In this document: positions 1 to 64,000 of the stretch, in pieces
How the letters are laid out: each line of letters opens with the position of its first letter
Numbering within the stretch: position 1 is the stretch's first letter
From: Promethearchaeota archaeon
GTDB lineage: Archaea > Asgardarchaeota > Lokiarchaeia > Sigyniarchaeales > SOKP01
Length of the DNA: 64,000 nt
Assembly: GCA_019058365.1 (NCBI GenBank)
Contig: JAHPZE010000006.1
Coordinates: 110,080-174,079, forward strand
Direction: 5' to 3'
Program-made: the position numbers and the translations under genes
The notes under the pieces: model-generated
What the model was told of the DNA's origin: nothing
What the model saw: the letters and a program-made list of their open reading frames with translations, nothing else
Databases searched by the model: none

Positions 1-159
1 ATAAATAAATGTGATTATTATTAAATAAAATAATTTTCAGAATTAAAGATATTGCATCGTAAAATTATTTTTAAGAATACAATAATTTTTTTACAATGAA
101 TAATGATTCCCTTATAGAATAAGAAGTTCAGTAATAAAACTCTAAAAAAACAAGAAATT

Positions 160-684
160 ATGGATGGATATACTGATTCAGACTGGAACTGGGATTTTTA
201 TAACGAACTTGTAGATGATGTAGAGGAAAACAAAAATATTATTCAGTGTATTTCTTGTGGTAAATGTGTAGGTGATTGTCCAGCTGCAAAAGTGTCTAAC
301 TTCAATATTAGGAAAATAATTAGTAAGGTCCTTCGAGGAGATAAAAGTGTTTTAAAGGATTCTGATATTTGGTATTGTTATTTATGTGAAAGATGTAAAA
401 GAGTTTGTCCAAAAGATAACATTAATATCCCCCTACTTATTATTAATTTAAGAAATGAAAGCTTTAAGAAAGGGTATGGTCCTCGTTATAATGATTTACG
501 TAAATACGTGGAGATGTCTGAAAGATTTTTGACTAACGGTACCGTTTTGGAAGATCCTTTAGGTGGTGGTTTACCACCGGAACGCATGGAAGAATTAAAT
601 GAAATTTGTAATTTTGCTCGAATAAATTATGTATTTAAAGCAAGAAAACATAAAAATAAACAAAAAGGCAAGAAAAAATCATAA
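160..684 (+). CDS. hdrC: Heterodisulfide reductase subunit C-like iron-sulfur protein
   Basis: 174 aa with two ferredoxin-type motifs, CISCGKCVGDCP and CYLCERCKRVCP. A CCG-domain HdrB-like gene follows 15 nt downstream, the classic hdrCB order. Confidence 0.75.
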   Translation: MDGYTDSDWNWDFYNELVDDVEENKNIIQCISCGKCVGDCPAAKVSNFNIRKIISKVLRGDKSVLKDSDIWYCYLCERCKRVCPKDNINIPLLIINLRNESFKKGYGPRYNDLRKYVEMSERFLTNGTVLEDPLGGGLPPERMEELNEICNFARINYVFKARKHKNKQKGKKKS

Positions 685-699
685 TCGAGATTCAAAAAA

Positions 700-1713
700 A
701 TGGAAGTTGTTGATTTAGCACTAAATTTAGATGAAATTGAAAGAGATTATCCTGAAAATCCTTTAGACTATTTTAAAGATAAAAAATTATGCCTTTTTAA
801 AGCTTGCTTGGAAAAATATTTTCCAGGTGTAAGATGGGGTTTTCAGGACCTTCTGGAAGAACTTCACTTAAATGTAGCTATGTGTGTGAATCAATCGTGC
901 TGCTCTGGTACTTTTTTTCAACGAAATTTAATAACAAGGGCGCAATTTGCGGCTATTAATGAGAGGAATCTAAATGAAATGAATCAGATAGCCGATATAG
1001 TGTTCTTTAGCTGTAATGGTTGTTACAATAGTCTGTTAAGAGGGCGAGAATTTTTAAAAATTCCTGATGTAAAAAAAAAAACTAATGAAATACTGAATGG
1101 ATTAAAAAAAAAGAGAATAGGTGTTAATTATCCCAATAAATACGAAATTCTTGAAAATCTTGATCTCAAATTAGTACATGATTTAGATTTCTTATATTTA
1201 ATTCGAAACGATGTTCTTAACTCTTTAAAGTTTGATTTGAAAAATCTTAAAGTTGCTATTCATTATGGATGCCATTACTTGAATTTATCAAGAGATAAAA
1301 GAAATATTGAAGAATATATAAAAGACAAAACTAAATTAGATGAATTAATTAATCTCTTTGGGGGTATTCCAATTGATTATCAAGAAAGAGAGAGTTGTTG
1401 TGGATGGGGGGCTTCCCAGCTCATAATAAACCCTCGTGAAGCGCTAAAGATAACCGCTAATAAACTAAAAAGCGCTCAAGATGTAGGAGCGGATTTTATG
1501 ATAACACCCTGCCCAACTTGTTTATATACTCTAAGTAAACCCGAATACCGAGAGAAAATGCATAAGTGGTTTGGTGAGAAGTTAGACATTCCCACAATAC
1601 ATTTAAATGAACTAATAGCTATATTGCGAGGATGTGAAGAAGAACGCTGTATCACCCTTAGACGAAAGACTCCTCGTTTAGATGAGATTTTTGAAATAAT
1701 TACAAAAGAATAA
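700..1713 (+). CDS. hdrB: Heterodisulfide reductase subunit B-like (two CCG domains)
   Basis: 337 aa with Cys-rich CCG-type motifs (NQSCCSGT, ERESCCGWGAS, TPCPTC). It sits immediately downstream of hdrC. Confidence 0.8.
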   Translation: MEVVDLALNLDEIERDYPENPLDYFKDKKLCLFKACLEKYFPGVRWGFQDLLEELHLNVAMCVNQSCCSGTFFQRNLITRAQFAAINERNLNEMNQIADIVFFSCNGCYNSLLRGREFLKIPDVKKKTNEILNGLKKKRIGVNYPNKYEILENLDLKLVHDLDFLYLIRNDVLNSLKFDLKNLKVAIHYGCHYLNLSRDKRNIEEYIKDKTKLDELINLFGGIPIDYQERESCCGWGASQLIINPREALKITANKLKSAQDVGADFMITPCPTCLYTLSKPEYREKMHKWFGEKLDIPTIHLNELIAILRGCEEERCITLRRKTPRLDEIFEIITKE

Positions 1714-1750
1714 AACAATTATTAATATTTCTATGAATACTAAATTAGCA

Positions 1751-3130
1751 TCACAATTCTTTAATTGCTAATCGTGGACAAGAATCCAAACATAGTAAGC
1801 ATCCAATACATTTTTCATAGTAAAATGCTAACCTATCATCTTTATCTAAGTATAGAGCATTAGTAGGACATAACGAAACACATGCTCCACAATTAATACA
1901 TTTATCCTCATCTATTATAAATCGCTGATTCTTAGCGACTGTTTTTAAATCGCTATTATCTAGGTAAGTTAAAGTGTTTTGTTTGAAATCTTTTAAAAAT
2001 TTTAATTTTGAGGTTTGTTTCATTGGTTTAACGACTGTTTTAGTAGGTAAAGTTTCAGCAGGAGGATTCAAGAAAAATTTTCCATCTTCTATCCATTTTT
2101 TAAGCGTTTCAGCTATTTTACGCGCATAAAATAAAGATGACAATGAGGAGCATTTTATTTTTTTGCCATCTAACTCGATATGTCCACTTTTCAATTCCAT
2201 ATAACTCACTTGCTTCAGTTCTGGTTTATCTCTCTTGGGTTTTCCATAATCTAAAACCTCTGTTAGTAAAATCTCATCATTTACAGCAGTTTTTCTAGCT
2301 AAACCCTCATTTAGTATTGGTATTGGTATTCCTACTCCTACAGATAAAGATGTACCATACTTTTCATAAGCTACTCCTCGTAAATATTCTGGACTCATTT
2401 GTTTCATATCTCCTTTAACAAATAAAGCTCCAAATCTGTTTGTGGGATTATGTTGGGTACCCTCTCCCATAATGTATCCAATTCCCCCACCTAAAAAGAT
2501 CCTAGTTCCGATTCCGATGGTTTCATAATCAGGATCATTACTCAAAGGATTCAAGCATCCCGCTCCAGCATAATGAGCATTTCCAAAATGAGGTAATAAT
2601 TTTCCCATATATGTATATAATGTTTTATTTGAACTATTTACAGCACATACATATCTCTGATAAGCATTTCTAGGATTGCATAAAATTGCTTGATTGATGT
2701 CTTCGATTGTAAATTCTGTGTCCACTTCTGCTAAGGGGTAACAATCAGTAGTATAAGAATTACCTTTTAATCTTATTAATTTCCCTGAGACTAAATCTTC
2801 AATGACATGACCACCACCATATTCAAAAGGCTTTTTATCTGACATCCTCGTGCTACCTATATAACAATCTACTGCAGCATTTCCATGATATGCCATAACA
2901 TCATTCAAAAATAATTCATCGAACTTAACGGGAGGGTCACTATGGCCAAAATTGAGAAAAGCTCCACTTGAACACATAGGTCCAAAAGTACCTGTAGTTA
3001 CTATATCAATCTCATCAGCAGCTACCTTAATACTTCTATCTTCTACAAATTTAATCATTTCTTCAGCTGTAACTACCACAACATCACCATTTTTTATTTT
3101 CTCATTTATTTCATTATAAGTTTTTAGCAC
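1751..3130 (-). CDS. COG1900/DUF39 (homocysteine biosynthesis, sulfur-incorporation type) protein fused to a 2x[4Fe-4S] ferredoxin domain
   Basis: 459 aa. The N-terminal ~370 aa (DVVVVTAEEM, VDIVTTGTFGPMCSSGAFLNFGH) resemble the methanogen COG1900 family as I recall it. The C-terminus carries CINCGACVSLCP and CIGCLLCLDSCP. Confidence 0.65.
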   Translation of the reverse strand: MLKTYNEINEKIKNGDVVVVTAEEMIKFVEDRSIKVAADEIDIVTTGTFGPMCSSGAFLNFGHSDPPVKFDELFLNDVMAYHGNAAVDCYIGSTRMSDKKPFEYGGGHVIEDLVSGKLIRLKGNSYTTDCYPLAEVDTEFTIEDINQAILCNPRNAYQRYVCAVNSSNKTLYTYMGKLLPHFGNAHYAGAGCLNPLSNDPDYETIGIGTRIFLGGGIGYIMGEGTQHNPTNRFGALFVKGDMKQMSPEYLRGVAYEKYGTSLSVGVGIPIPILNEGLARKTAVNDEILLTEVLDYGKPKRDKPELKQVSYMELKSGHIELDGKKIKCSSLSSLFYARKIAETLKKWIEDGKFFLNPPAETLPTKTVVKPMKQTSKLKFLKDFKQNTLTYLDNSDLKTVAKNQRFIIDEDKCINCGACVSLCPTNALYLDKDDRLAFYYEKCIGCLLCLDSCPRLAIKEL

Positions 3131-3345
3131 AATATCACCAACATTTTACTCCTTTGTCATTATTAATTCTGTTAATAAAATAAAAATATGCATATTAATA
3201 AATTCTAACGACTAAAATATTCATTAAATGCATATAATATGCATCAGATTTATATCATAATTATAGAGCAGAGAAGAAAAGCCATTTAGGAATAATTTTT
3301 ATACTTGTTATGTTTTCCACAATTACATCCCCAATATTATAGGTT

Positions 3346-4242
3346 ATGACTAATACGAAAATTGATAATTTCCATTCTAGACGGAACATAATAGCTATAT
3401 TTCTTTTGATTATAACTACAGTGCTCTGGGGAACATCTTTTATTATTACTAAAAATATAACAGAAAATATCCCTATATTCTTATATCTTGGTTTACGATT
3501 TTTAATAGCATTTTTAGGATTCATTCCTTTTTTTCCACATTTTAAGAATCTGAACAAAAAAATTATAATTATGGGCTTAATAACAGGCACATTGTACTTT
3601 TTTGGGATGGTATTTCAAACTTATGGACTCCAATCGACAACTGCGGGTAAAACAGGCTTTATTACAGGTTTAAGTACAGTCATAGTTCCTTTTATCGCAT
3701 GGTTAGGATATAAAAAACCATTAAATATAAGAATTTGGATTGCTGTAATGTTATCCCTCATAGGTATGGCATTTTTATTGTTGGAGGGTGAATCTGGGTT
3801 CATTATAGGTGATTTACTAGTATTAGTTTGTGCTTTTATCTTTGCATTCTATATTGTTTTAAATGATAAGTATGTTCGCATAACGGACGTATATCTATAC
3901 TCAATTATTCAAATTTGTGTTATCACCCTATTCAGTTTTGTTTGTTCTTTACTTCTAGGAGAATCATATAACTCACTATCAAATCCACCAACTTTCTGGT
4001 TTGTTATGATTTATATGGGGATTGCTGTTATGACAGTCACAGTTTTATTTCAAAATTGGAGTCAACAATATCAAGAACCAACTCAAACTGCAATAATATT
4101 TACCCTTGAACCTGTATTTGCTGTATTATTTGGGTTCCTTATAGGAAGTGAAATCCTAACACTATTTGGTTGGCTTGGATGTGGGTTAATCTTGATAGCA
4201 ATTCTTACAACTGTTTTAAAGAATACTAATAATAAAGAATAA
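3346..4242 (+). CDS. EamA/DMT-family transporter
   Basis: 298 aa, about 10 hydrophobic helices in two similar halves, typical of drug/metabolite transporter (EamA repeat) proteins. Confidence 0.7.
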   Translation: MTNTKIDNFHSRRNIIAIFLLIITTVLWGTSFIITKNITENIPIFLYLGLRFLIAFLGFIPFFPHFKNLNKKIIIMGLITGTLYFFGMVFQTYGLQSTTAGKTGFITGLSTVIVPFIAWLGYKKPLNIRIWIAVMLSLIGMAFLLLEGESGFIIGDLLVLVCAFIFAFYIVLNDKYVRITDVYLYSIIQICVITLFSFVCSLLLGESYNSLSNPPTFWFVMIYMGIAVMTVTVLFQNWSQQYQEPTQTAIIFTLEPVFAVLFGFLIGSEILTLFGWLGCGLILIAILTTVLKNTNNKE

Positions 4243-4496
4243 AATAAGAAAAAACTATTTTAATTAGATTAAACTGCCTGAAATTTCTTAAATTTTTCAT
4301 TTTGGCGCTTTTAATATAGGTCTAAAGACTTAATACGTGATGAAATAAAAAAAGTTTTACTTTAAAACATATTTAAATAATTAGATAATTATTAATATCT
4401 AAATAAGGGTTGTTTTATCGGTAAATTGCTATTTTAAACAGTAAATTACTAAATTGAACCTTTTACTAGAATAATCAAATATATGTGAAATAATAC

Positions 4497-4655
4497 ATGT
4501 CCGCACATAAATTAAAACCTAAAGATTTAACCATATGCAATAAGTGCGGGAATGTAATGGTAAACAGAAGGATACGTACTAATAACTCAGGTAAAGTTAC
4601 TTTTCAAAGGGTTCTGCAATGTATCGTATGCAGATATTGGATCTCATTAGATTAG
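4497..4655 (+). CDS. Small zinc-ribbon protein (52 aa, below the ORF-track cutoff)
   Basis: Hand translation gives MSAHKLKPKDLTICNKCGNVMVNRRIRTNNSGKVTFQRVLQCIVCRYWISLD with CxxC...CxxC. A hairpin plus T-run follows 27 nt downstream. Confidence 0.35.
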   Translation: MSAHKLKPKDLTICNKCGNVMVNRRIRTNNSGKVTFQRVLQCIVCRYWISLD

Positions 4656-4681
4656 CTTTTTATATAATATTTCTAGAAATT

Positions 4682-4715
4682 TTTGAGTTGCTTTCATAAC
4701 TCAAATCTTTTTTTT
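4682..4715 (+). terminator. Hairpin followed by a T8 run (terminator-like)
   Basis: TTTGAGTT-gctttcat-AACTCAAA stem-loop, then tcTTTTTTTT. It lies just downstream of the small zinc-ribbon ORF. Confidence 0.3.
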
Positions 4716-4756
4716 AAAAATAATTCAAATCATCCTCATTTAGATGTTAAAAGAAA

Positions 4757-4904
4757 GGTAAGGGAAAAGAAATTTGCGTCAAATTTTAAAATCAGGGAGA
4801 GAATTAAACTCGTTAGAGTTTAATAGAGGGCGAATTTTGGTGATCTCCCGATCTGAGTAGACCTATCCAATGTTTACACAAATTTTCTTATAGATTCCCT
4901 TACT
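4757..4904 (+). ncRNA. Candidate structured RNA of unknown class
   Basis: Locally GC-richer patch inside an 837-nt non-coding gap. Nested complementarity: GGTAAGGGAA (4757-4766) with TTCCCTTACT (4895-4904); GGGAGA (4795-4800) with TCTCCC (4844-4849); a 9-bp hairpin 4803-4811/4816-4824 with loop GTTA. Strand is uncertain. Confidence 0.2.
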
Positions 4905-5079
4905 TAGTTAATAAATATATTTTTTTAATATAAAAACCATCTTATTATATTTTATTATGTGTCAATATCAAGAACAAGTTTTAAATCATAAATTCTGACT
5001 TCAATCTTCTTTTTTTGCCGCTTTATTGGAAAATACTCAATCCCATTTAAGAAAATCCTATTTAAGAGCAAAATATATT

Positions 5080-5895
5080 TTATTTCAAAAGTTCTGTAAT
5101 CTTTATTTTTAGTCCATCTTCAGCAGCAACAATGTTCTTGATATTTGTGTATTTTTGAAGTTTAGCGGTCTGACTAGGGACATAATTTTTAGTTGACATT
5201 GAGCTATCCATATATGTCCCAAAATGAGTAATAATAAGACCGTCAAGTGGAGGGTTAATTTTGTTTAGATAAGGTATAACTTCATCAGTACATAGATGTC
5301 TCTTACATACAATAGAATCTGGACGCAAAAGGTTAAGAATTAAAATATTGACACCAGAAAATTCCTTTGAAAAGCCTTCATATACACTTGTATCACTTGA
5401 AAAAGCTAGTGAATAATCTTTAAGGTTAAATTTAACTCCAAAACCCTCGTTTTTAGGAGAATGAACTACTTTAGTTCCGATAATTTCAATATTTTTATAA
5501 TTGAATGAATCTCCCGCTTTAAATTTTACAATTTTATCGAGCATATCAAGATGGTACTTAGAAATATACTTCAAAACTTCACTTGTAGTAATTAATGTTC
5601 CTTTTTTATAGTATTTATAATTTCTGTCGTGTAAGATTTCTCGTGAGCTTTCAATCATAGCACTTAAATCACTATAATGGTCAACATGAGCATGGGTTGC
5701 AATAAAGAGTTCTGTCTTTACTGGATCTTCTTTAAATTGGTTAATTCGAACAATGGCACCAGGTCCAGGATCTATATGAGATTGTATATCGTTAAATTTA
5801 TAGATAACACCTCCTGTGGCCCTAAATTGAGTTCTAATATGATGTCGACCACCCCCTGATCCGAGAAAAACTAGTTCATCAGCCATATTAACCAT
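5080..5895 (-). CDS. MBL-fold metallo-hydrolase, RNase Z/PhnP-like phosphodiesterase
   Basis: 271 aa. N-terminal LVFLGSGGG, metal motif THAHVDHYSD (HxHxDH) and a late ITHFG histidine. Its start is 18 nt downstream of the small GTPase gene's stop on the same strand. Confidence 0.8.
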   Translation of the reverse strand: MVNMADELVFLGSGGGRHHIRTQFRATGGVIYKFNDIQSHIDPGPGAIVRINQFKEDPVKTELFIATHAHVDHYSDLSAMIESSREILHDRNYKYYKKGTLITTSEVLKYISKYHLDMLDKIVKFKAGDSFNYKNIEIIGTKVVHSPKNEGFGVKFNLKDYSLAFSSDTSVYEGFSKEFSGVNILILNLLRPDSIVCKRHLCTDEVIPYLNKINPPLDGLIITHFGTYMDSSMSTKNYVPSQTAKLQKYTNIKNIVAAEDGLKIKITELLK

Positions 5896-5913
5896 TTTTA
5901 TAATTAAAGAAGT

Positions 5914-6432
5914 TTAATATTTGGTTGCATTCACTAATTTTTTTGTTATCATTTCAAATGCTTTTTCAACATTGTATCCCGTTTTAGCTGATGTTTTTAT
6001 GAAATCTATCATATTAAAAGTATTCTTTAAATGAAGAGCACTTTCATCATCTACAGCAATTAAATCTTGGAGATCTGCTTTTGTTCCTATTAGTAAAATT
6101 GGTAAATTTAAATCATGTAATCGAGCCATATTTACCCACTCAAGTATGTCTCCTATCTTGGGCATTCTTGTTAAATCAAATAAAAGAAGTGCCCCTCTTG
6201 CCCCCATTACAAAATTCTCTAAAAGATATCTAAAGCGTTCTTGACCTCCTAAATCCCATAATTGTAAAAGACAATGTGCATCATCAAAATTAAGCTCTGT
6301 TGTGTAAAAATCCACACCAACTGTCATTATACTTGACTCATCAAACATACCATCGACATATCTTCTTAGAAGTGATGTCTTGCCCACACTTGCATTTCCG
6401 GCAATTAAAATTTTAAAGATAAAATTTTTCAT
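5914..6432 (-). CDS. Ras/Rab-like small GTPase
   Basis: 172 aa with the full G-box set: G1 GNASVGKTS, switch-I T in MTVGVDF, G3 WDLGGQE, G4 GTKAD, G5 TSAK. There is no C-terminal prenylation Cys. Confidence 0.9.
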   Translation of the reverse strand: MKNFIFKILIAGNASVGKTSLLRRYVDGMFDESSIMTVGVDFYTTELNFDDAHCLLQLWDLGGQERFRYLLENFVMGARGALLLFDLTRMPKIGDILEWVNMARLHDLNLPILLIGTKADLQDLIAVDDESALHLKNTFNMIDFIKTSAKTGYNVEKAFEMITKKLVNATKY

Positions 6433-6501
6433 GTTTGAATGGGTATATAATAAGTGATAAATATAAGAACACTTATTTATTTTAATACCTTAAAATGAAA
6501 C

Positions 6502-8772
6502 CTAATGTAAATTTTTACTTTCTTGTAGTTGATTAATTAAAATTTCATCAATTTGAGTAAATAATTGTTTGAGATATTCATTTATCTTTATTTGGATTTT
6601 AATCTTTGAATAAGTCTCTTTCTTTTTTTTATCAAAAGCTCCAATTGTCTGTTTCGTAATAGTTTGACCTTTTCGACCTAATTCAGCTAATTTCTGATGG
6701 ATGGGGTTATTTTTATCAAATTTTTTAATTGGAAATTCTAGCGGAAGTTTGAATATATGCCTTGAACTTCTTATTATATTTACTTGGTTTGTCATGAGAT
6801 TGGAATTTAAAATAGCTGACAAATAAAAAGCTTCTTCAAGATCATTAGTATCATAGAAAGATAAATCCCCAGTAATCAAAAAATCTCCCTGTATTACAGC
6901 TGAATTCAGTATAGTGCCAGAATTGTTATATACCACCTTAATTTTTGATAATTGTCTTTGATTTATCAATTTAGACCATCTATCTAAATTTTCTATCAAA
7001 GATTCATGTGTAGTTGTTTCTTTTTTGTATTTAATATATAATTGATTGATTTTATCATAGAATAATTTACCGAACTTGTCTATTTTCTCATACTCAAATT
7101 TTAAATCCGTTTTTGTAAGTGGTAAAAACACGTAATAATAATTATATACATAAAATTTGACTAATTCTGTACTTTTAAGTACATTAAAGATATATTTTGT
7201 TTCAATAGTTTCATTTTCAAATTCTATTTTATTCCATGGGGCTTTAGCTCTTTTGAATATTCGCTTATCAGGAGTTATTTTCGATAAGGAATTATCAATA
7301 CTGTTAAATTTTATAAATATTAGATTTCGCGGATTTAAATCGGCACCTTTATGAAATAAAGGTTTATAATAGCTTTCTTCTAATGGATAGAGGTGATTTA
7401 AGTTCTCTTGTGAGACAAGTTTTTTGGTATACATCTTTCCTGCTTTTTCTTCAATTAAATAAGGCAACAATAATTCTTCTCTTTCTAATTTCAATTCTAC
7501 ATCTTTAAAATACTCAATTGTTTCAATTTCATTCTTTAATGTAAAGTGATAACCTTTAATCTGCTCATTAGAATTTCGTTTTGGTGTTTTTGATTTCTGT
7601 CCAAATAAGCAAATAAAATCGATATTAAATAAAGTTTCAATTTTTCTATCAAAAGTCCAAATTTTTATATTAAAAAATCCTTTAAAATTACGAAATCTAG
7701 AAGCGTGGGAGCCAGTAATGACTCCTTTCGTCATTACAAAAAATATTTTCGCCCTTTCTTTCATAAATGTTTTGTTTGCTTTAGCAAAGAATAAAGTAGA
7801 TATTTCTAGATTTAACAGATTCTTAGGAAGTGGTTTCAATTCTAATCTTTCAGATAGTGCCTTAACTTTATTTTGATACTCAGCAGTTTCTATATCACGA
7901 TAGGTATACCACGGAGGGTTTCCTATTATCAAATCAAACTTTTTATTAAGATTATTCTCTTTTTGAAATAAAAAATCAAAAACATATAAATTTAAATTAA
8001 TATCAGTGAATTTTTCTCTTAGCAGATAGAATAGGTTAATCTTTGATACATAAATTGAGATCGGATTTATATCATAACCATATATGTTATTTATTGCAGT
8101 GATTTTTCTCTCCATAGGCTTATTTTGAGAAAGAATATGTTTTACTGCTTCCATTAAAAAATTTCCCGAACCACAACAAGGATCAAGGATAGATTCTCCA
8201 AAAGAATAGGCATCTCTAATCATCTGTTTTACCAAGAATTGAGGAGTATAATATTCACCAGATTTATGTCTAATAAGCGGAGAAATTATGGTTTGAATTA
8301 AATAATCAAAAATGTATTCGGGATTAATTTCTAATTTGAAAAGATAATTAGAAATTTTTGAAATAAGATCATTAAAAATAGATAAATCTTCTTTTTCAGA
8401 AAGAGAGAATAATGGATCGAAATACACCATTTCAAAAATATTAAGGTTTTTAAAATTGGATTTTAAATTATCTTCAAAATTTTTAAAATTCTTTAATGAT
8501 AATTTATCTTGTGTTAGTAATCTTTCATTGTTTAAAATATATTTTGAGATAAATAAGTGTCCTATGAAATAGATTAAAGCAAAAATAAGATATAATTGTA
8601 TATCCACTTGTTTTTTGCCATATATATTCTCAAAATCTTCTAACCATACTCCAAACTCCAACTCATTTTGATATTCATGTTTTTTTAAAGAATTTTCCAA
8701 GTTTAATAATGTTTCATTTATAAAATGAAAATCTAAATCTTTTTTATCACTTGGGCTTATTGATTTAGCCAA
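6502..8772 (-). CDS. Gamma-class N6-adenine DNA methyltransferase (Eco57I/TaqI-like) with a large C-terminal target-recognition region
   Basis: 756 aa. GEYYTPQFLV (motif X), ILDPCCGSGNFL (motif I, aa ~195) and IIGNPPWYTY (motif IV, aa ~285) occur in gamma-class order. The ~450-aa C-terminal region includes a TaqI_C-like stretch, KPLFHKGADLNPRNLIF. Confidence 0.85.
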   Translation of the reverse strand: MAKSISPSDKKDLDFHFINETLLNLENSLKKHEYQNELEFGVWLEDFENIYGKKQVDIQLYLIFALIYFIGHLFISKYILNNERLLTQDKLSLKNFKNFEDNLKSNFKNLNIFEMVYFDPLFSLSEKEDLSIFNDLISKISNYLFKLEINPEYIFDYLIQTIISPLIRHKSGEYYTPQFLVKQMIRDAYSFGESILDPCCGSGNFLMEAVKHILSQNKPMERKITAINNIYGYDINPISIYVSKINLFYLLREKFTDINLNLYVFDFLFQKENNLNKKFDLIIGNPPWYTYRDIETAEYQNKVKALSERLELKPLPKNLLNLEISTLFFAKANKTFMKERAKIFFVMTKGVITGSHASRFRNFKGFFNIKIWTFDRKIETLFNIDFICLFGQKSKTPKRNSNEQIKGYHFTLKNEIETIEYFKDVELKLEREELLLPYLIEEKAGKMYTKKLVSQENLNHLYPLEESYYKPLFHKGADLNPRNLIFIKFNSIDNSLSKITPDKRIFKRAKAPWNKIEFENETIETKYIFNVLKSTELVKFYVYNYYYVFLPLTKTDLKFEYEKIDKFGKLFYDKINQLYIKYKKETTTHESLIENLDRWSKLINQRQLSKIKVVYNNSGTILNSAVIQGDFLITGDLSFYDTNDLEEAFYLSAILNSNLMTNQVNIIRSSRHIFKLPLEFPIKKFDKNNPIHQKLAELGRKGQTITKQTIGAFDKKKKETYSKIKIQIKINEYLKQLFTQIDEILINQLQESKNLH

Positions 8773-8881
8773 AAATTTAAACTCCTTTTTGTTTGTTGCC
8801 TAATATATTCAATGAAGTAATACTTAAATATTAATTAAATACATGTATATTATTTATTAATCTAAAATTTAAGAGATATTT

Positions 8882-9481
8882 TTGGTTTTGACTTCAACAG
8901 AGATAAAAATTTCTAGAATTCTCGAAAATGGAATTGAATTCTCTTGCCAAATGTGTGGTAAATGTTGTAGAGGGTTCAATGATGGTGAAGTCTATTTATA
9001 TAAAGATGATATACTTAAATTAGCGGATTTTTTAAAAATCAATGGAAAAAAAGGCTTAAGAGATTTCGCAAAAAAATATCTAAAAGTAGTAGATGATAGC
9101 TTTTTCTGGAAAGAACCTGGAGCTGAAAAAGGTAAAACTTATCGATATAAAAACCTTGGATTTAAATTTACTGGAGGAGATGAGCAGTGTCATTTCTTAA
9201 GAGGAAATAAGTGTAGTGTTCATACAGCTCGACCCTTCCAATGTAGATCATTTCCTTTTTGGCAAATGATGGTCTCTAGTAAAAAGAATTTTGAAGATTA
9301 TACTAAGAAATGCAAGGGTCTACAAGTTTTAAAAGGAAAATTTTATACAAAGGAGGAAATTTTAAATTGGGCACAAGAGGAATATGAAATAGAAAAGAAA
9401 TACTTTTTAGAAATGAAAAAGAATAATTTTAACATCATGAAAGTACATCCCTATTTATCTAAAGAAATGCTTCAGGAGTAA
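8882..9481 (+). CDS. YkgJ/UPF0153-family cysteine-cluster (Fe-S/Zn) protein
   Basis: 199 aa with CQMCGKCCRG near the N-terminus and later CHFL...CSVH...CRSFPF, the CxxCxxCC family pattern. A TTG start is implied because the first ATG lies inside the Cys motif. Confidence 0.7.
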   Translation: MVLTSTEIKISRILENGIEFSCQMCGKCCRGFNDGEVYLYKDDILKLADFLKINGKKGLRDFAKKYLKVVDDSFFWKEPGAEKGKTYRYKNLGFKFTGGDEQCHFLRGNKCSVHTARPFQCRSFPFWQMMVSSKKNFEDYTKKCKGLQVLKGKFYTKEEILNWAQEEYEIEKKYFLEMKKNNFNIMKVHPYLSKEMLQE

Positions 9482-9489
9482 AATGAAAC

Positions 9490-9885
9490 ATGCCAAAAGG
9501 ATTAATATTCATAAAATATGATGAGCGGAGCGGTATGGAGATTAAAGCAAAATATCCAGAGAAAAAGTTTAAAATTACTGATAAAACCCTAATGCAAATT
9601 CTAAATTTACATGAATTTAGTAAACAAGCAGGGATTGTGAGTTTAACTTTAGAAAATATCAATTTTGTGACTTATTATTCTGGTTCAGATACAGATTATT
9701 TCTTTATATTGATGTTAACCATGCTTGAAAATCCTGAAGATTACGAAGAAATCTTAGAAGAAGTCTCTCAGATCATTTTAAAAAACTTAGAAAAGAAAAG
9801 ATATTTGAAACTTCTTCCTTCACTCTTTAATAAAATTATGGATTATCCTAAATTAAGCAAGGATGGTCTAGATGAACAAATCTAA
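9490..9885 (+). CDS. Hypothetical small protein, possible longin/roadblock-like fold
   Basis: 131 aa, 8 nt after the YkgJ stop. The alternating pattern IFIKYD / MEIKAKY / helix / IVSLTLENINFVTYY / YFFILMLT / acidic helix is compatible with a beta-beta-alpha-beta-beta-beta-alpha small regulatory domain. The fold call is a guess. Confidence 0.45.
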   Translation: MPKGLIFIKYDERSGMEIKAKYPEKKFKITDKTLMQILNLHEFSKQAGIVSLTLENINFVTYYSGSDTDYFFILMLTMLENPEDYEEILEEVSQIILKNLEKKRYLKLLPSLFNKIMDYPKLSKDGLDEQI

Positions 9886-9989
9886 TATTTTTCAAAAATT
9901 TAAATCAGTTCTCAATCAATATATTTAAATTAATTCTATTAAATTGATTTTGTAAAAATAAAAAAAAAAAGGTTATTTTAAAGTTAAGT

Positions 9990-10724
9990 TTAGAAGTCTA
10001 AGATTAGTAAAAGAAAAGCAATTAAGAGCAAACGGCCACTCCATCCCACTATTACTACATTTGTTCCACCAAAAGCTAACCATCCCGCCATGATTCCTGC
10101 AGAACCTGCTACCCACGTAAAGAATACAAAGCCAATTATTAACAGAACCCACCATTCATAGGGTATTTTAATATCAACGAAATCAAAAATGATGATAATT
10201 AGAACAATTGCTAAGATTAATCCAAAAACAGCATTTAAGGAAAAACTGGCAGGTACTGGCTTAGGAAGATAATCACCAAAACCCATGAAAATTATAATGC
10301 AATCGTAGATCCCAAAAGCAGCACCTAGGAGTGCTATCATCTTAGATGCTTTCCATCCTTTCTTTTCACCAAGGAGATCTATTAATGCTGCCATTGTAAC
10401 AATTGTTCCAGCAAACCATGAAGCAGTCACCGCAGGATAATCAGCATTAAAAAAACCAAAAAGGATTGTAACTATACCAATGATAAGCAGAAGCCACCAT
10501 GTAAATGGAAGCTTAATTGGTATTAACTTCCAGTAATTTAAGCCAAGAAAGATAACAATAGCAAATACAAGTTCTATTATTCCAAAAAGAACATATAATT
10601 CTGTACCTGTCCCGGCAGCGTAAAAGTAGGTTATAGCATCAGCACCTAAAAAAAGCATTCCTATAAAAGCAAGTAATTTTACAGCAGTAAGATCTTTTTC
10701 TTCACTTATAGCCATTTTATTCAC
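9990..10724 (-). CDS. Polytopic membrane protein with internal duplication
   Basis: 244 aa, about 8 TM helices. Two halves share LIPIKLPFTWWLLLIIGIV / VDIKIPYEWWVLLIIGFV. Confidence 0.65.
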   Translation of the reverse strand: MNKMAISEEKDLTAVKLLAFIGMLFLGADAITYFYAAGTGTELYVLFGIIELVFAIVIFLGLNYWKLIPIKLPFTWWLLLIIGIVTILFGFFNADYPAVTASWFAGTIVTMAALIDLLGEKKGWKASKMIALLGAAFGIYDCIIIFMGFGDYLPKPVPASFSLNAVFGLILAIVLIIIIFDFVDIKIPYEWWVLLIIGFVFFTWVAGSAGIMAGWLAFGGTNVVIVGWSGRLLLIAFLLLILDF

Positions 10725-11085
10725 TTATGTTTTTTTTATTTAATATTTTATTCCATATTGGAATCAGAATTAAATTATTTTACCCAATTTAAAAGGTTTT
10801 ACATATCTTTTATTATATGCTTAATAGCATTATACATTCAAGAATGAAAAATAGAATAATTTTTGTGAATACTTCAAAAATTTGAAACTATTTATTTTGA
10901 TACGGACTTGAATTTCTCACAGAACCATAATTGAAGATATTTGTTTTAAGTAGATGATTATTAATTATTTTAAATTTGTAATATTACAACCTATGTTTCC
11001 AAAAATAATATCAATAGTTATTAAAAAATCGACTTTATATTAATTAAGGTTTAATAAAGATATTTTATTAGAGAGTAGGATAAAA

Positions 11086-13476
11086 TTGAAGATCGGGCTA
11101 TTTATATGTGATTGTGGTAAAAATATTAGTGGCGTTATCGATAATGATAGGTTAATTAAACATTTTGAGAAATATCCTAATTTATATGTGTTTAGAGACC
11201 AGTATTTATGTTCAGAATTAGGTTTAAACAAAATTATTAATGAAATACGAGAAAACAAAGTCGATCGGGTTGTTATTGCTTCTTGTTCGTTTAAATTACA
11301 TGGATTATTGTTTCGCAAAACCATTGAAAAAGCAGGAATTAATCGCTTTTTAATATCATTTGCTAATGTGCGTGAACAAAATTCATGGGTTCATTATAAT
11401 GAGCCAGAAAAAGCAACAAGAAAAGCAATCGATCAAATAAGTATGGCGATAGAACGAGTCAAACTTTTAGAGCCGTTAGAAGTTCAATATTCAAATATAA
11501 CACCTTCAAGTTTAATTATCGGAGGAGGAATTGCCGGAATAAAAGCTGCATTAGCAATTGCGGATACAGGAATTAAGGTATATTTGGTTGAAAAAGAGCC
11601 TACAATTGGGGGTCACATGGCGCTATTTGATAAAACATTTCCTACTTTAGATTGTAGCATATGTATTTTAGGGCCATTAATGACTGAGGTTAAGGATCAT
11701 CCTAATATTAAATTACTTACTTACTCCACAGTAGAAAGTGTTGATGGTTATATTGGAAATTTTGAAGTAAAAATAAAGAAAAACCCTCGATTTATAAAAG
11801 AAGATGATTGTGTAGGATGTATTGATATCTGTCGAGAAGTGTGTCCAATAGACATAGAAGAAACATTTTTTCCAAGGAAAGCTATAGATGTTCCTTATCC
11901 TCAAGCAATCCCTTTATTCCCAAATATTTTAGAGAAATATTGTATTGGTTGTAAAGCCTGTGCTCAAGCTTGCGATAGAGATGCCATCGATTTTGACCAA
12001 AAGCCTGAAACCATAAAAATAACCGTAGGTTCAATTATAATCGCAACTGGTTTGAAGCCATTTGATCCTTCTGTCTTAGGAGAATTTAGTTATGAGAAAT
12101 ATCCCGATGTAATAACTTCAATGCAAATGGAACGGTTACTTAATAATGATGGCCCAACTCACGGAAAAGTTGTAAAACCCTCTAATGGTCAAGTTCCTAA
12201 AAAGGTTTCTTTTATATTATGTGTTGGTTCACGCAATAAAAAAATCCATCATGATTATTGTAGTCAAGTTTGTTGTAATGTAGCAATTAAACAAGCAGTA
12301 TTATTAAAAAATGAGAATCCGGACATAAAGATTAATATTTACTATACAGATATTAGAGCTATGGGCAAAAATTGTGAGGAATTCTACAACAGAGCACGTG
12401 AAGCTTTTGGAGTGCGCTTCATAAAAAGTAATATTTCAGCGGTTTTAAAAAGTGATACTTCAGATGATTTAATTGTCCGTGGTGAAGATATCATTGAAGG
12501 ATCTCTTTTCGAAAATAAGACAGATTTAGTAGTATTAGCAGTGGGTATAGAACCCGCAGAAGGTACAGATGAGTTAAGCAAAATATTAAATATTTCCCAA
12601 GATCCTTATGGTTTTTTATTAGAGAAACATTTAAAAGTTAAACCTTCAGAAACACTTGTAAGTGGAATATACATAGCTGGAGCAATCCAAGGGCCTAAAG
12701 ATATACCAAATAGTATTGCTCAAGCAGAAAGTGCAGCCTCTAAAGCGATAGGTTTAATAACGCGTGGTAAAGTAGAGTTGGATCCTCACGTTGTTTATCT
12801 TAATAAAGAAAAATGTGATTTATGTAGACTCTGTGAAAATATATGTGAATATAATGCTTTAAAAATCGAAAATAATCAATTAAAGATTATTCAAGCTAAT
12901 TGTTCTGGGTGTGGTGCATGTATAGCAATGTGCCCATATGATGCGCTCTATATTCCAGGATTTCGAAGAGATCAAATTTCAGCACAATTAAAATCGGTTC
13001 TTAGTGAAAAAAAAGAATTTCCGTTAATTATTTCATTTCTATGCAACTGGTGTTCTTATATAGGAGCAGATCTTGCTGGAACAAGCAAAATAGTTTACCC
13101 AACAAATAATAGAACTATTCATGTGATGTGTACAGCAATGCTCAATCCATCACTAATTTTCGAGAGCTTCTTTTATGGTGCTGATGGAGTACTAATTGCG
13201 GGGTGTCATCCGCAAGATTGTCACTACGATACTGGATTCATTAAAGCTAAAGATAGATTTGAGAGTATTAAAGAAATGTTGGCTGAAGCAAATATTAATG
13301 AAAATCGTGTTAAAATTGTAAGTATCTCAGCTGGAGAAGGGGAGAAATTTGCTAAAGTAATAAAGCAATTTAAAGAGGACCTAGAAAAACTGGGTCCAAT
13401 TCATCCCGGTGAATATTTAAAACCTTCTAAGGTAAAAAAACAAGTAAAAGATAAAGCTAAGCTTGATGAAATTTAA
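11086..13476 (+). CDS. hdrA: Heterodisulfide reductase subunit A fused to an MvhD-like domain
   Basis: 796 aa. FAD motif IIGGGIAGIKAALAIA and four ferredoxin motifs (CVGCIDICREVCP, CIGCKACAQACD, CDLCRLCENICE, CSGCGACIAMCP). The C-terminus is MvhD-like: FLCNWCSYIGADLAG...IAGCHPQDCHY. TTG start. Confidence 0.9.
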   Translation: MKIGLFICDCGKNISGVIDNDRLIKHFEKYPNLYVFRDQYLCSELGLNKIINEIRENKVDRVVIASCSFKLHGLLFRKTIEKAGINRFLISFANVREQNSWVHYNEPEKATRKAIDQISMAIERVKLLEPLEVQYSNITPSSLIIGGGIAGIKAALAIADTGIKVYLVEKEPTIGGHMALFDKTFPTLDCSICILGPLMTEVKDHPNIKLLTYSTVESVDGYIGNFEVKIKKNPRFIKEDDCVGCIDICREVCPIDIEETFFPRKAIDVPYPQAIPLFPNILEKYCIGCKACAQACDRDAIDFDQKPETIKITVGSIIIATGLKPFDPSVLGEFSYEKYPDVITSMQMERLLNNDGPTHGKVVKPSNGQVPKKVSFILCVGSRNKKIHHDYCSQVCCNVAIKQAVLLKNENPDIKINIYYTDIRAMGKNCEEFYNRAREAFGVRFIKSNISAVLKSDTSDDLIVRGEDIIEGSLFENKTDLVVLAVGIEPAEGTDELSKILNISQDPYGFLLEKHLKVKPSETLVSGIYIAGAIQGPKDIPNSIAQAESAASKAIGLITRGKVELDPHVVYLNKEKCDLCRLCENICEYNALKIENNQLKIIQANCSGCGACIAMCPYDALYIPGFRRDQISAQLKSVLSEKKEFPLIISFLCNWCSYIGADLAGTSKIVYPTNNRTIHVMCTAMLNPSLIFESFFYGADGVLIAGCHPQDCHYDTGFIKAKDRFESIKEMLAEANINENRVKIVSISAGEGEKFAKVIKQFKEDLEKLGPIHPGEYLKPSKVKKQVKDKAKLDEI

Positions 13477-13633
13477 AAAGCATTTCTAAGGTGATTGAAA
13501 TAATTATCAATTTCCTTAAGAATAAATGTTAATTTTTTATTAATAGCTCTCTTATAATCTTTATTAACAGATTTTTTTATTATATTATATATTACGATTT
13601 TTAATTTTGAAAATGTAATGTAACGGGTTAAAT

Positions 13634-14920
13634 ATGAGAATTCGTGCTGTAACCTTAGGTCAAATCATCCCATTCTTATATAAGAATGAATCAATATTGT
13701 CATTTTTACAAGATAGACTAGTGAACTTTTCCAATTTTACTAATGAATTTAAGAGTATGCTAAAAGAAATTGATATAGAAGTTGAGACAAAAAGATTTTG
13801 TTCTCAACCACTTTTTAGTTATGATAATAAATTATTTTATGAAAAAAACCTAAGAGAAACATTAGTAGACATAAATAACCAATTAGGATTTTTACAAGAT
13901 CTGTTTAAGGATTATGAATTTGATTATTTTGCCTGCTGCATGATGAAAGCAGATCAAATTGAGGAATTAGGAATTTTTGAGAAACTTTTATTAAATGAAG
14001 TTCCTCAATTTATTAAAAATCACAGAAAATTTTTTACATCTTTACCAGTCGCGTCAACTGAAAAAGGAATAAATATAGCTGCTTTAAAATCAGGTGCAAA
14101 AATAATAAAAGAATTATCTGAACCAGATCCTTTTAATAATTTACAATTTTGTGTATCTGCTAATGTTGGTTCAAACATTCCATTCTTTCCTGCGGCTTAC
14201 CACCTTTCAGAAAAACCTGCCTTTTCTTTAGCCTTAGAAATGGCAGATGAGGTAATAAACGCTATTGAAGAATCAGATACATTAAAAGAAGCCCAACTTA
14301 ATTTATTAGCAAAATTTAATGATATATATGATAATCTGACAAAAATTGCTGAAAAAGTTAGCAGGAACTACAATATTGAATTTAAAGGAATAGATTTCTC
14401 TCCAGCTCCTTATCCTATGATTGATAAGAGCATTGGAACTGCTATTGAAAAATTAGGAATTGAGTATTTTGGAGCTAATGGAACATTAACAGGGGTAGCT
14501 TTAATAAAAAATTCTATTCCTATTAATAAAGAGAAGGTAATTGGTTTTTCTGGGTTCATGCAACCAGTTTTAGAAGATTTTATTTTATCAAAAAGATTAT
14601 CTGAAAACAAATTTAATTTAGATTCGCTCTTATTATATTCTACTATGTGTGGAGCGGGTCTTGACGTAGTCCCACTCCCTGGAGATATAACAGAACGCGA
14701 ATTATTTTACATTTTACTCGATGTTTGTACGATATCTGTAATATTAAATAAACCTTTAACTTGTAGACTTATGCCAATTCCAGGTAAAAGTTCTGGTGAC
14801 GATGTTGAGTTTGATTTTGAATATTTTGCTCCTTCAAAAATAATTGATTTTAAAAGGTTAGTTACTGAGAATAAAAATGATTTATTCAATCGAAATGAGA
14901 AAACTTTAAAATTTCTTTAA
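13634..14920 (+). CDS. UPF0210/DUF711-family protein
   Basis: 428 aa. The N-terminal MRIRAVTLG and overall length match my recollection of DUF711 proteins. Family-level call only. Confidence 0.5.
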   Translation: MRIRAVTLGQIIPFLYKNESILSFLQDRLVNFSNFTNEFKSMLKEIDIEVETKRFCSQPLFSYDNKLFYEKNLRETLVDINNQLGFLQDLFKDYEFDYFACCMMKADQIEELGIFEKLLLNEVPQFIKNHRKFFTSLPVASTEKGINIAALKSGAKIIKELSEPDPFNNLQFCVSANVGSNIPFFPAAYHLSEKPAFSLALEMADEVINAIEESDTLKEAQLNLLAKFNDIYDNLTKIAEKVSRNYNIEFKGIDFSPAPYPMIDKSIGTAIEKLGIEYFGANGTLTGVALIKNSIPINKEKVIGFSGFMQPVLEDFILSKRLSENKFNLDSLLLYSTMCGAGLDVVPLPGDITERELFYILLDVCTISVILNKPLTCRLMPIPGKSSGDDVEFDFEYFAPSKIIDFKRLVTENKNDLFNRNEKTLKFL

Positions 14921-14990
14921 TAAAATTTTTTAGAGAGCGTTTCTAGTTATCTTTTTGAAAAGCCTCAAAAATTATACTTGCATTATTTTT

Positions 14991-15446
14991 ATGAGTGAAA
15001 AGAAGGAAAAAAAACCATTGCGATTTTTTAATGAAGCTGTCGAATATATTGAGAAATTCGATACACAAGGAATTTTAATCGAAGAGAGTAGAGTTCCTTT
15101 AGAAATTAGAAATTATAACTCAAATTTTTTAAGAGATGAAATGATAAATGAATTAAATAATCTGAGAGATCTCATTCGAAATAATCCAGATTTAAAAATT
15201 GAGAAGTTATCCAAAGAAGAGCGCGATATCTTCTATAGTTTCATTAAATTTGCAAGTGTTTGTCCAGTTTGCGGAAATTCAAATCATTTCTTCAATTTAA
15301 AACGACTATTTTTTGATGAAGAAAAGAAATTTTTAGTAAAAGAATTGTTAAGATTAATGACTTTAAATAGCAGAAAATTAAAAAAGTTTAACTTACAGCT
15401 AGGTATTCCTTGCTGTAATTGTTACAAGAACTTTTTTGAGGAATAA
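14991..15446 (+). CDS. Hypothetical protein with a Cys4 zinc-ribbon-like motif
   Basis: ATG at 14991 (the ORF track extends to a TTG at 14955). Contains CPVCGN ... CCNC. Confidence 0.45.
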   Translation: MSEKKEKKPLRFFNEAVEYIEKFDTQGILIEESRVPLEIRNYNSNFLRDEMINELNNLRDLIRNNPDLKIEKLSKEERDIFYSFIKFASVCPVCGNSNHFFNLKRLFFDEEKKFLVKELLRLMTLNSRKLKKFNLQLGIPCCNCYKNFFEE

Positions 15447-15464
15447 ATTAGAATTTAGTGTTTT

Positions 15465-15803
15465 TCATTTTAAATAATCTACCACTTTGCCACCTTGAGT
15501 GATTTCATAAACAATCTCATCTGTTTTTTCATTATTTTCAGACTTAATACAAAAAGCTTTAATCAAAAAATCCATATTATAGTTAAACATATGCTCATCT
15601 TCGAGAATATTACGTTCAATTAAAATTTGTAACAAAGTGCTTTTTGAAACTTGTTTTAAATCGTTTACTATATTTAAAATTTCTCGGCGAATAGGATTAT
15701 TGACAGCTCTTAGATACAGATCATGCAAATATTTGGTTCCTTCAAGTGATTTACTAAATTCTTCCATCGTTTTATAATTCTTGAAATCGAACTCATCAGG
15801 CAT
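15465..15803 (-). CDS. ArsR-like winged-helix transcription regulator
   Basis: 112 aa. AVNNPIRREILNIV followed by SKSTLLQIL fits the ArsR/SmtB HTH pattern. Confidence 0.55.
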   Translation of the reverse strand: MPDEFDFKNYKTMEEFSKSLEGTKYLHDLYLRAVNNPIRREILNIVNDLKQVSKSTLLQILIERNILEDEHMFNYNMDFLIKAFCIKSENNEKTDEIVYEITQGGKVVDYLK

Positions 15804-15943
15804 ATTTCAATAAAACAAACAAGAAAGAAAAATCTTTTGTCTATAATAATAAAACTAATTATACCTTGAAATATAAAGGGACTTTAAATATTTGGATTTA
15901 AAGTAAGTAATTGAAAATAATACTTTTTAAAAAGTGAAAAAAA

Positions 15944-16228
15944 TTGGAAAAAATTAAAATAACACACAGCCCAAAAATAGAAACTATTAATACGAACGAG
16001 AAAGTTGGGGAAAAAATTGATAGCTTATGGACTGAAAATACATATATTAATAAAAATTTAAAATATGAATCTAAGAAACTGATAATAAAACTAGAAACTA
16101 ATGGAAAGGAGAAACGAAAGATATTACTAAAACTTGAAAGCGGGAGCCCTAAAGTTCACTCAAGTAATTATAATCTTATTTCAGAATTATTGAAAGAATT
16201 TTTTAACAGTGCAAACAATTTTGAATAA
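15944..16228 (+). CDS. Hypothetical protein
   Basis: 94-aa ORF with only a TTG start and no recognisable motif. Lysine-rich. Confidence 0.3.
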   Translation: MEKIKITHSPKIETINTNEKVGEKIDSLWTENTYINKNLKYESKKLIIKLETNGKEKRKILLKLESGSPKVHSSNYNLISELLKEFFNSANNFE

Positions 16229-16362
16229 ATAATTAAAAGTGTTTTTTCAAATTCTTCCCTTCGAAAACTTTTTTATTATAGAAATTAAAAGTAAAATATT
16301 TTATTGTAGGTCACCTATTTCTTCATTAAATTTAATCTAAAAGTAAATTTGATGTGGAAAAA

Positions 16363-17424
16363 ATGAATTTTGAAGAAATTAAAAAGTTATTAGGTTCAGA
16401 TGCCGATACTTTACTGAATCATGTATGTACCGGAATTCCAAAAGAAAAGATTTATCCTCCGGGACCCGATTTTGTAGAACGAGTTTTTGAACATTCAGAT
16501 AGAAATAATCTTGTATTAAATAATATGGAACGCTTATATAATCAGATTGGTAGATTATCAGGAACTGGTTATCTCTCAGTATTACCCGTTGATCAAGGAA
16601 TTGAGCATTCTGCCTCAGCTAGTTTTGCTGTGAATCCTTCATATTTTGATCCTGAAAATATTATCAAACTCGCGATCAATGGAGGTTGTAATGCTGTTGC
16701 TTCTACTCTTGGTGTGTTAGGTTCTGTGGCAAGAAGATATGCTCATAAAATTCCATTTATAGTGAAAATCAATCACAATGAATTACTCACAAAACCCGCA
16801 CTTTCAGATCAAACTCTTTTTGCGAATGTAGAACAAGCATTTGATATGGGGGCAGCTGCAATAGGAGCAACAATATATTTTGGTTCTTATGAATCTAGGC
16901 GTCAGATTCAAGAAATTAGTGAATCATTTAGATTTGCTCATGATTTAGGATTAGTCTGCGTTCTTTGGTGTTATTTAAGAAATCAAGGAGAGTTTATTAA
17001 AAATGGAAAAGATTATCATACAGCAAATGATTTGGAAAGCCAAGCTAATTATCTCGGGGTTACTATTGAAGCAGATATCATAAAGCAAAAACTGTCTACT
17101 CTTAATAGAGGATTCCTTGATCTAAACTTTGGTAAGACAGATAAACTGGTTTATGAAAAACTGGCTCCAGATAATCCAATTGATTGGAATAGATATCAGG
17201 TCGCAAATTGCTATATGGGAAGAATAGGATTAATAAATTCTGGTGGAGAAGCTGGTGGCAATGATCTTCAAGATGCTGTCACTGCTGCAGTGATTAATAA
17301 ACGTTCAGGGGGTATGGGCTTAATTTTAGGACGGAAAGCATTTAAAAGACCAACTCCTGAAGGTATTAAAATTCTTAATGCCGTACAAGATGTTTATTTA
17401 TGTCAAGATATTACTATTGCCTAA
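16363..17424 (+). CDS. fbaB: Class I fructose-bisphosphate aldolase (DhnA/FbaB type)
   Basis: Colinear with E. coli FbaB as I recall it: [76 protein letters not shown]. The ATG at 16363 is preferred over the GTG at 16354. Confidence 0.92.
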
Positions 17425-17528
17425 AATTTTTTTTATCACTTTTTTTTTCTTATTCTTTAATTAAATTAAAATTAAAAATAAAAACAACATTATTCATAAT
17501 AAAGAATTAATTTTTACTTAAGATAACA

Positions 17529-18125
17529 ATGGGAAAAGATAGGAATTTTAGGCCAGATCCAAATAATAATCCCTATAGAGTCAAACAAACGCCTTCTACT
17601 CCCAAGGGAACGTTTATTGATTTTAATACGAGAAGAATTTGCCCCGCTTGTGGATTAGACATAAAGATAACGCATAATTTCTGTAAACGTTGTGGTGTCG
17701 ATCTAAGCACGATAGAACCAATAGGTAATGACGAAATTTCAAAACAATTAGCAATAACCGCTATTACTGATCCCGATCCTGAAGTACGAAAAGAAGCAGT
17801 TGATACTTTAGGAGATTTTGGGGATGAGAAAGTTTTAGGAGTTCTCACTTATGTTTTATTAAACGATCCAGATGAACATGTAAGAAAGGAAGCTGCAGAT
17901 GAACTTGGAGACCTACACCACCCATATAGTTTAGATAGTTTTACAAAAGCACTAAAAGATGAGAGTCCATTAGTCAGGAAGGAAGCCATAGAAGGATTAA
18001 AGAAGATTAAAAAGAAGATCAAGCCAAAGGACTTAGATGAAGGAAAACCAGAGAGTAGGAAAGATAAAGAAGATAAACCTAAACCAGAAGAAACCACAGA
18101 AGAACGTGATACTGATATGTTGTAA
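17529..18125 (+). CDS. Zinc-ribbon plus HEAT (PBS-lyase type) repeat protein
   Basis: 198 aa. CPACGL...CKRCG ribbon, then three repeats: DPDPEVRKEAVDTLG, DPDEHVRKEAADELG, DESPLVRKEAIEGL. Charged K/E/D-rich tail. Confidence 0.8.
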   Translation: MGKDRNFRPDPNNNPYRVKQTPSTPKGTFIDFNTRRICPACGLDIKITHNFCKRCGVDLSTIEPIGNDEISKQLAITAITDPDPEVRKEAVDTLGDFGDEKVLGVLTYVLLNDPDEHVRKEAADELGDLHHPYSLDSFTKALKDESPLVRKEAIEGLKKIKKKIKPKDLDEGKPESRKDKEDKPKPEETTEERDTDML

Positions 18126-18220
18126 AAATTTTATTATTTTTTCCTTAATTTAAATTAATTCTCATAACTTAAGTTAATAATTAAAAGAAAGATTAATCTC
18201 AAAATTAAGAAGAGATGATT

Positions 18221-19357
18221 TCAATCATCCTTACTTGGAATTTTCGGTAATTGTCTTCTACCACTTGGTTTTTTCGCTCTAGATTTTTCTAATATATCAA
18301 TTAAATCAGCTTTCTTTGTATTTATAGGTAAATCAATTTCTTTTTCTTCGGCATAAGCTTTAAGATCTTTTATAGTCATAGAATTAAAATCCGTTATCTC
18401 TTTAGGAGTTATAGTTTTCTTCATTGCATCTGGTTTAGTTGGCATTGGAGACAATCCTGAAGGAGATGTCTTTCTTGGAGCGTTATTTAATTTTTCTTCC
18501 TTTTCTAATACTTCAATAGCTTCCACAATTCCTTTCTTTTCGTCAAAATAAATTCTTAACACATGATTATCTAATTCTATCATTTCTTTTGGGACATTTT
18601 TAACTGGTTCCCAGTCGGTTTCTTCAACATTTTTTCCGAATACTTTAGCAATTTTTGAAACTGCAGCATAGAGTGTATAGCCCAAAATGAGATTTGTTCT
18701 TTTATAACCATCAGATACATCAGTTTTGAGAATTTTATCTTTTATTTTTTGTGCTTCTTCTCCTGATAATTCTATTGCTTTAGAAATTCTTGATGGTTTT
18801 ACCATTTCTGATCTTGGATATTGCGTCCTTGGTTTTGGTTTTAATGTACTCGAAGCGAAAGATGAAACTATTACTTCATTACTCGTATCTTGTAATGCTG
18901 GTGAGAAATACTCCTCTTCTGTCTGCAACTTAGTTGTTTTAGGAGCAACATCTGTAATAGGTGCTTGTTCCATTCTCTCCCGTTCAATATTTCGGACATA
19001 TCGCATATCTGCTAATCGTTCAGTTACTTCCATCGATTCTAATCTGAATGTATTTAAGAATTCTGAAGGTTCTTCTCCCGCATCTACAGAAATAATCTTA
19101 CAACGATGATATCTAGAATCGTTTATTAATTCTTCTTGAAGAGTTGCAGCTACTCTTGAACTGATAAATCTTTTTCGAACAGGTGATTTTGGACCTTTCC
19201 AAATGAAGATCCTTCGTAAATCTTCTCTTATTATTACTAAAACTTGTTCTGGATGCATATTTTCCTGAAGATGCTCTTCAGTTATGTCTAATTTTATCCT
19301 TTCTCCAGAATCGTCTAATTCATATACCATAAATGTCTCATATTCAGTCATTTTCAT
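18221..19357 (-). CDS. Gelsolin/villin-homology domain protein with a C-terminal SAP/HeH-like motif
   Basis: 378 aa. The N-terminal ~105 aa track the gelsolin repeat pattern: FMVYELDD...IKL, VLVIIRE, IFIWKGPKSPVRKRFISSRVAATLQEEL, KIISVDAGEEPSEFLNTF. The C-terminus has MTIKDLKAYAEEKEIDLPINTKKADLIDILEK and a basic tail. Confidence 0.7.
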   Translation of the reverse strand: MKMTEYETFMVYELDDSGERIKLDITEEHLQENMHPEQVLVIIREDLRRIFIWKGPKSPVRKRFISSRVAATLQEELINDSRYHRCKIISVDAGEEPSEFLNTFRLESMEVTERLADMRYVRNIERERMEQAPITDVAPKTTKLQTEEEYFSPALQDTSNEVIVSSFASSTLKPKPRTQYPRSEMVKPSRISKAIELSGEEAQKIKDKILKTDVSDGYKRTNLILGYTLYAAVSKIAKVFGKNVEETDWEPVKNVPKEMIELDNHVLRIYFDEKKGIVEAIEVLEKEEKLNNAPRKTSPSGLSPMPTKPDAMKKTITPKEITDFNSMTIKDLKAYAEEKEIDLPINTKKADLIDILEKSRAKKPSGRRQLPKIPSKDD

Positions 19358-19564
19358 TCAGCAGTAATATTAATCTGTGATATTTCAATTTTTATGATAG
19401 TAATTAATAACTTTGTATTATAATTTGAAATTTCTTTTAAAATTTAATTGTTTTAAAAAAAATATAAATTAGATTATATTAAATCTTTTTTTTTAAAAAA
19501 CCAAGAGGATCTTTTTTGATTGCATATTTTAATTTTAAAATTGAAAAGAAAATCTTAGTTCTTA

Positions 19565-20278
19565 TTATCGATCGTGAAGGACATTATCTATTGATAATAC
19601 AAATCCTACGAGAATTCTTCGATCAGTCTGATTATCAAGTATTCTTAAAGCATATGTATCTTTAAAATCTAAAAGCCCTCCAAGAAAGACATCTCTCCAT
19701 CGATCTGCTTTTTCTATTTCTGCTATAACATTACCAGTGGTTACATCATAAACCTTAAAACTCCACCCCATAAACTTGCCTTGAGCACGGAACCATTGGT
19801 TTCCTTGAGGGTCTTCAAGAAAAAACACAGGTCTGAAAAGGGATAAAATCTTCTTCTTAATTCGAGCTATAAGATTCCCTTGAGGATCTTTTAAATCTTG
19901 TGCTCCGCGAGCAGATACGAGTTTAGCATGAATCGTTGCTGCAATAGTTCCATCAACTTCTTGTAATTCAACTCTCCGTCGAATGCTTAAGATTATTCTT
20001 TTCATCTTCCCAATAATTTGGTTATGTTCGTCTAATATGTCGCCGCTTCCCCAATCCCAATACTTCTCCTTAAGGATATAGTAATTCCGGTTGATGTCAA
20101 ACAATCCTCCTGGTGGGCTTGAGGGATATACTCTAGGACCAGTTGGTCTTGTTTGTATAGGGGCAGTTTCTACTTGTCTAGTGCTAGCTGCTATAGGTGA
20201 ACCGCACTTTTCACAGAACCTTTGAGTTAAGTCGGAAATTTCCGCCCCGCAATTATTACAATATGGCACTTTTCTCAC
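19565..20278 (-). CDS. Zinc-ribbon plus LURP-one-related/scramblase-like (Tubby C-terminal-like) domain protein
   Basis: 237 aa. N-terminal CNNCGAEI...CEKCGSPI. The C-terminal ~170 aa have the repetitive beta-hairpin pattern of LOR/DUF567 proteins (YYILKEKYWDWGS.DILDE.. , FKVYDVTTGNVIAEIEK). Confidence 0.6.
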   Translation of the reverse strand: MRKVPYCNNCGAEISDLTQRFCEKCGSPIAASTRQVETAPIQTRPTGPRVYPSSPPGGLFDINRNYYILKEKYWDWGSGDILDEHNQIIGKMKRIILSIRRRVELQEVDGTIAATIHAKLVSARGAQDLKDPQGNLIARIKKKILSLFRPVFFLEDPQGNQWFRAQGKFMGWSFKVYDVTTGNVIAEIEKADRWRDVFLGGLLDFKDTYALRILDNQTDRRILVGFVLSIDNVLHDR

Positions 20279-20424
20279 TTTTCTTTTAAATTTATTTTAA
20301 GCTATGAATAATAATATTGTTTAATAAAGTTACGGGTAAATTAGATATTCAATGGATAATCAAGAAAACGTTTTAATTAGATAAGGATTAATTATTATTA
20401 ATAAGAAATAATTAGAGAAGCAAT

Positions 20425-21177
20425 ATGTCAAGCCAAAGCATTCCAAAGTTATTAAAATTGAAGGACTATATTACACTTGTAGGCACTTCTTTAGGAATAA
20501 TTGCTTTAGTATGTGCCTCTATTGGTCACCCTTATTTACTTTCCTTAGGTTTTTTTTTGGTGACGATCTCGCTTGGTACTGATATGATAGACGGCTATAT
20601 CGCTCGAAAAACAAATACAGTAAATGAAATGGGTAAAGAATTAGATTCATTGAGCGATTCTCTAACCTTTGGAATCACCCCCGCGGTTTTAGCTTACCAA
20701 TCATTCAAAACAAATACCCTCTTTGATATTATTATTATAATCGGAGCAATATGTTTTGCTATTGGGGCAATACTAAGATTGGCACGTTATAACATTACAG
20801 AAAGTCCAGGATATACGGGAGTACCTACACCCATAAGTGCCTTGCTAATAATTACCTTCTTTTATGCAAATTACTTTTATTCTATTGCTATGGGTGATTT
20901 TTGGGGAATCTCTTCATATATACTACCAATAATTATGATCCTAATTGGCTGGTTTAATATTACTACATATATTCATTTTGGTGAGAAAGATAAAGCAACC
21001 TATATGCTTTTTATTATAGTTGCTCCACTATGTCCCATTTTTGGGATAATTGGAGTTAGTTCACCCAATTTCATAATTTCGATGATAGTTTCAATATTCT
21101 TTTTATGTTCTTTTCTTATTCTAATAATCTCAATCATAAGAGGATTTTTTCTTTACTTTAGGACAAAAAAAGGTTAG
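20425..21177 (+). CDS. pssA: CDP-alcohol phosphatidyltransferase (archaetidylserine synthase-like)
   Basis: 250 aa polytopic. Exact D-G-x2-A-R-x8-G-x3-D-x3-D signature in DGYIARKTNTVNEMGKELDSLSD. Confidence 0.8.
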   Translation: MSSQSIPKLLKLKDYITLVGTSLGIIALVCASIGHPYLLSLGFFLVTISLGTDMIDGYIARKTNTVNEMGKELDSLSDSLTFGITPAVLAYQSFKTNTLFDIIIIIGAICFAIGAILRLARYNITESPGYTGVPTPISALLIITFFYANYFYSIAMGDFWGISSYILPIIMILIGWFNITTYIHFGEKDKATYMLFIIVAPLCPIFGIIGVSSPNFIISMIVSIFFLCSFLILIISIIRGFFLYFRTKKG

Positions 21178-21231
21178 GTATACTATTCACTATATCTAAA
21201 CTATGTGGAAATTTGTTGTGAGAGTATTTAT

Positions 21232-23256
21232 CTAGAATATCTTCTTTTTCCAGTTTTCAATACTTTCGATGATTTCTTTTTTGTCATTCTCATCTAGTAA
21301 TAAAAACTTTTCCTTGTACTTATTTATCGTACTTCTAACACTATGTAAGGTTACTGAAAACCCTTTTTTTTCTAGAATTAAATCAGCAATATCCTGTAAT
21401 TCTTTACCAAATGCATCCCCTTTGAGACTACCAAGTTTATCAATTAAATGATCGAAAGCAGTATTTATCTGTATTCCTGCTTCGTCACCTGCTTTAGGTT
21501 GTGCTGCTGTTAAAAACTCAATTTTTTCTTGGAGTTTCTGCTTTAAATCAGTAATTTTGGGTGAGGAATAAGATGGAACTGGGGTTTGTGAAGGTGAAAT
21601 CTCCGTAGATCTAATACTCTCTTTTGGAATTTCTTGAATTTGACTTGGTATTGGAATTGTTGGTTTACTTTCAATTTTGGTTGATTTCAGATCTCCTTTA
21701 ATCGATTGAAATTTTGCGGGAATTATAGGTTTTGCAGCAGTAAATGATTTAATAGGTGTAGTTGTCTTAGTTGCTTGTGCTTTTGTTATTTGAGTAGCAT
21801 GAAAAGAATCAGTATAAGCTTCTTCCCATATGTTTTTTATCAACGGATCTAATAACTTTATTAATGGTTTAAATGAAGTTCCGATTCCAATAAAATCATC
21901 TAAAGAATTATTTGAATCTTGGATTACTCCCATTATGAATATATCATTATCACCTTTTAAAATAATAATATTATCATTTTGATAAGTTCTATATACTATA
22001 TTTTTAATATCATTAAAGCTCTTAACAGTACTATTTGTATGAGCTTCTGAAGAAGCGATTTTTATTTTTAGATTACTAGCAATTTTATCAAATTGCTCAA
22101 GTGTTAAATGGTTTTCAATATGGGGGATAATTAACGTAAGAGTTTCTTGAGAATTTATAATAAGATTGTGGATTGATTCATTTACATTAGTGATACTATT
22201 TATTATCCAAACATTATTGAATAGTTGCTTATCAATCCTATTCATTTCTTTAAGATAATGCTTCATTAAGTCTTCGACAGGTTTATTTAGGTTTGAAACT
22301 TGATTAATTGAATTCTGAACAATGAGATTTAAACTTTCTTTGATTCTAGCTTCCAGATTCTCAACAGCAGGTAAAAGTTCCTCTTGGTTTTCTTTAAGTA
22401 ATTCATATATTTTATTCATTTTAGATTCAAAATTACTCAACATATTCAATAAAAGAATTTTAAAGTCATTTCGGTACTGAAATATAGAGTCTGTAGTATT
22501 TTGCATTTGTTCAGCTAAACCACCAAATTCTTTTTCAATTAATTCATGCAAATTATTACTAAATTCTCCTATTATTTTATCTAATTTCTCTTTGAATGAC
22601 TTTTCCACAGCAGCAAGAATCTCTTCTTTATGTTTTTTAAATTCCATGGAATTAATGTTCTTAATTATATCAATTTTAAGAGTATTAATTGTTTTAATTA
22701 AATCAGCAAATTGAGTTTGCGTAATACTCTTAATATCTTGACGGAGATCAGAGAGAATTTTATTAATTTTTTTTAATTCTTCCATTCCCTCAACAATATC
22801 TTCTACTTCTTGTTTTTGAATAATGGAATCCTCTTCAATATCTTTTTTAACTGCTTGAAAAGCGTTTACTATTGAATCTAGCTCAATTACCTTATTTTCT
22901 TGAAAAATAGTTAATAAGGAATTAACCATTAAGTCATAAATTGATTTTTTGATTGTAGGTAAATTTGCTTCAATATTATCATAATAATTGAGAATTGGAG
23001 AAATTGGCGGTAATGGTGAATAGTGTATTATTTGTTCTTTTTTCTTAGGCTTTTGTTGAATGAGCAAGCCAGCGTCTAAAAGTCCTTTTATGCTTGTATT
23101 AAATTCTTCTGGAGTTGCGTTAGGTATAAGAGTATATAATTCATAAAACGATAAAGGAAATTTACCTAATGATTTAAGATAAATCTCCACGGCATATTCG
23201 GGGAGTTGCATTTTTCTTAAAAACTCTTCCATTAGTTTTTCACCAAATTCTTTCAT
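21232..23256 (-). CDS. TrmB-like wHTH protein with a long coiled-coil insert and Pro/Thr/Ser-rich linker
   Basis: 674 aa. N-terminal LPEYAVEIYLKSLGKFPLSFYELYTL...LLDAGLL (TrmB HTH pattern). About 240 aa of heptad-like helical sequence. A TrmB_C-like block lies around IIILKGDNDIFIMGVIQD. Confidence 0.55.
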   Translation of the reverse strand: MKEFGEKLMEEFLRKMQLPEYAVEIYLKSLGKFPLSFYELYTLIPNATPEEFNTSIKGLLDAGLLIQQKPKKKEQIIHYSPLPPISPILNYYDNIEANLPTIKKSIYDLMVNSLLTIFQENKVIELDSIVNAFQAVKKDIEEDSIIQKQEVEDIVEGMEELKKINKILSDLRQDIKSITQTQFADLIKTINTLKIDIIKNINSMEFKKHKEEILAAVEKSFKEKLDKIIGEFSNNLHELIEKEFGGLAEQMQNTTDSIFQYRNDFKILLLNMLSNFESKMNKIYELLKENQEELLPAVENLEARIKESLNLIVQNSINQVSNLNKPVEDLMKHYLKEMNRIDKQLFNNVWIINSITNVNESIHNLIINSQETLTLIIPHIENHLTLEQFDKIASNLKIKIASSEAHTNSTVKSFNDIKNIVYRTYQNDNIIILKGDNDIFIMGVIQDSNNSLDDFIGIGTSFKPLIKLLDPLIKNIWEEAYTDSFHATQITKAQATKTTTPIKSFTAAKPIIPAKFQSIKGDLKSTKIESKPTIPIPSQIQEIPKESIRSTEISPSQTPVPSYSSPKITDLKQKLQEKIEFLTAAQPKAGDEAGIQINTAFDHLIDKLGSLKGDAFGKELQDIADLILEKKGFSVTLHSVRSTINKYKEKFLLLDENDKKEIIESIENWKKKIF

Positions 23257-23408
23257 ATGATTCTTATTAATAATAGAGATACTTACCGAACTTATATAAT
23301 CTTTTAGAATTAAAGAATCTTTTTTTAAAAATTAAAATATTTAAGGAGGCTTTAACATTATAATCATTAATAATATTATAGATACTCACCGAAATTCATA
23401 AAACAGAT

Positions 23409-24749
23409 GTGGAAAAAATGACAGAGGATATATATTTTTACTTAGATCTTACTAAAGATTTATTGAGAAAAAAAGAGATCATAAAAACAATTAAATATTA
23501 CATTGAGGAAAAAAATAAAGCAAACTTAAAAGGTCACTATTCTCTCTTGATTTTTCAAGAAGAGGGAAATCCAGTCTTTTTAACGGATAAAAAAGATTCT
23601 GATATAATTGCCAACTCAATTGAAGAAAATTGGAATACTCGTCCAAAAGATAAAAGTTATTTTGAAAATGGGTTATTTTACATTTTTTCTTATATTGCTG
23701 AGACTGTGAGAAAAAAATCCAAATTTAATAGAATTATAGTTATTACAGATACGCCATCCGACTTATCTGAAGAATATCAAGAGGCTCTATTTAATTTAGT
23801 ATCAAAGATAAAGAATTTTCCCACATTTATAGATATTATTAGAGTATCCAAAGAGGGCGAACGCTTTTTTAAAGATGATGTAAAATTGAATATGCTTGCA
23901 AGTGACACTAAGGGAGGAATTTTTTATATTCAGGACAGAAAAGGCTTCACTGATGTGATTAAGAAACTTGTAAAGACTAAACAATTTGTAACTACATTTG
24001 AAGATCAACCTGATCTTATTAGAATAAGCAAAGAAGATTATGCTTTCTACAGTCAATTAGCAAAATCCTTAATAAAATCTAGTGAATTAAATTTAGTATG
24101 TCATTTTTGTAATGAAGAAGTATGTCCCGTTTGTATGGATGTTCATGATACTCCGTTGATTTGTGAAGACTGTAATACAAGTTTTCATCATTGTTGTATT
24201 ACCAATTATGTTATAAATCATAATATTGGTATACCTCATATTTTTCGTTGTCCCAATAACGAATGTGATGTGCTTCTTAAAATAGATGAAGATGAGATAA
24301 TTGAAGTATCAGGAGAAGTAGAAGTAGGAACGGTAAAGGAATATTTAGAAGAAGAACTACTTCAAGAGTCATTAGAAGAAATTCCCGAAGAAGAAGAACC
24401 TAGTTCTATTACACCTACTCTACAAAAAATAGAAACTCCGCCAGTAAAAGAAAAAAGTATCTCTGGAGCAAAACAAGTCACAACCATTAGAATTGGTGGA
24501 TTTTTTGGAAAAGTCTATACCGTAAAAAAAATGGGAGATAAAATTGTGTACGAGAAGTCTACACAGCCAACTTTTAAACCAAGTGCTGAAACTTCAAAAA
24601 GAGGAGAATTTATACTAAAAGATACTATAAAACTTACGAGTGAAAAAGCGAGAAAGAAACCAAAGTTTATTATTTGTCCTCAATGTGGAACTCAAAATGA
24701 TTCTACTCACACCTCGTGTTCTAATTGTGGAAATAAATTATCATATTAA
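23409..24749 (+). CDS. vWA-like (MIDAS-less) domain + C4HC3 cross-brace zinc finger + C-terminal zinc ribbon protein, paralog 1
   Basis: 446 aa (ATG at 23418 is an alternative start). vWA-like strands IYFYLDL, LLIFQ, RIIVITDTPSD, FIDIIRV, GGIFYIQD. Finger CHFCNEEVCPVCx9CEDCx4HHCCx~19CPNNEC. Also RIGGFFGK and a terminal CPQCG...CSNCG. Confidence 0.6.
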   Translation: MEKMTEDIYFYLDLTKDLLRKKEIIKTIKYYIEEKNKANLKGHYSLLIFQEEGNPVFLTDKKDSDIIANSIEENWNTRPKDKSYFENGLFYIFSYIAETVRKKSKFNRIIVITDTPSDLSEEYQEALFNLVSKIKNFPTFIDIIRVSKEGERFFKDDVKLNMLASDTKGGIFYIQDRKGFTDVIKKLVKTKQFVTTFEDQPDLIRISKEDYAFYSQLAKSLIKSSELNLVCHFCNEEVCPVCMDVHDTPLICEDCNTSFHHCCITNYVINHNIGIPHIFRCPNNECDVLLKIDEDEIIEVSGEVEVGTVKEYLEEELLQESLEEIPEEEEPSSITPTLQKIETPPVKEKSISGAKQVTTIRIGGFFGKVYTVKKMGDKIVYEKSTQPTFKPSAETSKRGEFILKDTIKLTSEKARKKPKFIICPQCGTQNDSTHTSCSNCGNKLSY

Positions 24750-24834
24750 GAAAAAAGCGAAGTTCTATAGTATTTTTATAACATATTCTTTTAATAAAGA
24801 AAAAGTAAATCACAATATTGTTAAAAGAAAAATA

Positions 24835-24904
24835 ACTGATTCTAGTATTATCAATAAAAATAAATAAACTGAATCTACTAGTATTATCAATAAAAATAAA
24901 TAAA
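24835..24904. repeat. Imperfect tandem direct repeat (two units, 36-nt spacing) in the promoter region of paralog 2
   Basis: The identical 27-nt core CTAGTATTATCAATAAAAATAAATAAA occurs at 24842-24868 and 24878-24904. It ends 9 nt before the ATG at 24914. Confidence 0.85.
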
Positions 24905-24913
24905 TGTGCTAAA

Positions 24914-26218
24914 ATGTTACCACGATCTTCTAATACGGTAAATTCTGAGGAATTTATTTTTTATATAGACTTAATTACTGATTTCTTGAAAAAGAAACCC
25001 TTAGTGAAAGCAATAAATGCTTTTATAAAAGAAAAAGATAAATTTAATGTTTTAACTTCTTACGGAGTGGTGCTTTTTCAAAAAGATGAGAATCCGATAA
25101 ATGTTTATGATTTAAAAGATGTGGAAACCGTTATAAATACCATAAACAATGGATGGGAAACACGAGAAATTGAGAAAAGTTATCTAGAAAATGGGTTATA
25201 TGAAATACTTGCATATATTTTTAGGAAAAGCCGTGATACAAGAAAGAATTATCGTATAATAATAATTTCAGATTCCCCTAGCAAATTATCTGAGGATTAT
25301 TATAATGCACTTTACGATTTACTCATTAAAGCAAAAAAATTTTCAGCTTTTATTGACATTATTCGTGTGGGAGAAGAGAAATTTTTTGAAGATGATGTAA
25401 AACTTAAAGTTATTTCAAGTGAAACTCATGGAGGCACATTCTATTGTCAAAGTGATAAACTTCTTCAAACTATCTTAGGTTCTTTGACTCAGAATAAAAA
25501 AGAATTCAAAGTTATACTCTCTGATGAGTCTGAACAAATTTTAAAAGAAGATCAAGTTTTTTATGAACGATTGGCCGTAGATCTCATTAGTCTCTCTACA
25601 GATGATCAAGAAATATGTGATATCTGCGAACAAGCGGTATGTCCTATTTGTGAAGCTCATTCTGATGAGATACATAAGTGTTTTAATTGTAACGCTAAAT
25701 TTCATAGTTGCTGTGCGGCAAAATATTCCCTTGTTAAGAATATAGGTTTTAAACATCTATTTAGGTGTCCGCAATGTGACACTCTTTTAAAACTAGATGA
25801 AGAATTTGTCAATATGATATATGATGAAGAGATAGAAGAAGGATTGCCTGAAATAGATTTGGGTGAACCTTTTTCAGAACCTGTCATGGAAGCGCTCGAA
25901 GTTCAAGAAGAACTAATAGAAAAAGTAGAGGAAGAGCCCGTTGAAATACCCGAATCAGCCATACCTACACCAACGAAAAAGGTACGGTTAGGAGGGTTCT
26001 TTGGGAAAGATGTTACAATTACAACTGGAACTACAAAAGGTGAAGTAGCATTAAAAGTTCCAGAAATTATTAAGTCACCAGAAGAACAAAATGTCTCGAT
26101 AACAAATTTAAGACCACCAAAAAGAAGAGGAACTGGAACAATACGACTTTGTAAAATTTGTGGAGCAACGATACATAATACCCGAAATTGTCCAACATGC
26201 GGGGCTAAAGCTGATTAG
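24914..26218 (+). CDS. vWA-like (MIDAS-less) domain + C4HC3 cross-brace zinc finger + C-terminal zinc ribbon protein, paralog 2
   Basis: 434 aa, colinear with the upstream gene: FIFYIDL, RIIIISDSPS, FIDIIRVGEE, GGTFYCQ. Finger CDICEQAVCPICx8CFNCx4HSCCx~19CPQC. Also RLGGFFGK and a terminal CKICG...CPTCG. Confidence 0.6.
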   Translation: MLPRSSNTVNSEEFIFYIDLITDFLKKKPLVKAINAFIKEKDKFNVLTSYGVVLFQKDENPINVYDLKDVETVINTINNGWETREIEKSYLENGLYEILAYIFRKSRDTRKNYRIIIISDSPSKLSEDYYNALYDLLIKAKKFSAFIDIIRVGEEKFFEDDVKLKVISSETHGGTFYCQSDKLLQTILGSLTQNKKEFKVILSDESEQILKEDQVFYERLAVDLISLSTDDQEICDICEQAVCPICEAHSDEIHKCFNCNAKFHSCCAAKYSLVKNIGFKHLFRCPQCDTLLKLDEEFVNMIYDEEIEEGLPEIDLGEPFSEPVMEALEVQEELIEKVEEEPVEIPESAIPTPTKKVRLGGFFGKDVTITTGTTKGEVALKVPEIIKSPEEQNVSITNLRPPKRRGTGTIRLCKICGATIHNTRNCPTCGAKAD

Positions 26219-26223
26219 CTTCT

Positions 26224-26781
26224 TCATATTTTTAAATTCTCAACTAAAATTACTCCAGAAATATTCGTCTCTTTAACAGCTGTAAAACCTTTCTTCATTT
26301 TCTGCGCATAATTCTTTAAAAGAAGTAAAATTTGATCAATTTTTTCTTTATGAAAATCCAACATATTTATATTGCATGTTTTTTCCGATTTCTGATTTAT
26401 AAAACGAAGTTCATATCTATAATATGGTTTAAAGTCGAGCTTTCTCAATCTTATTTCTATTTTCTCTAACTCAGACCAAGTAATTGTGAAGATAGGGACA
26501 TTAGGTAAAATTAATTCAATATTTTCAGTTGATATTGAGAATTTTCTAATTTCTCCTGAATTTTGAGATAAAAGATAAGAGTAATACAAAACTAACGAAA
26601 TAATTATCACTAAACTTACATAAATACTCACATAAGATCCTGGAAATAAAAACATCACTAAAAAATTTATTGACGCTGTGAGAATCATAATAGCTAAACC
26701 AACTGAACAAGGGATTGAAATCCTATTGAATTCTTCTCCAGAAAAATCAATTATCTCAATTTTTTCTGGCTTTACTTCCAT
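26224..26781 (-). CDS. Membrane protein (2 TM plus a small cytoplasmic domain, possibly bPH/DUF304-like)
   Basis: 185 aa. Two N-terminal hydrophobic helices precede a ~100-aa soluble domain. The fold assignment is speculative. Confidence 0.45.
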   Translation of the reverse strand: MEVKPEKIEIIDFSGEEFNRISIPCSVGLAIMILTASINFLVMFLFPGSYVSIYVSLVIIISLVLYYSYLLSQNSGEIRKFSISTENIELILPNVPIFTITWSELEKIEIRLRKLDFKPYYRYELRFINQKSEKTCNINMLDFHKEKIDQILLLLKNYAQKMKKGFTAVKETNISGVILVENLKI

Positions 26782-26906
26782 AGACTTACATTAATTAATT
26801 TCACATATAAACTTTAACTAAAAATTAAAAATAATTTTTGATATTGGAAAATAGAGGAATAATTTTAAAATTTTAATTGTTTATTAAAAATACAAAATAA
26901 TCTTTA

Positions 26907-28256
26907 ATGGTTCACATGTTTATTAAAGAAGAAATAAAAACTTTTCAAGAAAATAGACCTCAAACAAGAGAAATATGGCAAAAAGCCCTTAAAGTTTTAC
27001 CAGGGGGGATTTCTCATAATATTCGCACATTTGGTCTTCCATTAATTGGAGCCTTTCCAGTCTTCATTAATTCTGCGTTTGGCCCTTATCTTATAGATAT
27101 TGATGGTATTAAATATATCGACTGTTGGAATGGTCACTTTGCTATGATTCTTGGTCATAATCCTCCTAAAGTTCAAGAAGTTCTAAAAGAGTATATAAGC
27201 TATGGGTGGCATTTTGGAACAAATACTGAACACCAAGTTAAATTAGCAGAATGTGTTGTTAAAAATAATCCTGGCATCGAAAAGATAAGATTTTGTACAA
27301 GTGGGACAGAAGCTACTATGTATGCTACAAGATTAGCACGAGCTTTTACTAAGAAAAGGCTTGTAGCTAAGGCAGGATTAGGATGGCATGGAGCTAATGA
27401 TACACTTTATTATGCGGTAGGAAGTTTAAATAGCAACCTTTTTTCCCCTGGACTTTCAACACCAAAAGACGCGGGAATATTAACTTTCGAAATCAATAGT
27501 GAAGATATATTTGATTTAATAAAAATAAATAAAGATGATTTAGCTGCTGTAATTTTAGAACCTATTTTAGGAGGTGGTGGGGGATTTCCAGCTAAAATTG
27601 AGTTTTTAAAAAGATTACGAGAAGAAACTGAACACTACGATATACTTTTAATTTTTGATGAAGTCATTACTGGGTACCGTTTTACCAATGCTTTATTTCA
27701 AACTGCAATAAAAGTAATACCAGATTTAACTACGATGGGAAAAATTATCGGTGGTGGGATGCCAATAGGAGCTATAGGTGGAAAAAGAGAAATCATTGAT
27801 CGTTCTAGCCCAGAAGCAGAGAATCAAGTGTTAATTGGAGGAGGTACTTTTTCTGGATACCCCTTGAGTATGATAGCAGGATTAAAAACCATAGAGATAT
27901 TAAATCAGTCTCAACAAGAATATCTTCGAATAAATAAAGAAGGAAATGCATTATTAACTAATCTAAATCGATTTTTTAGTGAAGAAAGATTGCCACTTAT
28001 CGCCAAAGGATATAAATCAATAATTATGCTTCACGCACTTACAAAATGGATTGAACAACCTTCACTACGAGAAATAATTGAATTTAAGGATAAAAAGCGA
28101 GAAGCTTTACTTCAATTATCGCTTTTCAATAGGAATATTTCGGGTTTACATGGTTTGGGTTCTATTTCTATGGCACATACTCATGAACATATTAAGAAAA
28201 TACAAGAAGTAGTGGAAGAGATAGCACATCCAGTCTCTCAAACAAATCTAAGTTGA
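26907..28256 (+). CDS. Class-III PLP aminotransferase, glutamate-1-semialdehyde 2,1-aminomutase-like
   Basis: 449 aa. CTSGTEATM, IFDEVITGYRF and TMGKIIGGGMPIGAIGG (PLP lysine) match HemL-family motifs. True substrate is unknown. Confidence 0.75.
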   Translation: MVHMFIKEEIKTFQENRPQTREIWQKALKVLPGGISHNIRTFGLPLIGAFPVFINSAFGPYLIDIDGIKYIDCWNGHFAMILGHNPPKVQEVLKEYISYGWHFGTNTEHQVKLAECVVKNNPGIEKIRFCTSGTEATMYATRLARAFTKKRLVAKAGLGWHGANDTLYYAVGSLNSNLFSPGLSTPKDAGILTFEINSEDIFDLIKINKDDLAAVILEPILGGGGGFPAKIEFLKRLREETEHYDILLIFDEVITGYRFTNALFQTAIKVIPDLTTMGKIIGGGMPIGAIGGKREIIDRSSPEAENQVLIGGGTFSGYPLSMIAGLKTIEILNQSQQEYLRINKEGNALLTNLNRFFSEERLPLIAKGYKSIIMLHALTKWIEQPSLREIIEFKDKKREALLQLSLFNRNISGLHGLGSISMAHTHEHIKKIQEVVEEIAHPVSQTNLS

Positions 28257-28332
28257 AATTTTAAAAAAAAAAAAGTTAAAGTAAAATTCTAAAATTTGTT
28301 TTGTATTAGAATTCTTTGGAAAGTGAAGGGTT

Positions 28333-29364
28333 ATGAGTAAGAAATTTAATGTAATACAAGTGGGATTAGGACCAATGGGGAAATTAATAACAAACCTCCT
28401 TCTTAAACGAAAAAATATTAATCTAATTGGAGCAGTCGATATTAATCCACAACTTGTAGGTAAACATTTGATTGAAGTACTTGATGTTGATGATAAATCT
28501 GAGATTGTTATTCAATCTAATTTAGAAAGTGTGTTTTCCCAAGAAAAAGTTGATGTTGTTATTATTGCTACTTCTTCTTCGTTAGAAAAAGTTGCTCCCA
28601 CAATTAAGCAAGCAGTTAAATCGGGAAGCAATGTTATTTCAATTTGTGAGGAATTATCTTATCCTTTCCAAAATTATCCAATACTTTCTAAAGAATTAGA
28701 TCAAATAGCAAAAACTCATAATGTCTCTATTGTTGGGACGGGAATTAATCCCGGTTATCTAATGGATTTATTGCCAATTGCTATTACTGCACCATGTCAA
28801 GAAATAAAGTTAATTAAAGTAACGAGAATGATGAATTCAGCAAAAAGAAGAGAACCTTTCCAACGTAAAATAGGGACTGGGTTAACAATTGAAGAATTTC
28901 ATCAAAAATTAAGCCAAAAAGAAATTACTGGTCATGTAGGCTTAACGCAATCTATCCAAATGATTGTAGCAGCTTTAGGTCTCGAATATGATGAACTCAT
29001 TGAATTCCCTCCTAAAGAAGTAATTACTGAAAAAGAATTTACGACATCTTATGATGAGCAAGTAAAAAAAGGGTATGTTTGTGGTCTACAGAGTAAAGCT
29101 GTAGCTAAAAACAAAGGTAAGGATATTATTTTTTTAGATTTTATAGCTTATGCAGGAAAACATGAAGAATTTGATAGTATAGAAATAGAAGGTATTCCAA
29201 ACATACATCAAAAAATAATTGGGGGTGTTCATGGCGATATAGGAACTGCTGCTATGGTTGTTAATTTAATTCCTAAAATAATGCATGCTAAACCGGGCTT
29301 ATTAACAATGAAGGATCTCCCAGTACCCTGCTACACCAAAAATTTATGGAAAAATTCGGATTGA
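28333..29364 (+). CDS. DapB-like NAD(P)-dependent amine dehydrogenase family protein (2,4-diaminopentanoate dehydrogenase-like)
   Basis: 343 aa. N-terminal Rossmann segment VIQVGLGPMGKLI...LIGAVD and VGTGINPG. Length and layout match my recollection of the Ord/native amine dehydrogenase family. Confidence 0.55.
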   Translation: MSKKFNVIQVGLGPMGKLITNLLLKRKNINLIGAVDINPQLVGKHLIEVLDVDDKSEIVIQSNLESVFSQEKVDVVIIATSSSLEKVAPTIKQAVKSGSNVISICEELSYPFQNYPILSKELDQIAKTHNVSIVGTGINPGYLMDLLPIAITAPCQEIKLIKVTRMMNSAKRREPFQRKIGTGLTIEEFHQKLSQKEITGHVGLTQSIQMIVAALGLEYDELIEFPPKEVITEKEFTTSYDEQVKKGYVCGLQSKAVAKNKGKDIIFLDFIAYAGKHEEFDSIEIEGIPNIHQKIIGGVHGDIGTAAMVVNLIPKIMHAKPGLLTMKDLPVPCYTKNLWKNSD

Positions 29365-29760
29365 CTTTTATATTATCCAAAGTTAACTAAATTTATTGTC
29401 AAAAAATAAAAAAAAATATTTAGTATTAATATTTAAGGCTTAATCTATTCCCCAGAGGATTTCTTTTTTATTTTTTTCTTAATTAATAGAGATTATGTAT
29501 AGGGTTTCATTAATAGTTTCAATAGTCAAAGGCTCACTGTAGTTTCGAATTACTATGGGAATACTTGTTGATAAATAGGAATAAATAGATTTATTATCGA
29601 CATTGATTATACGTAGTATGATAAATTCAGTTCTGATAATCAATTACTTACATTTTTATCAATAGTTAACATAGACTTTTTAGTAAACAATATAAGAAAT
29701 CATTGTATATTTTTTAGTTAGAATATCAATTGTATATTTATCATTAAGATGGCGAAATAA

Positions 29761-32700
29761 ATGAGAAATAGAAAAAATTTTACTGTTATAATATTATTAT
29801 TGTTATTTCTTCAAACTTTTATTGGAATAATACCCCTTAATTTTCTTAATTTTAATGATAAAGAGAGAAATGAAACTCAAAAGATTGATCTTAAATATTC
29901 AGATATTATAATTGGAAACTACACAGTTCCAGGAGTTTCAAGTCCAGTTTCCCTAAATCACTTAATTAGAATAGGATTGCTAGATGATATGAATGATATT
30001 ACTGGCGATCACGCTTGGAAAGGAGCATTATTAGCTGCTAAACACATTAACGAGGCTGGTGGTATTGATATTTATGGGAATGGTACAAATCATTATATAG
30101 GTTTGACTGCTGAGGATACAGATGAAGCTAACATAGCTATGGATGTATCAAAGGGAGTAGCTGCTGCAAATAGAATGATAACATATAATAATCCCCATTT
30201 TATTATAGGAGGATATAGAGAAGAAGCTGTGTCAGCTTATCAGGAAGTTATAATGGATGCTCAAATCCCTTTTTTAAGTACTGGAGTTTCAACTGATATT
30301 TTCACTCAAAATGTCTTGAATGATTATGAACGCTATAAATATTTCTTTCGAATCATGCCAATGAATAGTACCTCACTTGGTACAGTACTTATTTATTATT
30401 TAGGTTTTCTTTGTACCAATTTAGGTGCAATTTATGGTGGCACATTGAATAAAGTAGCTATTTTTCGAGAAGATTTACCTTGGACAGAACCATTAAGTAA
30501 TGCTCTTAATTTAACTTTAGGAGCTTGGGGGATAACTGTTGTACAAGAAATCGCCTTTCCCATAACTGCAACTTCAACAGATTTTAATACCTATTGGAAT
30601 ATGATTGAAAGTGCGGGTGTTCAATTAACAATTCCGTTGGTAACGGAGGGTTCTGGTGCAATTAAAATGATACAACAATATAGGGCGGTAAAACCAAAAT
30701 GTCTCTTAGCAGGTATTAATCTACTTTCCCAATTAGATACTTATTGGGATTATACTGAAGGTGCATGTCAATATGAAATTACAATGCAAGCTATCCATAG
30801 AACCAATAAAACTTTCATGACAATCCCGTTCTGGGATAGTTTTGTTTCAGAATATAATATGGAGCCATTTTATACTGGAGTTGGATCCTATGATGCGATA
30901 CAATTATTAGCAGATGTTTGTGATGCGATAAATTCATTTAATTCAACTAACATTATTACAGCATTAGAGGGATTTAATAAAACTAACCCTTATGTAGGTA
31001 TTAGTGCTCAAATAGCCTTTACTAGTTCTCACGATTTGTTGGCAGGATATCCTTATGCTTCTACTCTTTTTACTCAATGGCAATTGGATGGAAAAAAAGT
31101 CACCATTCCTTCATTTGTCCCTTCAATCTACTCTGGATATTATCCAAGTTCTCTTTCCACAGGTCAAATTTCAATTCCGTACTGGGGCATTAATAATCTT
31201 GTAGCAGCACAGGACTTACCGGGAGATTTCATTCTAAATGATACTGCTGACTTCCAAGATAGGGATGGTAACTTTAATTTGACTTGGACGAACTCTACTG
31301 GTGCCGATAATTATTCTGTATACATGCATGACAAGTCTATTACTTACATAAACGATAACCTTGAACTATTAGCTGATCATAATGCACATTCTTCTTATCA
31401 AATTTCAGGATTAAAAACTGGAAAGTATTATTTTGTTGTAGTGGCGTATAATGGAACCGGTGAAAAATTGTCGAATAATGATGTAATAAATGTAGAACGT
31501 CCTAGGCCAGGAAATTTCACCCTAACTAGTGATGCTGGTAACCCAGATACCGATGGTTCTTTTAATTTGACTTGGACTGATTCAGAAGGAGTAGATAATT
31601 ATTCTATATTTACTTATAATCATTTCATTACTGAGATTAATGAAAGTGTCACTATCCTTGCAAATCAAACAGCAACCTCACCCTTTCCAATCACAGGGTT
31701 ATCAAGCGGAAATTATTATTTCGTAGTTATAGCATACAATGCAACTGGAGAAACGATATCCAATAACGTTAATGTAACAGTAAAGATACCTCCGGGACAA
31801 TTTACATTATCTTCAGATGCTTATACTCCTTTTGATACCGATGGAGCTTTTAACCTTACTTGGACAGAGTCAACTGTGGCTGATAATTATTCTGTTTATC
31901 AGTATTCCCGATATATTACCGTTATAAATGACAGTCTCATTCCTCTTGAGATCGCAACAAGTAATACATCATTCCAGATTACTTATTTGCCAAGTGGAAC
32001 TTATTATTTTATTGTTATGGCAAATAACAGTTATGGCTATAATCTTTCGAATTGTATTAATATAACTATTCAAATTTATGATGAATTAAGTGGTTATTGG
32101 ATATTAAACCCATTTCTTATTGATAATACTGGTGTTGGTGATTATACTTGGTTGGAAGTTGCAGCCTTACCATGGTGTAGTGGTTCTGGAACATCAGTTG
32201 CCCCTTATATAATAGAAGCTATTAAAATTAATGGGCAAAATTCTGGTAGTTGTATTATAGTTCGAAACTCTAGTGTTTACTTTAAATTAAGAAATTGCTC
32301 ATGTTATAATTCTGGTAATGCCCTAAATGACGCGGGAATTAAATTAATTAATTTAACAAATGGAATTCTAAAATATATTAATTGTTCTTTTAACGATGGA
32401 AATGGAATTCTTTTAGACCTATGTCAAAATGTAACCATAACGAGTAGCACTGTTAATAATAATAGTCTAAACGGCATTAAGTTAATAGATAGTGATTACA
32501 TAAATATTTCGGATAACATGGATACAATTAATTGGAATAGCGAGTATGGCATTTCTTTAGAACATAGCGATTATAATGAGATTAGGGGAAATATGATAAA
32601 TTATAATACAATTGGAGTTTACCTTTATGAATCTAACTATAATACTATAACAGATAATGATTTAACAAATAATGATCAACCCTATGAACAAGTAGGTAGT

Positions 32701-33570
32701 ATTGGAAATATTATTCATAGTAATCTTGGTGTATCGGAGGAAACACCATTTCCTTTTGATATTTTAATTATCGTTCTGATAATTGGATTAGTAGTTGTTG
32801 GAGTTGTAGGTGCTGTATTAATAGTAAAGAAGAGAACTTCTACATCCGGATTGAAGAAAAAAGAAATAAGTGAGAAAAAAAGACTAAAAATAAGAAGAAA
32901 ACTTGAAGCAAAATTAATTTTTGTTGATGATCTCATAAAGGAGAGAAATATAAAATCGGCTTATAAAAATTTAGGTAAAATACAAGATACAGCTGATCAA
33001 TATGAATTCTTTGGTATATTTAATGAAGCAACGGAAAAAATTGAATATTGTAAGGATATTCAACAAGGAATTTATGAAGAAGCTAAGAGGGAGTCTGTAA
33101 TTACTCCTTTAGTATCAGAAAGCTTTGAAAAAGAAACTCAGATCGCACCCGTATCAAAAAAAGTAGAAGAACCAACGCACAATATCTTTATAAGTTATTC
33201 TACTTTAGACGCAGAATATTTTCAAATAAATAAAATTGTGAAAAAGCTTAAAAAATATCCTGAAATTGAGAACGTCCTATACTGGGAAAGGGATAGTAAA
33301 GAAAATATAGTTGAATTTATGGATAGAACTCTGAAAGAAAGTGATGTTTTTATCCTCTTTTGCAGTGAAAGATCGCTGAATTCTGCAGCTGTAAGTGATG
33401 AGTGGCAGGCAGCGTTTCAACGTAGAAAAAAAGGGTTAATTAAAATGATTCCTGTTTATGAAGATGAAAAATATGTTCCCCCAATTTTAGGCCATTTATT
33501 AAATGTGAAGTATACAAAAGATGATTTTGATAGTTTTATTGAGAAACTTCATCGAGAAATCTTGAGATGA
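29761..33570 (+). CDS. Single-pass membrane receptor-like protein: signal anchor, PBP1/ANF-receptor-like ligand-binding domain, 3 FN3-like repeats, parallel beta-helix repeats, TM, helical module, cytoplasmic TIR domain
   Basis: 1269 aa. LivK/ANF-receptor pattern (IRIGLLDDM..G..AWKGALLAAKHINEAGGI..., FIIGGY, YFFRIMP). Three ~95-aa repeats. PbH1-like NxIxxN repeats. TM DILIIVLIIGLVVVGVVGAVLIV, then KKR. TIR-like HNIFISYS...DVFILFCSERSLNSAAVSDEWQAAF. Many N-x-S/T sequons in the ectodomain. Confidence 0.75.
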   Translation: MRNRKNFTVIILLLLFLQTFIGIIPLNFLNFNDKERNETQKIDLKYSDIIIGNYTVPGVSSPVSLNHLIRIGLLDDMNDITGDHAWKGALLAAKHINEAGGIDIYGNGTNHYIGLTAEDTDEANIAMDVSKGVAAANRMITYNNPHFIIGGYREEAVSAYQEVIMDAQIPFLSTGVSTDIFTQNVLNDYERYKYFFRIMPMNSTSLGTVLIYYLGFLCTNLGAIYGGTLNKVAIFREDLPWTEPLSNALNLTLGAWGITVVQEIAFPITATSTDFNTYWNMIESAGVQLTIPLVTEGSGAIKMIQQYRAVKPKCLLAGINLLSQLDTYWDYTEGACQYEITMQAIHRTNKTFMTIPFWDSFVSEYNMEPFYTGVGSYDAIQLLADVCDAINSFNSTNIITALEGFNKTNPYVGISAQIAFTSSHDLLAGYPYASTLFTQWQLDGKKVTIPSFVPSIYSGYYPSSLSTGQISIPYWGINNLVAAQDLPGDFILNDTADFQDRDGNFNLTWTNSTGADNYSVYMHDKSITYINDNLELLADHNAHSSYQISGLKTGKYYFVVVAYNGTGEKLSNNDVINVERPRPGNFTLTSDAGNPDTDGSFNLTWTDSEGVDNYSIFTYNHFITEINESVTILANQTATSPFPITGLSSGNYYFVVIAYNATGETISNNVNVTVKIPPGQFTLSSDAYTPFDTDGAFNLTWTESTVADNYSVYQYSRYITVINDSLIPLEIATSNTSFQITYLPSGTYYFIVMANNSYGYNLSNCINITIQIYDELSGYWILNPFLIDNTGVGDYTWLEVAALPWCSGSGTSVAPYIIEAIKINGQNSGSCIIVRNSSVYFKLRNCSCYNSGNALNDAGIKLINLTNGILKYINCSFNDGNGILLDLCQNVTITSSTVNNNSLNGIKLIDSDYINISDNMDTINWNSEYGISLEHSDYNEIRGNMINYNTIGVYLYESNYNTITDNDLTNNDQPYEQVGSIGNIIHSNLGVSEETPFPFDILIIVLIIGLVVVGVVGAVLIVKKRTSTSGLKKKEISEKKRLKIRRKLEAKLIFVDDLIKERNIKSAYKNLGKIQDTADQYEFFGIFNEATEKIEYCKDIQQGIYEEAKRESVITPLVSESFEKETQIAPVSKKVEEPTHNIFISYSTLDAEYFQINKIVKKLKKYPEIENVLYWERDSKENIVEFMDRTLKESDVFILFCSERSLNSAAVSDEWQAAFQRRKKGLIKMIPVYEDEKYVPPILGHLLNVKYTKDDFDSFIEKLHREILR
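31219..32076 (+). repeat. Three tandem coding repeats (288, 285, 285 nt), FN3/Ig-like modules
   Basis: Units start at 31219, 31507 and 31792. Shared pattern: PG.F.L..DA...D.DG.FNLTWT.S...DNYS.Y......I.....GLxxGxYYFVV.AYN..G...SN. Confidence 0.85.
33178..33567 (+). other. TIR-like domain (cytoplasmic C-terminus of the 1269-aa protein)
   Basis: IFISYS (beta-A), ENIVEFMDRTLKESDVFILFCSERSLNSAAVSDEWQAAF, with a conserved-position Glu in the S..V..EW context, then MIPVY. Fits the prokaryotic TIR_2 pattern. Confidence 0.65.
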
Positions 33571-33642
33571 CTCTTATTAATTATCAACGAAGCTAATTTC
33601 TCTAAAATCTCAATTTGAATTTAAAATATGAAAAAAATTGAA

Positions 33643-34599
33643 TTAAATTGCAGCATTAATTGGAAAGTATAGCACGATTGATAAAAGTGCCGCCATTGGA
33701 AATGTTAAAAACCAGATTAACACTATTTTCCACATACCTTTTTTAGTAGGAGTATAACTTGCTTTAGATAAACCTACTAAAGAAGCCACTAACATATGCG
33801 ATCCTGATAAAGGAATTCCTAATGCAGTACCAACAAATAATATTGCTGCTGTAGGAATTTGTGCTGCAAAAGCGGTGCTTGGATACAACTCTGTAATTCT
33901 TCCAACGCTTTTTATGACACTTCGACCTAAAACTATTAATCCTCCCGCTAAACTGAATCCCGTTATTAAAAGAAGAAGATTTATTTGTATATCTCCAATA
34001 CCCACAACAATTCCCACCGCATTTGAACAATCATTTCCTGATCTTGAGAATGCAGTGATACAAATAACTATTAGAACTATATAAGTGAAAGTTTTTTCGG
34101 TTTTTTCTAAACTCTGAAATCCATTTAAGTGTTTAACTTTGTATTTACGCATAAGTTTAAAAACAAAAAATGAGACAATATACCCAATAATCGGAGATAA
34201 AACCCACCAAATACTCAATTCAATAATTTTTAGCCAATCAAGACTAGCATTAAGAGCTATTCCAAGACCTATAACCGCTCCGATAGTTGCATGAGTAGTT
34301 GAGATCGGTAATCCCAAAGCAGATGATAATATTAACCAAATAGCAGTAGATAATAAAATTGTTATTACAATTGCATTATTAAGATCAGCCAAAATGCCTT
34401 TACCTATAGTCTTGCTTACAGCTTCACCTAATATAAGTGCTCCTGTTATTGCGAAAATTGTAGCTAAAATCAGAATACGTTTCATATTTAGAATTCTTGA
34501 ACCATAGATTCCAGCAAATGTTTCATCATTTCCACCAATTCCAAACGCGATTATTATCGCTATGAATAAAAAAATTGCTAATATTGCGGAAAAAGCCAT
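33643..34599 (-). CDS. pit: Inorganic phosphate transporter, PiT (PHO4) family
   Basis: 318 aa polytopic. Two GxND-type signatures (GIGGNDETFA, SRSGNDCSNAVG). Followed on the same strand by a DUF47 partner gene. Confidence 0.8.
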   Translation of the reverse strand: MAFSAILAIFLFIAIIIAFGIGGNDETFAGIYGSRILNMKRILILATIFAITGALILGEAVSKTIGKGILADLNNAIVITILLSTAIWLILSSALGLPISTTHATIGAVIGLGIALNASLDWLKIIELSIWWVLSPIIGYIVSFFVFKLMRKYKVKHLNGFQSLEKTEKTFTYIVLIVICITAFSRSGNDCSNAVGIVVGIGDIQINLLLLITGFSLAGGLIVLGRSVIKSVGRITELYPSTAFAAQIPTAAILFVGTALGIPLSGSHMLVASLVGLSKASYTPTKKGMWKIVLIWFLTFPMAALLSIVLYFPINAAI

Positions 34600-34614
34600 T
34601 TAAATCTCCTCTAA

Positions 34615-35271
34615 TTATTTGCTTGGATATTTCACAATCAAACTTCTTAGAAAATCACTAATTTCTTCAGCTCTTTCAATCATATCATATAATTTAATGC
34701 ATATTTTTGATATTAAATATATTTGAAGAGATTTTTCTTCTGATTTTTTATATATTACTCCTAAGATCTTAAATTTGGAATCACGACCGCTTCTCTTTAG
34801 TGTTTCTATATTGAATGATATTTCATATGCTGTTTTAAAATCTGTCTCCATAAGGTTTATCATTTCGATTAGTAATTTCACAGTTTCTTCATATGTATCA
34901 TTAAGTTTTTCCATTTCCTCCTTTATATCATCATAAAGATTAAAAGGAAAAACTAGTAAACCACGAGCAAGTTCTTCTGATCTATCAGAAATAATATCCA
35001 AATATTTAATTAATCTATATCGATCCTCAACTAAGAAAGGGAGAGACCTCTTATCTTCATAAAGAACATTAATATATTTTTCTTTTGCAACATCACCATT
35101 ATGTTCGCATTGTATAACTTCTTCTAATTTATTTTTATTCAGTTTTCCTTCGATTAAATCATTAATACATGCATGCAACAAGTCTGAACCTCTTAAAACT
35201 TGTGTACGAAATTCGTTTGCTACCTCTAATAATTTACTTTTTTTATCTTTTAATAATTTCAATCTATTCAC
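34615..35271 (-). CDS. DUF47/PhoU-like phosphate-transport regulator (PiT accessory protein)
   Basis: 218 aa, all-helical, directly upstream of and co-oriented with pit (15-nt gap). This is a conserved gene pair in prokaryotes. Confidence 0.7.
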   Translation of the reverse strand: MNRLKLLKDKKSKLLEVANEFRTQVLRGSDLLHACINDLIEGKLNKNKLEEVIQCEHNGDVAKEKYINVLYEDKRSLPFLVEDRYRLIKYLDIISDRSEELARGLLVFPFNLYDDIKEEMEKLNDTYEETVKLLIEMINLMETDFKTAYEISFNIETLKRSGRDSKFKILGVIYKKSEEKSLQIYLISKICIKLYDMIERAEEISDFLRSLIVKYPSK

Positions 35272-35433
35272 ACCAACAATTAAAAATCAAAAACTATTTT
35301 TTTTAATCTCATTTATTATTTGTTTCTTAAAAAAAATTACTTTTTTTGGGCTTGATCTCTATGTATAAGAACCGAATTAAGGTCGAGAAAAAAATTTTAT
35401 ATTATTAAATTTTCTTTATTTTAAGAAAAATAG

Positions 35434-36006
35434 TTGCTACTAATCTTGCCATTTCTTGAAATAAATTTAGAGGATATAATCTTTGATCCGAAAGTGCAAA
35501 CTTATTGTATTAGTCCTAATTTTAAATGCCCCAGTTATGGTCATTCCTGGGCTTGTCCACCTGAAGCTCCATATTTAGAATATGAGGTCTCTACATATAA
35601 AAAATTTTATCTTGTTTATATCAAATTTGATTTGAGTGCTTATATTGAAGAAATTAAATCAAAACATCCAAAAAGAAGTGAAAAAAGTATTCGAAACGTA
35701 TTCTTTATGAAAAACCTTTTACGAGATGTATTAGAGAAAGAAATTTTAAAATTTATCGAAGAAATACAAATTTTATATGAAGAAAAGCTTATCTTATGGG
35801 ATGGTTTTTGTAGAATATGTTTTAATAAGAAAGATAAAGGATGTACTTATGATGCCGGTGAACCTTGTCGTTATCCCAACAAAAAAAGATATTCTATGGA
35901 AGCTGTAGGGATCGATGTAACTCAGACTGTTAAAAATTTAGAATTTAAAATAGAATGGCCGCCTAATAATTATGTGTATCGTTTTGGTTTAGTATGTTTT
36001 AAATAA
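35434..36006 (+). CDS. DUF2284-family predicted metal-binding protein
   Basis: 190 aa. FDPKVQTYC...CPSYGHSWACPP plus a later Cys cluster CRICF...C...C. The TTG start leaves a rather short N-terminus. Confidence 0.6.
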   Translation: MLLILPFLEINLEDIIFDPKVQTYCISPNFKCPSYGHSWACPPEAPYLEYEVSTYKKFYLVYIKFDLSAYIEEIKSKHPKRSEKSIRNVFFMKNLLRDVLEKEILKFIEEIQILYEEKLILWDGFCRICFNKKDKGCTYDAGEPCRYPNKKRYSMEAVGIDVTQTVKNLEFKIEWPPNNYVYRFGLVCFK

Positions 36007-36030
36007 ATCAAAATTGAGTATAGAAAAAAA

Positions 36031-37344
36031 TTAAAAATTAATATCTTCTAATACTATAGTTTCTCTTCTATCTGGTCCAATAGAAACCATAGCAATATCA
36101 GTGTTAAGTAATTCCTTAATAGATTGAATATATATTCTCATTGGCTCTGGAAGGGCATCATATCCCTTTTTGGCAATATTTAACCATTCATCTCGAGATT
36201 TTGCTTCCCAACCTTCAAAAGTTTTATAAATTGGTACACAATTTTCAATAATTTCTGATTGGATTGGCCAACTTTCAAGTTTTTTACCGTTAAGTTCATA
36301 AGTGGTACATATCTTAATTGGATTAATCCCTTCTAAGGCGTCTAAAAGAGTAATTATAACCTTATCAACACCGTTAATCATGATTCCATATTTAATATTA
36401 AAAAGGTCTAACCATCCAACTCTACGTGGTCTTCCGGTTACAGTCCCATATTCATGACCTTGTTCTCGGATTTTATCAGCATTATCATTAAACAATTCTG
36501 TTGGGAATTTTCCCTCACCAACACGAGAAGTATATGCCTTTACTATTCCAATTATTTTATTTATTTTTTTTGGAGGAATTCCAGTACCTGCAGAAATACC
36601 CAATGCATTGGCATTAGATGATGTACCATAAGGGTAGTATCCATGATCTATACCAAGTAAACTGCCTTGAGCCGCCTCAAAAAGAATATTTTTTCCAGCA
36701 TCAAGAGCTTTATTCAAATAATATGCTGAATCAATTACATAAGGCTTTAATTGTTCACCATAATTTTTGTATTCTTCATAAATGGTGTCTAAATTAACAC
36801 TCCAGCTTGGATCATAAATATTTATAAGCTCTTTTTTAATTTTAAACAATTTTTCCAATTTTGGTTTTAGAATCTCAGGATTTATTAAGTCAAAGACTCT
36901 TAACCCCCACCTAGCTGCTTTATCAGAATAAGTAGGACCAATTCCTCTTTTAGTGGTTCCTGCGGCATAATTTCCTTTTGATTCTTCTTCTAATCCATCT
37001 AAAATACGGTGAAAGGGAAAAATTACATGGGCTGTAGAACTCAGCTTTAAATAAATGTTCTTGTTTAATTTCTTTAGATTTTCAATTTCCTCAAGTAAAA
37101 CTTTTGGATCAACTACACAACCATTAGCTATTACTCCCTCTTTTTCTAAAGGAGCACCAGATGGCATCAATTTAAATTTATATTTAACTCCATTAGCAAC
37201 AATTGTATGTCCTGCGTTATTTCCTCCATTATACCTAACAACTATGTCTGCTTTTTGAGCTAAATAATCAACAAATTTACCTTTTCCCTCGTCACCCCAC
37301 GATAACCCTATAACAGCAATTGTGTTATTCATAACCATTTCCAA
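36031..37344 (-). CDS. purA: Adenylosuccinate synthetase
   Basis: GLSWGDEGKGKFVDYL, GGNNAGHT, TTKRGIGPTY, GTVTGRPRR. The true start is probably the ATG at 37332 (MNNTIAVIG). Confidence 0.95.
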   Translation of the reverse strand: MEMVMNNTIAVIGLSWGDEGKGKFVDYLAQKADIVVRYNGGNNAGHTIVANGVKYKFKLMPSGAPLEKEGVIANGCVVDPKVLLEEIENLKKLNKNIYLKLSSTAHVIFPFHRILDGLEEESKGNYAAGTTKRGIGPTYSDKAARWGLRVFDLINPEILKPKLEKLFKIKKELINIYDPSWSVNLDTIYEEYKNYGEQLKPYVIDSAYYLNKALDAGKNILFEAAQGSLLGIDHGYYPYGTSSNANALGISAGTGIPPKKINKIIGIVKAYTSRVGEGKFPTELFNDNADKIREQGHEYGTVTGRPRRVGWLDLFNIKYGIMINGVDKVIITLLDALEGINPIKICTTYELNGKKLESWPIQSEIIENCVPIYKTFEGWEAKSRDEWLNIAKKGYDALPEPMRIYIQSIKELLNTDIAMVSIGPDRRETIVLEDINF

Positions 37345-37569
37345 TTTAACATTTTTTTAAATTTACTTCACTTAAAATGATCCAAAAAAGATTATTATAT
37401 ACAGTTTAAAAAATTTTTGGTAAGCAAGAACGGAAATAAAATAGATAAGTAATGATTTTTATATGCGAATTTTCTTGTAAGTCATAAACTTATTTTATTA
37501 AATAATCAATAAAAAATAAGCCCCTTTTTAAAAACAGCTAAAATCTCTTTCACTTAGGATATAGGAACA

Positions 37570-38487
37570 ATGCTAAAAAAAACCATACTTTTTGATTTAA
37601 CTCACAATGAAATGTTAAATATCGATGATGAAGAATTTAAGGAATTCTCAAATCTTCTAAAACGATTAGATGTTAAGATTAAAAAGAATGAGAATGGACA
37701 TATAACGAAAAACACATTAGAAAATATTGATCTTGTAATCATTGGTAATCCAATTGATGATTTCTTTTCAAGTTTAGAAATAAAACATGTTGTTGATCAT
37801 GTGAGAAGTGGAGGGGGGGTACTCTTATTGAGTGAATATGGAGCAGATCACCTTCAAAAAACCAATCTAAATGATATTGCTGGAAAATTTGGTATTTTTT
37901 TTGAGAAAAATATAATTAAAGAGATAAATGACAACAATAAAAATTGTTCTAGCATATTACACATTCAGAATTTTTTAAAGCATCAAATAACAAAAAATTT
38001 AAGAGAAATAATAATTGGAGGTGCATGTTCCTTATTTTTAAGTAAAGAAGTAAAGCCTATATTGCAATCAAATGAACGATCTGTATGGTCAGAAGTTTAT
38101 AATAATGCATCTGAGGAATGGTCCAAACTAGAGGAAAAACAGTATACTCTTGCAGCATATTCAGAATTTGGTCAAGGAAAAATCATTGCGATTGGAGATA
38201 TTGATATATTCACTAACAATTCAAAAATAGGCATAAATTCATTGGATAATCGAAAATTTATTCAAAATATTATTAATTGGTTAATAAATCCTGTTAAGGA
38301 ATCTAAGGTTAAGTCATTTATCCTTAATCAACTTGGTGATCTCCAATATGAAATTAAGGAGACTAACAAAGTATTGAATAATATTATCGAAACTATGACG
38401 ATTTTAGAAAAACGAATTACTTATTTGGAAAAAAATTCAAAAGTAGATATGCAACCATCAGATCAAGAAGAAAGTTTTGAAACTTAA
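37570..38487 (+). CDS. GIFT/DUF4350-like (GldG / IFT52 N-terminal-type) domain protein with a C-terminal coiled coil
   Basis: 305 aa. ILFDLTHNE, DLVIIGNPIDDFFSSLEIKHVVDHVRSGGGVLLLSEYG, TNLNDIAGKFGIFF, GKIIAIGDIDIF, NRKFIQNIINWL. This follows the GIFT/ABC_transp_aux pattern. Confidence 0.55.
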   Translation: MLKKTILFDLTHNEMLNIDDEEFKEFSNLLKRLDVKIKKNENGHITKNTLENIDLVIIGNPIDDFFSSLEIKHVVDHVRSGGGVLLLSEYGADHLQKTNLNDIAGKFGIFFEKNIIKEINDNNKNCSSILHIQNFLKHQITKNLREIIIGGACSLFLSKEVKPILQSNERSVWSEVYNNASEEWSKLEEKQYTLAAYSEFGQGKIIAIGDIDIFTNNSKIGINSLDNRKFIQNIINWLINPVKESKVKSFILNQLGDLQYEIKETNKVLNNIIETMTILEKRITYLEKNSKVDMQPSDQEESFET

Positions 38488-38627
38488 TCAACTTAAGAAG
38501 TCTTATTATTAAATATTCGAAAAGAATATGAAGTCCTTTTTTTTTTAATAAATAAATATTAAAAATTTTGATATTTATCTAGATTATCAATTGTCATAAA
38601 TATTACTAATTTTAAGGAGAAAATAAA

Positions 38628-40076
38628 ATGCCTTTAAAAACTCCAAAAGAATATCTAGAGTCTATTAAAAGACCAATTAATTTATATATGTTTGGTGAAA
38701 AAGTAAAAGAGTTTTGGAACCACCCAATCATTAAACCTTCAATAAATACTGTAATGAAGATTTATGAGTTAGCCCAAATAGATGAGTATAAAGAACTAAT
38801 GACAGCAAAGTCTCATTTAACGGGTGAAACTATAAATAGGTTTACTCATATTCATCAATCCGTAGATGACTTAATAAAAAAAGTAAAAATGCAGAGACTA
38901 CTCGGACAAAAAACTGCTTGCTGCTTTCAAAGATGCGTAGGTTTTGATACTGCAAATGCATTATACAGCGTAACTTATGAGATGGATAAAAAGAATAATA
39001 CTAATTATCATGAACGTTTTAAAAAATATTGGATTGAAGTTCAAACCCAAGATCTAATGGTAGATGGCGCAATGACAGATACGAAAGGTGATAGAAGCAA
39101 AAGACCTAAAGATCAACCAGATCCCGATGCTTTTTTACATATAGTAGACGAGAATGATGAGGGTATCATAGTAAGAGGAGCCAAAGTTCATCAAACAGGA
39201 TTTCTTAACTCTCATCGGGCAATCGTTATGCCTACACTTTCTTTAAGACCAGGTGAAGAGGAATATGCGGTAAGTTTTGGAATTGATACAAATACAGATG
39301 GAATTACTCTAATATATGGAAGACAATCATGTGATACAAGAAAATTGGAAAATGAGAAACTAGATATCGGAAATTTTAAATATGGTGGACAAGAAATTTT
39401 TGTTGTCTTCAACAATGTCTTTATTCCAAATGAAAATATTTTTATGAAGGGTGAGATCGAGTTCGCTGGAGAATTGGTTAATCGATTTGCTGGATTTCAT
39501 CGGCAATCTTATGGTGGATGCAAAGTGGGAGTTGGAGATGTACTTATCGGGGCTGCAGCTCTGATTTCTGAATATAATGGTACTCAGAACGCATCTCATA
39601 TTAAAGATAAACTTGTTGAAATGATACATTTAAATGAAACATTATATAGTTGTGGTATCGCTTGCAGCTCTTTAGGGTTCCAAAGAGAAGCTGGCAATTA
39701 TGAAATGGATATGTTATTAGCAAATGTATGTAAACAAAATGTTACTCGCTTTCCCTATGAAATAGGAAGATTAGCTGAAGATCTGGCGGGTGGAATGATT
39801 TGTACAATGCCTTCTGAAGCAGACATTAATTCAAAAGAGATTGGACCATTAATTGAAAAGTATTTAACTACATGTGAGGGAATATGCGCTGAAGATCGCT
39901 TTAAATTATTACGGTTTATTGAGAATTTAACCATGGGTGTTGCTTCTGTTAGCTATCGAACCGAATCGATGCATGGCGCGGGATCCCCTCAAGCACAAAG
40001 GATTATGATATCGAGACAAGCAAATTTCGAAGAAAAGAAAAAATTTGTAAAAGATATACTTGATATTGAAGAATAA
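38628..40076 (+). CDS. abfD: 4-hydroxybutyryl-CoA dehydratase / vinylacetyl-CoA delta-isomerase
   Basis: 482 aa, colinear with Clostridium AbfD as I recall it: KVKMQRLLGQKTACCFQRCVG, VDGAMTDTKGDRS, RGAKVHQTG, YGRQSCDTRK, FAGFHRQSYGGCKVGVGDV, LANVCKQNVTRFPYE, YRTESMHGAGSPQAQRIMI. Confidence 0.92.
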   Translation: MPLKTPKEYLESIKRPINLYMFGEKVKEFWNHPIIKPSINTVMKIYELAQIDEYKELMTAKSHLTGETINRFTHIHQSVDDLIKKVKMQRLLGQKTACCFQRCVGFDTANALYSVTYEMDKKNNTNYHERFKKYWIEVQTQDLMVDGAMTDTKGDRSKRPKDQPDPDAFLHIVDENDEGIIVRGAKVHQTGFLNSHRAIVMPTLSLRPGEEEYAVSFGIDTNTDGITLIYGRQSCDTRKLENEKLDIGNFKYGGQEIFVVFNNVFIPNENIFMKGEIEFAGELVNRFAGFHRQSYGGCKVGVGDVLIGAAALISEYNGTQNASHIKDKLVEMIHLNETLYSCGIACSSLGFQREAGNYEMDMLLANVCKQNVTRFPYEIGRLAEDLAGGMICTMPSEADINSKEIGPLIEKYLTTCEGICAEDRFKLLRFIENLTMGVASVSYRTESMHGAGSPQAQRIMISRQANFEEKKKFVKDILDIEE

Positions 40077-40202
40077 CTTAGAGTATTAAAACCTAGATTT
40101 TACAATTTTTATTATAATGATATCAAATTTTATTAATTATCGTATCTTTTTTAATATACAATGAAGTCTAATTTATATTAAAAAATAATTATATGACAAT
40201 TA

Positions 40203-40667
40203 ATGGGCAAACAAGTTCAAAGTCAGGCTAAGAAATTTGGATTGACAAATTTACCACGATATACATTTTATGGCAGACCAAAAAAAATTAAAGCTAAATT
40301 TTCAAAAATTAAACCAGATTTTGCTTATATTGTAGAAAGTTGGATGAAAAATCTAGATCCCACAACAAATATGAGTGAATCTATGGGTGCAAGGAGTTCT
40401 AATTATTACTATTTAGCGCCGCAATTACAAATCTATATTGAAATTGCTGATAAACTTTCGGGATATTTTGCATATAGTGAAGAAAATCATGCTTGTAAAA
40501 TAGATATTTATGCAAATAATACGGATTACGTAAAAGCAATTGTTAAAAGTTTTAACGATCAATGGGATGATGGAATAGTATCTCATCTTAACTTAAAAAA
40601 ACTTGAAAAAAAATATAAAGTCAGAGGAGAAGACATCGTTAATGCCTGGAATTCTTTTCTTCAATGA
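40203..40667 (+). CDS. Hypothetical protein
   Basis: 154-aa ORF with an ATG start and no motif I recognise. Confidence 0.45.
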   Translation: MGKQVQSQAKKFGLTNLPRYTFYGRPKKIKAKFSKIKPDFAYIVESWMKNLDPTTNMSESMGARSSNYYYLAPQLQIYIEIADKLSGYFAYSEENHACKIDIYANNTDYVKAIVKSFNDQWDDGIVSHLNLKKLEKKYKVRGEDIVNAWNSFLQ

Positions 40668-40711
40668 AATTAAAATATTAGGATTATTGCTTTTTAAATA
40701 AAAACCAAAAA

Positions 40712-40876
40712 TTATTTTTTCTCATTTTTTTCGATTAATACCTCTATTAAGTTGTAATCTCTTGATCCTAAGCCAATTTCTTCGGTTAACTTCAATTTTA
40801 ATTCCCAGTGTTTTGATTCTTTCTCACTGAAGTCCATTTCTCCACTTTTGGGATCAAAACGAGGGGTATAGGAAAA
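40712..40876 (-). pseudogene. 3'-terminal fragment of a DUF362-type gene (paralog of 43860..45083)
   Basis: The minus strand reads FSYTPRFDPKSGEMDFSEKESKHWELKLKLTEEIGLGSRDYNLIEVLIEKNEKK*. The intact gene ends FSHTPWFNPESGEMDFSGKESRHWELQLKLAEEIGLGTRDYNLIEVKIEKNK*. There is no upstream coding continuation. Confidence 0.85.
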
Positions 40877-41041
40877 CGTTTTATTGAGAATTTAACAAGG
40901 GGCATTGTTTCTGTTAGCTATCGAACTGAATCGATGCATGGAGCAAGAAGTCCTCAAGCACAAAGGATTATGATATCGAGACAAGCTAACTTCGAAGATA
41001 AGAAAAAATTAATCAAAAAAATTCTTGGCATCGAAGAATAG
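40877..41041 (+). pseudogene. 3'-terminal fragment of an abfD paralog
   Basis: Reads RFIENLTRGIVSVSYRTESMHGARSPQAQRIMISRQANFEDKKKLIKKILGIEE*. Intact AbfD ends RFIENLTMGVASVSYRTESMHGAGSPQAQRIMISRQANFEEKKKFVKDILDIEE*. The fragment abuts the DUF362 fragment directly. Confidence 0.9.
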
Positions 41042-41125
41042 ATTAGTACATTAAAATTTGGTCATATTATTTATTTCATTCAAAAAAAAAAAAGAGTAAT
41101 ATTCTATTTTTAATTTCCTTTATTC

Positions 41126-42508
41126 ATGATTGATCTATCTTATGATCAAATATTTTCTGCTTTTGAAGAAGTTTCAAACAACTTTAATCGAAAAAACCAA
41201 TATTTTGACATTTTGTATGATTCTTTATCAGCTGTATACATAGATATAGATCCCTCTAAGGAGGATATTTCAGTTATTTCAAAGACATCTGGTATTGTTG
41301 CAAGAACCTTTGATGGAACCTGGAAGGAAATTGGACTTCATGATTTTTCTAATCTGAATACTATTGAAGAAAAATTGCCTAAAGTCGTTAATAAAGGCGA
41401 AAAAATTGCTGAATTTAAAGGATGGAAGTTAAATAAAGAACTTAAAACTAAAATTGATCCTCAAAAAATCTCTATTGAAGAAAAGTTAAAGAAAATTAGA
41501 CACATTTTTAACTTTATTCAAAATTATGATAAAAAAATTGCCATGTGTCAATTAAAATACTTGGAAACCCAAATTACACGTATTTTCGTAAATAATGAGG
41601 GAAGTCAATTACGACAAGTGATACCAAGATTAAGATTCTTTATTTTTCCGATAGTTAAAGAAGGTATAAAGGTTGATTTTGATCATTTTGTACTTGAAGG
41701 TGAAGCGGGTTTTGAACTTTTTGATGAATTGAATGACAGTAAGTTAGAACAAATAGCAAATAACTCTTTGGAAATGTTAAATGCTAAAAAGCCTCCCTCA
41801 GGTAAATTTCCCGTAATAGTAGATTCAGGAATGGCTGGAACTATTGCTCATGAAAGTTTTGGTCATGGATTAGAAGCTGATCAAGTTTTAAGAGGAAGAA
41901 GTTATTTAAAAGAAAAATTGAATAAAAAGGTTGCTTCAGAAATATGTGTAATATGCGATACCCCAAACCTTGAAAATCAAATAGGATCTTATTACTTTGA
42001 TGATGAGGGTATAAAAGCAGGCAAAAACATATTGGTTGAAAATGGAATCCTAAAAAATTTCATTTATGATCGAAGAAGTGCCTCAGTATTAAATGGATCT
42101 CCACAAGGAAATGGAAGAAGGGAAAGTTATGCTCACGTTATTCATCCAAGGATGTCAAATACATATTTTGAACCAGGAGACTATGATCTAGAAGAAATGG
42201 TAACAGAAATTAAAGAGGGGATAATATGTAAACACTCATATTTTGGCATGGAGGATCCTATTGGTGGAGGTATGCAATGTACTTCTAAGAAAGGATATTT
42301 TATTGAAAATGGTGAACAGACGAAAATACTAAAAAGTATTGCTTTATCTGGTTATGTATTAGATGTACTACAGAATATTGATGCAATTAGTAAGGATGCT
42401 ACAAAACTTCATGGAGGCACATGTGGAAAGGGTAATGCTGATCATGTTCCTGTTAGCGATGGTGGTAGTTATCTTAGATTTAAAGAAGTATTAATTAGTC
42501 CGGGGTGA
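41126..42508 (+). CDS. tldD: TldD-family metalloprotease
   Basis: 460 aa. HESFGHGLEAD (HExxxH), GNGRRESY and a C-terminal GG-rich motif. A PmbA-like partner follows. Confidence 0.85.
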   Translation: MIDLSYDQIFSAFEEVSNNFNRKNQYFDILYDSLSAVYIDIDPSKEDISVISKTSGIVARTFDGTWKEIGLHDFSNLNTIEEKLPKVVNKGEKIAEFKGWKLNKELKTKIDPQKISIEEKLKKIRHIFNFIQNYDKKIAMCQLKYLETQITRIFVNNEGSQLRQVIPRLRFFIFPIVKEGIKVDFDHFVLEGEAGFELFDELNDSKLEQIANNSLEMLNAKKPPSGKFPVIVDSGMAGTIAHESFGHGLEADQVLRGRSYLKEKLNKKVASEICVICDTPNLENQIGSYYFDDEGIKAGKNILVENGILKNFIYDRRSASVLNGSPQGNGRRESYAHVIHPRMSNTYFEPGDYDLEEMVTEIKEGIICKHSYFGMEDPIGGGMQCTSKKGYFIENGEQTKILKSIALSGYVLDVLQNIDAISKDATKLHGGTCGKGNADHVPVSDGGSYLRFKEVLISPG

Positions 42509-43845
42509 AATTAAATATGTCTAAACAAAATTTAGATATAATAGAAAACCTAATGAAATCTAAAGGTGTTAAAGATTATGAGATTTTCCTTGTTGAAGGG
42601 AAAGCATATGAATCTATTCTACTGAAGGATAAGGTTGATAATGAAAGAGAACTGAATGATTTAAAATATATTTTACGAATTCTCTTTCATAAAGAAGACA
42701 AAACAGGAATTGGAGTTATTAAAGGAAATTCTCTGGATATAAACGAAATTGAGAAAAGCATAAATACATGCGTTTTAATCGCAAAAAATAATTTGGGTTC
42801 CCAATTTTACTTTCCAAGGGAAGCTTCTTTTCCAGAAGTATCAATCTTAGATAAAAAAATATTTCAGGCTCCCCTTGATATTAAAAATGATTTAGTAGAA
42901 GAATTAATTTCTGAGATAAATCATTATAAAGAAGTTACCCCTACTTTTGGGCGTTTTCGGGTTCATATCGATAAAATCTCTTTAAGAAATAGTAATGCTC
43001 TTGATATTAGCACTCTAAAGACTTATTTTTTTATAGAAATCTCATTAAAGGCTCAATTAAATGGGAAATTATCAGAATATTGGCCTTATTTATTTATCAA
43101 AGAAAAAAATCAATTAGATTTTTCAAAAAGAGTAGAAAAATGGGTTAGATTAGCTCAAGATTCCTTAAAAGCTAAAGGTCCACTACAGAATAATATTGCA
43201 ACTGTGATTTTTTCGCCACGAGTATTAAAAAATGCACTCAATCCTGTAATAGAAAGACACGCTTCTGGGAGTGCATATCTTCAAAATCTCTCTAGATTTG
43301 AAATCGATAAAGAGGTTGCTTCTAATAATATCTGTCTCATTGATAATGGGTTATTAGAAGGAGGTTTAAGAACTAATAAGTGGGATAGTGAAGGATCACC
43401 TCATCAAAGAACTGAAATAATTAAGGATGGAATTTTCCAAAAAAGACTTTATGATCAAAAATTTGCGCTTCTCGCTCATCAAAGCTCAACTGGAAATGGA
43501 ATGAGAACTTTAAAGGGCGCTGTTGATAATGGAATAAGTAATTTGGAGATTCTACCTGGAACTATGAATTTAGATGATATTATATCAGAAATAAATGAAG
43601 GTTATTATATTGAACAATTTTCTTGGTTGAATCCAAGCATACTATCAGGTGATTTTGGAGCAGAAATCAGAAATGGGTACTATATTAAAAATGGTAAATT
43701 TGAAAATCCAATCAAACTAGGAAATGTTAGCGGAAATGTGCTTAAAATGATCAAAGATTGCCAATACCTTTCTAAAGAACGAGAATATTTTGAGAACTCT
43801 CTTTTTCCTTACATGGTTTTTAACAATTTAGCTGTTTCACTATAA
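42505..43845 (+). CDS. pmbA: PmbA/TldE-family protein
   Basis: 446 aa. Its start overlaps the tldD stop (GTGA). The TldD/PmbA C-terminal pattern is present (GYYIEQFSWLNP..GDF, IRNGYYIKNG) but HExxxH is absent. Confidence 0.8.
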   Translation: MKLNMSKQNLDIIENLMKSKGVKDYEIFLVEGKAYESILLKDKVDNERELNDLKYILRILFHKEDKTGIGVIKGNSLDINEIEKSINTCVLIAKNNLGSQFYFPREASFPEVSILDKKIFQAPLDIKNDLVEELISEINHYKEVTPTFGRFRVHIDKISLRNSNALDISTLKTYFFIEISLKAQLNGKLSEYWPYLFIKEKNQLDFSKRVEKWVRLAQDSLKAKGPLQNNIATVIFSPRVLKNALNPVIERHASGSAYLQNLSRFEIDKEVASNNICLIDNGLLEGGLRTNKWDSEGSPHQRTEIIKDGIFQKRLYDQKFALLAHQSSTGNGMRTLKGAVDNGISNLEILPGTMNLDDIISEINEGYYIEQFSWLNPSILSGDFGAEIRNGYYIKNGKFENPIKLGNVSGNVLKMIKDCQYLSKEREYFENSLFPYMVFNNLAVSL

Positions 43846-43859
43846 AAAAAATGGAATTT

Positions 43860-45083
43860 TTATTTATTTTTTTCAATTTTCACTTCAATTAAATTATAAT
43901 CTCTTGTTCCTAAACCAATTTCTTCAGCCAACTTTAATTGTAATTCCCAGTGTCTTGACTCTTTCCCACTAAAATCCATTTCTCCGCTCTCAGGATTAAA
44001 CCAAGGTGTATGAGAAAACCATTCATGAGGTCCTTGAGTTGGTAAACCCTCCACTTCAGAAAGAACAGAATGAGGACTAATCGAAGATTTATGTATAAGA
44101 TCTACAGTTGCTTGGTCTAAAGCAACAGGATCTAAAGATGCTAAAACTCCAATATCTGGAACAAATGGGATATCTGAACCTCCTGTACAATCACACTGGT
44201 AGGTGATATCTATTGCATAATTAATATAAAAGATTTTATCTTTCCCAAAATATTCGACTACTCCCTTAGCATTATCGACCATCTGTGTAACGAAAACTTC
44301 ACGAGGAACGCTGCCGATATTAATAACTTTATCTTTGCATACCGAAGCACACATGTAACAAAATTTACATTTTTCTTCTTTGAAAATTAATTTATTATCT
44401 TTATCTTTAGATAATGCGTTGGTAGGGCATATATTAATACAGCTTTTACACTCAGGATTACAATTATCGAAATTAATCTCAAATGTTTTCCCCGTATGAG
44501 CTTCAACTTTTCCACCCTTCGAAACACAACCAATTCCGAGGTTCTTTATTGCCCCTCCAAACCCTCCGCTAATATGGCCTTTAAAATGCGATGCTAATAT
44601 CATATAATCAAAGTCTCTTAAACGTCCTGCCACTAAAACGTCATTAAATATCTTTCCATTAATTTTTTGAACTTCAAGATCAGCTCCAACTTTTCCATCT
44701 AACATAAGAATTGGAGCACCCATGGTTTCTTTTGTAAATCCATGCTTTAGAGCTGTTTCTAAATATTCTGCTTCAGATGATCGACCAGAGTATTCTGTAT
44801 GAACCCCTGAAACACTTTCGGGTAGACCCCATCCACAAGATTCTGCTACTGATGGAATCCCACCTAGATCTTTGACATAATCACATAAGAATCGTATATA
44901 GCTTGGGCGCAAGTATCTTGTGTTCTCTAATGCACCAAAATGTGTTTTAATTACTACTTTATCACCTTTCTTAATCTTTTGCTCAATTCCAATTTCTCTC
45001 AAGGCTAAAGAACCTTTAAATTTGCTCATACTTTGCTTATGAACGTGTGTTCGAGCCGTAAAATAAAAAACATCTGATTTCAT
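43860..45083 (-). CDS. DUF362 domain protein with an inserted 2x[4Fe-4S] ferredoxin domain
   Basis: 407 aa. KGDKVVIKTHFG (DUF362 N-terminal pattern), CKSCINICP and CKFCYMCASVC. Confidence 0.7.
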   Translation of the reverse strand: MKSDVFYFTARTHVHKQSMSKFKGSLALREIGIEQKIKKGDKVVIKTHFGALENTRYLRPSYIRFLCDYVKDLGGIPSVAESCGWGLPESVSGVHTEYSGRSSEAEYLETALKHGFTKETMGAPILMLDGKVGADLEVQKINGKIFNDVLVAGRLRDFDYMILASHFKGHISGGFGGAIKNLGIGCVSKGGKVEAHTGKTFEINFDNCNPECKSCINICPTNALSKDKDNKLIFKEEKCKFCYMCASVCKDKVINIGSVPREVFVTQMVDNAKGVVEYFGKDKIFYINYAIDITYQCDCTGGSDIPFVPDIGVLASLDPVALDQATVDLIHKSSISPHSVLSEVEGLPTQGPHEWFSHTPWFNPESGEMDFSGKESRHWELQLKLAEEIGLGTRDYNLIEVKIEKNK

Positions 45084-45241
45084 TATCCATTACTTTAAAT
45101 AAGTTCTATTAAATTCATACAAATAATTAGAATTTATAAGATAAGTCAAAAAATATTTTAACGCTAATTAATTCTATTAATATAATATATAAATAAAAAA
45201 ATAGCTCAGAAAATAATAAAAAAGAATAAGATGGTATTTTA

Positions 45242-45475
45242 ATGGCTCGCTGCCCCGAATGCGGAGGTTTTATGAAATATCATTCAGCCATAAAACAGAT
45301 GGTTTGTCAATCATGCGGACTTTCGTTAACTAGACATGAATTAGATGGGTATTGGAAAAAAGTAAGAAGTGAAAATATTACAGAAACTGACAATATGCAA
45401 CAAAAGAAAAATCGGCGTAAAGAATGGTTAGAGTGGTATTCCTCCTCTAAAGAATCCAAGGAAAAAGATTTTTAG
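45242..45475 (+). CDS. Small zinc-ribbon protein
   Basis: 77 aa. CPECGG...CQSCG, then a basic/charged tail. Confidence 0.55.
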   Translation: MARCPECGGFMKYHSAIKQMVCQSCGLSLTRHELDGYWKKVRSENITETDNMQQKKNRRKEWLEWYSSSKESKEKDF

Positions 45476-45578
45476 AAATCAATATTAATAAGTTAGATTT
45501 TCTACAAAATAAGAGAATTCTATTTAGAATTAAGAAAAAAGAGAGTTATATTGTTTTAGACCATTGAGCTATTACCTA

Positions 45579-46769
45579 TTAATTAAATTTTCTTTGTAAA
45601 ATGTCTTCTAACAGTTCTGCTAATTTTAATGCAGGGATATCTAACAGTGTTATCTCTAAATGCCTTCCACGAGTAGCCTCTTCGATTCTTACTGTTTTAG
45701 ACGCCATAATTTTTAACTGAGTAAGTTGGCGTACGTATTTTCTAAAACTCATTTTAACATGAGGTTCAATAGAATAATTCTCACATATAGCATTATATTC
45801 TTCAAATGCATCGTCAACTAAAGTGAAAGGTTCGTCATTATTAATTAATGACCGCACAATTCCGTATAAGGCTAAGAGCTCTTGATCTTTTAATTGATCT
45901 ATAATATCACTTCTGAAAGTAGGATACACATCATTAGACGCCTCTCTAATAATATCAGCAGTTATACGATCAAGTCCTTCCTTATCACAATAAGATCCAC
46001 TTTTACGTAAAATTTCAATCCCATGTCTCATGTTTTTATGATCAACTACGATTTGTGAAACTATTATTAAAAGTTCTTCATCGATCACATTTTCTTTTAA
46101 CGCCAATTCACTGCGATATTTCAAGATTTGCTGTGATTCATCAAAATCATAAGGCTTAAGTTGGATTTTCTCATTTAGTCTACTTAATATTCTTTCATTC
46201 TCAATTATCATCCAATCTTTACTTCTAGAAATTAACAATAGCGACAATTTCGCATTTTGGTGACCGAATGTTTCCGCAATGTCCAAAAATGCAAGTACTT
46301 CATCTGGTTTGAGAAGATGAATCTCATCTATTATTAATAACATGTAGCCTTTCTCCCGAATCAGTTGCGAAAGAATTAACTTTAAAGCCTCGTCGTCCGA
46401 GAAACCGCGCCCGCTACCATGTTGATATTTGGCGAGGAGCTCTCTAATTATCTTACTCTTAGAGCGAAAATTGATGCAATTAAAATATTCTAAAAATAAT
46501 TTAACATCATTTTCAATTGCTATAGTTCTAAAATTTTTTCCAAAATAGCGCGCTGTACATGTTTTTCCCACTCCTCCTTTCCCTAAGATCAAGCAATTAA
46601 CAGAAGGTTGTTCTTTTTCCTCCATAATTCTCCTATAATTAAATATCAATGTTTTTAAAGCTTCATCGCGACACATTAATTTTTCTGGTACATAACTTAA
46701 ATCAAGAGAACTCGCTTGTCTAAAAACCGACTTTTTCATAAATTGCTTTCTGAATTCATCCTCGTCCAT
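45579..46769 (-). CDS. orc1: Orc1/Cdc6-family AAA+ replication initiator
   Basis: 396 aa. Walker A LILGKGGVGKTCTA, Walker B LLIIDEIHLL, a sensor region and a C-terminal winged-helix-like ~90 aa. Confidence 0.85.
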   Translation of the reverse strand: MDEDEFRKQFMKKSVFRQASSLDLSYVPEKLMCRDEALKTLIFNYRRIMEEKEQPSVNCLILGKGGVGKTCTARYFGKNFRTIAIENDVKLFLEYFNCINFRSKSKIIRELLAKYQHGSGRGFSDDEALKLILSQLIREKGYMLLIIDEIHLLKPDEVLAFLDIAETFGHQNAKLSLLLISRSKDWMIIENERILSRLNEKIQLKPYDFDESQQILKYRSELALKENVIDEELLIIVSQIVVDHKNMRHGIEILRKSGSYCDKEGLDRITADIIREASNDVYPTFRSDIIDQLKDQELLALYGIVRSLINNDEPFTLVDDAFEEYNAICENYSIEPHVKMSFRKYVRQLTQLKIMASKTVRIEEATRGRHLEITLLDIPALKLAELLEDILQRKFN

Positions 46770-46905
46770 TGTAAATCGAGAAAATCTGGTATATAATTTT
46801 GAAGTATAAGTAATAAAAGAACAATTTAAGTATAAATTTTCTTATACTTGTTAAATTTTGTTTTTTCTATAAAAAATTTATTAATTAAAAAAAATAGATT
46901 ATTAT

Positions 46906-47829
46906 CTACAATTTATCCAAATTGTTTAGAGGATGCATTTGCGAATAAGATTCCTTTAATTTAGTTATATCGTTCTTAGCGTAAATCCGTGTTGTATTTG
47001 GACTTGAATGACCTAAAATATCCTGTAATTCGCTAATATCCATACCTGAACGTCGTAGATGGGTTGCTCCTGTATGTCTGAAAACATGGGGAGTTATAAT
47101 TTTAGAATCAGCAAACCCGCATTTTTCTTTAATTATTTTAATATCTGTTTGAACGACTCGAGGGCTTAATTTTTGGTTCCTTGTATTTACTAAAAGATAA
47201 TCTTCAGAATCGTAACTTATCCTATTTTTAAGATATTCTTTAAAAATTTCTAGTGTTTTGTGATCAACGGGTACAATTCGTTCCTTATTTCCTTTTCCCC
47301 TGAGTTGTATATATCCTCTTTCAAAATCAATATCTCTAATTCTTATATTACATAACTCGCTCACTCTTGCCATCGTCGAATATAATAACCTGATAATCAA
47401 ATAATATCGGTTACCTTTTCGAGAGTTGAATAATTGGCGATCCTTCAATTTATTAAAAATCACTTCCATATCAGAAATTCTCAAAAACTTGGGTAGACTC
47501 TCTTCAAGTTTAATTTTCGGTGTCTTAATTGTACTCATGGGATCTTTTTCCATAAACTCATTCAAGGTTAGAAATTTAAAATAAGAACGCAATGAGGCAA
47601 TTTTTCTTCCAATTCCTTTTTTAGTATAGTTCAATTCATTTAATTTTTTTAAGAATAAACGTATTTTTTGGCGTAGTAGGGGAGAATTAATATATAAATC
47701 CCCTACAAGTTCAATGAATTTCTGAAGATCATAACGATATGCCTTAATAGTGGAGGAAGCACATCCTTCTTCAACTTCTTTCGCAATTAAAAAGTCTTCT
47801 ATAAAATCAGAAATTTTATAGGTTTCCAT
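46906..47829 (-). CDS. xerA: Tyrosine recombinase, XerA/XerC/D-like
   Basis: 307 aa. N-terminal SAM-like core-binding domain. Catalytic residues in ARVSELCNI (R), HVFRHTGATHL (HxxR) and GHSSPNTTRIYA (H, Y). Confidence 0.85.
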   Translation of the reverse strand: METYKISDFIEDFLIAKEVEEGCASSTIKAYRYDLQKFIELVGDLYINSPLLRQKIRLFLKKLNELNYTKKGIGRKIASLRSYFKFLTLNEFMEKDPMSTIKTPKIKLEESLPKFLRISDMEVIFNKLKDRQLFNSRKGNRYYLIIRLLYSTMARVSELCNIRIRDIDFERGYIQLRGKGNKERIVPVDHKTLEIFKEYLKNRISYDSEDYLLVNTRNQKLSPRVVQTDIKIIKEKCGFADSKIITPHVFRHTGATHLRRSGMDISELQDILGHSSPNTTRIYAKNDITKLKESYSQMHPLNNLDKL

Positions 47830-48112
47830 GATGATTACAATATGATCGTGATATTACATAATAGATTGTAATATCCAAGTAACATTTAGAGTAAAAAGTT
47901 GACACTCTAATACTACATTATATTAATCTGGACTAAATTTTATCTTTTCCAATTCTTTTTTTAAATTTAATCGGTTTCAAAAAATCATAATAACTGATTT
48001 TGGCCAAACTTTAATTAAAAAGATGATTTTCATGTTCCGATATAAGATTATGCATTTTTTTTTCTATATTTTGGAACTTTTCTAAGTTCGCTGATATATA
48101 TTAGAAAGGCAT

Positions 48113-49057
48113 TTATTTTGTTAAGCCTTCCCCATACCATCCTTGTTTAATATATAGATATGCATTCATTGCTGCAGTTGTTGCTTCCCCTACTGCTGTA
48201 GCGACTTGTTGAATTCCACCTGTTACATCTCCAGCGGCATATATACCAGGAAAATTAGTTTCTTGATTTCTATTAACTTTAATGTAATTATCCTCATCAA
48301 GTTCTATCCCTGCCTTTTTCGCTAAATTACTCTGTGGCTCAACTCCTATTGCTATGAAGAGAGCTTTTACACCAATATTAGAAGTTTCGCCAGTTTTATG
48401 ATTTTTAATTTTTAACTCTGCCAATTTGTTATCTTTAGGTATTGCTTCTTCAATAGTGCAATTATACATTGGTACAACATTGGGTAATGAATCAACTTCA
48501 TCTACAATACATGCTTCTGCTCGCATACAATGTCGTCTATGTATAAGATAAACCTTTTTTGCTACGCCTGAAAGATAAATTACCTCTAAACCAGCGGCAT
48601 TACCACCCCCAACTGTAGCAACTACTTGATCTCGAAATAAAGGACCATCACATGTAGCACAGTAAGATATTCCATTACCTACTAATTCAAACTCATTAGA
48701 CAATCCAAGTGTTAGATGTTTTGAACCAGTAGCAATTATAATCGCTCTGCCTTTTGTGTCTCCTTCATAAGTAGTTATAGTCATTTTCTTTGGATTGATT
48801 GCTGAAACTTCACTAAAGAAAAAAGTAGTTCCCCAATTTTCAGCTTGTTCTCTCATTTTTTCAGTTAACTCAAGACCATTGATACTACTGAATCCTGGAT
48901 AGTTTTCAATCTTGGGAGCGGTTCCAGCTAGACCTCCAAAACCTTTTCCCTCATAGAGAGCAGTTTTTAAACCCATTCTTCCCCCATAAATAGCTGCTGT
49001 TAAACCTGCGGGTCCACCCCCTATGATGATAAGATCGAATTCATTTTTTTCAGACAA
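48113..49057 (-). CDS. trxB: Thioredoxin-disulfide reductase
   Basis: 314 aa. IIGGGPAG, redox-active CATC in ISYCATCDGPLF, GGGNAA, HRR and AAGDVTGG. Confidence 0.9.
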   Translation of the reverse strand: MSEKNEFDLIIIGGGPAGLTAAIYGGRMGLKTALYEGKGFGGLAGTAPKIENYPGFSSINGLELTEKMREQAENWGTTFFFSEVSAINPKKMTITTYEGDTKGRAIIIATGSKHLTLGLSNEFELVGNGISYCATCDGPLFRDQVVATVGGGNAAGLEVIYLSGVAKKVYLIHRRHCMRAEACIVDEVDSLPNVVPMYNCTIEEAIPKDNKLAELKIKNHKTGETSNIGVKALFIAIGVEPQSNLAKKAGIELDEDNYIKVNRNQETNFPGIYAAGDVTGGIQQVATAVGEATTAAMNAYLYIKQGWYGEGLTK

Positions 49058-49150
49058 TTTTAATCCCTATTACATTGTAGATTTATTTAAGTATACAAAT
49101 TGTAATCTTAAAAATGGTATAAATTTTTTCTAATTTTGTTCTTGATTGAC

Positions 49151-50095
49151 TTATTCTTTCTTTAATTGCCGAAGATATTTACATGCGTTTATTCCTGCTC
49201 GTGCACCCTCTGCTGTGGCAAATACTACTTGAAAAAGTCCCCCCGTGCAATCTCCAGCAGCATAGACTCCCTTAAGGTTCGTTTTTTGGTCTTCATCAAC
49301 TTTTACATTTCCCATATCATCCAATTCTACTCCAGCTTTTTTAAAGATTGAATTTGAGGATATATGAGATAAAATAAATAAACAACTTAATTCAAATTCC
49401 TTTATTTCTTCATGATCTTCTGATTCAGGTTTAGTAGACTTACAAATAATTTTATCAAGCATACCTTCTGAATCGGGAACTGCTTCAATTATTTCCATAT
49501 TTTCAAAAATTTCAATTCCAGTTTCTTTTACTTGATATAACTTTTCGGGTAATTTTTCAATTCCTACATTTGTGATTATTCGAACTATACATCCCATTTG
49601 GTGAAGAGCCAAAGCATCTTCCAACATTTCTTCGTCATTACCAAATAAATAGACCACTTTATCTTTATATAATGGACCATCATTTAATGCACTATACGAA
49701 ATGCCAAAACCAAGTAAAATATCCTCTCCTTTTATTATTTCTTTTCGAGTACCTCTACCAGCAGCAATAATAACCACATCAGAAGTTATGTCAGCTGTTC
49801 TGGTTGAGGTTCTATTTACACCCATTCCAAGCATTAATGAAATTACATCACCTTTGATTATTCTAATATTTTCTGAATAACTCTCAGTATGAGCTCTAAA
49901 TTTCTCTAATAGATGCTTTCCTTTAATATCAATTTCTCCTGGCCAATTTTGAATTTCTTTTGCTCTAACTAAGGCGGATAACTCTTTTCCATCAAGAATT
50001 ATTACATCTCTATTTGCTCGAGCACAGTAAATACCAGCACTCAACCCTGCTGGGCCACTACCAATAATTAGTATTTCACATTTAAATTCATCCAT
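49151..50095 (-). CDS. Thioredoxin-reductase-like flavoprotein lacking the CxxC and the NAD(P)H GGG motif
   Basis: 314 aa paralog of trxB. FAD motifs are kept (IIGSGPAG, AAGDCTGG). The active site reads ISYSALNDGPLY instead of CATCDG, and FGNDEE replaces GGGNAA. Confidence 0.75.
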   Translation of the reverse strand: MDEFKCEILIIGSGPAGLSAGIYCARANRDVIILDGKELSALVRAKEIQNWPGEIDIKGKHLLEKFRAHTESYSENIRIIKGDVISLMLGMGVNRTSTRTADITSDVVIIAAGRGTRKEIIKGEDILLGFGISYSALNDGPLYKDKVVYLFGNDEEMLEDALALHQMGCIVRIITNVGIEKLPEKLYQVKETGIEIFENMEIIEAVPDSEGMLDKIICKSTKPESEDHEEIKEFELSCLFILSHISSNSIFKKAGVELDDMGNVKVDEDQKTNLKGVYAAGDCTGGLFQVVFATAEGARAGINACKYLRQLKKE

Positions 50096-50287
50096 GAGTT
50101 ACACTCTTAAAATTAATTACTAATGAAATTTAAAATAAGTGTAAGGTTTTATTTTTGAAAAATCTCCTTTTGTAATTATAGTAAGAATAATGTGCTAATT
50201 AATTTAATATTATAATTAAAATATCTCATATTGAATAGATATATATAGAAATTGTAATCAACTTATAATTTAGGTTCTAATAATTTA

Positions 50288-51211
50288 TTATGAAATAGAA
50301 TAAAATATTAAAGAAATCAAACCTAACAGAATCATGGTTGCTCCCATTCCTTGTCCCATTGTTTTTGCTGAAAGCTTTTGTACATAATTTGAAACTATTA
50401 AACCTGTAAAAAAAGAACCTATGCCTAAATATAAATTGAATTCCCAATTAAAATAAAATTGACCGTTAATCACAAATCCTAAAATTTGATAAGAAAAAAA
50501 AGTAAAAATACACATAAAAATACTCAAAATTAATGCAGTTCCTACACTCTTCTTAAGAGGATAGCCATATAACACTATTAAAACAATTGTAATTATTAAA
50601 CCTGAATTTGCTCCAAACATACCCGAATTAAGCCCTACAATTATTCCTAATATAATAGCTAACACGAAAAATAATTTTGAATATGGTTTAATAAAGCTTT
50701 CTATATTATTATCTCGTAGATTTAATTTATTATCGTTCATTTTATCAATTTCTGCTGGATCTGCATAACCGTTTTTATACTTAGATAACTTTTGAGTAAT
50801 TTTAAGCACCATTTCTTTCAAGCTCTCAGAGGTAGGAAATCCCTTAGAAAGAATTGTAGACCCAAGGAAAATAATGAAGATGGGCAAAAACCATCCAAAA
50901 ATAATGCTTAAAGGGGTTAATATTAAAAGAATTACTCCAAAAAATGAGGCAATTAAAGAAAATATTATTAATATCATAATATTCTTGTTGAGATAAAATT
51001 GTCGTTTTCTCATATAGTTAATTGCTACAGAAATTGCTGCAATAAAGTCATTTAAAAGATTCACAGTTATTGCTATTAAAACATCTCCAGTAATTAAAAG
51101 AATTAAAGGTACTATAACTCCTTGTCCTGTTTGCCCTACAAAACACATGCTAATACCGACAAGCGCACCAATAAAAATAAACAGAATTATTTGATAAACT
51201 TCTAAAGCCAA
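50288..51211 (-). CDS. TauE/SafE (TSUP, DUF81) family anion exporter-like membrane protein
   Basis: 307 aa polytopic. Two homologous halves separated by a hydrophilic loop. Gly-rich first helix IGALVGISMCFVGQTGQG. Confidence 0.6.
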   Translation of the reverse strand: MALEVYQIILFIFIGALVGISMCFVGQTGQGVIVPLILLITGDVLIAITVNLLNDFIAAISVAINYMRKRQFYLNKNIMILIIFSLIASFFGVILLILTPLSIIFGWFLPIFIIFLGSTILSKGFPTSESLKEMVLKITQKLSKYKNGYADPAEIDKMNDNKLNLRDNNIESFIKPYSKLFFVLAIILGIIVGLNSGMFGANSGLIITIVLIVLYGYPLKKSVGTALILSIFMCIFTFFSYQILGFVINGQFYFNWEFNLYLGIGSFFTGLIVSNYVQKLSAKTMGQGMGATMILLGLISLIFYSIS

Positions 51212-51378
51212 AGTAAATATGCCTTTTTTTGTTGAGTTTCTAATTTATTAATTACGTTTGAATGAAAACTTACTTTAAAATTCAAAATATTTTAATGATT
51301 TAAGAAATTTTGTTTGATATTATTACACTATTGTGTTATAAAAAATTTAATAAAAATATAGTAAATATGTGAAAAAGT

Positions 51379-53511
51379 ATGGATGTACCATTAATTTTAT
51401 TGGTTGCATTAATTGCAGGTATAATTTCCATTGGAATGGCTTTATATTTTGCTAAATTAGTACTGAAAGAAGACCCAGGAAATGAAAGAATGGTTGAAGT
51501 ATCTGGGTATATTAAAAAGGGATCTAAAACATTCCTAAAAGTTCAATACAAAATATTAGGGATTTTTGTAGTTGTTTTAGCAGTAGCACTATTATTTTTA
51601 CCTTCTCCATTTGAACAAAGCACTACATATAATAGATTGATCCCTGGTGCTTTAAATTGGGAACAAATGATTGCTTATATTATAGGTTCTTTTGGATCAA
51701 TGATGGCTGGCTATTTAGGAATGATGACGGGCGTAGAAACTAATACACGTTCTGCTCAAGGTTGTACAGTGAGCACTAAGAAAGGTTTCGATATAGCTTT
51801 TTTTGGTGGTGCAGTTATGGGTCTTGCAGTTGTTGGCGTAGCTTTAATTGGTATTTCTGTCCTATATTGGATTATCCCAGATCCTATGATTGTTTTAGGC
51901 TTCAGTTTTGGTGCTAGTAGTGTCGCTCTTTTTATGAAGTCAGGAGGAGGAATCTACACCAAGACAGCGGATGTAGGTGCTGATCTTGTTGGAAAAGCTG
52001 AATACAATCTTCCTGAAGATGATCCACGTAATCCAGCTACTATCGCTGATAATGTGGGAGATAATGTGGGTGATATTGCTGGGATGGGAAGTGATTTATT
52101 TGATTCATATGTAGCATCAATTGTAGCTGCTATGATGTTAGCTGCAACCTTATCTATTATAGGCACAATATGGGGAACCATGTCTGATGCTATTAGATAT
52201 ACTTTTGTAGTATTTCCTGTCGTCTTAAGCGGTGTTGGATTAATTGCTTCTCTGATTTGCATTTACTTAATTAAAATTAAAAAGGGAGAAGATCCTGGAA
52301 AGTTATTAAACTTAGGAACATATTTAGCTACAATTGTCTTTGGAGGTTTAGCTGCGATAATTACCGCAGTTATGACATTGGGATTAAGTAATGAAGAGAT
52401 GATATTCTTATGGAAGCTTTATTTTGCTGTAGTGATTGGATTACTTAGCGGGCTTGTTATAGGATTTACAAGTGATTACTTTACTAGTGATGACAAGAAA
52501 CCAACAAGAACTATCGCAAAATCAGCACAGGAAGGTGATGCAGTAGTCATTCTTAGTGGATTTTCTTATGGTTTATTAAGTGTTGTGCCCCCTGCTATTG
52601 GGATTGTAGTTGCGATGGCAGCAGCTTACTTACTAAGCGGACTATTTGGGGTAGCAATGGCAGCAGTAGGTATGCTTGCAATTGTGGGAACTATTGTCTC
52701 TAATGATGCATATGGACCAATTGTTGATAATGCGAGAGGTATTGCTGAACAGGGTGATTTAGGGGAAGATGTTATTCGAACTGCAGATAAATTAGATTCA
52801 GCGGGAAATACAGCAAAAGCTATTACCAAAGGTTTTGCTATTGGCGCAGCAAATCTAACTGTACTTGCTTTAATGTTCTCATTTGCAACTGAAGCAAATG
52901 ATATTCAATCAGGTACGATAGATGTAGTGAATTTACTTAACGTAGATGTTTTAATTGGTGCATTTATTGGAGTAGTTGTACCGGCATTATATTCTGCTCT
53001 ACTAGTTCTTGCAGTTCAAAGAAATGCTGCTAAAATGGTCGATGAAATCAGACGACAATTTGAAGAGAATCCTAAGATATTGACAGGTGAACAAGCAGCA
53101 GATTTTAATAAATGCATCGCAATCGCGACTAAAGGTGCTTTGAAAGAACTTATATTACCAAGTATAATTGCAATCGCGATACCCATTTCAGTTGGAATTT
53201 TGTTTGGAGTTGCAGCATTAGGTGCATTCCTAACGGGTGCGATTTTATCTGGTTTTGTTTTCGCAATCTTTATGTCGAATGCAGGAGGAGCCTGGGACAA
53301 TGCAAAGAAATGGATTGAGGATGGTAACCTTGGAGGGAAAGGTACCGCAACGCATAAAGCCTCCATTACAGGTGATACAGTTGGAGATCCATTTAAAGAC
53401 ACTGCAGGACCAAGTATTAATACTCTATTAGTAGTAATGTCATTAACAGCATCTATCTTTCTTGGATTTCTGATGCTTTTTGGCAATGGAGCAGGATTAT
53501 TGATATTTTAA
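51379..53511 (+). CDS. hppA: Membrane-bound ion-translocating pyrophosphatase
   Basis: 710 aa. GGGIYTKTADVGADLVGK, DNVGDNVGDIAGMGSDLF, GPIVDNA, GNTAKAITKGFAIG, GGAWDNAKK, GDTVGDPFKDTAGPSIN. Confidence 0.95.
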   Translation: MDVPLILLVALIAGIISIGMALYFAKLVLKEDPGNERMVEVSGYIKKGSKTFLKVQYKILGIFVVVLAVALLFLPSPFEQSTTYNRLIPGALNWEQMIAYIIGSFGSMMAGYLGMMTGVETNTRSAQGCTVSTKKGFDIAFFGGAVMGLAVVGVALIGISVLYWIIPDPMIVLGFSFGASSVALFMKSGGGIYTKTADVGADLVGKAEYNLPEDDPRNPATIADNVGDNVGDIAGMGSDLFDSYVASIVAAMMLAATLSIIGTIWGTMSDAIRYTFVVFPVVLSGVGLIASLICIYLIKIKKGEDPGKLLNLGTYLATIVFGGLAAIITAVMTLGLSNEEMIFLWKLYFAVVIGLLSGLVIGFTSDYFTSDDKKPTRTIAKSAQEGDAVVILSGFSYGLLSVVPPAIGIVVAMAAAYLLSGLFGVAMAAVGMLAIVGTIVSNDAYGPIVDNARGIAEQGDLGEDVIRTADKLDSAGNTAKAITKGFAIGAANLTVLALMFSFATEANDIQSGTIDVVNLLNVDVLIGAFIGVVVPALYSALLVLAVQRNAAKMVDEIRRQFEENPKILTGEQAADFNKCIAIATKGALKELILPSIIAIAIPISVGILFGVAALGAFLTGAILSGFVFAIFMSNAGGAWDNAKKWIEDGNLGGKGTATHKASITGDTVGDPFKDTAGPSINTLLVVMSLTASIFLGFLMLFGNGAGLLIF

Positions 53512-53690
53512 TTAATTTTAAAAATAATTTATTTTTTCTTTTTTTTCAAAATTTATAGATGAGTGGTTTAAGTAACAATTTAATTTTTTAAAAGTCAATT
53601 TTAATAAAATTAAATAAAATTACTGAATTTCTCAATATTAAGATTTTTAAATTAAAGAACGAAAGAATAAAAGTCTAAAAATGATAGAAA

Positions 53691-54710
53691 ATGTTTGATA
53701 AATCTAATTGTTCTGAATGTAAAAATATTGATTGTTTGACTCGATGTCAATGGATAGATATTGATAAAGAGATAGCTAAGACTGAAATGGGAAAAATGAT
53801 AAATGGAGAGGATTCATTCGTCTTAAAGGAATGCGTTACATGTTTTGCTTGCGATGAGTATTGTCCGTATAATTCACATCCCTTCGATATGATTACAGAA
53901 TTACAAGAAAAATACAACAGTTATAATATACATCCAAAAATGATAGGAACTGCAATTAGCAATTTCAAACCTCATGATCAATTAAGATTAAAAGAAATCG
54001 ATCCTGAAAAACCAGTTTTAAATAAATGTGCTTTCCCAAAACAAAATGCTAAAAATATGGAGGGACCATTATTTGAAAATTTGCAATATGTTAGCGGACT
54101 CTCTTATTTTTGTAATTTGTTATATCATCACCTTGCTAAAGATTCTGTAATCAGAGAAAGAGCTCCAATAATAATAGATAATATTAGAAAGCAAGGTATT
54201 AAAGAAATGATATGTTTTCATGAGGAATGTTATGGATTTTATAAGTCTTATTGTCCCCGTAATAACATTGAACTTCCAAAAGATTTCAAACCAATTCATA
54301 TTTACGAATATCTTTATAATTATTTAAAAGATCACGAATCAGAGATAATAAAGCTTGACATGAAAATGGCTTATCAAAGATCTTGTTCTAATCGTTTTAT
54401 ACCCGAAACAGACAAATGGGTAGATAAAATCTGTGATTTAATTGGAGTTGAACGCGTTGCTAGAGAGTATGATAGGGAAAACGCCTTGTGTTGCACAGCT
54501 GGATTTGCAGCACTCGGAAAGTCTGATTTAGTAAAACCTACTCAAACTAGAAATGTTAAAGATATGCTTGATCATGACGCGGAAGTTTGTGCTTTTACTT
54601 GCCCACAGTGTAAAGAAACGTTAGGATCAATGGTGGAAAGAAATGGATTAAAATCATACTTATTGAGTGATTTATGTAGACTTGCTTTAGGAGAAGAATT
54701 AGGCTATTAA
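53691..54710 (+). CDS. HdrD/GlpC-like Fe-S oxidoreductase (ferredoxin plus CCG domains), tandem paralog 1
   Basis: 339 aa. CVTCFACDEYCP, ICFHEECYGF, ALCCTAG, CPQCKE. Confidence 0.65.
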   Translation: MFDKSNCSECKNIDCLTRCQWIDIDKEIAKTEMGKMINGEDSFVLKECVTCFACDEYCPYNSHPFDMITELQEKYNSYNIHPKMIGTAISNFKPHDQLRLKEIDPEKPVLNKCAFPKQNAKNMEGPLFENLQYVSGLSYFCNLLYHHLAKDSVIRERAPIIIDNIRKQGIKEMICFHEECYGFYKSYCPRNNIELPKDFKPIHIYEYLYNYLKDHESEIIKLDMKMAYQRSCSNRFIPETDKWVDKICDLIGVERVAREYDRENALCCTAGFAALGKSDLVKPTQTRNVKDMLDHDAEVCAFTCPQCKETLGSMVERNGLKSYLLSDLCRLALGEELGY

Positions 54711-54834
54711 CAATCTTATTTTGATTAATAGTTTTCCTCTATAAGAAATTTTTTTTTTTTTATAATATTATTAAAACGTTTTGCTTTAACTTTTACATCA
54801 ATAAAATCAATAAATCTATCCAATATGAATAAAA

Positions 54835-55857
54835 ATGTTTGACAAAACTAATTGTGTTAATTGTGAAAATATTGATTGTTTAACTCGCTGTCAATGGATT
54901 GAATTAAGTAATATTGAAGATGCTCGAATAGAAATAAGTAAAATAATAAATGGAGAAGACTCATATGTCTTATCAAAGTGTGTTACTTGTTTTGCGTGTG
55001 ATGAGTATTGTCCTTATAACTCTCATCCTTTTGATTTGATTACAAAATTACAGGAAAAATATAATTCTTTGAAAATTGCTCCTAATATACTTGAAAGTAC
55101 AATTAAAACTTATGCTCCTTATGATCAGGTTAGGTTAAAAGATATAGATACAAATAAACCTGTATTAAATAAATGCGGATTAGCAAAAGTTAATTCCACA
55201 AATCTGCAAGGTCAATTATTTGATAATTTACAATATGTTAGTGGTCGCGACTATTTTTGTAATTTAATGTTTCATCATTATGCAAGAGATTCGGTTATCA
55301 GAGAAAGAGCTCCAATCATACTAGATAATATTAAAAAACAGGGAATTAAGGACATGATATGTTTTCATGATGAATGTTATGGGTTTTATACCTCTTATTG
55401 CTCCCGTAATAATATAGAACTTCCAGAAGGTTTCAAACCAATCCATATATACGAATATCTTTATAATTATTTGAAAGATCACGAGTTAGAGATAAAAAAG
55501 CTTGACATGAAAATGGCTTATCAGAGATCTTGTTCAAATCGTTTCATTCCTGAAGTAGATAAATGGGTAGATAAAATCTGTGCTTTAATAGGAGTTGAAC
55601 GAGTTGCAAGAGAATATGATAGAGAAAATGCATTGTGTTGTGGGGGTATATTTGCAGTTTTAGGAAAGAGACCTTTACTACAAAAAACTCAAAATGATAA
55701 TATCAATGATATGTTAGAACATAAAGCAGAAGTATGTGTATATAGTTGTTCCATGTGTAAAGAAGCTCTTGGAAATAGAGTTGAAAGAAAAGGAATCAAA
55801 AATTATCTACTTAGTGATTTATGCAGAATGGCTTTAGGAGAGCAATTAGATTATTAA
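54835..55857 (+). CDS. HdrD/GlpC-like Fe-S oxidoreductase, tandem paralog 2
   Basis: 340 aa, roughly 70% identical by eye to the upstream gene, with long identical blocks such as KPIHIYEYLYNYLKDHE and LDMKMAYQRSCSNRFIPE. Confidence 0.65.
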   Translation: MFDKTNCVNCENIDCLTRCQWIELSNIEDARIEISKIINGEDSYVLSKCVTCFACDEYCPYNSHPFDLITKLQEKYNSLKIAPNILESTIKTYAPYDQVRLKDIDTNKPVLNKCGLAKVNSTNLQGQLFDNLQYVSGRDYFCNLMFHHYARDSVIRERAPIILDNIKKQGIKDMICFHDECYGFYTSYCSRNNIELPEGFKPIHIYEYLYNYLKDHELEIKKLDMKMAYQRSCSNRFIPEVDKWVDKICALIGVERVAREYDRENALCCGGIFAVLGKRPLLQKTQNDNINDMLEHKAEVCVYSCSMCKEALGNRVERKGIKNYLLSDLCRMALGEQLDY

Positions 55858-55896
55858 AAGATAAAAAAATTAATTTATAAATTCTTTCTATTAACT

Positions 55897-57087
55897 CTAT
55901 TTATTTACTCCTATATCTAGTCTATCTAAAATTTCTAACAAGTCTATTACTTCAAAGCCCAAATTGTATTTTTCATTTGCATCTGACAAGTTTGTTCTAC
56001 AGAATGGACATATTGAAGATAATACAGATGCACCTGTTTCTTTAGCTTCTTCTAACCTTTCTTTTGAGACATCTACCGACCATTCTGGATATCCTATCTT
56101 CACGCCTCCTCCCGCTCCACAACACCAAGCGTTTTCTCTGTTTCGGCGCATCTCTACCAATTTAATTCCAGGAATTTTCTTATATACTTCTCTTGGGATC
56201 TCGTACATCCCCATATGGCGACCTAAGTGACAGGGATCATGATAAGTTACTGTTTTTTGAAATTCTGAATTGATAGAAATATTGTCTTCATCTAAAAGTT
56301 TCTTAATTAATTCAACGGTGTGATATACCTCAAATCCATAAACTGCATCTAACTTTAACCAATCTTTTTTTATAGTTCGATAGCAACCAGCACATGATGT
56401 TATCACTTTTTTAGCTCCAGTTCTATTAATCTGGTCAATATTATAGTTCATAAAATCTTTTACTGGTTTTGTTTGACCTGTTCGGAGTAATGGGCTACAG
56501 CAACAATGTTCATCAATCAAAGTAAAATTTATATTTGCTTTTTTAAGGAATCTTATAGTAGCATCTCTAAGGTCTTTTTGCCGATAATTAGAAGTGCACC
56601 CTATAAAGTAAACCCATTCTGCTTCATCTGGTAAATTATATTTCTCTTTTAACTGGGCATTATCTGAGTTTTGTTCTCCATATGGATTGAACATATTAGG
56701 ATTTTCTGTTCTTTCTAACAAAACTTTTTGCTTTTCGGGACAAAATCCATTTTCAACAGCTAGTGCTCTGCCAGCTTCAATAAAGTCAACTAAAAAATCT
56801 TTAAATCTATCAAACCTACAATTTTCAGTACAATTTCCACATGTACTACAAGCATATATTGCGTTAACTGCACCTTCATTCAATTTAATCTCACCACTTA
56901 AAATACCATAAATTAGCCATAGCCTGCCACCTGTGCTGTAAGTTTCAAATCTAAATTTCTTATAACTTGGGCAATTAAAATCGCTAAAATCTTCTGTAAA
57001 TTTACAATAACCACATCTAAAACATCGATGAACGATATCCTTCCAATCTTGTTTCTGTTCTAATGTCATTCTTATTTCACCTCCCAA
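55897..57087 (-). CDS. GlcF/HdrD-like Fe-S subunit (2x4Fe-4S plus two CCG domains)
   Basis: 396 aa. CFRCGYCKF, CSTCGNCTENC, EHCCCSP, NAWCCGAGGG, CPFCRT. Its start overlaps the stop of the upstream FAD-oxidase gene by 16 nt. Confidence 0.75.
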   Translation of the reverse strand: MGGEIRMTLEQKQDWKDIVHRCFRCGYCKFTEDFSDFNCPSYKKFRFETYSTGGRLWLIYGILSGEIKLNEGAVNAIYACSTCGNCTENCRFDRFKDFLVDFIEAGRALAVENGFCPEKQKVLLERTENPNMFNPYGEQNSDNAQLKEKYNLPDEAEWVYFIGCTSNYRQKDLRDATIRFLKKANINFTLIDEHCCCSPLLRTGQTKPVKDFMNYNIDQINRTGAKKVITSCAGCYRTIKKDWLKLDAVYGFEVYHTVELIKKLLDEDNISINSEFQKTVTYHDPCHLGRHMGMYEIPREVYKKIPGIKLVEMRRNRENAWCCGAGGGVKIGYPEWSVDVSKERLEEAKETGASVLSSICPFCRTNLSDANEKYNLGFEVIDLLEILDRLDIGVNK

Positions 57088-58442
57088 TTTCCTGGATTCA
57101 TTATTCCATTAGGATCTAAGGTATCTTTAAGCGTTTTTAATAATTTCTTATAATTCGGATCCATTTTTTCAAGAACTAATTGTTGTCCCGCGAATTCTAC
57201 TTTCCATGGAATTCCACCTAATTCTAAAGCAAGTTCATTCGTTTCATGAAGTGCATTTCTAGCATTTTCCATATCTTTTGGGTCTGCCCTGTTAAATGAA
57301 TAAGAAACGAAAAGAATAATTGTATGGGTTCCACTCATCAATCTTGATCCTATTGTCGGAGGAATCCCATATTTCCTTGAAATTTCAGCAGCTTTTAAAT
57401 ATGCTTCTGGAATTTTTTCAAGTGGCATAAAGGCACCAACATATTCAAAACCACCTCCCTTTCGATAATCTGCTGCACCTGCTGCAAAAATAGGTTTTTC
57501 CATGTAGATTTTCTGCATTTTATCAGGAGCGTTCATGAACCTAGCGTTATTTTTTCTGTAAATTTTCTTCAATAATTTGGCCTGTTGATCTATTTCTTCT
57601 TGAGTATCTCCAGTAATATACGTCATTACAAATATGTAACCTTTCATCCATTCTGGTTTATCTTGCATTCCCAAAAGCAAATCTTCTGTAAATCGTTGTG
57701 TAGTTATGTTTAAGAGAAGATTAGGTAAGTCTTTTGGATCCTTCAATAACCCAAAAATTATATCTCGGAATTTTGGTTTAGGATATAATTTTAAAGAAAG
57801 TTTTGTTATAATACCCATAGTCCCAAAGGAACTAATAAACATACCTATAAAGTCTGGAATTGGACCTCTACTAAACCAATAATTCGAAGTTGCACAAGAG
57901 CCTAATTTACAAATATCACCATTCGGAAGTACAACTTCTAAGCCATTAATCATCGCACCATGGTCTCCATACCTTTGAGATAGATATCCAGAACCATGAA
58001 TTAATACATTTCCTGCAACTGTAGCTGAAGGAGGTGCATCAGGAATAGGAGGTTGTAGATTAGGATACTGTTTATTCAAATGCGATAATAACTGACCTGT
58101 TGTAACTCCTGCTTCTATGAGTGCATAACGGCTTAATTCGTTTATTTCTATTATTTTATTCATCCGTTTCATATCTATAACTATTCCTCCTTTAATTGGA
58201 ATTATTAAGCCGCTTAAAGTTAATCCTCCACCCATGGGTACAAGAGGAATGTGTTCTTTATTTGCAAGTTCTACAATTTTCTGAACTTCCTCAACTTTAT
58301 TAGGCATTACTACAAAATTAACTGGCCTTGGTTCAGATGCTCCAGGATCTTGGGAATATATATAAAGATCTTCTTCCTTATTTGAAGCAAAATCTTGACC
58401 CACAATTTCTTCCAGATTTGTCATAATTTTATCTAAATTCAT
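57072..58442 (-). CDS. FAD-linked oxidase, GlcD / D-lactate dehydrogenase-like
   Basis: 456 aa. PCMH-type FAD-binding pattern (VVMPNKVEEVQKIV, PLVPMGGGLTLSG). Translationally coupled to the GlcF-like gene. Confidence 0.75.
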   Translation of the reverse strand: MNLDKIMTNLEEIVGQDFASNKEEDLYIYSQDPGASEPRPVNFVVMPNKVEEVQKIVELANKEHIPLVPMGGGLTLSGLIIPIKGGIVIDMKRMNKIIEINELSRYALIEAGVTTGQLLSHLNKQYPNLQPPIPDAPPSATVAGNVLIHGSGYLSQRYGDHGAMINGLEVVLPNGDICKLGSCATSNYWFSRGPIPDFIGMFISSFGTMGIITKLSLKLYPKPKFRDIIFGLLKDPKDLPNLLLNITTQRFTEDLLLGMQDKPEWMKGYIFVMTYITGDTQEEIDQQAKLLKKIYRKNNARFMNAPDKMQKIYMEKPIFAAGAADYRKGGGFEYVGAFMPLEKIPEAYLKAAEISRKYGIPPTIGSRLMSGTHTIILFVSYSFNRADPKDMENARNALHETNELALELGGIPWKVEFAGQQLVLEKMDPNYKKLLKTLKDTLDPNGIMNPGNWEVK

Positions 58443-58586
58443 TTAAAAATCTCCTAAATTTTATTCTTAATAATTAAAGAGTTCTTCTTATGATTATATA
58501 TAATTAATTACTAAATGATTTTGAATTAATAATTTATTAATTAAAGGAGATTAACATAAATATTACAATCAAAGAATCAAAGTAAA

Positions 58587-59594
58587 TTGAAAATGAATAT
58601 TGGAAGTATAGAAAGTGGAAAAATTATAATAAAAATAGTAGCATCTAATAGAACAAGTATGACTTTGCCAACCAACGAGAAATTCCAAGGAAAAGTTATC
58701 CAACCAGGGCATGATTCTTTTGCGACAATAGGTGAACATGGAATTGCAATGACTATTAAAATATTAGAAGGAAATTCAACCCATCTCATTTTATTTGACA
58801 CAGCAGGTTATATGCAAACGGTAATTAATAATCTTATACAATTTAAAATAAAATTAAATGAAATTGAAAAAATAATTATAAGCCATGGGCATTTGGATCA
58901 CTATGGGGCATTAATTCCAATAACCTCTGAATTGAAAGAAGGAAGTGAGATATATCTGAGCCCGATCTGCCTTGCAAAAGGTTATTATGCTAGAACGGAA
59001 TCTGGAAATGAAATACCTTCTGAAGATTTTGGCATATCATTAAGGAAATTAAAAAAAGAAAGGAAAATAAAATATTCTAGGAGAACACCTATTAATAGAA
59101 ATATTTTGTATAACCGAGCAATTGAAAATAATGTAAAAATTATTGAAACAACAAAACCTGATAAATTATACGAAGGAATAATAACAAGTGGAGAAATTGA
59201 GATTTTTGATAAAATGGAACTTCCAAAGGGATATTATTTAGGAAGAAGTAAGACAGAATATGAAAAACATACATTTCGAGAAGAAATTGCAGTATATGTA
59301 AATATTAAAGATAAAGGGTTAGTCGTCATTACCGGATGCAGTCATACGGGTATTATAAATATAATAAAACATGGTCAAAAATTAACTGGAATAGATAAAA
59401 TTTACGCTCTTATTGGCGGATTTCATAAAGAAAGGGAAAGCACTAAAGATATTGAAAAAGTTGTTTCTTTTATAGAGGATTTAAATCCAGAAATAACGTG
59501 TGGTATGCATTGTACGGGTTTTGATTTCAATAGAATTATGCATCGTCACCCCTCTCATGTAATGGGAATAATAGGAACAGAATTTCATTTATAA
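58587..59594 (+). CDS. MBL-fold metallo-hydrolase, COG1237 family
   Basis: 335 aa. LILFDTAG, IIISHGHLDHYGAL, VITGCSHTGIINI, LIGGFH, GMHCTG. Confidence 0.7.
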   Translation: MKMNIGSIESGKIIIKIVASNRTSMTLPTNEKFQGKVIQPGHDSFATIGEHGIAMTIKILEGNSTHLILFDTAGYMQTVINNLIQFKIKLNEIEKIIISHGHLDHYGALIPITSELKEGSEIYLSPICLAKGYYARTESGNEIPSEDFGISLRKLKKERKIKYSRRTPINRNILYNRAIENNVKIIETTKPDKLYEGIITSGEIEIFDKMELPKGYYLGRSKTEYEKHTFREEIAVYVNIKDKGLVVITGCSHTGIINIIKHGQKLTGIDKIYALIGGFHKERESTKDIEKVVSFIEDLNPEITCGMHCTGFDFNRIMHRHPSHVMGIIGTEFHL

Positions 59595-59620
59595 AAATAT
59601 CTCATATCGGAAATGAAAGA

Positions 59621-60406
59621 ATGAATAACGTTTTGCCCGAGATAAATCTGGAAACAATTAACTCTTATATTGAAAAAAATTTGGATGATTTTTATATAAA
59701 ATCTTCTGAACATCCCAACTTCAGTTCAAGTAAGGATGAAAAAATAAGTTGGGTTTTAGCTAAGAATGCTAATTGGCCAGATTGTATATTTAGAGCGGAT
59801 TTTGCATATTTAAATGTTAAAAAAGAAATTAATAATGTAAAAAAGCTAATTCAAAAAGGAAAAGCACCTAATGGTTGGACAGTTGGTCCATTGACAAAAC
59901 CTAATGATTTGGGTCCTTTGTTAGAGAAGTATGGTTTTTCTAATGTTTATCAGCAAGCAGGGATGGCTATAGAATTAAATGACATAGAGCAAATTGAAAT
60001 GAATAAAAATGATTTAATTATTAAAAAAGTAGAAAATGAGGAATCTTTAATCCAATGGTCAGAAGTTGTCTCAAAAGTTTTTGGTATAAAAGTAGATTTG
60101 GGTTTGCTAAAATACTTGCTTTTACAAGAAGAATCTCACTTTTATTTAGGAAAAGTTAAAGAAAATCCGGTTTCAACACTAATGTTGTATCTTTCTTCTG
60201 GAGTAGCAGGACTTCACGCTGTGTCTACATTACCTGAATATCGAAGTAAAGGATTCGGACTTGCTATAAGCAGATCAGCTCTAATTGATGCCTTTAACAT
60301 GGGTTATTATGTTGGGGTGCTTCAAGCGTCATCATTAGGTGAAACAGTTTATAGAAAATTAGGATTTCAAAAATATTGCGATTTTAAATCCTATGCTTTA
60401 GAATAA
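59621..60406 (+). CDS. GNAT-family N-acetyltransferase
   Basis: 261 aa. The C-terminal half has the acetyl-CoA motif TLPEYRSKGFGLAISRSAL. Confidence 0.7.
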   Translation: MNNVLPEINLETINSYIEKNLDDFYIKSSEHPNFSSSKDEKISWVLAKNANWPDCIFRADFAYLNVKKEINNVKKLIQKGKAPNGWTVGPLTKPNDLGPLLEKYGFSNVYQQAGMAIELNDIEQIEMNKNDLIIKKVENEESLIQWSEVVSKVFGIKVDLGLLKYLLLQEESHFYLGKVKENPVSTLMLYLSSGVAGLHAVSTLPEYRSKGFGLAISRSALIDAFNMGYYVGVLQASSLGETVYRKLGFQKYCDFKSYALE

Positions 60407-60433
60407 GGTAAGTTAAACCCTATGAAACAAAAA

Positions 60434-60441
60434 TTTATATA
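60434..60441 (+). promoter_or_regulatory. TATA-box-like element upstream of the RNase P RNA
   Basis: TTTATATA ends 23 nt upstream of the predicted RNA 5' end (centre about -26), preceded by an A-rich BRE-like stretch. AT-rich background lowers specificity. Confidence 0.4.
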
Positions 60442-60463
60442 CTAATTTTACTTTTTTAAAAAA

Positions 60464-60793
60464 GAGACGAGTGAGATTTGGAGCTAACGGACCCATTGAG
60501 GAACCGAGGAACCTCACCCCACTCTCCAAGCAAGGTGTAGGCAACTACTACGATGAGAATCGTAATTTAGCAACTGAAACGACACTGCCTTCTTACGCAT
60601 ATTAATGACTTGGATATAAGCCAGAGAAATTGTAGGAAGGAATGGTTGGAACGAGCTAAAACCTTGGTGCAAGGCCAAATGAAAGCGATAATGTACTTGG
60701 AGCTAGCTTTAGGTAGGCCGCTTAGTTGGATGCTCCACCTGTATCTGGTGACGGGTACAGTACAGAAGGGTGGGTATAAATCTCAAGCGTCTC
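60464..60793 (+). ncRNA. rnpB: RNase P RNA
   Basis: ~330-nt GC-rich island in AT-rich DNA. Terminal P1 pairing GAGACGAGTGAGATTT / AAATCTCAAGCGTCTC. Blocks match universally conserved RNase P regions (compared with E. coli M1 RNA from memory): GCAAGGCCAAAT, GGTAGGCCGCTTAG (cf GGUAGGCUGCUUGAG), ACAGAAGGGTGGGTATA (cf ACAGAACCCGGCUUAUC), AGCAACTGAAACGACACTGCC (cf GUGCAACAGAGAGCAAACCGCC). Confidence 0.88.
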
Positions 60794-60988
60794 TTTTAAT
60801 ACTATACTTAGTAATATGCAAATATTTAAATATATAAAAGTTCTATTTATTTTGAAAGATTTCATTATAGCCATTCAAATAAAAGATAGAGGAACATTTC
60901 TATAAATGTCAAATATTTTAAGTGTTTCTTTAGTTCATGTAACATCTTATATAATGTATCATGTTAACAAAAAGATCAAAAGGAGTTT

Positions 60989-61507
60989 ATGTATATGAAA
61001 TATAAGAAATATGTCGTATTAGGCAGTGTTTTAGCACTCGTAAGCATTTTTATAGCATTCCCAACTAGAGTTGCTGCTGCTAATGAGATAGACTTACCAG
61101 CTGACTATTTTGTGACGATATCTGGTTCAATGCAAAATAATGATTACCTTTATTGGGAATTTACTTCAACACTGACGGATATAAAGGTTATGATACTAAA
61201 TAATTATGAATATAATTATTTAATAGATAATGATATATTATTAACTACTATAACTATATTAAGTAATAATATGCGATCCGATTCTGGGTGGTGGAGGCCT
61301 CCATATTCCGATACGTGGCATTTAATTTTCGAGAATGTCGGAAGTTTTCTGACACACTTAACCTATAATGGTAAAAAAGATGATAATTATTTTTCAAAAA
61401 TTATCCTTCCTAATGATTTAATAATTGGATACATTGGGTTTTTTATAGTACTAGGGATTGGTAGTATTACATTGGGCATACAGCATTCTAAATTAAAACG
61501 AGTATAA
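60989..61507 (+). CDS. Secreted, C-terminally membrane-anchored protein of unknown function
   Basis: 172 aa. Signal peptide (VLGSVLALVSIFIAFPTRVAAA), a ~110-aa beta-rich ectodomain, a C-terminal TM and a short basic tail (KLKRV). Confidence 0.6.
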   Translation: MYMKYKKYVVLGSVLALVSIFIAFPTRVAAANEIDLPADYFVTISGSMQNNDYLYWEFTSTLTDIKVMILNNYEYNYLIDNDILLTTITILSNNMRSDSGWWRPPYSDTWHLIFENVGSFLTHLTYNGKKDDNYFSKIILPNDLIIGYIGFFIVLGIGSITLGIQHSKLKRV

Positions 61508-61722
61508 AATTCTATTTTGAATCTTCTATTTTTTTTAATTATCTTAAAAAATCTGTTTCTATAAAAATTACCTGAGTAAAAAACAATAAAAAATAAATAA
61601 ATTCTTATTAAATACGAATTTTGGCTCGTTTATTGTGAATTTTTTATATTTATCAATTGAATTAAAATTGTCATCTTCTTCAAATCATAAGTTTTAAATA
61701 AAGAACAGTATAATATTTTTTC

Positions 61723-63018
61723 ATGGGCTATAAAGATATCCTTGTTATCAAGGAAAAAGAAAATAGAGATTTTTTGCTATTTATTATTTTGTTAACAATC
61801 GCCTCAATATTAACTCAATTTGAATTTCATTCAGGTTTGTGGTGGAGAGGAGCAGAACTATTAACTTATGTTTCGAGTTCATTAATAATTTACTTTGTAT
61901 TTTCCTTTATTTTAAGAGATAAATTACAAAAGTATTCCTTTTTTATAATTCCTCTGTGTTGGGTTTTATCATATCCATTTAATTTTTTCCTAACGCAAAC
62001 AATTATTGGCGATTGGATATGGATCTTTTTAACTGTTTTTACTCTATTTTATTGGATTTTTATTACTGCAGCATTTTCGATGAATGATACCTACAATAGT
62101 GCGGTAAAATGGGATGAAAAAATTGGAGGAGGATTAAAATCTTCTAAAAATATATTAAGATGGATTTTATTCTTTGGAGGAACAGCCGTTTCTATAGTAC
62201 TTTTATATATAAGTACCATTCTTATATTAGATTTTCAATATCATTCACTCGGATTTAAGTCAATAATTCTCTCGATCAACTTTTTTATGATATTGTATAT
62301 AAGCCTCTTTTTTGGTATTAGTATAATAGCATTATTTTTTCATAAATCGTATCTATGGTTCGGTATGTATTTTCTCTTTGTTTCTATTTATGCTATTAAA
62401 TTAATGATAGATTTTGGTAGATATGAATACACAGTTGGAAGCGAAATTCTCGGTTTAGAAATTTTCTCAATGGTCTTCAGTATATATTTATTACTTACTA
62501 CTTTTGGTGATTTTATGGGTGAAAAATCCGATATAATAGCAAGTAAATTGAGAATTGCTAGACCAAGAACATTATCAATTTGGTTAATTTATTCTTTAGC
62601 TGAGACATTATATGCGCCAGATCTAATTGGAGATTTTGAGCTGTGGATGTTAGGTTATCTTTATCCATTCTTTGTCGGTGTGTTTGGATTCTATGCAATC
62701 TATGTGTATAATAAAAAATCTAAATTGAAAAAAAAAGAATTAAATGATTATATAGTAACTTATGAATCTGAGAAACCTAAAATTGAAACTGAGCAAAAAA
62801 AGGTATCTAAGGAGGAAAAAAAATTATTAAAGGTGAGGAAAAGCATAGAAAAGAAATTAGAATTTGTTGATTATTCAATTAAGAATAATAATGTAGAAAC
62901 AGCACTTAAAAATTTACGAAAAATTAAAGAAGAAGCTGAAAAACATGAATTATTAGATTTACTTCTCAAAATAGAAGAAAAAATCGAATATTGCAAAAAA
63001 GAAATTTCTAAAATATAA
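61723..63018 (+). CDS. Polytopic membrane protein with a cytoplasmic helical tail related to the TIR receptor's juxtamembrane module
   Basis: 431 aa, about 10 TM helices. The tail EKKLLKVRKSIEKKLEFVDYSIKNNNVETALKNLRKIKEEAEKHELLDLLLKIEEKIEYCKKE aligns with residues after the TM of the 1269-aa protein. Confidence 0.65.
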   Translation: MGYKDILVIKEKENRDFLLFIILLTIASILTQFEFHSGLWWRGAELLTYVSSSLIIYFVFSFILRDKLQKYSFFIIPLCWVLSYPFNFFLTQTIIGDWIWIFLTVFTLFYWIFITAAFSMNDTYNSAVKWDEKIGGGLKSSKNILRWILFFGGTAVSIVLLYISTILILDFQYHSLGFKSIILSINFFMILYISLFFGISIIALFFHKSYLWFGMYFLFVSIYAIKLMIDFGRYEYTVGSEILGLEIFSMVFSIYLLLTTFGDFMGEKSDIIASKLRIARPRTLSIWLIYSLAETLYAPDLIGDFELWMLGYLYPFFVGVFGFYAIYVYNKKSKLKKKELNDYIVTYESEKPKIETEQKKVSKEEKKLLKVRKSIEKKLEFVDYSIKNNNVETALKNLRKIKEEAEKHELLDLLLKIEEKIEYCKKEISKI

Positions 63019-63086
63019 AACATAATCTATTTATAATTATTAATTAAAAAATTATAACAAATTTAAAATACTCGAAGTGAAACTTA

Positions 63087-63383
63087 ATGGAAAATAATAC
63101 AAAAACAAGCTGGACATTATTTATTTTAATCTTTATTGGTCTTTGGATACTTTTTTTTGTAATTGGCTTTTTTGTGTTTAATACCAACGATTTAGATAAA
63201 TTAAGTGCAAGAGTATTATATTACGGATTGTTTATGGTTTTAATCACATATTACAGTGCTAGAAGATACAATAAAACCGTTTCTCATCTTTCTTATCTCT
63301 TTTTAGATCTCCTACTTATAGCCTTAGCATTTGTTATATTTCTTGGTTTGAAGTATTATACCTCTATAGCAGGAGTATATTAA
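63087..63383 (+). CDS. Small membrane protein (3 TM)
   Basis: 98-aa ORF with three hydrophobic helices. Confidence 0.5.
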   Translation: MENNTKTSWTLFILIFIGLWILFFVIGFFVFNTNDLDKLSARVLYYGLFMVLITYYSARRYNKTVSHLSYLFLDLLLIALAFVIFLGLKYYTSIAGVY

Positions 63384-63500
63384 TATTCATAAGAAAATTT
63401 GAGCATCTGTAATTATTTTCTCTAATTTTTTATATCAAAGAATCTTAACCATTTCTATTGACAATATTGTTGTATCAAGTTTATATATATAAGGATAATA

Positions 63501-64000
63501 ATGATTATTATGAAATCTTACAAAAAATATATATCAATTTTTACGGTTTTGACGCTAGTTCTTCTCTTCAGCGCTACTATTACGAGAGTTAGCAAGATTA
63601 ACTTAAATTCCAAATTAGATAAACAAAAAGATTCAGATGTAAACTATAAACACGATGATTTTTTAGGTAATCTCCATACGAGTCAAGCGGAAGATGTTTA
63701 TGAAGAGAATGATATTCGTACTTCAGCTTATGACCTCACATTATACGAAAATACATGGTTGAGCACTATTGGTGGTTTTGGAGTCCAGAAAGATGATGAC
63801 TGGTATGAAATTGAGATTACCACTGGATATCTTCGATTGGTGGTACACCTCCTTTTTTATGACAACGAAGGTGATATAGACATTAGTGTTTACAACAGTG
63901 TTGGGACGTGGGTAACTGGGAAGACTTCGACAACAGATAATGAATACATCGATTATACTCTTCCATCATCCGGGACGTATTACCTAAGGATTTATTATGG
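63501..64000 (+). CDS. Secreted protein with a pre-peptidase C-terminal (PPC)-like domain, 3'-truncated by the window end
   Basis: Not in the ORF track because it runs off the window. Hand translation gives MIIMKSYKKYISIFTVLTLVLLFSATITRV (signal), then EDVYEENDIRTSAYDL...DDDWYEIEIT...GDIDISVYNSVG...SGTYYLRIYYG, the PPC/collagenase-type pattern. Confidence 0.6.
   Translation, partial: MIIMKSYKKYISIFTVLTLVLLFSATITRVSKINLNSKLDKQKDSDVNYKHDDFLGNLHTSQAEDVYEENDIRTSAYDLTLYENTWLSTIGGFGVQKDDDWYEIEITTGYLRLVVHLLFYDNEGDIDISVYNSVGTWVTGKTSTTDNEYIDYTLPSSGTYYLRIYY

Follow-up and report, generated by a model that had tools for sequence, protein, structure and literature searches.

The window analysed here is a stretch of 64,000 nucleotides, and its subject is a pair of adjacent genes on the forward strand. 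Gene A, which encodes a vWA-RING protein, occupies positions 23409..24749 as an open reading frame of 446 amino acids counted from the GTG at 23409. Its true start is likely the ATG at 23418, judging from the sequence, which would give a protein of 443 amino acids; an identical protein in the database is 443 amino acids long. Gene B, a paralog of A (24914..26218, 434 amino acids), has the same layout of domains, and the two proteins align over their full length with 36% identity (E 3e-82). The original prediction had described two co-oriented, colinear genes, and this description holds for coordinates and strand alike. Between the genes lie two exact, AT-rich direct repeats of 26-27 nt, read from the plus strand (24843-24868 and 24879-24904). 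They stop 9 nt short of the start of B, for which they may serve as a separate promoter or operator. On the other side of A, and divergent from it, lies a gene on the minus strand (21232..23256) for a coiled-coil protein of 674 amino acids, here called U. U has no recognisable domain; it had been called "TrmB-like," a label that finds no backing in a Pfam domain or a PDB sequence match.

The N-terminal part of A (23421..23978, plus strand; residues ~5-190, as delimited by AF2, Foldseek and column counts) is modelled by AF2 as an alternation of strands and helices, with a pLDDT of 80-95 over residues 1-190. Foldseek compares this model to solved vWA domains with probability 1.0, a TM score of 0.7-0.75 and an rmsd of 3.3-3.9 A over isolated vWA chains; the matches at that probability include p44, p34, Rpn10, MERIT40 and the I domains of integrins. 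At the level of predicted structure, the N-terminal domain of A is confirmed as a vWA fold, which is Rossmann-like. For B, Pfam gives a VWA match (E 0.005), and distant members of the family match VWA_2 at 1e-17 and VWA at 6e-16. A likeness to the Sec23/24 trunk had also been proposed; no such structure is found in the best 50 Foldseek matches listed.

The metal site of these domains, the MIDAS (DxSxS, with a T and a D further downstream), is degenerate, as had been noticed from the missing DxSxS motif. In its place A carries D13-L-T-K-D, with D114 and D142 kept, and B carries D-L-I-T-D. This genome holds six members of the family: two MIDAS-less tandem pairs, one of which is A and B, and two single genes whose MIDAS is intact (D-T-S-R-S). 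The second pair, here called pair 2, has a glycine at the first MIDAS position.

A zinc finger directly follows the vWA domain. In A (24099..24266, plus strand) it reads C231-x2-C234-x4-C239-x2-C242-x9-C252-x2-C255-x4-H260-x-C262-C263-x17-C281-x4-C286, and in B (25616-25777, plus strand) the pattern is of the same type, with x2 in the last pair. The family finger has the C4HC3 spacing with eight zinc ligands. C231, C234, C252, C255, H260, C281 and C286 are invariant in an alignment of 75 family sequences; C263 is kept in 71 of these and is a histidine in the other four. From this alignment, the invariant C4HC3 arrangement probably begins at C231/C234 throughout the family, with C239/C242 and C262 forming a lineage-specific insert that may, perhaps together with D247, make up a third zinc site. 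Thus, the C4HC3 assignment made at the outset stands, while its register was probably shifted by one CxxC, the one it had called extra (C231/C234) being the likely first ligand pair; the spacings are x9 and x17 rather than x8/9 and about 19, and the coordinates given for A are right, those given for B starting one nucleotide too early (25615).

The finger of A is predicted to be of the RING/PHD class, whose members hold two zinc ions in an interleaved cross-brace. AF2 models residues 200-300 with a pLDDT of 89.9 and a pTM of 0.80, and the elements follow in the order knuckle, hairpin, helix, knuckle, as they do in RING and PHD fingers. The isolated finger, submitted to Foldseek, finds almost exclusively RING, PHD or C1 neighbours, none of them significant (best E 0.14). 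Pfam recognises Prok-RING_1 in 28 of 62 family members (best E 1.9e-6), PHD in 22 and C1 in 11, with zf-RING_2 also appearing. A and B themselves have no significant Pfam match to Prok-RING_1, PHD or C1, and the pair-2 paralogs reach 21.8-22.2 bits against Prok-RING_1 (PF14446), below its cut-off of 29.1 bits. The original prediction held the C4HC3 signature to be normally eukaryotic. These Prok-RING_1 matches speak otherwise, as do the prokaryotic RINGs with a C4HC3 arrangement that are described in PMC11354881.

Beyond the finger comes an acidic linker, predicted to be disordered (in A, 24282..24488, plus strand, with 20 D+E against 5 K+R in 69 residues). Over both proteins, the linkers count 20-22 acidic against 3-5 basic residues per 64-69 residues; that of A has a pLDDT near 30 in the AF2 model, and is poorly conserved among 42 aligned A/B orthologs. 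The linker ends at a short motif, RIGGFFGK in A (24489..24512, plus strand, residues 361-368) and RLGGFFGK in B (25985-26008, plus strand, residues 358-365). Low-confidence strands in the AF2 model place a short beta-hairpin after it in A, at residues 370-383. The possibility that R(I/L)GG is the cleavage site of a pro-ubiquitin-like protein was rejected, as no beta-grasp domain lies upstream; the motif also loosely resembles, in our view, the PIP box that binds PCNA, a reading that was set aside.

Both proteins end in a zinc ribbon of the CxxC...CxxC type, so that linker, motif and ribbon are all located in A and B as had been claimed. In A, the four ligands are C423, C426, C437 and C440 (24675..24728, plus strand), Pfam assigns the segment to Zn_Ribbon_1 (E 2.3e-5), and the pLDDT is 75-82; in B, the ribbon lies at 26150-26200, plus strand (residues 413-429). 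All zinc ligands, those of the ribbon included, and the GGFFG of the motif are invariant across the 42 A/B orthologs. Ligands that are invariant in so many orthologs mean that the finger and ribbon motifs did not arise by chance. All 14 cysteines of A are, moreover, located in one or the other.

Among the classes sampled, the family is confined to Lokiarchaeia, the class of the window, where genomes carry 3-7 copies. The weak matches in other Asgard classes proved to be either ordinary vWA proteins with a MIDAS but no RING, or RING tails that are small and unrelated. Orthologs of A number in the hundreds in Promethearchaeota and are 51-95% identical; those of B are 43-88% identical. Set against the 36% identity between A and B, these values indicate that the two are ancient paralogs, each strongly constrained.

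The gene order is equally durable. Of 68 eligible loci in Promethearchaeota, 67 have B as the gene immediately downstream of A, and U stands head-to-head with A in all 67 eligible loci, class-wide. The block upstream, which encodes a CDP-alcohol transferase, a LOR-like protein and a gelsolin-like protein, is conserved as well as U-A-B; therefore, the linkage of U, A and B is unspecific. Pair 2 and the single genes have neighbours unrelated to those of A and B. One of the single genes stands head-to-head with a gene for an Arf/Rag-like GTPase.

What might such a pair do? Our tentative answer, which we hold at somewhat less than an even chance, is that A and B form a heteromeric vWA-RING adaptor that resembles a ubiquitin (or ubiquitin-like) ligase. 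Here, A and B would be two subunits of one adaptor that acts as a RING-type ligase does. Their vWA domains, having lost the metal-dependent ligand binding of the MIDAS, would serve as protein-docking surfaces, as those of Rpn10, p44, p34 and MERIT40 do, with each other and/or a client protein as partners. The RING-like surface of the C4HC3 finger could recruit an E2~Ub conjugate encoded by the genome, and the whole stretch from the long acidic linker through GGFFGK to the zinc ribbon would act as a flexible arm with which to contact a partner or a substrate. Heterodimerisation, binding to E2 and ligase activity are all properties that we infer for A and B.

Several observations are consistent with this adaptor. 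They include the age and strong constraint of the two paralogs, their adjacency in nearly all loci, the Prok-RING_1, zf-RING_2 and PHD matches within the family, and a vWA whose nearest matches (Rpn10, MERIT40, p44 and Tfb4) are intracellular vWAs of eukaryotes from complexes with a ubiquitin connection. Pair 2 is likewise a tandem pair, and the MIDAS-bearing members are single; this division, with paired genes among the MIDAS-less types alone, fits obligate hetero-oligomers. In RINGs, the canonical positions that contact E2 are a hydrophobic residue at C1+2, an aromatic one at C6+4 and a proline at C7+1. The family has a hydrophobic residue at C1+2 (phenylalanine in A, isoleucine in B), an aromatic one at C6+4 (tyrosine in 32 of 75 sequences, tryptophan in 31 of 75) and a proline after C7 in 36 of 75. 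When the genome was searched for ubiquitin-system genes, as had been suggested, two E2s of the UQ_con type (contig C45:4476-4898 and contig C34:126802-127275) turned up, together with several genes of the ubiquitin-like kind. Because these are present, a role for A and B in a ubiquitin system is possible.

Other features count against a ligase. Many active RINGs have an arginine or lysine "linchpin" after the last cysteine; the residue there is acidic in A and B, or else aromatic. A phenylalanine at C7-2 is a PHD-like feature. In p44, among the closest structural relatives, the RING-like fingers serve for assembly. Genes for E1, E2, ubiquitin or JAB are absent from the surroundings of every family member in this genome, the E2, ubiquitin and XPD genes being all on other contigs or far from family members, and the ubiquitin cluster (contig C34) has an open reading frame of its own with a weak match to the RING region. 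For the part of the original prediction that placed A and B in a ubiquitin-like system as an E3 or adaptor, the E2 and ubiquitin genes of the genome speak in favour; none of them lies near the pair.

The proteins could instead be a non-catalytic scaffold similar to p44/p34, which holds or regulates another enzyme, archaeal XPD/XPB helicases for example, with one paralog's finger binding its partner's vWA in the way that the RING of p44 binds the vWA of p34 in TFIIH. We regard this as unlikely, though it is a serious contender. When the full-length model of A is submitted to Foldseek, the best matches are indeed p44/Ssl1 (8ebs_E, 6nmi_E, 7o4i_6; E ~2e-9, ~350 aligned columns), with p34/Tfb4 (7o4k_4, 8ebt_F) also at the top; A and B are, like p44 and p34, a paralog pair that joins a vWA to a zinc finger. 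The single genes of this genome pass the Pfam model Ssl1 (PF04056) with 36-40 bits against a cut-off of 27, a model that gave nothing above its cut-off in 14 control genomes, and the one single-gene protein that was searched against PDB sequences has human p44 as its best match (E 8e-7). However, the lead of p44/p34 over Rpn10 in Foldseek is about 2-3 orders of magnitude, and the rmsd of ~18 A over the long alignments means that the vWA alone superposes. For A and B themselves, neither Ssl1 (at E <= 1) nor Tfb4 or C1_4 gives a match; C1_4 (PF07975) is absent from their match lists and from those of four members scanned at E <= 10, and is not among the 25 most often matched Pfam families listed for the 62 members. 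The domain order is unlike that of p44, XPD lies on a different contig (C2), and the family is limited to one Asgard class. Searched against PDB sequences, a profile of the family as a whole finds human Rpn10/PSMD4 first (E 2.8e-10, covering the whole vWA), ahead of Tfb4 (E 2e-7, a match that does favour the scaffold), MERIT40 (1.5e-6) and p44. Resemblance to both p44/Ssl1 and Rpn10, anticipated at the outset, is therefore real, p44 leading in the structure comparison and Rpn10 by profile. A alone, or a profile of A and B, returned only zinc-ribbon, TRIM-RING and PHD noise from the PDB sequences, NCBIfam gave no match, and the literature searched contained nothing on Asgard vWA-RING or p44-like proteins.

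That best profile match is the main attraction of a receptor or shuttle like Rpn10, in which the vWA would dock on a proteasome-associated or Cdc48-type machine while the flexible tail, through its zinc modules and GGFFGK, captures clients carrying a ubiquitin-like modifier. In both, a vWA with a degenerate MIDAS precedes a long disordered tail with short conserved motifs. This reading is nevertheless improbable: the 42-ortholog alignment shows no conserved UIM-like motif in the A/B linker, Rpn10 lacks a RING, the gene neighbourhood contains no pointer to a proteasome, and we know of no archaeal counterparts of the partners on which Rpn10 docks in the 19S lid. Just as doubtful is the proposal that the finger is no RING at all, and reads a peptide, lipid or nucleic acid as PHD and C1 fingers do, making the pair a regulatory or membrane adaptor with a possible tie to small-GTPase signalling of the kind suggested for the single-gene paralogs. 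The PHD and C1 matches within the family, the phenylalanine two residues before C7, the GTPase gene beside one single gene, and the SEA/GATOR2 RINGs among the (non-significant) Foldseek neighbours of the finger would all agree with it. Against it, the PHD and C1 matches are not significant for A and B, no GTPase gene adjoins A/B or pair 2, and the RING-type pattern of residues fits better.

The ligase-like adaptor thus remains our preferred reading. Whichever reading is correct, the family is abundant, strongly conserved and uncharacterised, with 3-7 genes per genome across a class of Asgard archaea, the group searched for forerunners of eukaryotic machines. By profile and by predicted structure, its vWA domain is closest to vWAs that are otherwise typical of eukaryotic intracellular complexes, and here it is fused to a finger of the RING class. 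If A and B are an E3, the archaeal ubiquitin toolkit gains a type of substrate adaptor outside the known ubiquitin operons; if they are a scaffold of the p44/p34 kind, they bear on the origin of TFIIH. A bolder and distinctly unlikely proposal is that the vWA-RING family, Ssl1-like single genes and MIDAS-less pairs together, is the archaeal stock from which eukaryotic p44, p34 and Rpn10 came, with A and B a pre-eukaryotic p44/p34-type heterodimer in which the finger of one subunit would clasp its partner's vWA. The core scaffold of TFIIH, or its ubiquitin-ligase ancestor, would then be older than eukaryotes. Vertical ancestry to eukaryotes cannot, of course, be assumed for a family restricted to one class and found in none of the others sampled.

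Among known systems, p44/Ssl1 and p34/Tfb4 of TFIIH offer a parallel in architecture, each being a vWA followed by one or more zinc fingers, and the two forming a paralog pair. In p44, the order is vWA, C4 finger and C1-like finger (Pfam PF07975); in A and B, it is vWA, RING, linker and ribbon. A and B differ further in the C4HC3 finger with its extra CxxC...C insert directly after the vWA, in the long acidic linker, GGFFGK motif and terminal ribbon, and in their restriction to one Asgard class. Rpn10/PSMD4 shares with them an intracellular, MIDAS-degenerate vWA that precedes a flexible tail with short motifs; however, it has UIMs, neither RING nor ribbon, and no paralog pairs. The RING fingers of prokaryotes (Pfam Prok-RING_1; Burroughs, Iyer and Aravind 2011, cited by PMC11354881 and PMC7159879) share with the family C4HC3 ligands in a prokaryote, and the Prok-RING_1 model matches nearly half of its members; A and B, in contrast, do not match it, and their genes lie outside ubiquitin-system neighbourhoods. 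MERIT40/BABAM1, of the BRISC and BRCA1-A deubiquitinase complexes, resembles A in having an intracellular docking vWA (Foldseek match 6gvw), but zinc fingers are missing from it, and the alignment covers just the N-terminal half of the vWA. The plant proteins RGLG1/2, finally, are proven E3s that combine a copine-type vWA and a C-terminal RING in a single chain; their vWA has an intact MIDAS, and their RING is of the canonical C3HC4/H2 type.

Genes A (446 amino acids as called; 23409-24749, +) and B (434 amino acids; 24914-26218, +) are adjacent open reading frames in a window of ~30% G+C, and their products align end to end with 36% identity (E 3e-82). For A, the ATG at 23418 is the likelier start, since the database contains an identical protein of 443 amino acids. 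Every motif that the original prediction listed for the two proteins was found again. These include a cluster of 11 Cys and His ligands (C231-C286, nt 24099-24266 in A; nt 25616-25777 in B), an acidic linker (20-22 Asp plus Glu versus 3-5 Lys plus Arg), an R(I/L)GGFFGK motif (residues 361-368 in A, 358-365 in B) and, at the C-terminus, a CxxC...CxxC ribbon. The cluster and the ribbon account for all 14 cysteines of A, and the GGFFG core and all zinc-finger and ribbon ligands are invariant in 42 aligned orthologs.

An AF2 model of A, made from a 42-sequence alignment, is confident for an N-terminal alpha/beta domain (pLDDT 80-95) and for the ribbon and fairly so for the finger, and it shows the linker as disordered (pLDDT ~30). 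When this model was compared with the PDB by Foldseek, TFIIH p44/Ssl1 ranked first (7o4i_6, 9pd3_E, 8ebs_E; E ~2e-9, ~350 columns), followed by p34/Tfb4 (7o4k_4, 8ebt_F), Rpn10 (8amz_W, 8jtl_A; E 5e-7), MERIT40 (6gvw) and then integrin I domains. In E-value, p44/p34 lead Rpn10 by ~2-3 orders of magnitude. Over the long p44 alignments the rmsd is ~18 A, and thus the vWA alone superposes rigidly; isolated vWA chains match with TM-scores of 0.7-0.75 at 3.3-3.9 A. On the predicted structure, then, the vWA fold that had been proposed for the N-terminal domain can be regarded as established.

Taken singly, A and B have no significant sequence match to solved structures or to Ssl1/Tfb4. A profile of the whole family, searched against the PDB, matches human Rpn10 across the whole vWA (E 2.8e-10), yeast Tfb4 (E 2.1e-7), the bacterial vWA 4rck (E 3.9e-7), MERIT40 (E 1.5e-6) and p44 (E 3.6e-5). 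Two further members of the family in this genome, encoded singly, exceed the curated cut-off of the Pfam Ssl1 model (36-40 bits versus 27). The one of these that was queried against PDB sequences, on contig C26, finds human p44 as its best match (E 8e-7) and has D-x-S-R-x-M-x3-D-x2-P-N-R-x-T-C in common with it. The Ssl1 model matches 75 of the 78 genomes sampled from the window's class, none of 223 from other classes of the phylum, and none of 14 control genomes above the cut-off; it behaves specifically. Judged by sequence, the family vWA belongs with the intracellular vWAs Rpn10, p44, p34 and MERIT40, which are its closest solved relatives and may not be its closest in nature, because the PDB has few prokaryotic vWAs. 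The likeness to p44/Ssl1 and Rpn10 noted originally is thus borne out, both by the Foldseek ranks and by the profile matches.

The finger proved to be C4HC3, as predicted, but probably in a different register. In a family-wide alignment of 75 sequences, C231, C234, C252, C255, H260, C281 and C286 are invariant, and C263 is Cys in 71 and His in four. Because C231 and C234 are among the invariant ligands, the module probably starts at the CxxC that had been considered extra. An insert in loop 1, present in the clade that holds A and B and in a few distant members, carries C239/C242 and a conserved D247; together with C262, these may bind a third zinc, but no more than three Cys ligands can be made out. 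In canonical RINGs, the E2 is contacted at C1+2, at C6+4 and at the residue after C7. In the family, C1+2 is hydrophobic, C6+4 is Tyr (32/75) or Trp (31/75), and Pro directly follows C7 in 36 of the 75; just after C8 an acidic residue takes the place of the linchpin Arg/Lys, and a Phe at C7-2 is PHD-like. Of 62 members searched against Pfam, Prok-RING_1 matches 28 (best E 1.9e-6), PHD 22 (5.3e-6), zf-RING_2 13 (8.7e-5) and C1_1 11 (4.1e-6). An AF2 model of residues 200-300 (76 sequences) is confident (pLDDT 89.9, pTM 0.80), with its elements ordered as in RING/PHD fingers. Its Foldseek neighbours, none significant (best E 0.14), are RING, PHD and C1 domains and p44, the RINGs being HOIL-1, Ring1B/Bmi1, Deltex, BRCA1/BARD1, Slx1 and SEA/GATOR2. 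For a cross-brace as opposed to two separate ribbons, the alternative set out in the original prediction, the model and its neighbours thus speak only indirectly.

The genome (4.74 Mb, 54 contigs) encodes six members of this vWA-RING family. Besides the A/B tandem, which lacks the MIDAS, a second tandem pair on contig C16 (388 and 380 amino acids) also lacks it; its finger is a plain C4HC3 one with Trp, and it has a ribbon but no GGFFGK. The two singletons (392 and 401 amino acids) keep an intact MIDAS (D-T-S-R-S), and in them the ribbon is replaced by a second C4HC3 finger. Thus, in this genome, MIDAS-less forms occur as tandem pairs and MIDAS-bearing forms singly. A quick maximum-likelihood tree with database representatives gives four clades: the MIDAS-bearing singletons, the second pair, one more group that lacks the MIDAS, and an A/B super-clade. 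Within the super-clade A and B form separate sister groups, which are old and have good support; the copies of the second pair are recent duplicates. Among the database representatives, the MIDAS motif is almost wholly limited to the singleton clade.

Promethearchaeota (Loki-type Asgard) assemblies are the only source of orthologs of B and of A, the latter at 51-95% identity; some of these orthologs are named "RING finger protein" or "VWA domain-containing protein" by NCBI. Among 301 sampled genomes of the phylum (78 in the window's class, 223 in others), strong matches to the family come only from the window's class, where three of the four families sampled have them, with 3-7 copies in a genome. 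The other classes gave weak matches only and no vWA-RING member; on inspection, these matches were rejected as ordinary vWAs that bear a MIDAS but no RING, or as small, unrelated RING tails.

A is followed directly by B in 67 of the 68 loci with enough sequence, and the divergent gene for a 674-aa coiled-coil protein (21232-23256, -) is kept in 67 of 67. The CDP-alcohol transferase, LOR-like and gelsolin-like genes farther upstream show equal conservation, so this synteny is no specific sign of a functional link. The gelsolin-like protein (378 aa; 18221-19357, -), conserved upstream of A/B throughout the class, has weak gelsolin-repeat (E 1e-3) and HeH/SAP/Rho_N (E 2e-4) matches. At 19565-20278 (-) a zinc ribbon is fused to a LURP-one-related/scramblase-like domain (LOR, E 4.6e-9); some relatives have the two parts as separate genes. 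The 152-nt divergent intergenic region that separates A from the coiled-coil gene contains GATACT(T/C)ACCGAA twice (23278-23290, 23381-23393), a candidate operator. Two exact AT-rich direct repeats of 26-27 nt (TAGTATTATCAATAAAAATAAATAAA), 36 nt apart (24843-24904), of which the second stops 9 nt upstream of the B start codon, may serve B as a promoter or operator of its own. Further on, 29761-33570 encodes a 1269-aa receptor-like protein, in which a periplasmic-binding domain, fn3 repeats and a NosD/beta-helix are combined with a transmembrane segment and a cytoplasmic TIR domain (TIR_2, E 9e-16). By eye, this TIR resembles the C-terminal half of a 248-aa membrane protein (C16:40230-40976, -) just downstream of the second pair.

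What, then, might A and B do? We tentatively favor, at somewhat less than even odds, a heteromeric vWA-RING adaptor that would act as a RING-type ubiquitin or ubiquitin-like ligase. This reading draws on the antiquity, separate constraint and nearly constant adjacency of A and B, on the loss of the MIDAS in tandem-pair clades, on RING-type residues at E2-contact positions, on a type of vWA that docks in ubiquitin-related eukaryotic complexes, and on a complete genomic ubiquitin toolkit. Found in the genome are two E2s of the UQ_con type, on C45 and C34, along with several genes for ubiquitin-like proteins on C12, C16 and C34. One cluster (C34:124852-131123) holds an E2 (126802-127275), ubiquitin-like genes at 128741, 130663 and 130950, together with a 395-aa ORF that matches the RING region weakly (124852-125082). 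A single 579-aa ORF elsewhere (C50:4690-6207, +), with weak UQ_con (E 1e-3) and RING-region matches, may be an E2-like/RING fusion.

Against the ligase adaptor stands the lack of genomic linkage: no E2 or ubiquitin-like gene is found close to any of the six members. The same is true of the one XPD gene, on C2. The linchpin position is non-canonical, and related fingers have an assembly role only. A non-catalytic scaffold resembling p44/p34 is a contender, if a rather unlikely one, and a receptor of the Rpn10 kind is improbable. Little probability also attaches to the finger being a reader module of the PHD/C1 kind, perhaps with a part in GTPase signaling, for which it may be said that one singleton (C26:66612-67817) lies head-to-head with a 402-aa Arf/Rag-like GTPase (C26:65181-66389, -). 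That GTPase has GLDNGGKTS, WDLGGQ and SKSD motifs and a long C-terminal extension; the singleton on C16 has no GTPase neighbor.

A vWA combined with zinc fingers is, of course, known from p44. Possibly the family represents the archaeal stock of p44, p34 and Rpn10, a view weakened by its restriction to one class. Prokaryotic C4HC3 RINGs are already known, as are the RING E3s of Asgard ubiquitin operons (PMC11354881, PMC7159879). No description of this vWA-RING family was found in the literature searched. The present analysis contributes the Rpn10 result, a corrected register of the ligands, the restriction to one class and the division into paired and singleton forms.

Follow-up and report, generated by a model that had tools for sequence, protein, structure and literature searches.

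We identify, in a window of 64 kb (the whole stretch of DNA that was analysed), a gene whose product we propose, with a probability of roughly one half, to act as a surface receptor (type I, single-pass) in an Asgard archaeon of the Lokiarchaeia type; it would be ligand-gated, would probably sense nutrients and would signal through a TIR tail inside the cell. The receptor belongs to a large, so far undescribed Asgard family of such proteins, and we found no published description of either in the literature. To our knowledge, the combination of an outside sensor, one transmembrane (TM) helix and an inside TIR was hitherto known from animal Toll-like receptors. An earlier note on this DNA had assigned the host to the archaea, which was borne out and can be narrowed to an Asgard archaeon. 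The gene is a single intact open reading frame (ORF) of 1269 amino acids, running from ATG to TGA at 29761..33570 on the plus strand, and the opposite strand of this interval contains no ORF of 80 or more amino acids. Pfam matches to the ORF were counted against the curated cut-offs. The features are as follows:

29761..29850, plus strand: predicted N-terminal signal peptide or signal anchor (aa 1–30; MRNRKNF, then a hydrophobic core)
29905..31215, plus strand: type-I periplasmic-binding (Venus-flytrap) domain (aa 49–485; Pfam, AlphaFold, Foldseek, family profile)
31213..32076, plus strand: three tandem FN3-like repeats (aa 485–772; Pfam fn3)
32086..32745, plus strand: NosD/right-handed beta-helix domain (aa 776–995; Pfam, NCBIfam)
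32755..32823, plus strand: single TM helix (aa 999–1021; Kyte–Doolittle maximum 3.36; KKR after the helix)
32872..33084, plus strand: juxtamembrane three-helix module, "HEL" (aa 1038–1108; AlphaFold helices, pLDDT ~90)
33085..33177, plus strand: low-confidence linker (aa 1109–1139; model pLDDT <50)
33178..33570, plus strand: TIR domain plus stop codon (aa 1140–1269; Pfam TIR_2, AlphaFold, Foldseek)
33400..33405, plus strand: codons of the invariant "EW" pair, E1214 and W1215, where helix alphaC starts (conservation, alignment)

The earlier note had described one 1269-aa ORF with these parts in order, and each named domain passed a test. About 20 homologues from independent assemblies have an identical architecture from end to end; therefore, the ORF is not a mis-assembly. 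The protein contains only two strongly hydrophobic segments, aa 5–31 (Kyte–Doolittle maximum 2.54), which is preceded by a basic N-terminus, and aa 999–1021, which is followed by VKKRTSTSGLKKK and adopts a helix in the AlphaFold model. Orthologues have an N-terminal start like that of the window protein. The tail behind the TM helix is 18.7% Lys plus Arg. N-x-S/T sequons number 34 in aa 30–998, as compared with 16.1 ± 3.5 in composition-preserving shuffles, and are absent from the 246-aa tail; across 53 family receptors, the median density per 100 residues is 3.3 outside and 0.3 inside. Thus, the hydrophobic segments, the positive-inside tail, the sequon counts and the predicted topology all agree with the previously suggested arrangement of an outside, sequon-rich N-terminal part and an inside C-terminus. 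The signal or anchor is predicted to place about 970 residues outside the cell, and this outside part is probably N-glycosylated, judging from its sequence.

The flytrap domain matched Peripla_BP_6 at aa 69–409 (E 5.4e-22; 79.4 bits vs a cut-off of 31.7), and its AlphaFold model has a pLDDT of 94.6 and a pTM of 0.93. In Foldseek it came closest to LivJ/LivK-type binding proteins, to SAR11_0655 and to the ectodomain of GABA-B (target TM-scores ~0.6–0.84), and a family profile of the domain retrieved 4gnr (LivJ) from the PDB (3e-7). Its profile match and predicted structure identify the module as a Peripla_BP_6-type periplasmic-binding fold, similar to LivJ and GABA-B. The FN3 repeats (fn3, E 8e-9) are ~96 residues each and pairwise identical at 47–49 of 96–97 residues, and homologues contain one to five of them. 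The next module matched NosD (aa 835–981, E 7.4e-15), Beta_helix (7e-8) and the NCBIfam para_beta_helix repeat (2.9e-9); most family members have this module ahead of the TM helix. With Peripla_BP_6, fn3 and NosD/Beta_helix above the Pfam cut-offs, the binding-protein pattern, the three tandem repeats and the PbH1-type beta-helix of the earlier reading are all substantiated.

An outside type-I binding fold fused through the membrane to a signalling module is also found in the Venus-flytrap receptors, for instance class C GPCRs such as GABA-B, natriuretic-peptide receptors and bacterial BvgS-type kinases, whose flytrap folds descend from transport binding proteins. In these receptors, however, the output is a 7-TM bundle, a guanylate cyclase or a histidine kinase rather than a TIR. 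The Asgard receptor also differs by its FN3 and beta-helix stalk between flytrap and membrane, and by a flytrap that stays just below the ANF_receptor cut-off (25.0 vs 25.4 bits); of the Pfam families expected beforehand, TIR_2, Peripla_BP_6, Beta_helix and NosD did match.

Behind the membrane, the HEL module, for which Pfam gave no significant match, is common to most TM-TIR family members and to another ORF of the window (61723..63018), and the linker differs in length and sequence between homologues, some of which have a PCI-like domain at this point. TIR_2 (PF13676) matched aa 1142–1263 (E 9.3e-16; 58.9 bits vs a cut-off of 28) over profile positions 1–121 of 122. The modelled domain consists of five strands alternating with helices in a flavodoxin-like fold, with a pLDDT of ~90 throughout. 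All 26 Foldseek matches at E <= 0.001 were TIR domains, including those of SPARTA, Hydra TRR-2, SARM1, RPS4, AbTir and MyD88, with target TM-scores of ~0.5–0.76 against isolated TIR domains, and a TIR-only profile matched the TIR proteins 9m0n and Cat1 in the PDB. The C-terminal TIR claimed from the sequence is thereby corroborated, as are its hallmark motifs, IFISYS, VFILFCSERSLNS and VSDEWQAAF, all of which are in the tail. The eukaryotic TIR profile PF01582 scored 14.3 bits, under its cut-off of 21.3, and ThsB_TIR was borderline (21.8 vs 21.2 bits).

A conserved Glu is necessary, but insufficient, for TIR NADase activity, and NADase TIRs usually have an aromatic residue (Trp) four positions ahead of it. 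In the window protein, F1143, S1145, Y1146 and D1150 of the box-1 motif (F/I-x-S-Y/H-x-x-x-D, here IFISYSTLD) are invariant, as is E1214; a Trp four residues before E1214 is absent, and a Trp directly follows the Glu instead. All 23 homologues collected without reference to the EW motif have both E1214 and W1215; so do all 63 TIR domains compared across the wider family, a set for which EW was part of one of the two scan patterns. The earlier placement of a Glu at the NADase catalytic position is upheld by this invariance and by the alignment of E1214 with the Glu that Cat1 and 9m0n conserve in alphaC. A Glu at this position is required for the NADase activity of TIRs (PMC7075850). By profile and predicted fold, the domain is a prokaryotic TIR_2-type TIR that retains the Glu needed for NAD+ cleavage.

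About 20 relatives share the domain order, and every labelled one comes from an Asgard metagenome-assembled genome (MAG), as do all 67 loci found with the EW TIR subtype, of which a single genome has up to 5–6. At the sequence level, the TIR subtype with the invariant EW defines an Asgard-only family, which comprises at least 123 clusters at E <= 1e-30 and is present in four to six copies in genomes that carry it. The ectodomains include Peripla_BP_6, SBP_bac_5, multi-NosD and beta-propeller types, and many members have beta-helix-only ectodomains of up to ~1500 aa; other forms are 4-TM proteins, soluble LRR-PCI-TIR, TPR-TIR, TIR-LRR and TIR-only proteins. A common beta-helix-TM-HEL-TIR cassette is joined to differing sensor ectodomains across the family. 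The TIR domains of different paralogues have a median identity of 58%, and the exposed FN3, beta-helix and binding domains of all relatives are only 37–78% identical to those of the window protein. In P0002, P0003, P0004 and P0006, the TIR is 87–90% identical as against 50–64% for the binding domain; within this subset, no other part of the protein is as well conserved as the TIR. Since the receptor is a member of a multi-paralogue, Asgard-wide family sharing a TIR subtype, and related genomes encode soluble TIR proteins, the idea of a stand-alone, self-contained sensor-effector has to be given up.

The earlier note had also called the architecture Toll-like-receptor-style. As an analogy of layout this is fair: like animal TLR/IL-1R, the protein is of type I, and a single TM helix joins a large ligand-binding ectodomain, predicted to be glycosylated, to a cytoplasmic TIR at the C-terminus; its family has many members, in which variable ectodomains sit on a common TIR tail; and related genomes encode soluble TIR-only proteins, possible adaptors. 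As a statement of family membership it fails: the ectodomain is built from PBP1, FN3 and beta-helix modules instead of LRR (TLR) or Ig (IL-1R), and the TIR is a prokaryotic TIR_2, with PF01582 below threshold (14.3 vs 21.3 bits). No death-domain adaptor or kinase, as in TLR/IL-1R signalling, was seen for the Asgard receptor, and we found no evidence for common descent of the whole architecture. A further difference is the invariant Glu at the catalytic position, which suggests an enzyme rather than a pure scaffold.

Orthologues (52–59% identical overall) are flanked by pit, PhoU, DUF2284, adenylosuccinate synthase, an IFT52-like gene and Cdc6, and this position among housekeeping genes is constant in at least four genomes. 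The flanking genes and orthologues indicate vertical inheritance in a core region; no GC anomaly or tRNA gene was found near the receptor gene. PADLOC returned nothing for the receptor or its tail, and none of 5027 PADLOC-DB models matched the protein, in keeping with the housekeeping neighbours and with the earlier remark that no defence operon surrounds the gene. Immediately upstream of the receptor gene are an Aminotran_3 gene and one resembling 2,4-diaminopentanoate dehydrogenase, and BKACE and B12-binding genes recur close to other family members, a weak link to amino-acid catabolism. In nine genomes, a gene for a RelA_SpoT-TPR-SLOG-like protein adjoins a family member, an association that could in part be inherited synteny; its SLOG domain is borderline (24.0 bits vs a cut-off of 25.4) and found no confirmation in a PDB profile search, and its RelA_SpoT domain matches the PADLOC candidate PDC-S33 (1e-11). 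Neither a soluble TIR nor a RelA_SpoT-SLOG protein nor any other effector is encoded in the 64-kb window itself, and the TIR-only genes P0095 and P0127 each stand alone on their contigs.

Could the protein instead be a surface-triggered antiviral (abortive-infection) sensor, in which a virus that binds or distorts the exposed ectodomain clusters the TIR tails, and NAD+ depletion or a Thoeris-like alarm signal stops the infected cell? The invariant catalytic-position Glu, the divergent exposed domains, the decoupled identities of tail and ectodomain, which recall diversifying receptor families, the numerous paralogues per genome and the PDC-S33 match would all suit such a sensor, and all characterised prokaryotic TIRs work in defence, according to published abstracts. 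We nevertheless consider it unlikely. The immune reading finds no contextual support: the orthologues lie in a conserved housekeeping neighbourhood, with no defence island or mobile element; PADLOC is silent, and sister receptors have amino-acid- or peptide-type solute-binding domains, a better fit to nutrient sensing.

Known defence systems offer partial likenesses. Thoeris, which combines a ThsB TIR sensor with a ThsA SLOG effector, a TIR–SLOG pairing described in PMC11204291, shares with the Asgard family a prokaryotic TIR with a conserved Glu, a weak ThsB_TIR match and the location of a family member beside a SLOG-like-domain protein. It differs in that the Asgard receptor is membrane-anchored, has the ~970-aa extracellular sensor and resides in the core genome, and in that the domain of the candidate effector resembles a RelA/SpoT alarmone synthetase, where Thoeris has SIR2 or Macro. 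We rejected Thoeris membership, as no ThsA-type effector (SIR2-SLOG or Macro-TM) lies nearby, PADLOC found nothing and ThsB_TIR is borderline. A "2TM 1TM TIR" system is listed among Asgard defence systems (PMC11291487) and likewise combines membrane helices with a TIR; such prokaryotic TM-plus-TIR genes, however, form small multi-gene cassettes without a large ligand-binding ectodomain, and the Asgard receptor matches none of the PADLOC-DB models.

Less probable still is a structural or adhesive surface protein, serving a glycoprotein coat or contacts with other cells or syntrophs, with the TIR tails as a non-enzymatic homotypic lattice under the membrane. Sequon-dense FN3 and NosD beta-helices are a typical feature of surface proteins in archaea, the long beta-helix-only ectodomains would fit, and the unusually alike paralogue TIRs are expected if they co-assemble; TIR domains can act purely as assembly modules (PMC7075850). 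A scaffold, however, has no need of an invariant catalytic-position Glu, the well-conserved, confidently folded flytrap argues for ligand binding, and family members repeatedly have a nucleotide-enzyme gene next to them.

Tethered binding proteins of other kinds in archaea capture amino acids for uptake, and LivJ/LivK-type proteins share the Peripla_BP_6 profile and the two-lobe flytrap fold (target TM-scores up to 0.84). The least likely alternative is a solute-binding protein tethered to the membrane and supplying a transporter for amino-acid uptake, its TIR only anchoring, clustering or regulating: annotations of relatives name them binding proteins of ABC transporters or for branched-chain amino acids, transport binding proteins are the best structural matches, many paralogues have a matching ectodomain without a TIR (one with a Loki-CTERM sorting signal) and an amino-acid permease lies directly upstream of the distant member P0066, but no ABC permease/ATPase gene was found within 8 kb in the window or beside seven inspected relatives, of which five have a TIR and two have none, the high TIR identity in the four relatives named above and the invariant E1214 and W1215 are hard to explain for a mere anchor, and the tail also occurs on non-binding ectodomains and in soluble LRR and TPR proteins.

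We return to a ligand-gated, probably nutrient-sensing receptor. In the predicted architecture, a LivJ-like flytrap is held off the membrane by the three FN3 repeats and the NosD beta-helix, and the TM helix and three-helix juxtamembrane module lead through a flexible linker to the cytoplasmic TIR. The flytrap would close on binding a small molecule, for which an amino acid or a related organic acid is the likeliest candidate; closure would alter receptor packing or oligomeric state and so draw the TIR tails together. The assembled TIRs could then convert NAD+ to an ADP-ribose-derived signal or nucleate soluble TIR proteins, the two modes of action in every characterised system that we know of; we favour the former. 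The SLOG-like/RelA-SpoT protein beside family members elsewhere would be the likely reader of that signal. A counterpoint to ligand sensing is that the many beta-helix-only members look more like surface or adhesion proteins. The role is likely to be environmental sensing, for example of nutrients or of a partner in syntrophy, rather than abortive defence against viruses.

More tentatively, the family may form a lineage-wide transmembrane TIR network in Asgard archaea that parallels Toll/IL-1 receptor logic and tunes metabolism to nutrients or partner cells, although we lean against so broad a reading. Interchangeable sensors (amino-acid- or peptide-type binding proteins, beta-helices, propellers) on the common cassette would communicate with soluble proteins of the TIR-only, LRR-PCI-TIR and TPR-TIR types, and the NAD+-derived messenger would also reach the SLOG/RelA-SpoT enzyme. 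If this is true, membrane-crossing, receptor-type TIR signalling, and likewise the use of TIRs beyond antiviral defence, would have arisen in the prokaryotes most closely related to eukaryotes, either before eukaryotes or in parallel with them.

The receptor gene lies at window 29761..33570 (+) as a single unbroken ORF of 1269 codons, with an ATG start and a TGA stop, and the opposite strand of this interval holds no ORF of >=80 aa. ORF analysis, Pfam matches and hydrophobic segments placed every part listed in the earlier note where it had been described. Among the Pfam families foreseen there, TIR_2, Peripla_BP_6, NosD and Beta_helix exceeded their cut-offs, and ANF_receptor stopped just below. 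The Pfam matches along the protein are as follows.

aa 69-409: Peripla_BP_6, E 5.4e-22, 79.4 bits (cut-off 31.7)
aa 113-203: ANF_receptor, E 1.2e-5, 25.0 bits (just under the cut-off of 25.4)
aa 503-569 and a second stretch: fn3, E 8e-9, 36 bits (cut-off 25)
aa 817-919 and a second stretch: Beta_helix, E 7e-8, 32.7 bits (cut-off 25.9)
aa 835-981: NosD, E 7.4e-15, 55.4 bits (cut-off 23.6)
aa 1140-1232: TIR (PF01582, eukaryotic type), E 0.036, 14.3 bits (below the cut-off of 21.3)
aa 1142-1263: TIR_2, E 9.3e-16, 58.9 bits (cut-off 28)
aa 1143-1231: ThsB_TIR, E 2.5e-4, 21.8 bits (borderline, cut-off 21.2)

NCBIfam recognised the beta-helix repeats alone. The three FN3-like repeats, ~96 aa each, are pairwise identical at 47-49 of 96-97 residues. 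Only two strong hydrophobic segments are present, at aa 5-31 (after MRNRKNF) and aa 999-1021, the second directly followed by VKKRTSTSGLKKK. The region between them contains 34 N-x-S/T sequons, as against 16.1 +/- 3.5 in same-composition shuffles, and the 246-aa tail contains none, with Lys plus Arg at 18.7%; in 53 relatives with large ectodomains, the median sequon density is 3.3 per 100 aa outside and 0.3 inside. Hydrophobic segments, sequon asymmetry and the basic tail agree in supporting a predicted N-out, C-in, type-I topology, matching the outside ectodomain and inside tail proposed earlier.

The binding-domain model (aa 49-485; pLDDT 94.6, pTM 0.93) matched structures of LivJ/LivK-type proteins, a pyroglutamate-binding SAR11 protein, aromatic-acid and urea binders, AmiC and the GABA-B flytrap (type-I periplasmic-binding domain). 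The cytoplasmic part (aa 985-1269), modelled from a 23-sequence alignment, comprises the TM helix, three helices at aa ~1038-1108 (pLDDT about 90; the juxtamembrane module HEL), a disordered linker at aa ~1105-1134 and a C-terminal five-stranded alpha/beta domain (pLDDT about 90). When this model was compared with the PDB by Foldseek, all 26 matches at E <= 0.001 were TIR domains, among them SPARTA TIR-APAZ, Hydra TRR-2, SARM1, RPS4, AbTir, MyD88 and MAL, with target TM-scores of about 0.5-0.76 against isolated TIR domains. Together with the TIR_2 match, this bears out the C-terminal TIR read from the sequence. A special closeness to eukaryotic TIRs was rejected, as Hydra TRR-2 and MyD88 score no higher than the bacterial SPARTA and AbTir domains. 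Single-sequence PDB searches with the TIR or the binding domain gave no significant match, and profiles and predicted structures were required to obtain one. HEL returned an insignificant KIX_2 match alone from Pfam.

The TIR-only profile matches the TIR-TPR protein 9m0n (1e-5), a bacterial SEFIR protein and Cat1, and in the profile alignment the family Glu is aligned with the conserved alphaC-motif Glu of 9m0n and Cat1. We take this alphaC Glu to be the catalytic position, following plant WCxxEL motifs and SARM1 E642. E1214 and W1215 are invariant in 23/23 aligned sequences from the full-length search, which was pattern-independent; an unusual feature of the family is that the Trp directly follows the Glu ("EW") rather than standing four residues ahead. 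Both residues are also invariant in 63/63 TIRs of the family scan described below, a figure that is partly built in because one scan pattern contained "EW", which leaves the 23/23 result unaffected. The Glu is critical for NADase activity and is found in >70% of all TIRs (PMC7075850); it is therefore necessary, not diagnostic, for that activity.

The domain order singled out in the earlier note recurs in about 20 proteins from the full-length search, and those with a source name all come from the phylum Promethearchaeota (Lokiarchaeota; kingdom Promethearchaeati, the Asgard archaea); TIR-less relatives of the binding domain in the same list include Thor- and Hodarchaeota MAGs. Because these homologues come from independent assemblies and share the continuous architecture, the worry about mis-assembly or gene fusion near 32750 is ruled out, and the ORF stands as one genuine gene. 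In each of three inspected orthologue contigs (overall identity 50-59%), the receptor gene lies tail-to-tail with pit (PHO4) and PhoU_div, as in the window, followed in identical order by DUF2284, adenylosuccinate synthase and an IFT52-GIFT-like gene; DUF362 and Cdc6 genes come next in 2/3. The receptor region shows no deviation from the window GC of 30%, and the window has no tRNA gene. The absent GC anomaly, the absent tRNA gene and the conserved housekeeping flanks rule out a mobile element or recent transfer. PADLOC matched 0 models to the whole receptor or its tail, and, as the earlier note remarked, no defence operon surrounds the gene. The receptor is thus a vertically inherited core gene and not a defence-island gene. 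A tblastn search of the window found no second TIR, no second binding domain and neither of two neighbour proteins described below (RelA_SpoT-SLOG and 526-aa). Three further genes in or near this setting were recorded.

Window 23409..24749 and 24914..26218 (+): side-by-side paralogues of ~440 aa that carry zinc-ribbon motifs, the N-terminal half of the second being weakly VWA-like; the orthologous loci L002 and L003 have similar-sized genes upstream, some with weak zinc-ribbon matches
Window 37570..38487 (+): the 305-aa IFT52-GIFT-like protein (IFT52 GIFT domain match 7.9e-12, and an ABC_transp_aux match), its position kept in all orthologous loci examined

The wider family was surveyed with a TIR profile over one genome per GTDB species, a pattern-based scan using two patterns. 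It yielded 67 loci, up to five or six per genome, in records all labelled Asgard MAG or "uncultured archaeon" (Promethearchaeota/Promethearchaeia, Hod-, Thor-, Hermod- and Odinarchaeota). No cultured-strain record was among them, an absence that carries little weight in a pattern-based scan. The architectures were these.

PBP1-FN3-NosD-TM-HEL-TIR: the window receptor
SBP_bac_5 (peptide-binding type), with or without NosD, then TM-HEL-TIR
NosD/beta-helix-only ectodomain of up to about 1500 aa, then TM and TIR
Beta-propeller-repeat ectodomain: one case
Four N-terminal TM helices, ArnB_C-like region, HEL, TIR
Second TIR class directly after the TM, with a ~235-aa C-terminal extension (P0062-P0071)
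Soluble: LRR-PCI-TIR (L030, L045, L056), TIR-LRR (L066), TPR-TIR (L051, L054), PCI-TIR (L072)
TIR-only: 133-145 aa, each encoded by its own gene on a long contig

The PCI part of the soluble proteins is a PCI-like winged-helix domain, and their TIR is of the same subtype as the receptor's. The P0004 orthologue has a TIR-less LRR-PCI protein directly upstream (L001 5639..7792). Run against 1.84 billion cluster representatives, an exhaustive search returned 746 proteins at E <= 0.001, of which 462 reach <= 1e-10 and 123 reach <= 1e-30. Nearly all members of the close set carry the TIR at their very C-terminal end; a simple hydropathy rule sorts 135 close representatives, some of them fragments, into 53 single-pass proteins with a large ectodomain, 28 membrane proteins of other kinds and 54 lacking a TM segment. 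Some close TIR relatives, of 359-604 aa (P0189-P0192), have two to four TIR domains in tandem.

TIR-family genes sometimes cluster: the TIR-only gene P0127 has a 414-aa TIR_2 protein as divergent neighbour, with Band_7 genes also adjoining (L009 4520..6402), and the distant receptor P0066 has a 506-aa 3-TM TIR protein some 2 kb upstream (L005 4528..6048). Immediately upstream of the TIR receptor, and in the same orientation, the P0022 lineage has a paralogue of 715-727 aa that shares the binding domain but lacks a TIR (L006 5650..7797; L007 642..2825). The window itself encodes, at 61723..63018 (+), a 431-aa polytopic membrane protein without a TIR or any Pfam or NCBIfam family, whose C-terminal HEL copy is 49% identical to the receptor module over 61 aa (E 3e-12). 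This second occurrence makes HEL look like a mobile cytoplasmic domain, as yet unnamed, of membrane proteins in Asgard archaea.

Ectodomain and tail differ in history. Relatives P0002, P0003, P0004 and P0006 are 87-90% identical to the window protein in the TIR and 50-64% in the binding domain, whereas P0010, P0017 and P0007 show the opposite pattern (binding domain 67-69%, TIR 50-56%), and two TIR tail types, SDEWQAAFQRRKKG and EGEWQSAYQLVKK, occur among P0002-P0018. The binding domains closest to that of the window protein thus go with the most distant TIRs, and conversely (binding domain 50-51%, TIR 87%). These comparisons suggest that modules have been exchanged within the receptor family. 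TIRs of paralogues with unrelated ectodomains retain a median identity of 58%, which is consistent with a shared partner or co-assembly.

Neighbours were analysed by clustering all ORFs <=6 kb from the 67 loci. A ~856-aa protein adjoins a family member at nine loci in nine genomes (L034 (6867..9458), L027, L029, L037, L038, L042, L053, L061 and L062), beside a TIR gene that may be of the 4-TM, beta-helix receptor or short type. It has an N-terminal RelA_SpoT domain (Pfam 4e-11) and TPR repeats, and its profile matches small alarmone synthetases such as YwaC (6fgk; 1e-9). A further region reaches 24.0 bits with the prokaryotic SLOG model LSDAT_prok, just below the cut-off of 25.4; the PDB profile search confirmed the alarmone-synthetase and TPR parts and not the SLOG part. 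The RelA_SpoT part matches the PADLOC candidate PDC-S33. In Thoeris, which likewise pairs TIR with SLOG, ThsB produces a cyclic ADPR isomer that the SLOG domain of ThsA reads (PMC11204291). By analogy, the ~856-aa protein is a lead as a candidate reader or effector of a TIR-made nucleotide signal. Aminotran_3 and BKACE genes often follow its gene, so inherited gene order may account for part of the association. At eight loci (L031 (6496..8076), L032, L040, L042, L047, L052, L053 and L061), TIR-family genes have beside them a 526-aa coiled-coil protein that belongs to no Pfam family and gave a weak SMC-related match alone. Directly upstream of the receptor, at window 26907..29364 (+), are Aminotran_3 and DAP_DH_C (2,4-diaminopentanoate dehydrogenase-like) genes, and Aminotran_3, BKACE and B12-binding genes recur by other members and a TIR-less paralogue (L027, L034, L037, L062; L054; L077). 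Such genes presumably serve lysine and ornithine fermentation, and a link of the family to amino-acid catabolism is possible.

We consider that the receptor is a ligand-gated single-pass receptor, with a probability of about one half. The flytrap would bind a small ligand, probably an amino acid; binding would change how the receptor packs, by way of stalk, TM helix and HEL; its TIR tails would then assemble and either produce an NAD+-derived signal, which we favour, or recruit soluble TIR proteins. The family ectodomains suggest that amino acids and peptides are sensed, and cultured relatives are reported to grow on substrates of this type. We favour nutrient or environment sensing over defence because the ectodomains of the receptor and its sisters are solute-binding, the gene has a core-genome position and no defence model matched; the same points weigh against a virus-triggered abortive sensor, which we regard as unlikely. 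Slightly less probable is a surface protein of structural or adhesive function whose TIRs form a lattice. Least probable is a transport binding protein that is tethered and has its tail for regulation, a reading weakened because none of seven relatives examined has ABC transporter genes nearby.

The ligand-gated receptor has the layout of Toll/IL-1 receptors, and to this extent the resemblance drawn in the earlier note holds, but its ectodomain differs and the Asgard TIR is of prokaryotic type, so that it is not a member of that family. Thoeris has TIR chemistry, and perhaps TIR-to-SLOG logic, in common with the receptor, which differs in the defining features, having no adjacent effector and no defence-model match. 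Class C GPCRs and bacterial binding-protein-coupled sensors have a flytrap resembling the receptor's; its output module is new.

The literature searched did not describe any archaeal receptor of PBP-TM-TIR or SBP-TM-TIR type, nor this Asgard TIR expansion: an Asgard defence survey mentions TIR within named defence systems only (PMC11291487), a 2026 Asgard review does not mention TIR, and a 2025 systematic Thoeris survey mentions neither Asgard archaea nor receptor-type TIR proteins. All of the receptor's parts are known domains, and the NCBI pipeline already names some homologues "TIR domain-containing protein" or "NosD domain-containing protein". Prokaryotic TIR domains are known as cytosolic enzymes in antiviral systems, and the use of a TIR as the cytoplasmic terminus of a membrane-spanning receptor has been regarded as an animal invention. 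Here, a TIR family of receptor layout, with soluble LRR-TIR and TIR-only relatives, is conserved and vertically inherited in archaea, in the prokaryotic group closest to eukaryotes. Nothing in the receptor data establishes shared ancestry with the receptors of animals. Should the tail signal, TIR biology in prokaryotes would reach beyond defence to environmental sensing, and the family would offer a tractable model for how an outside ligand switches on an inside TIR and a data point on the origins of Toll-like architectures.
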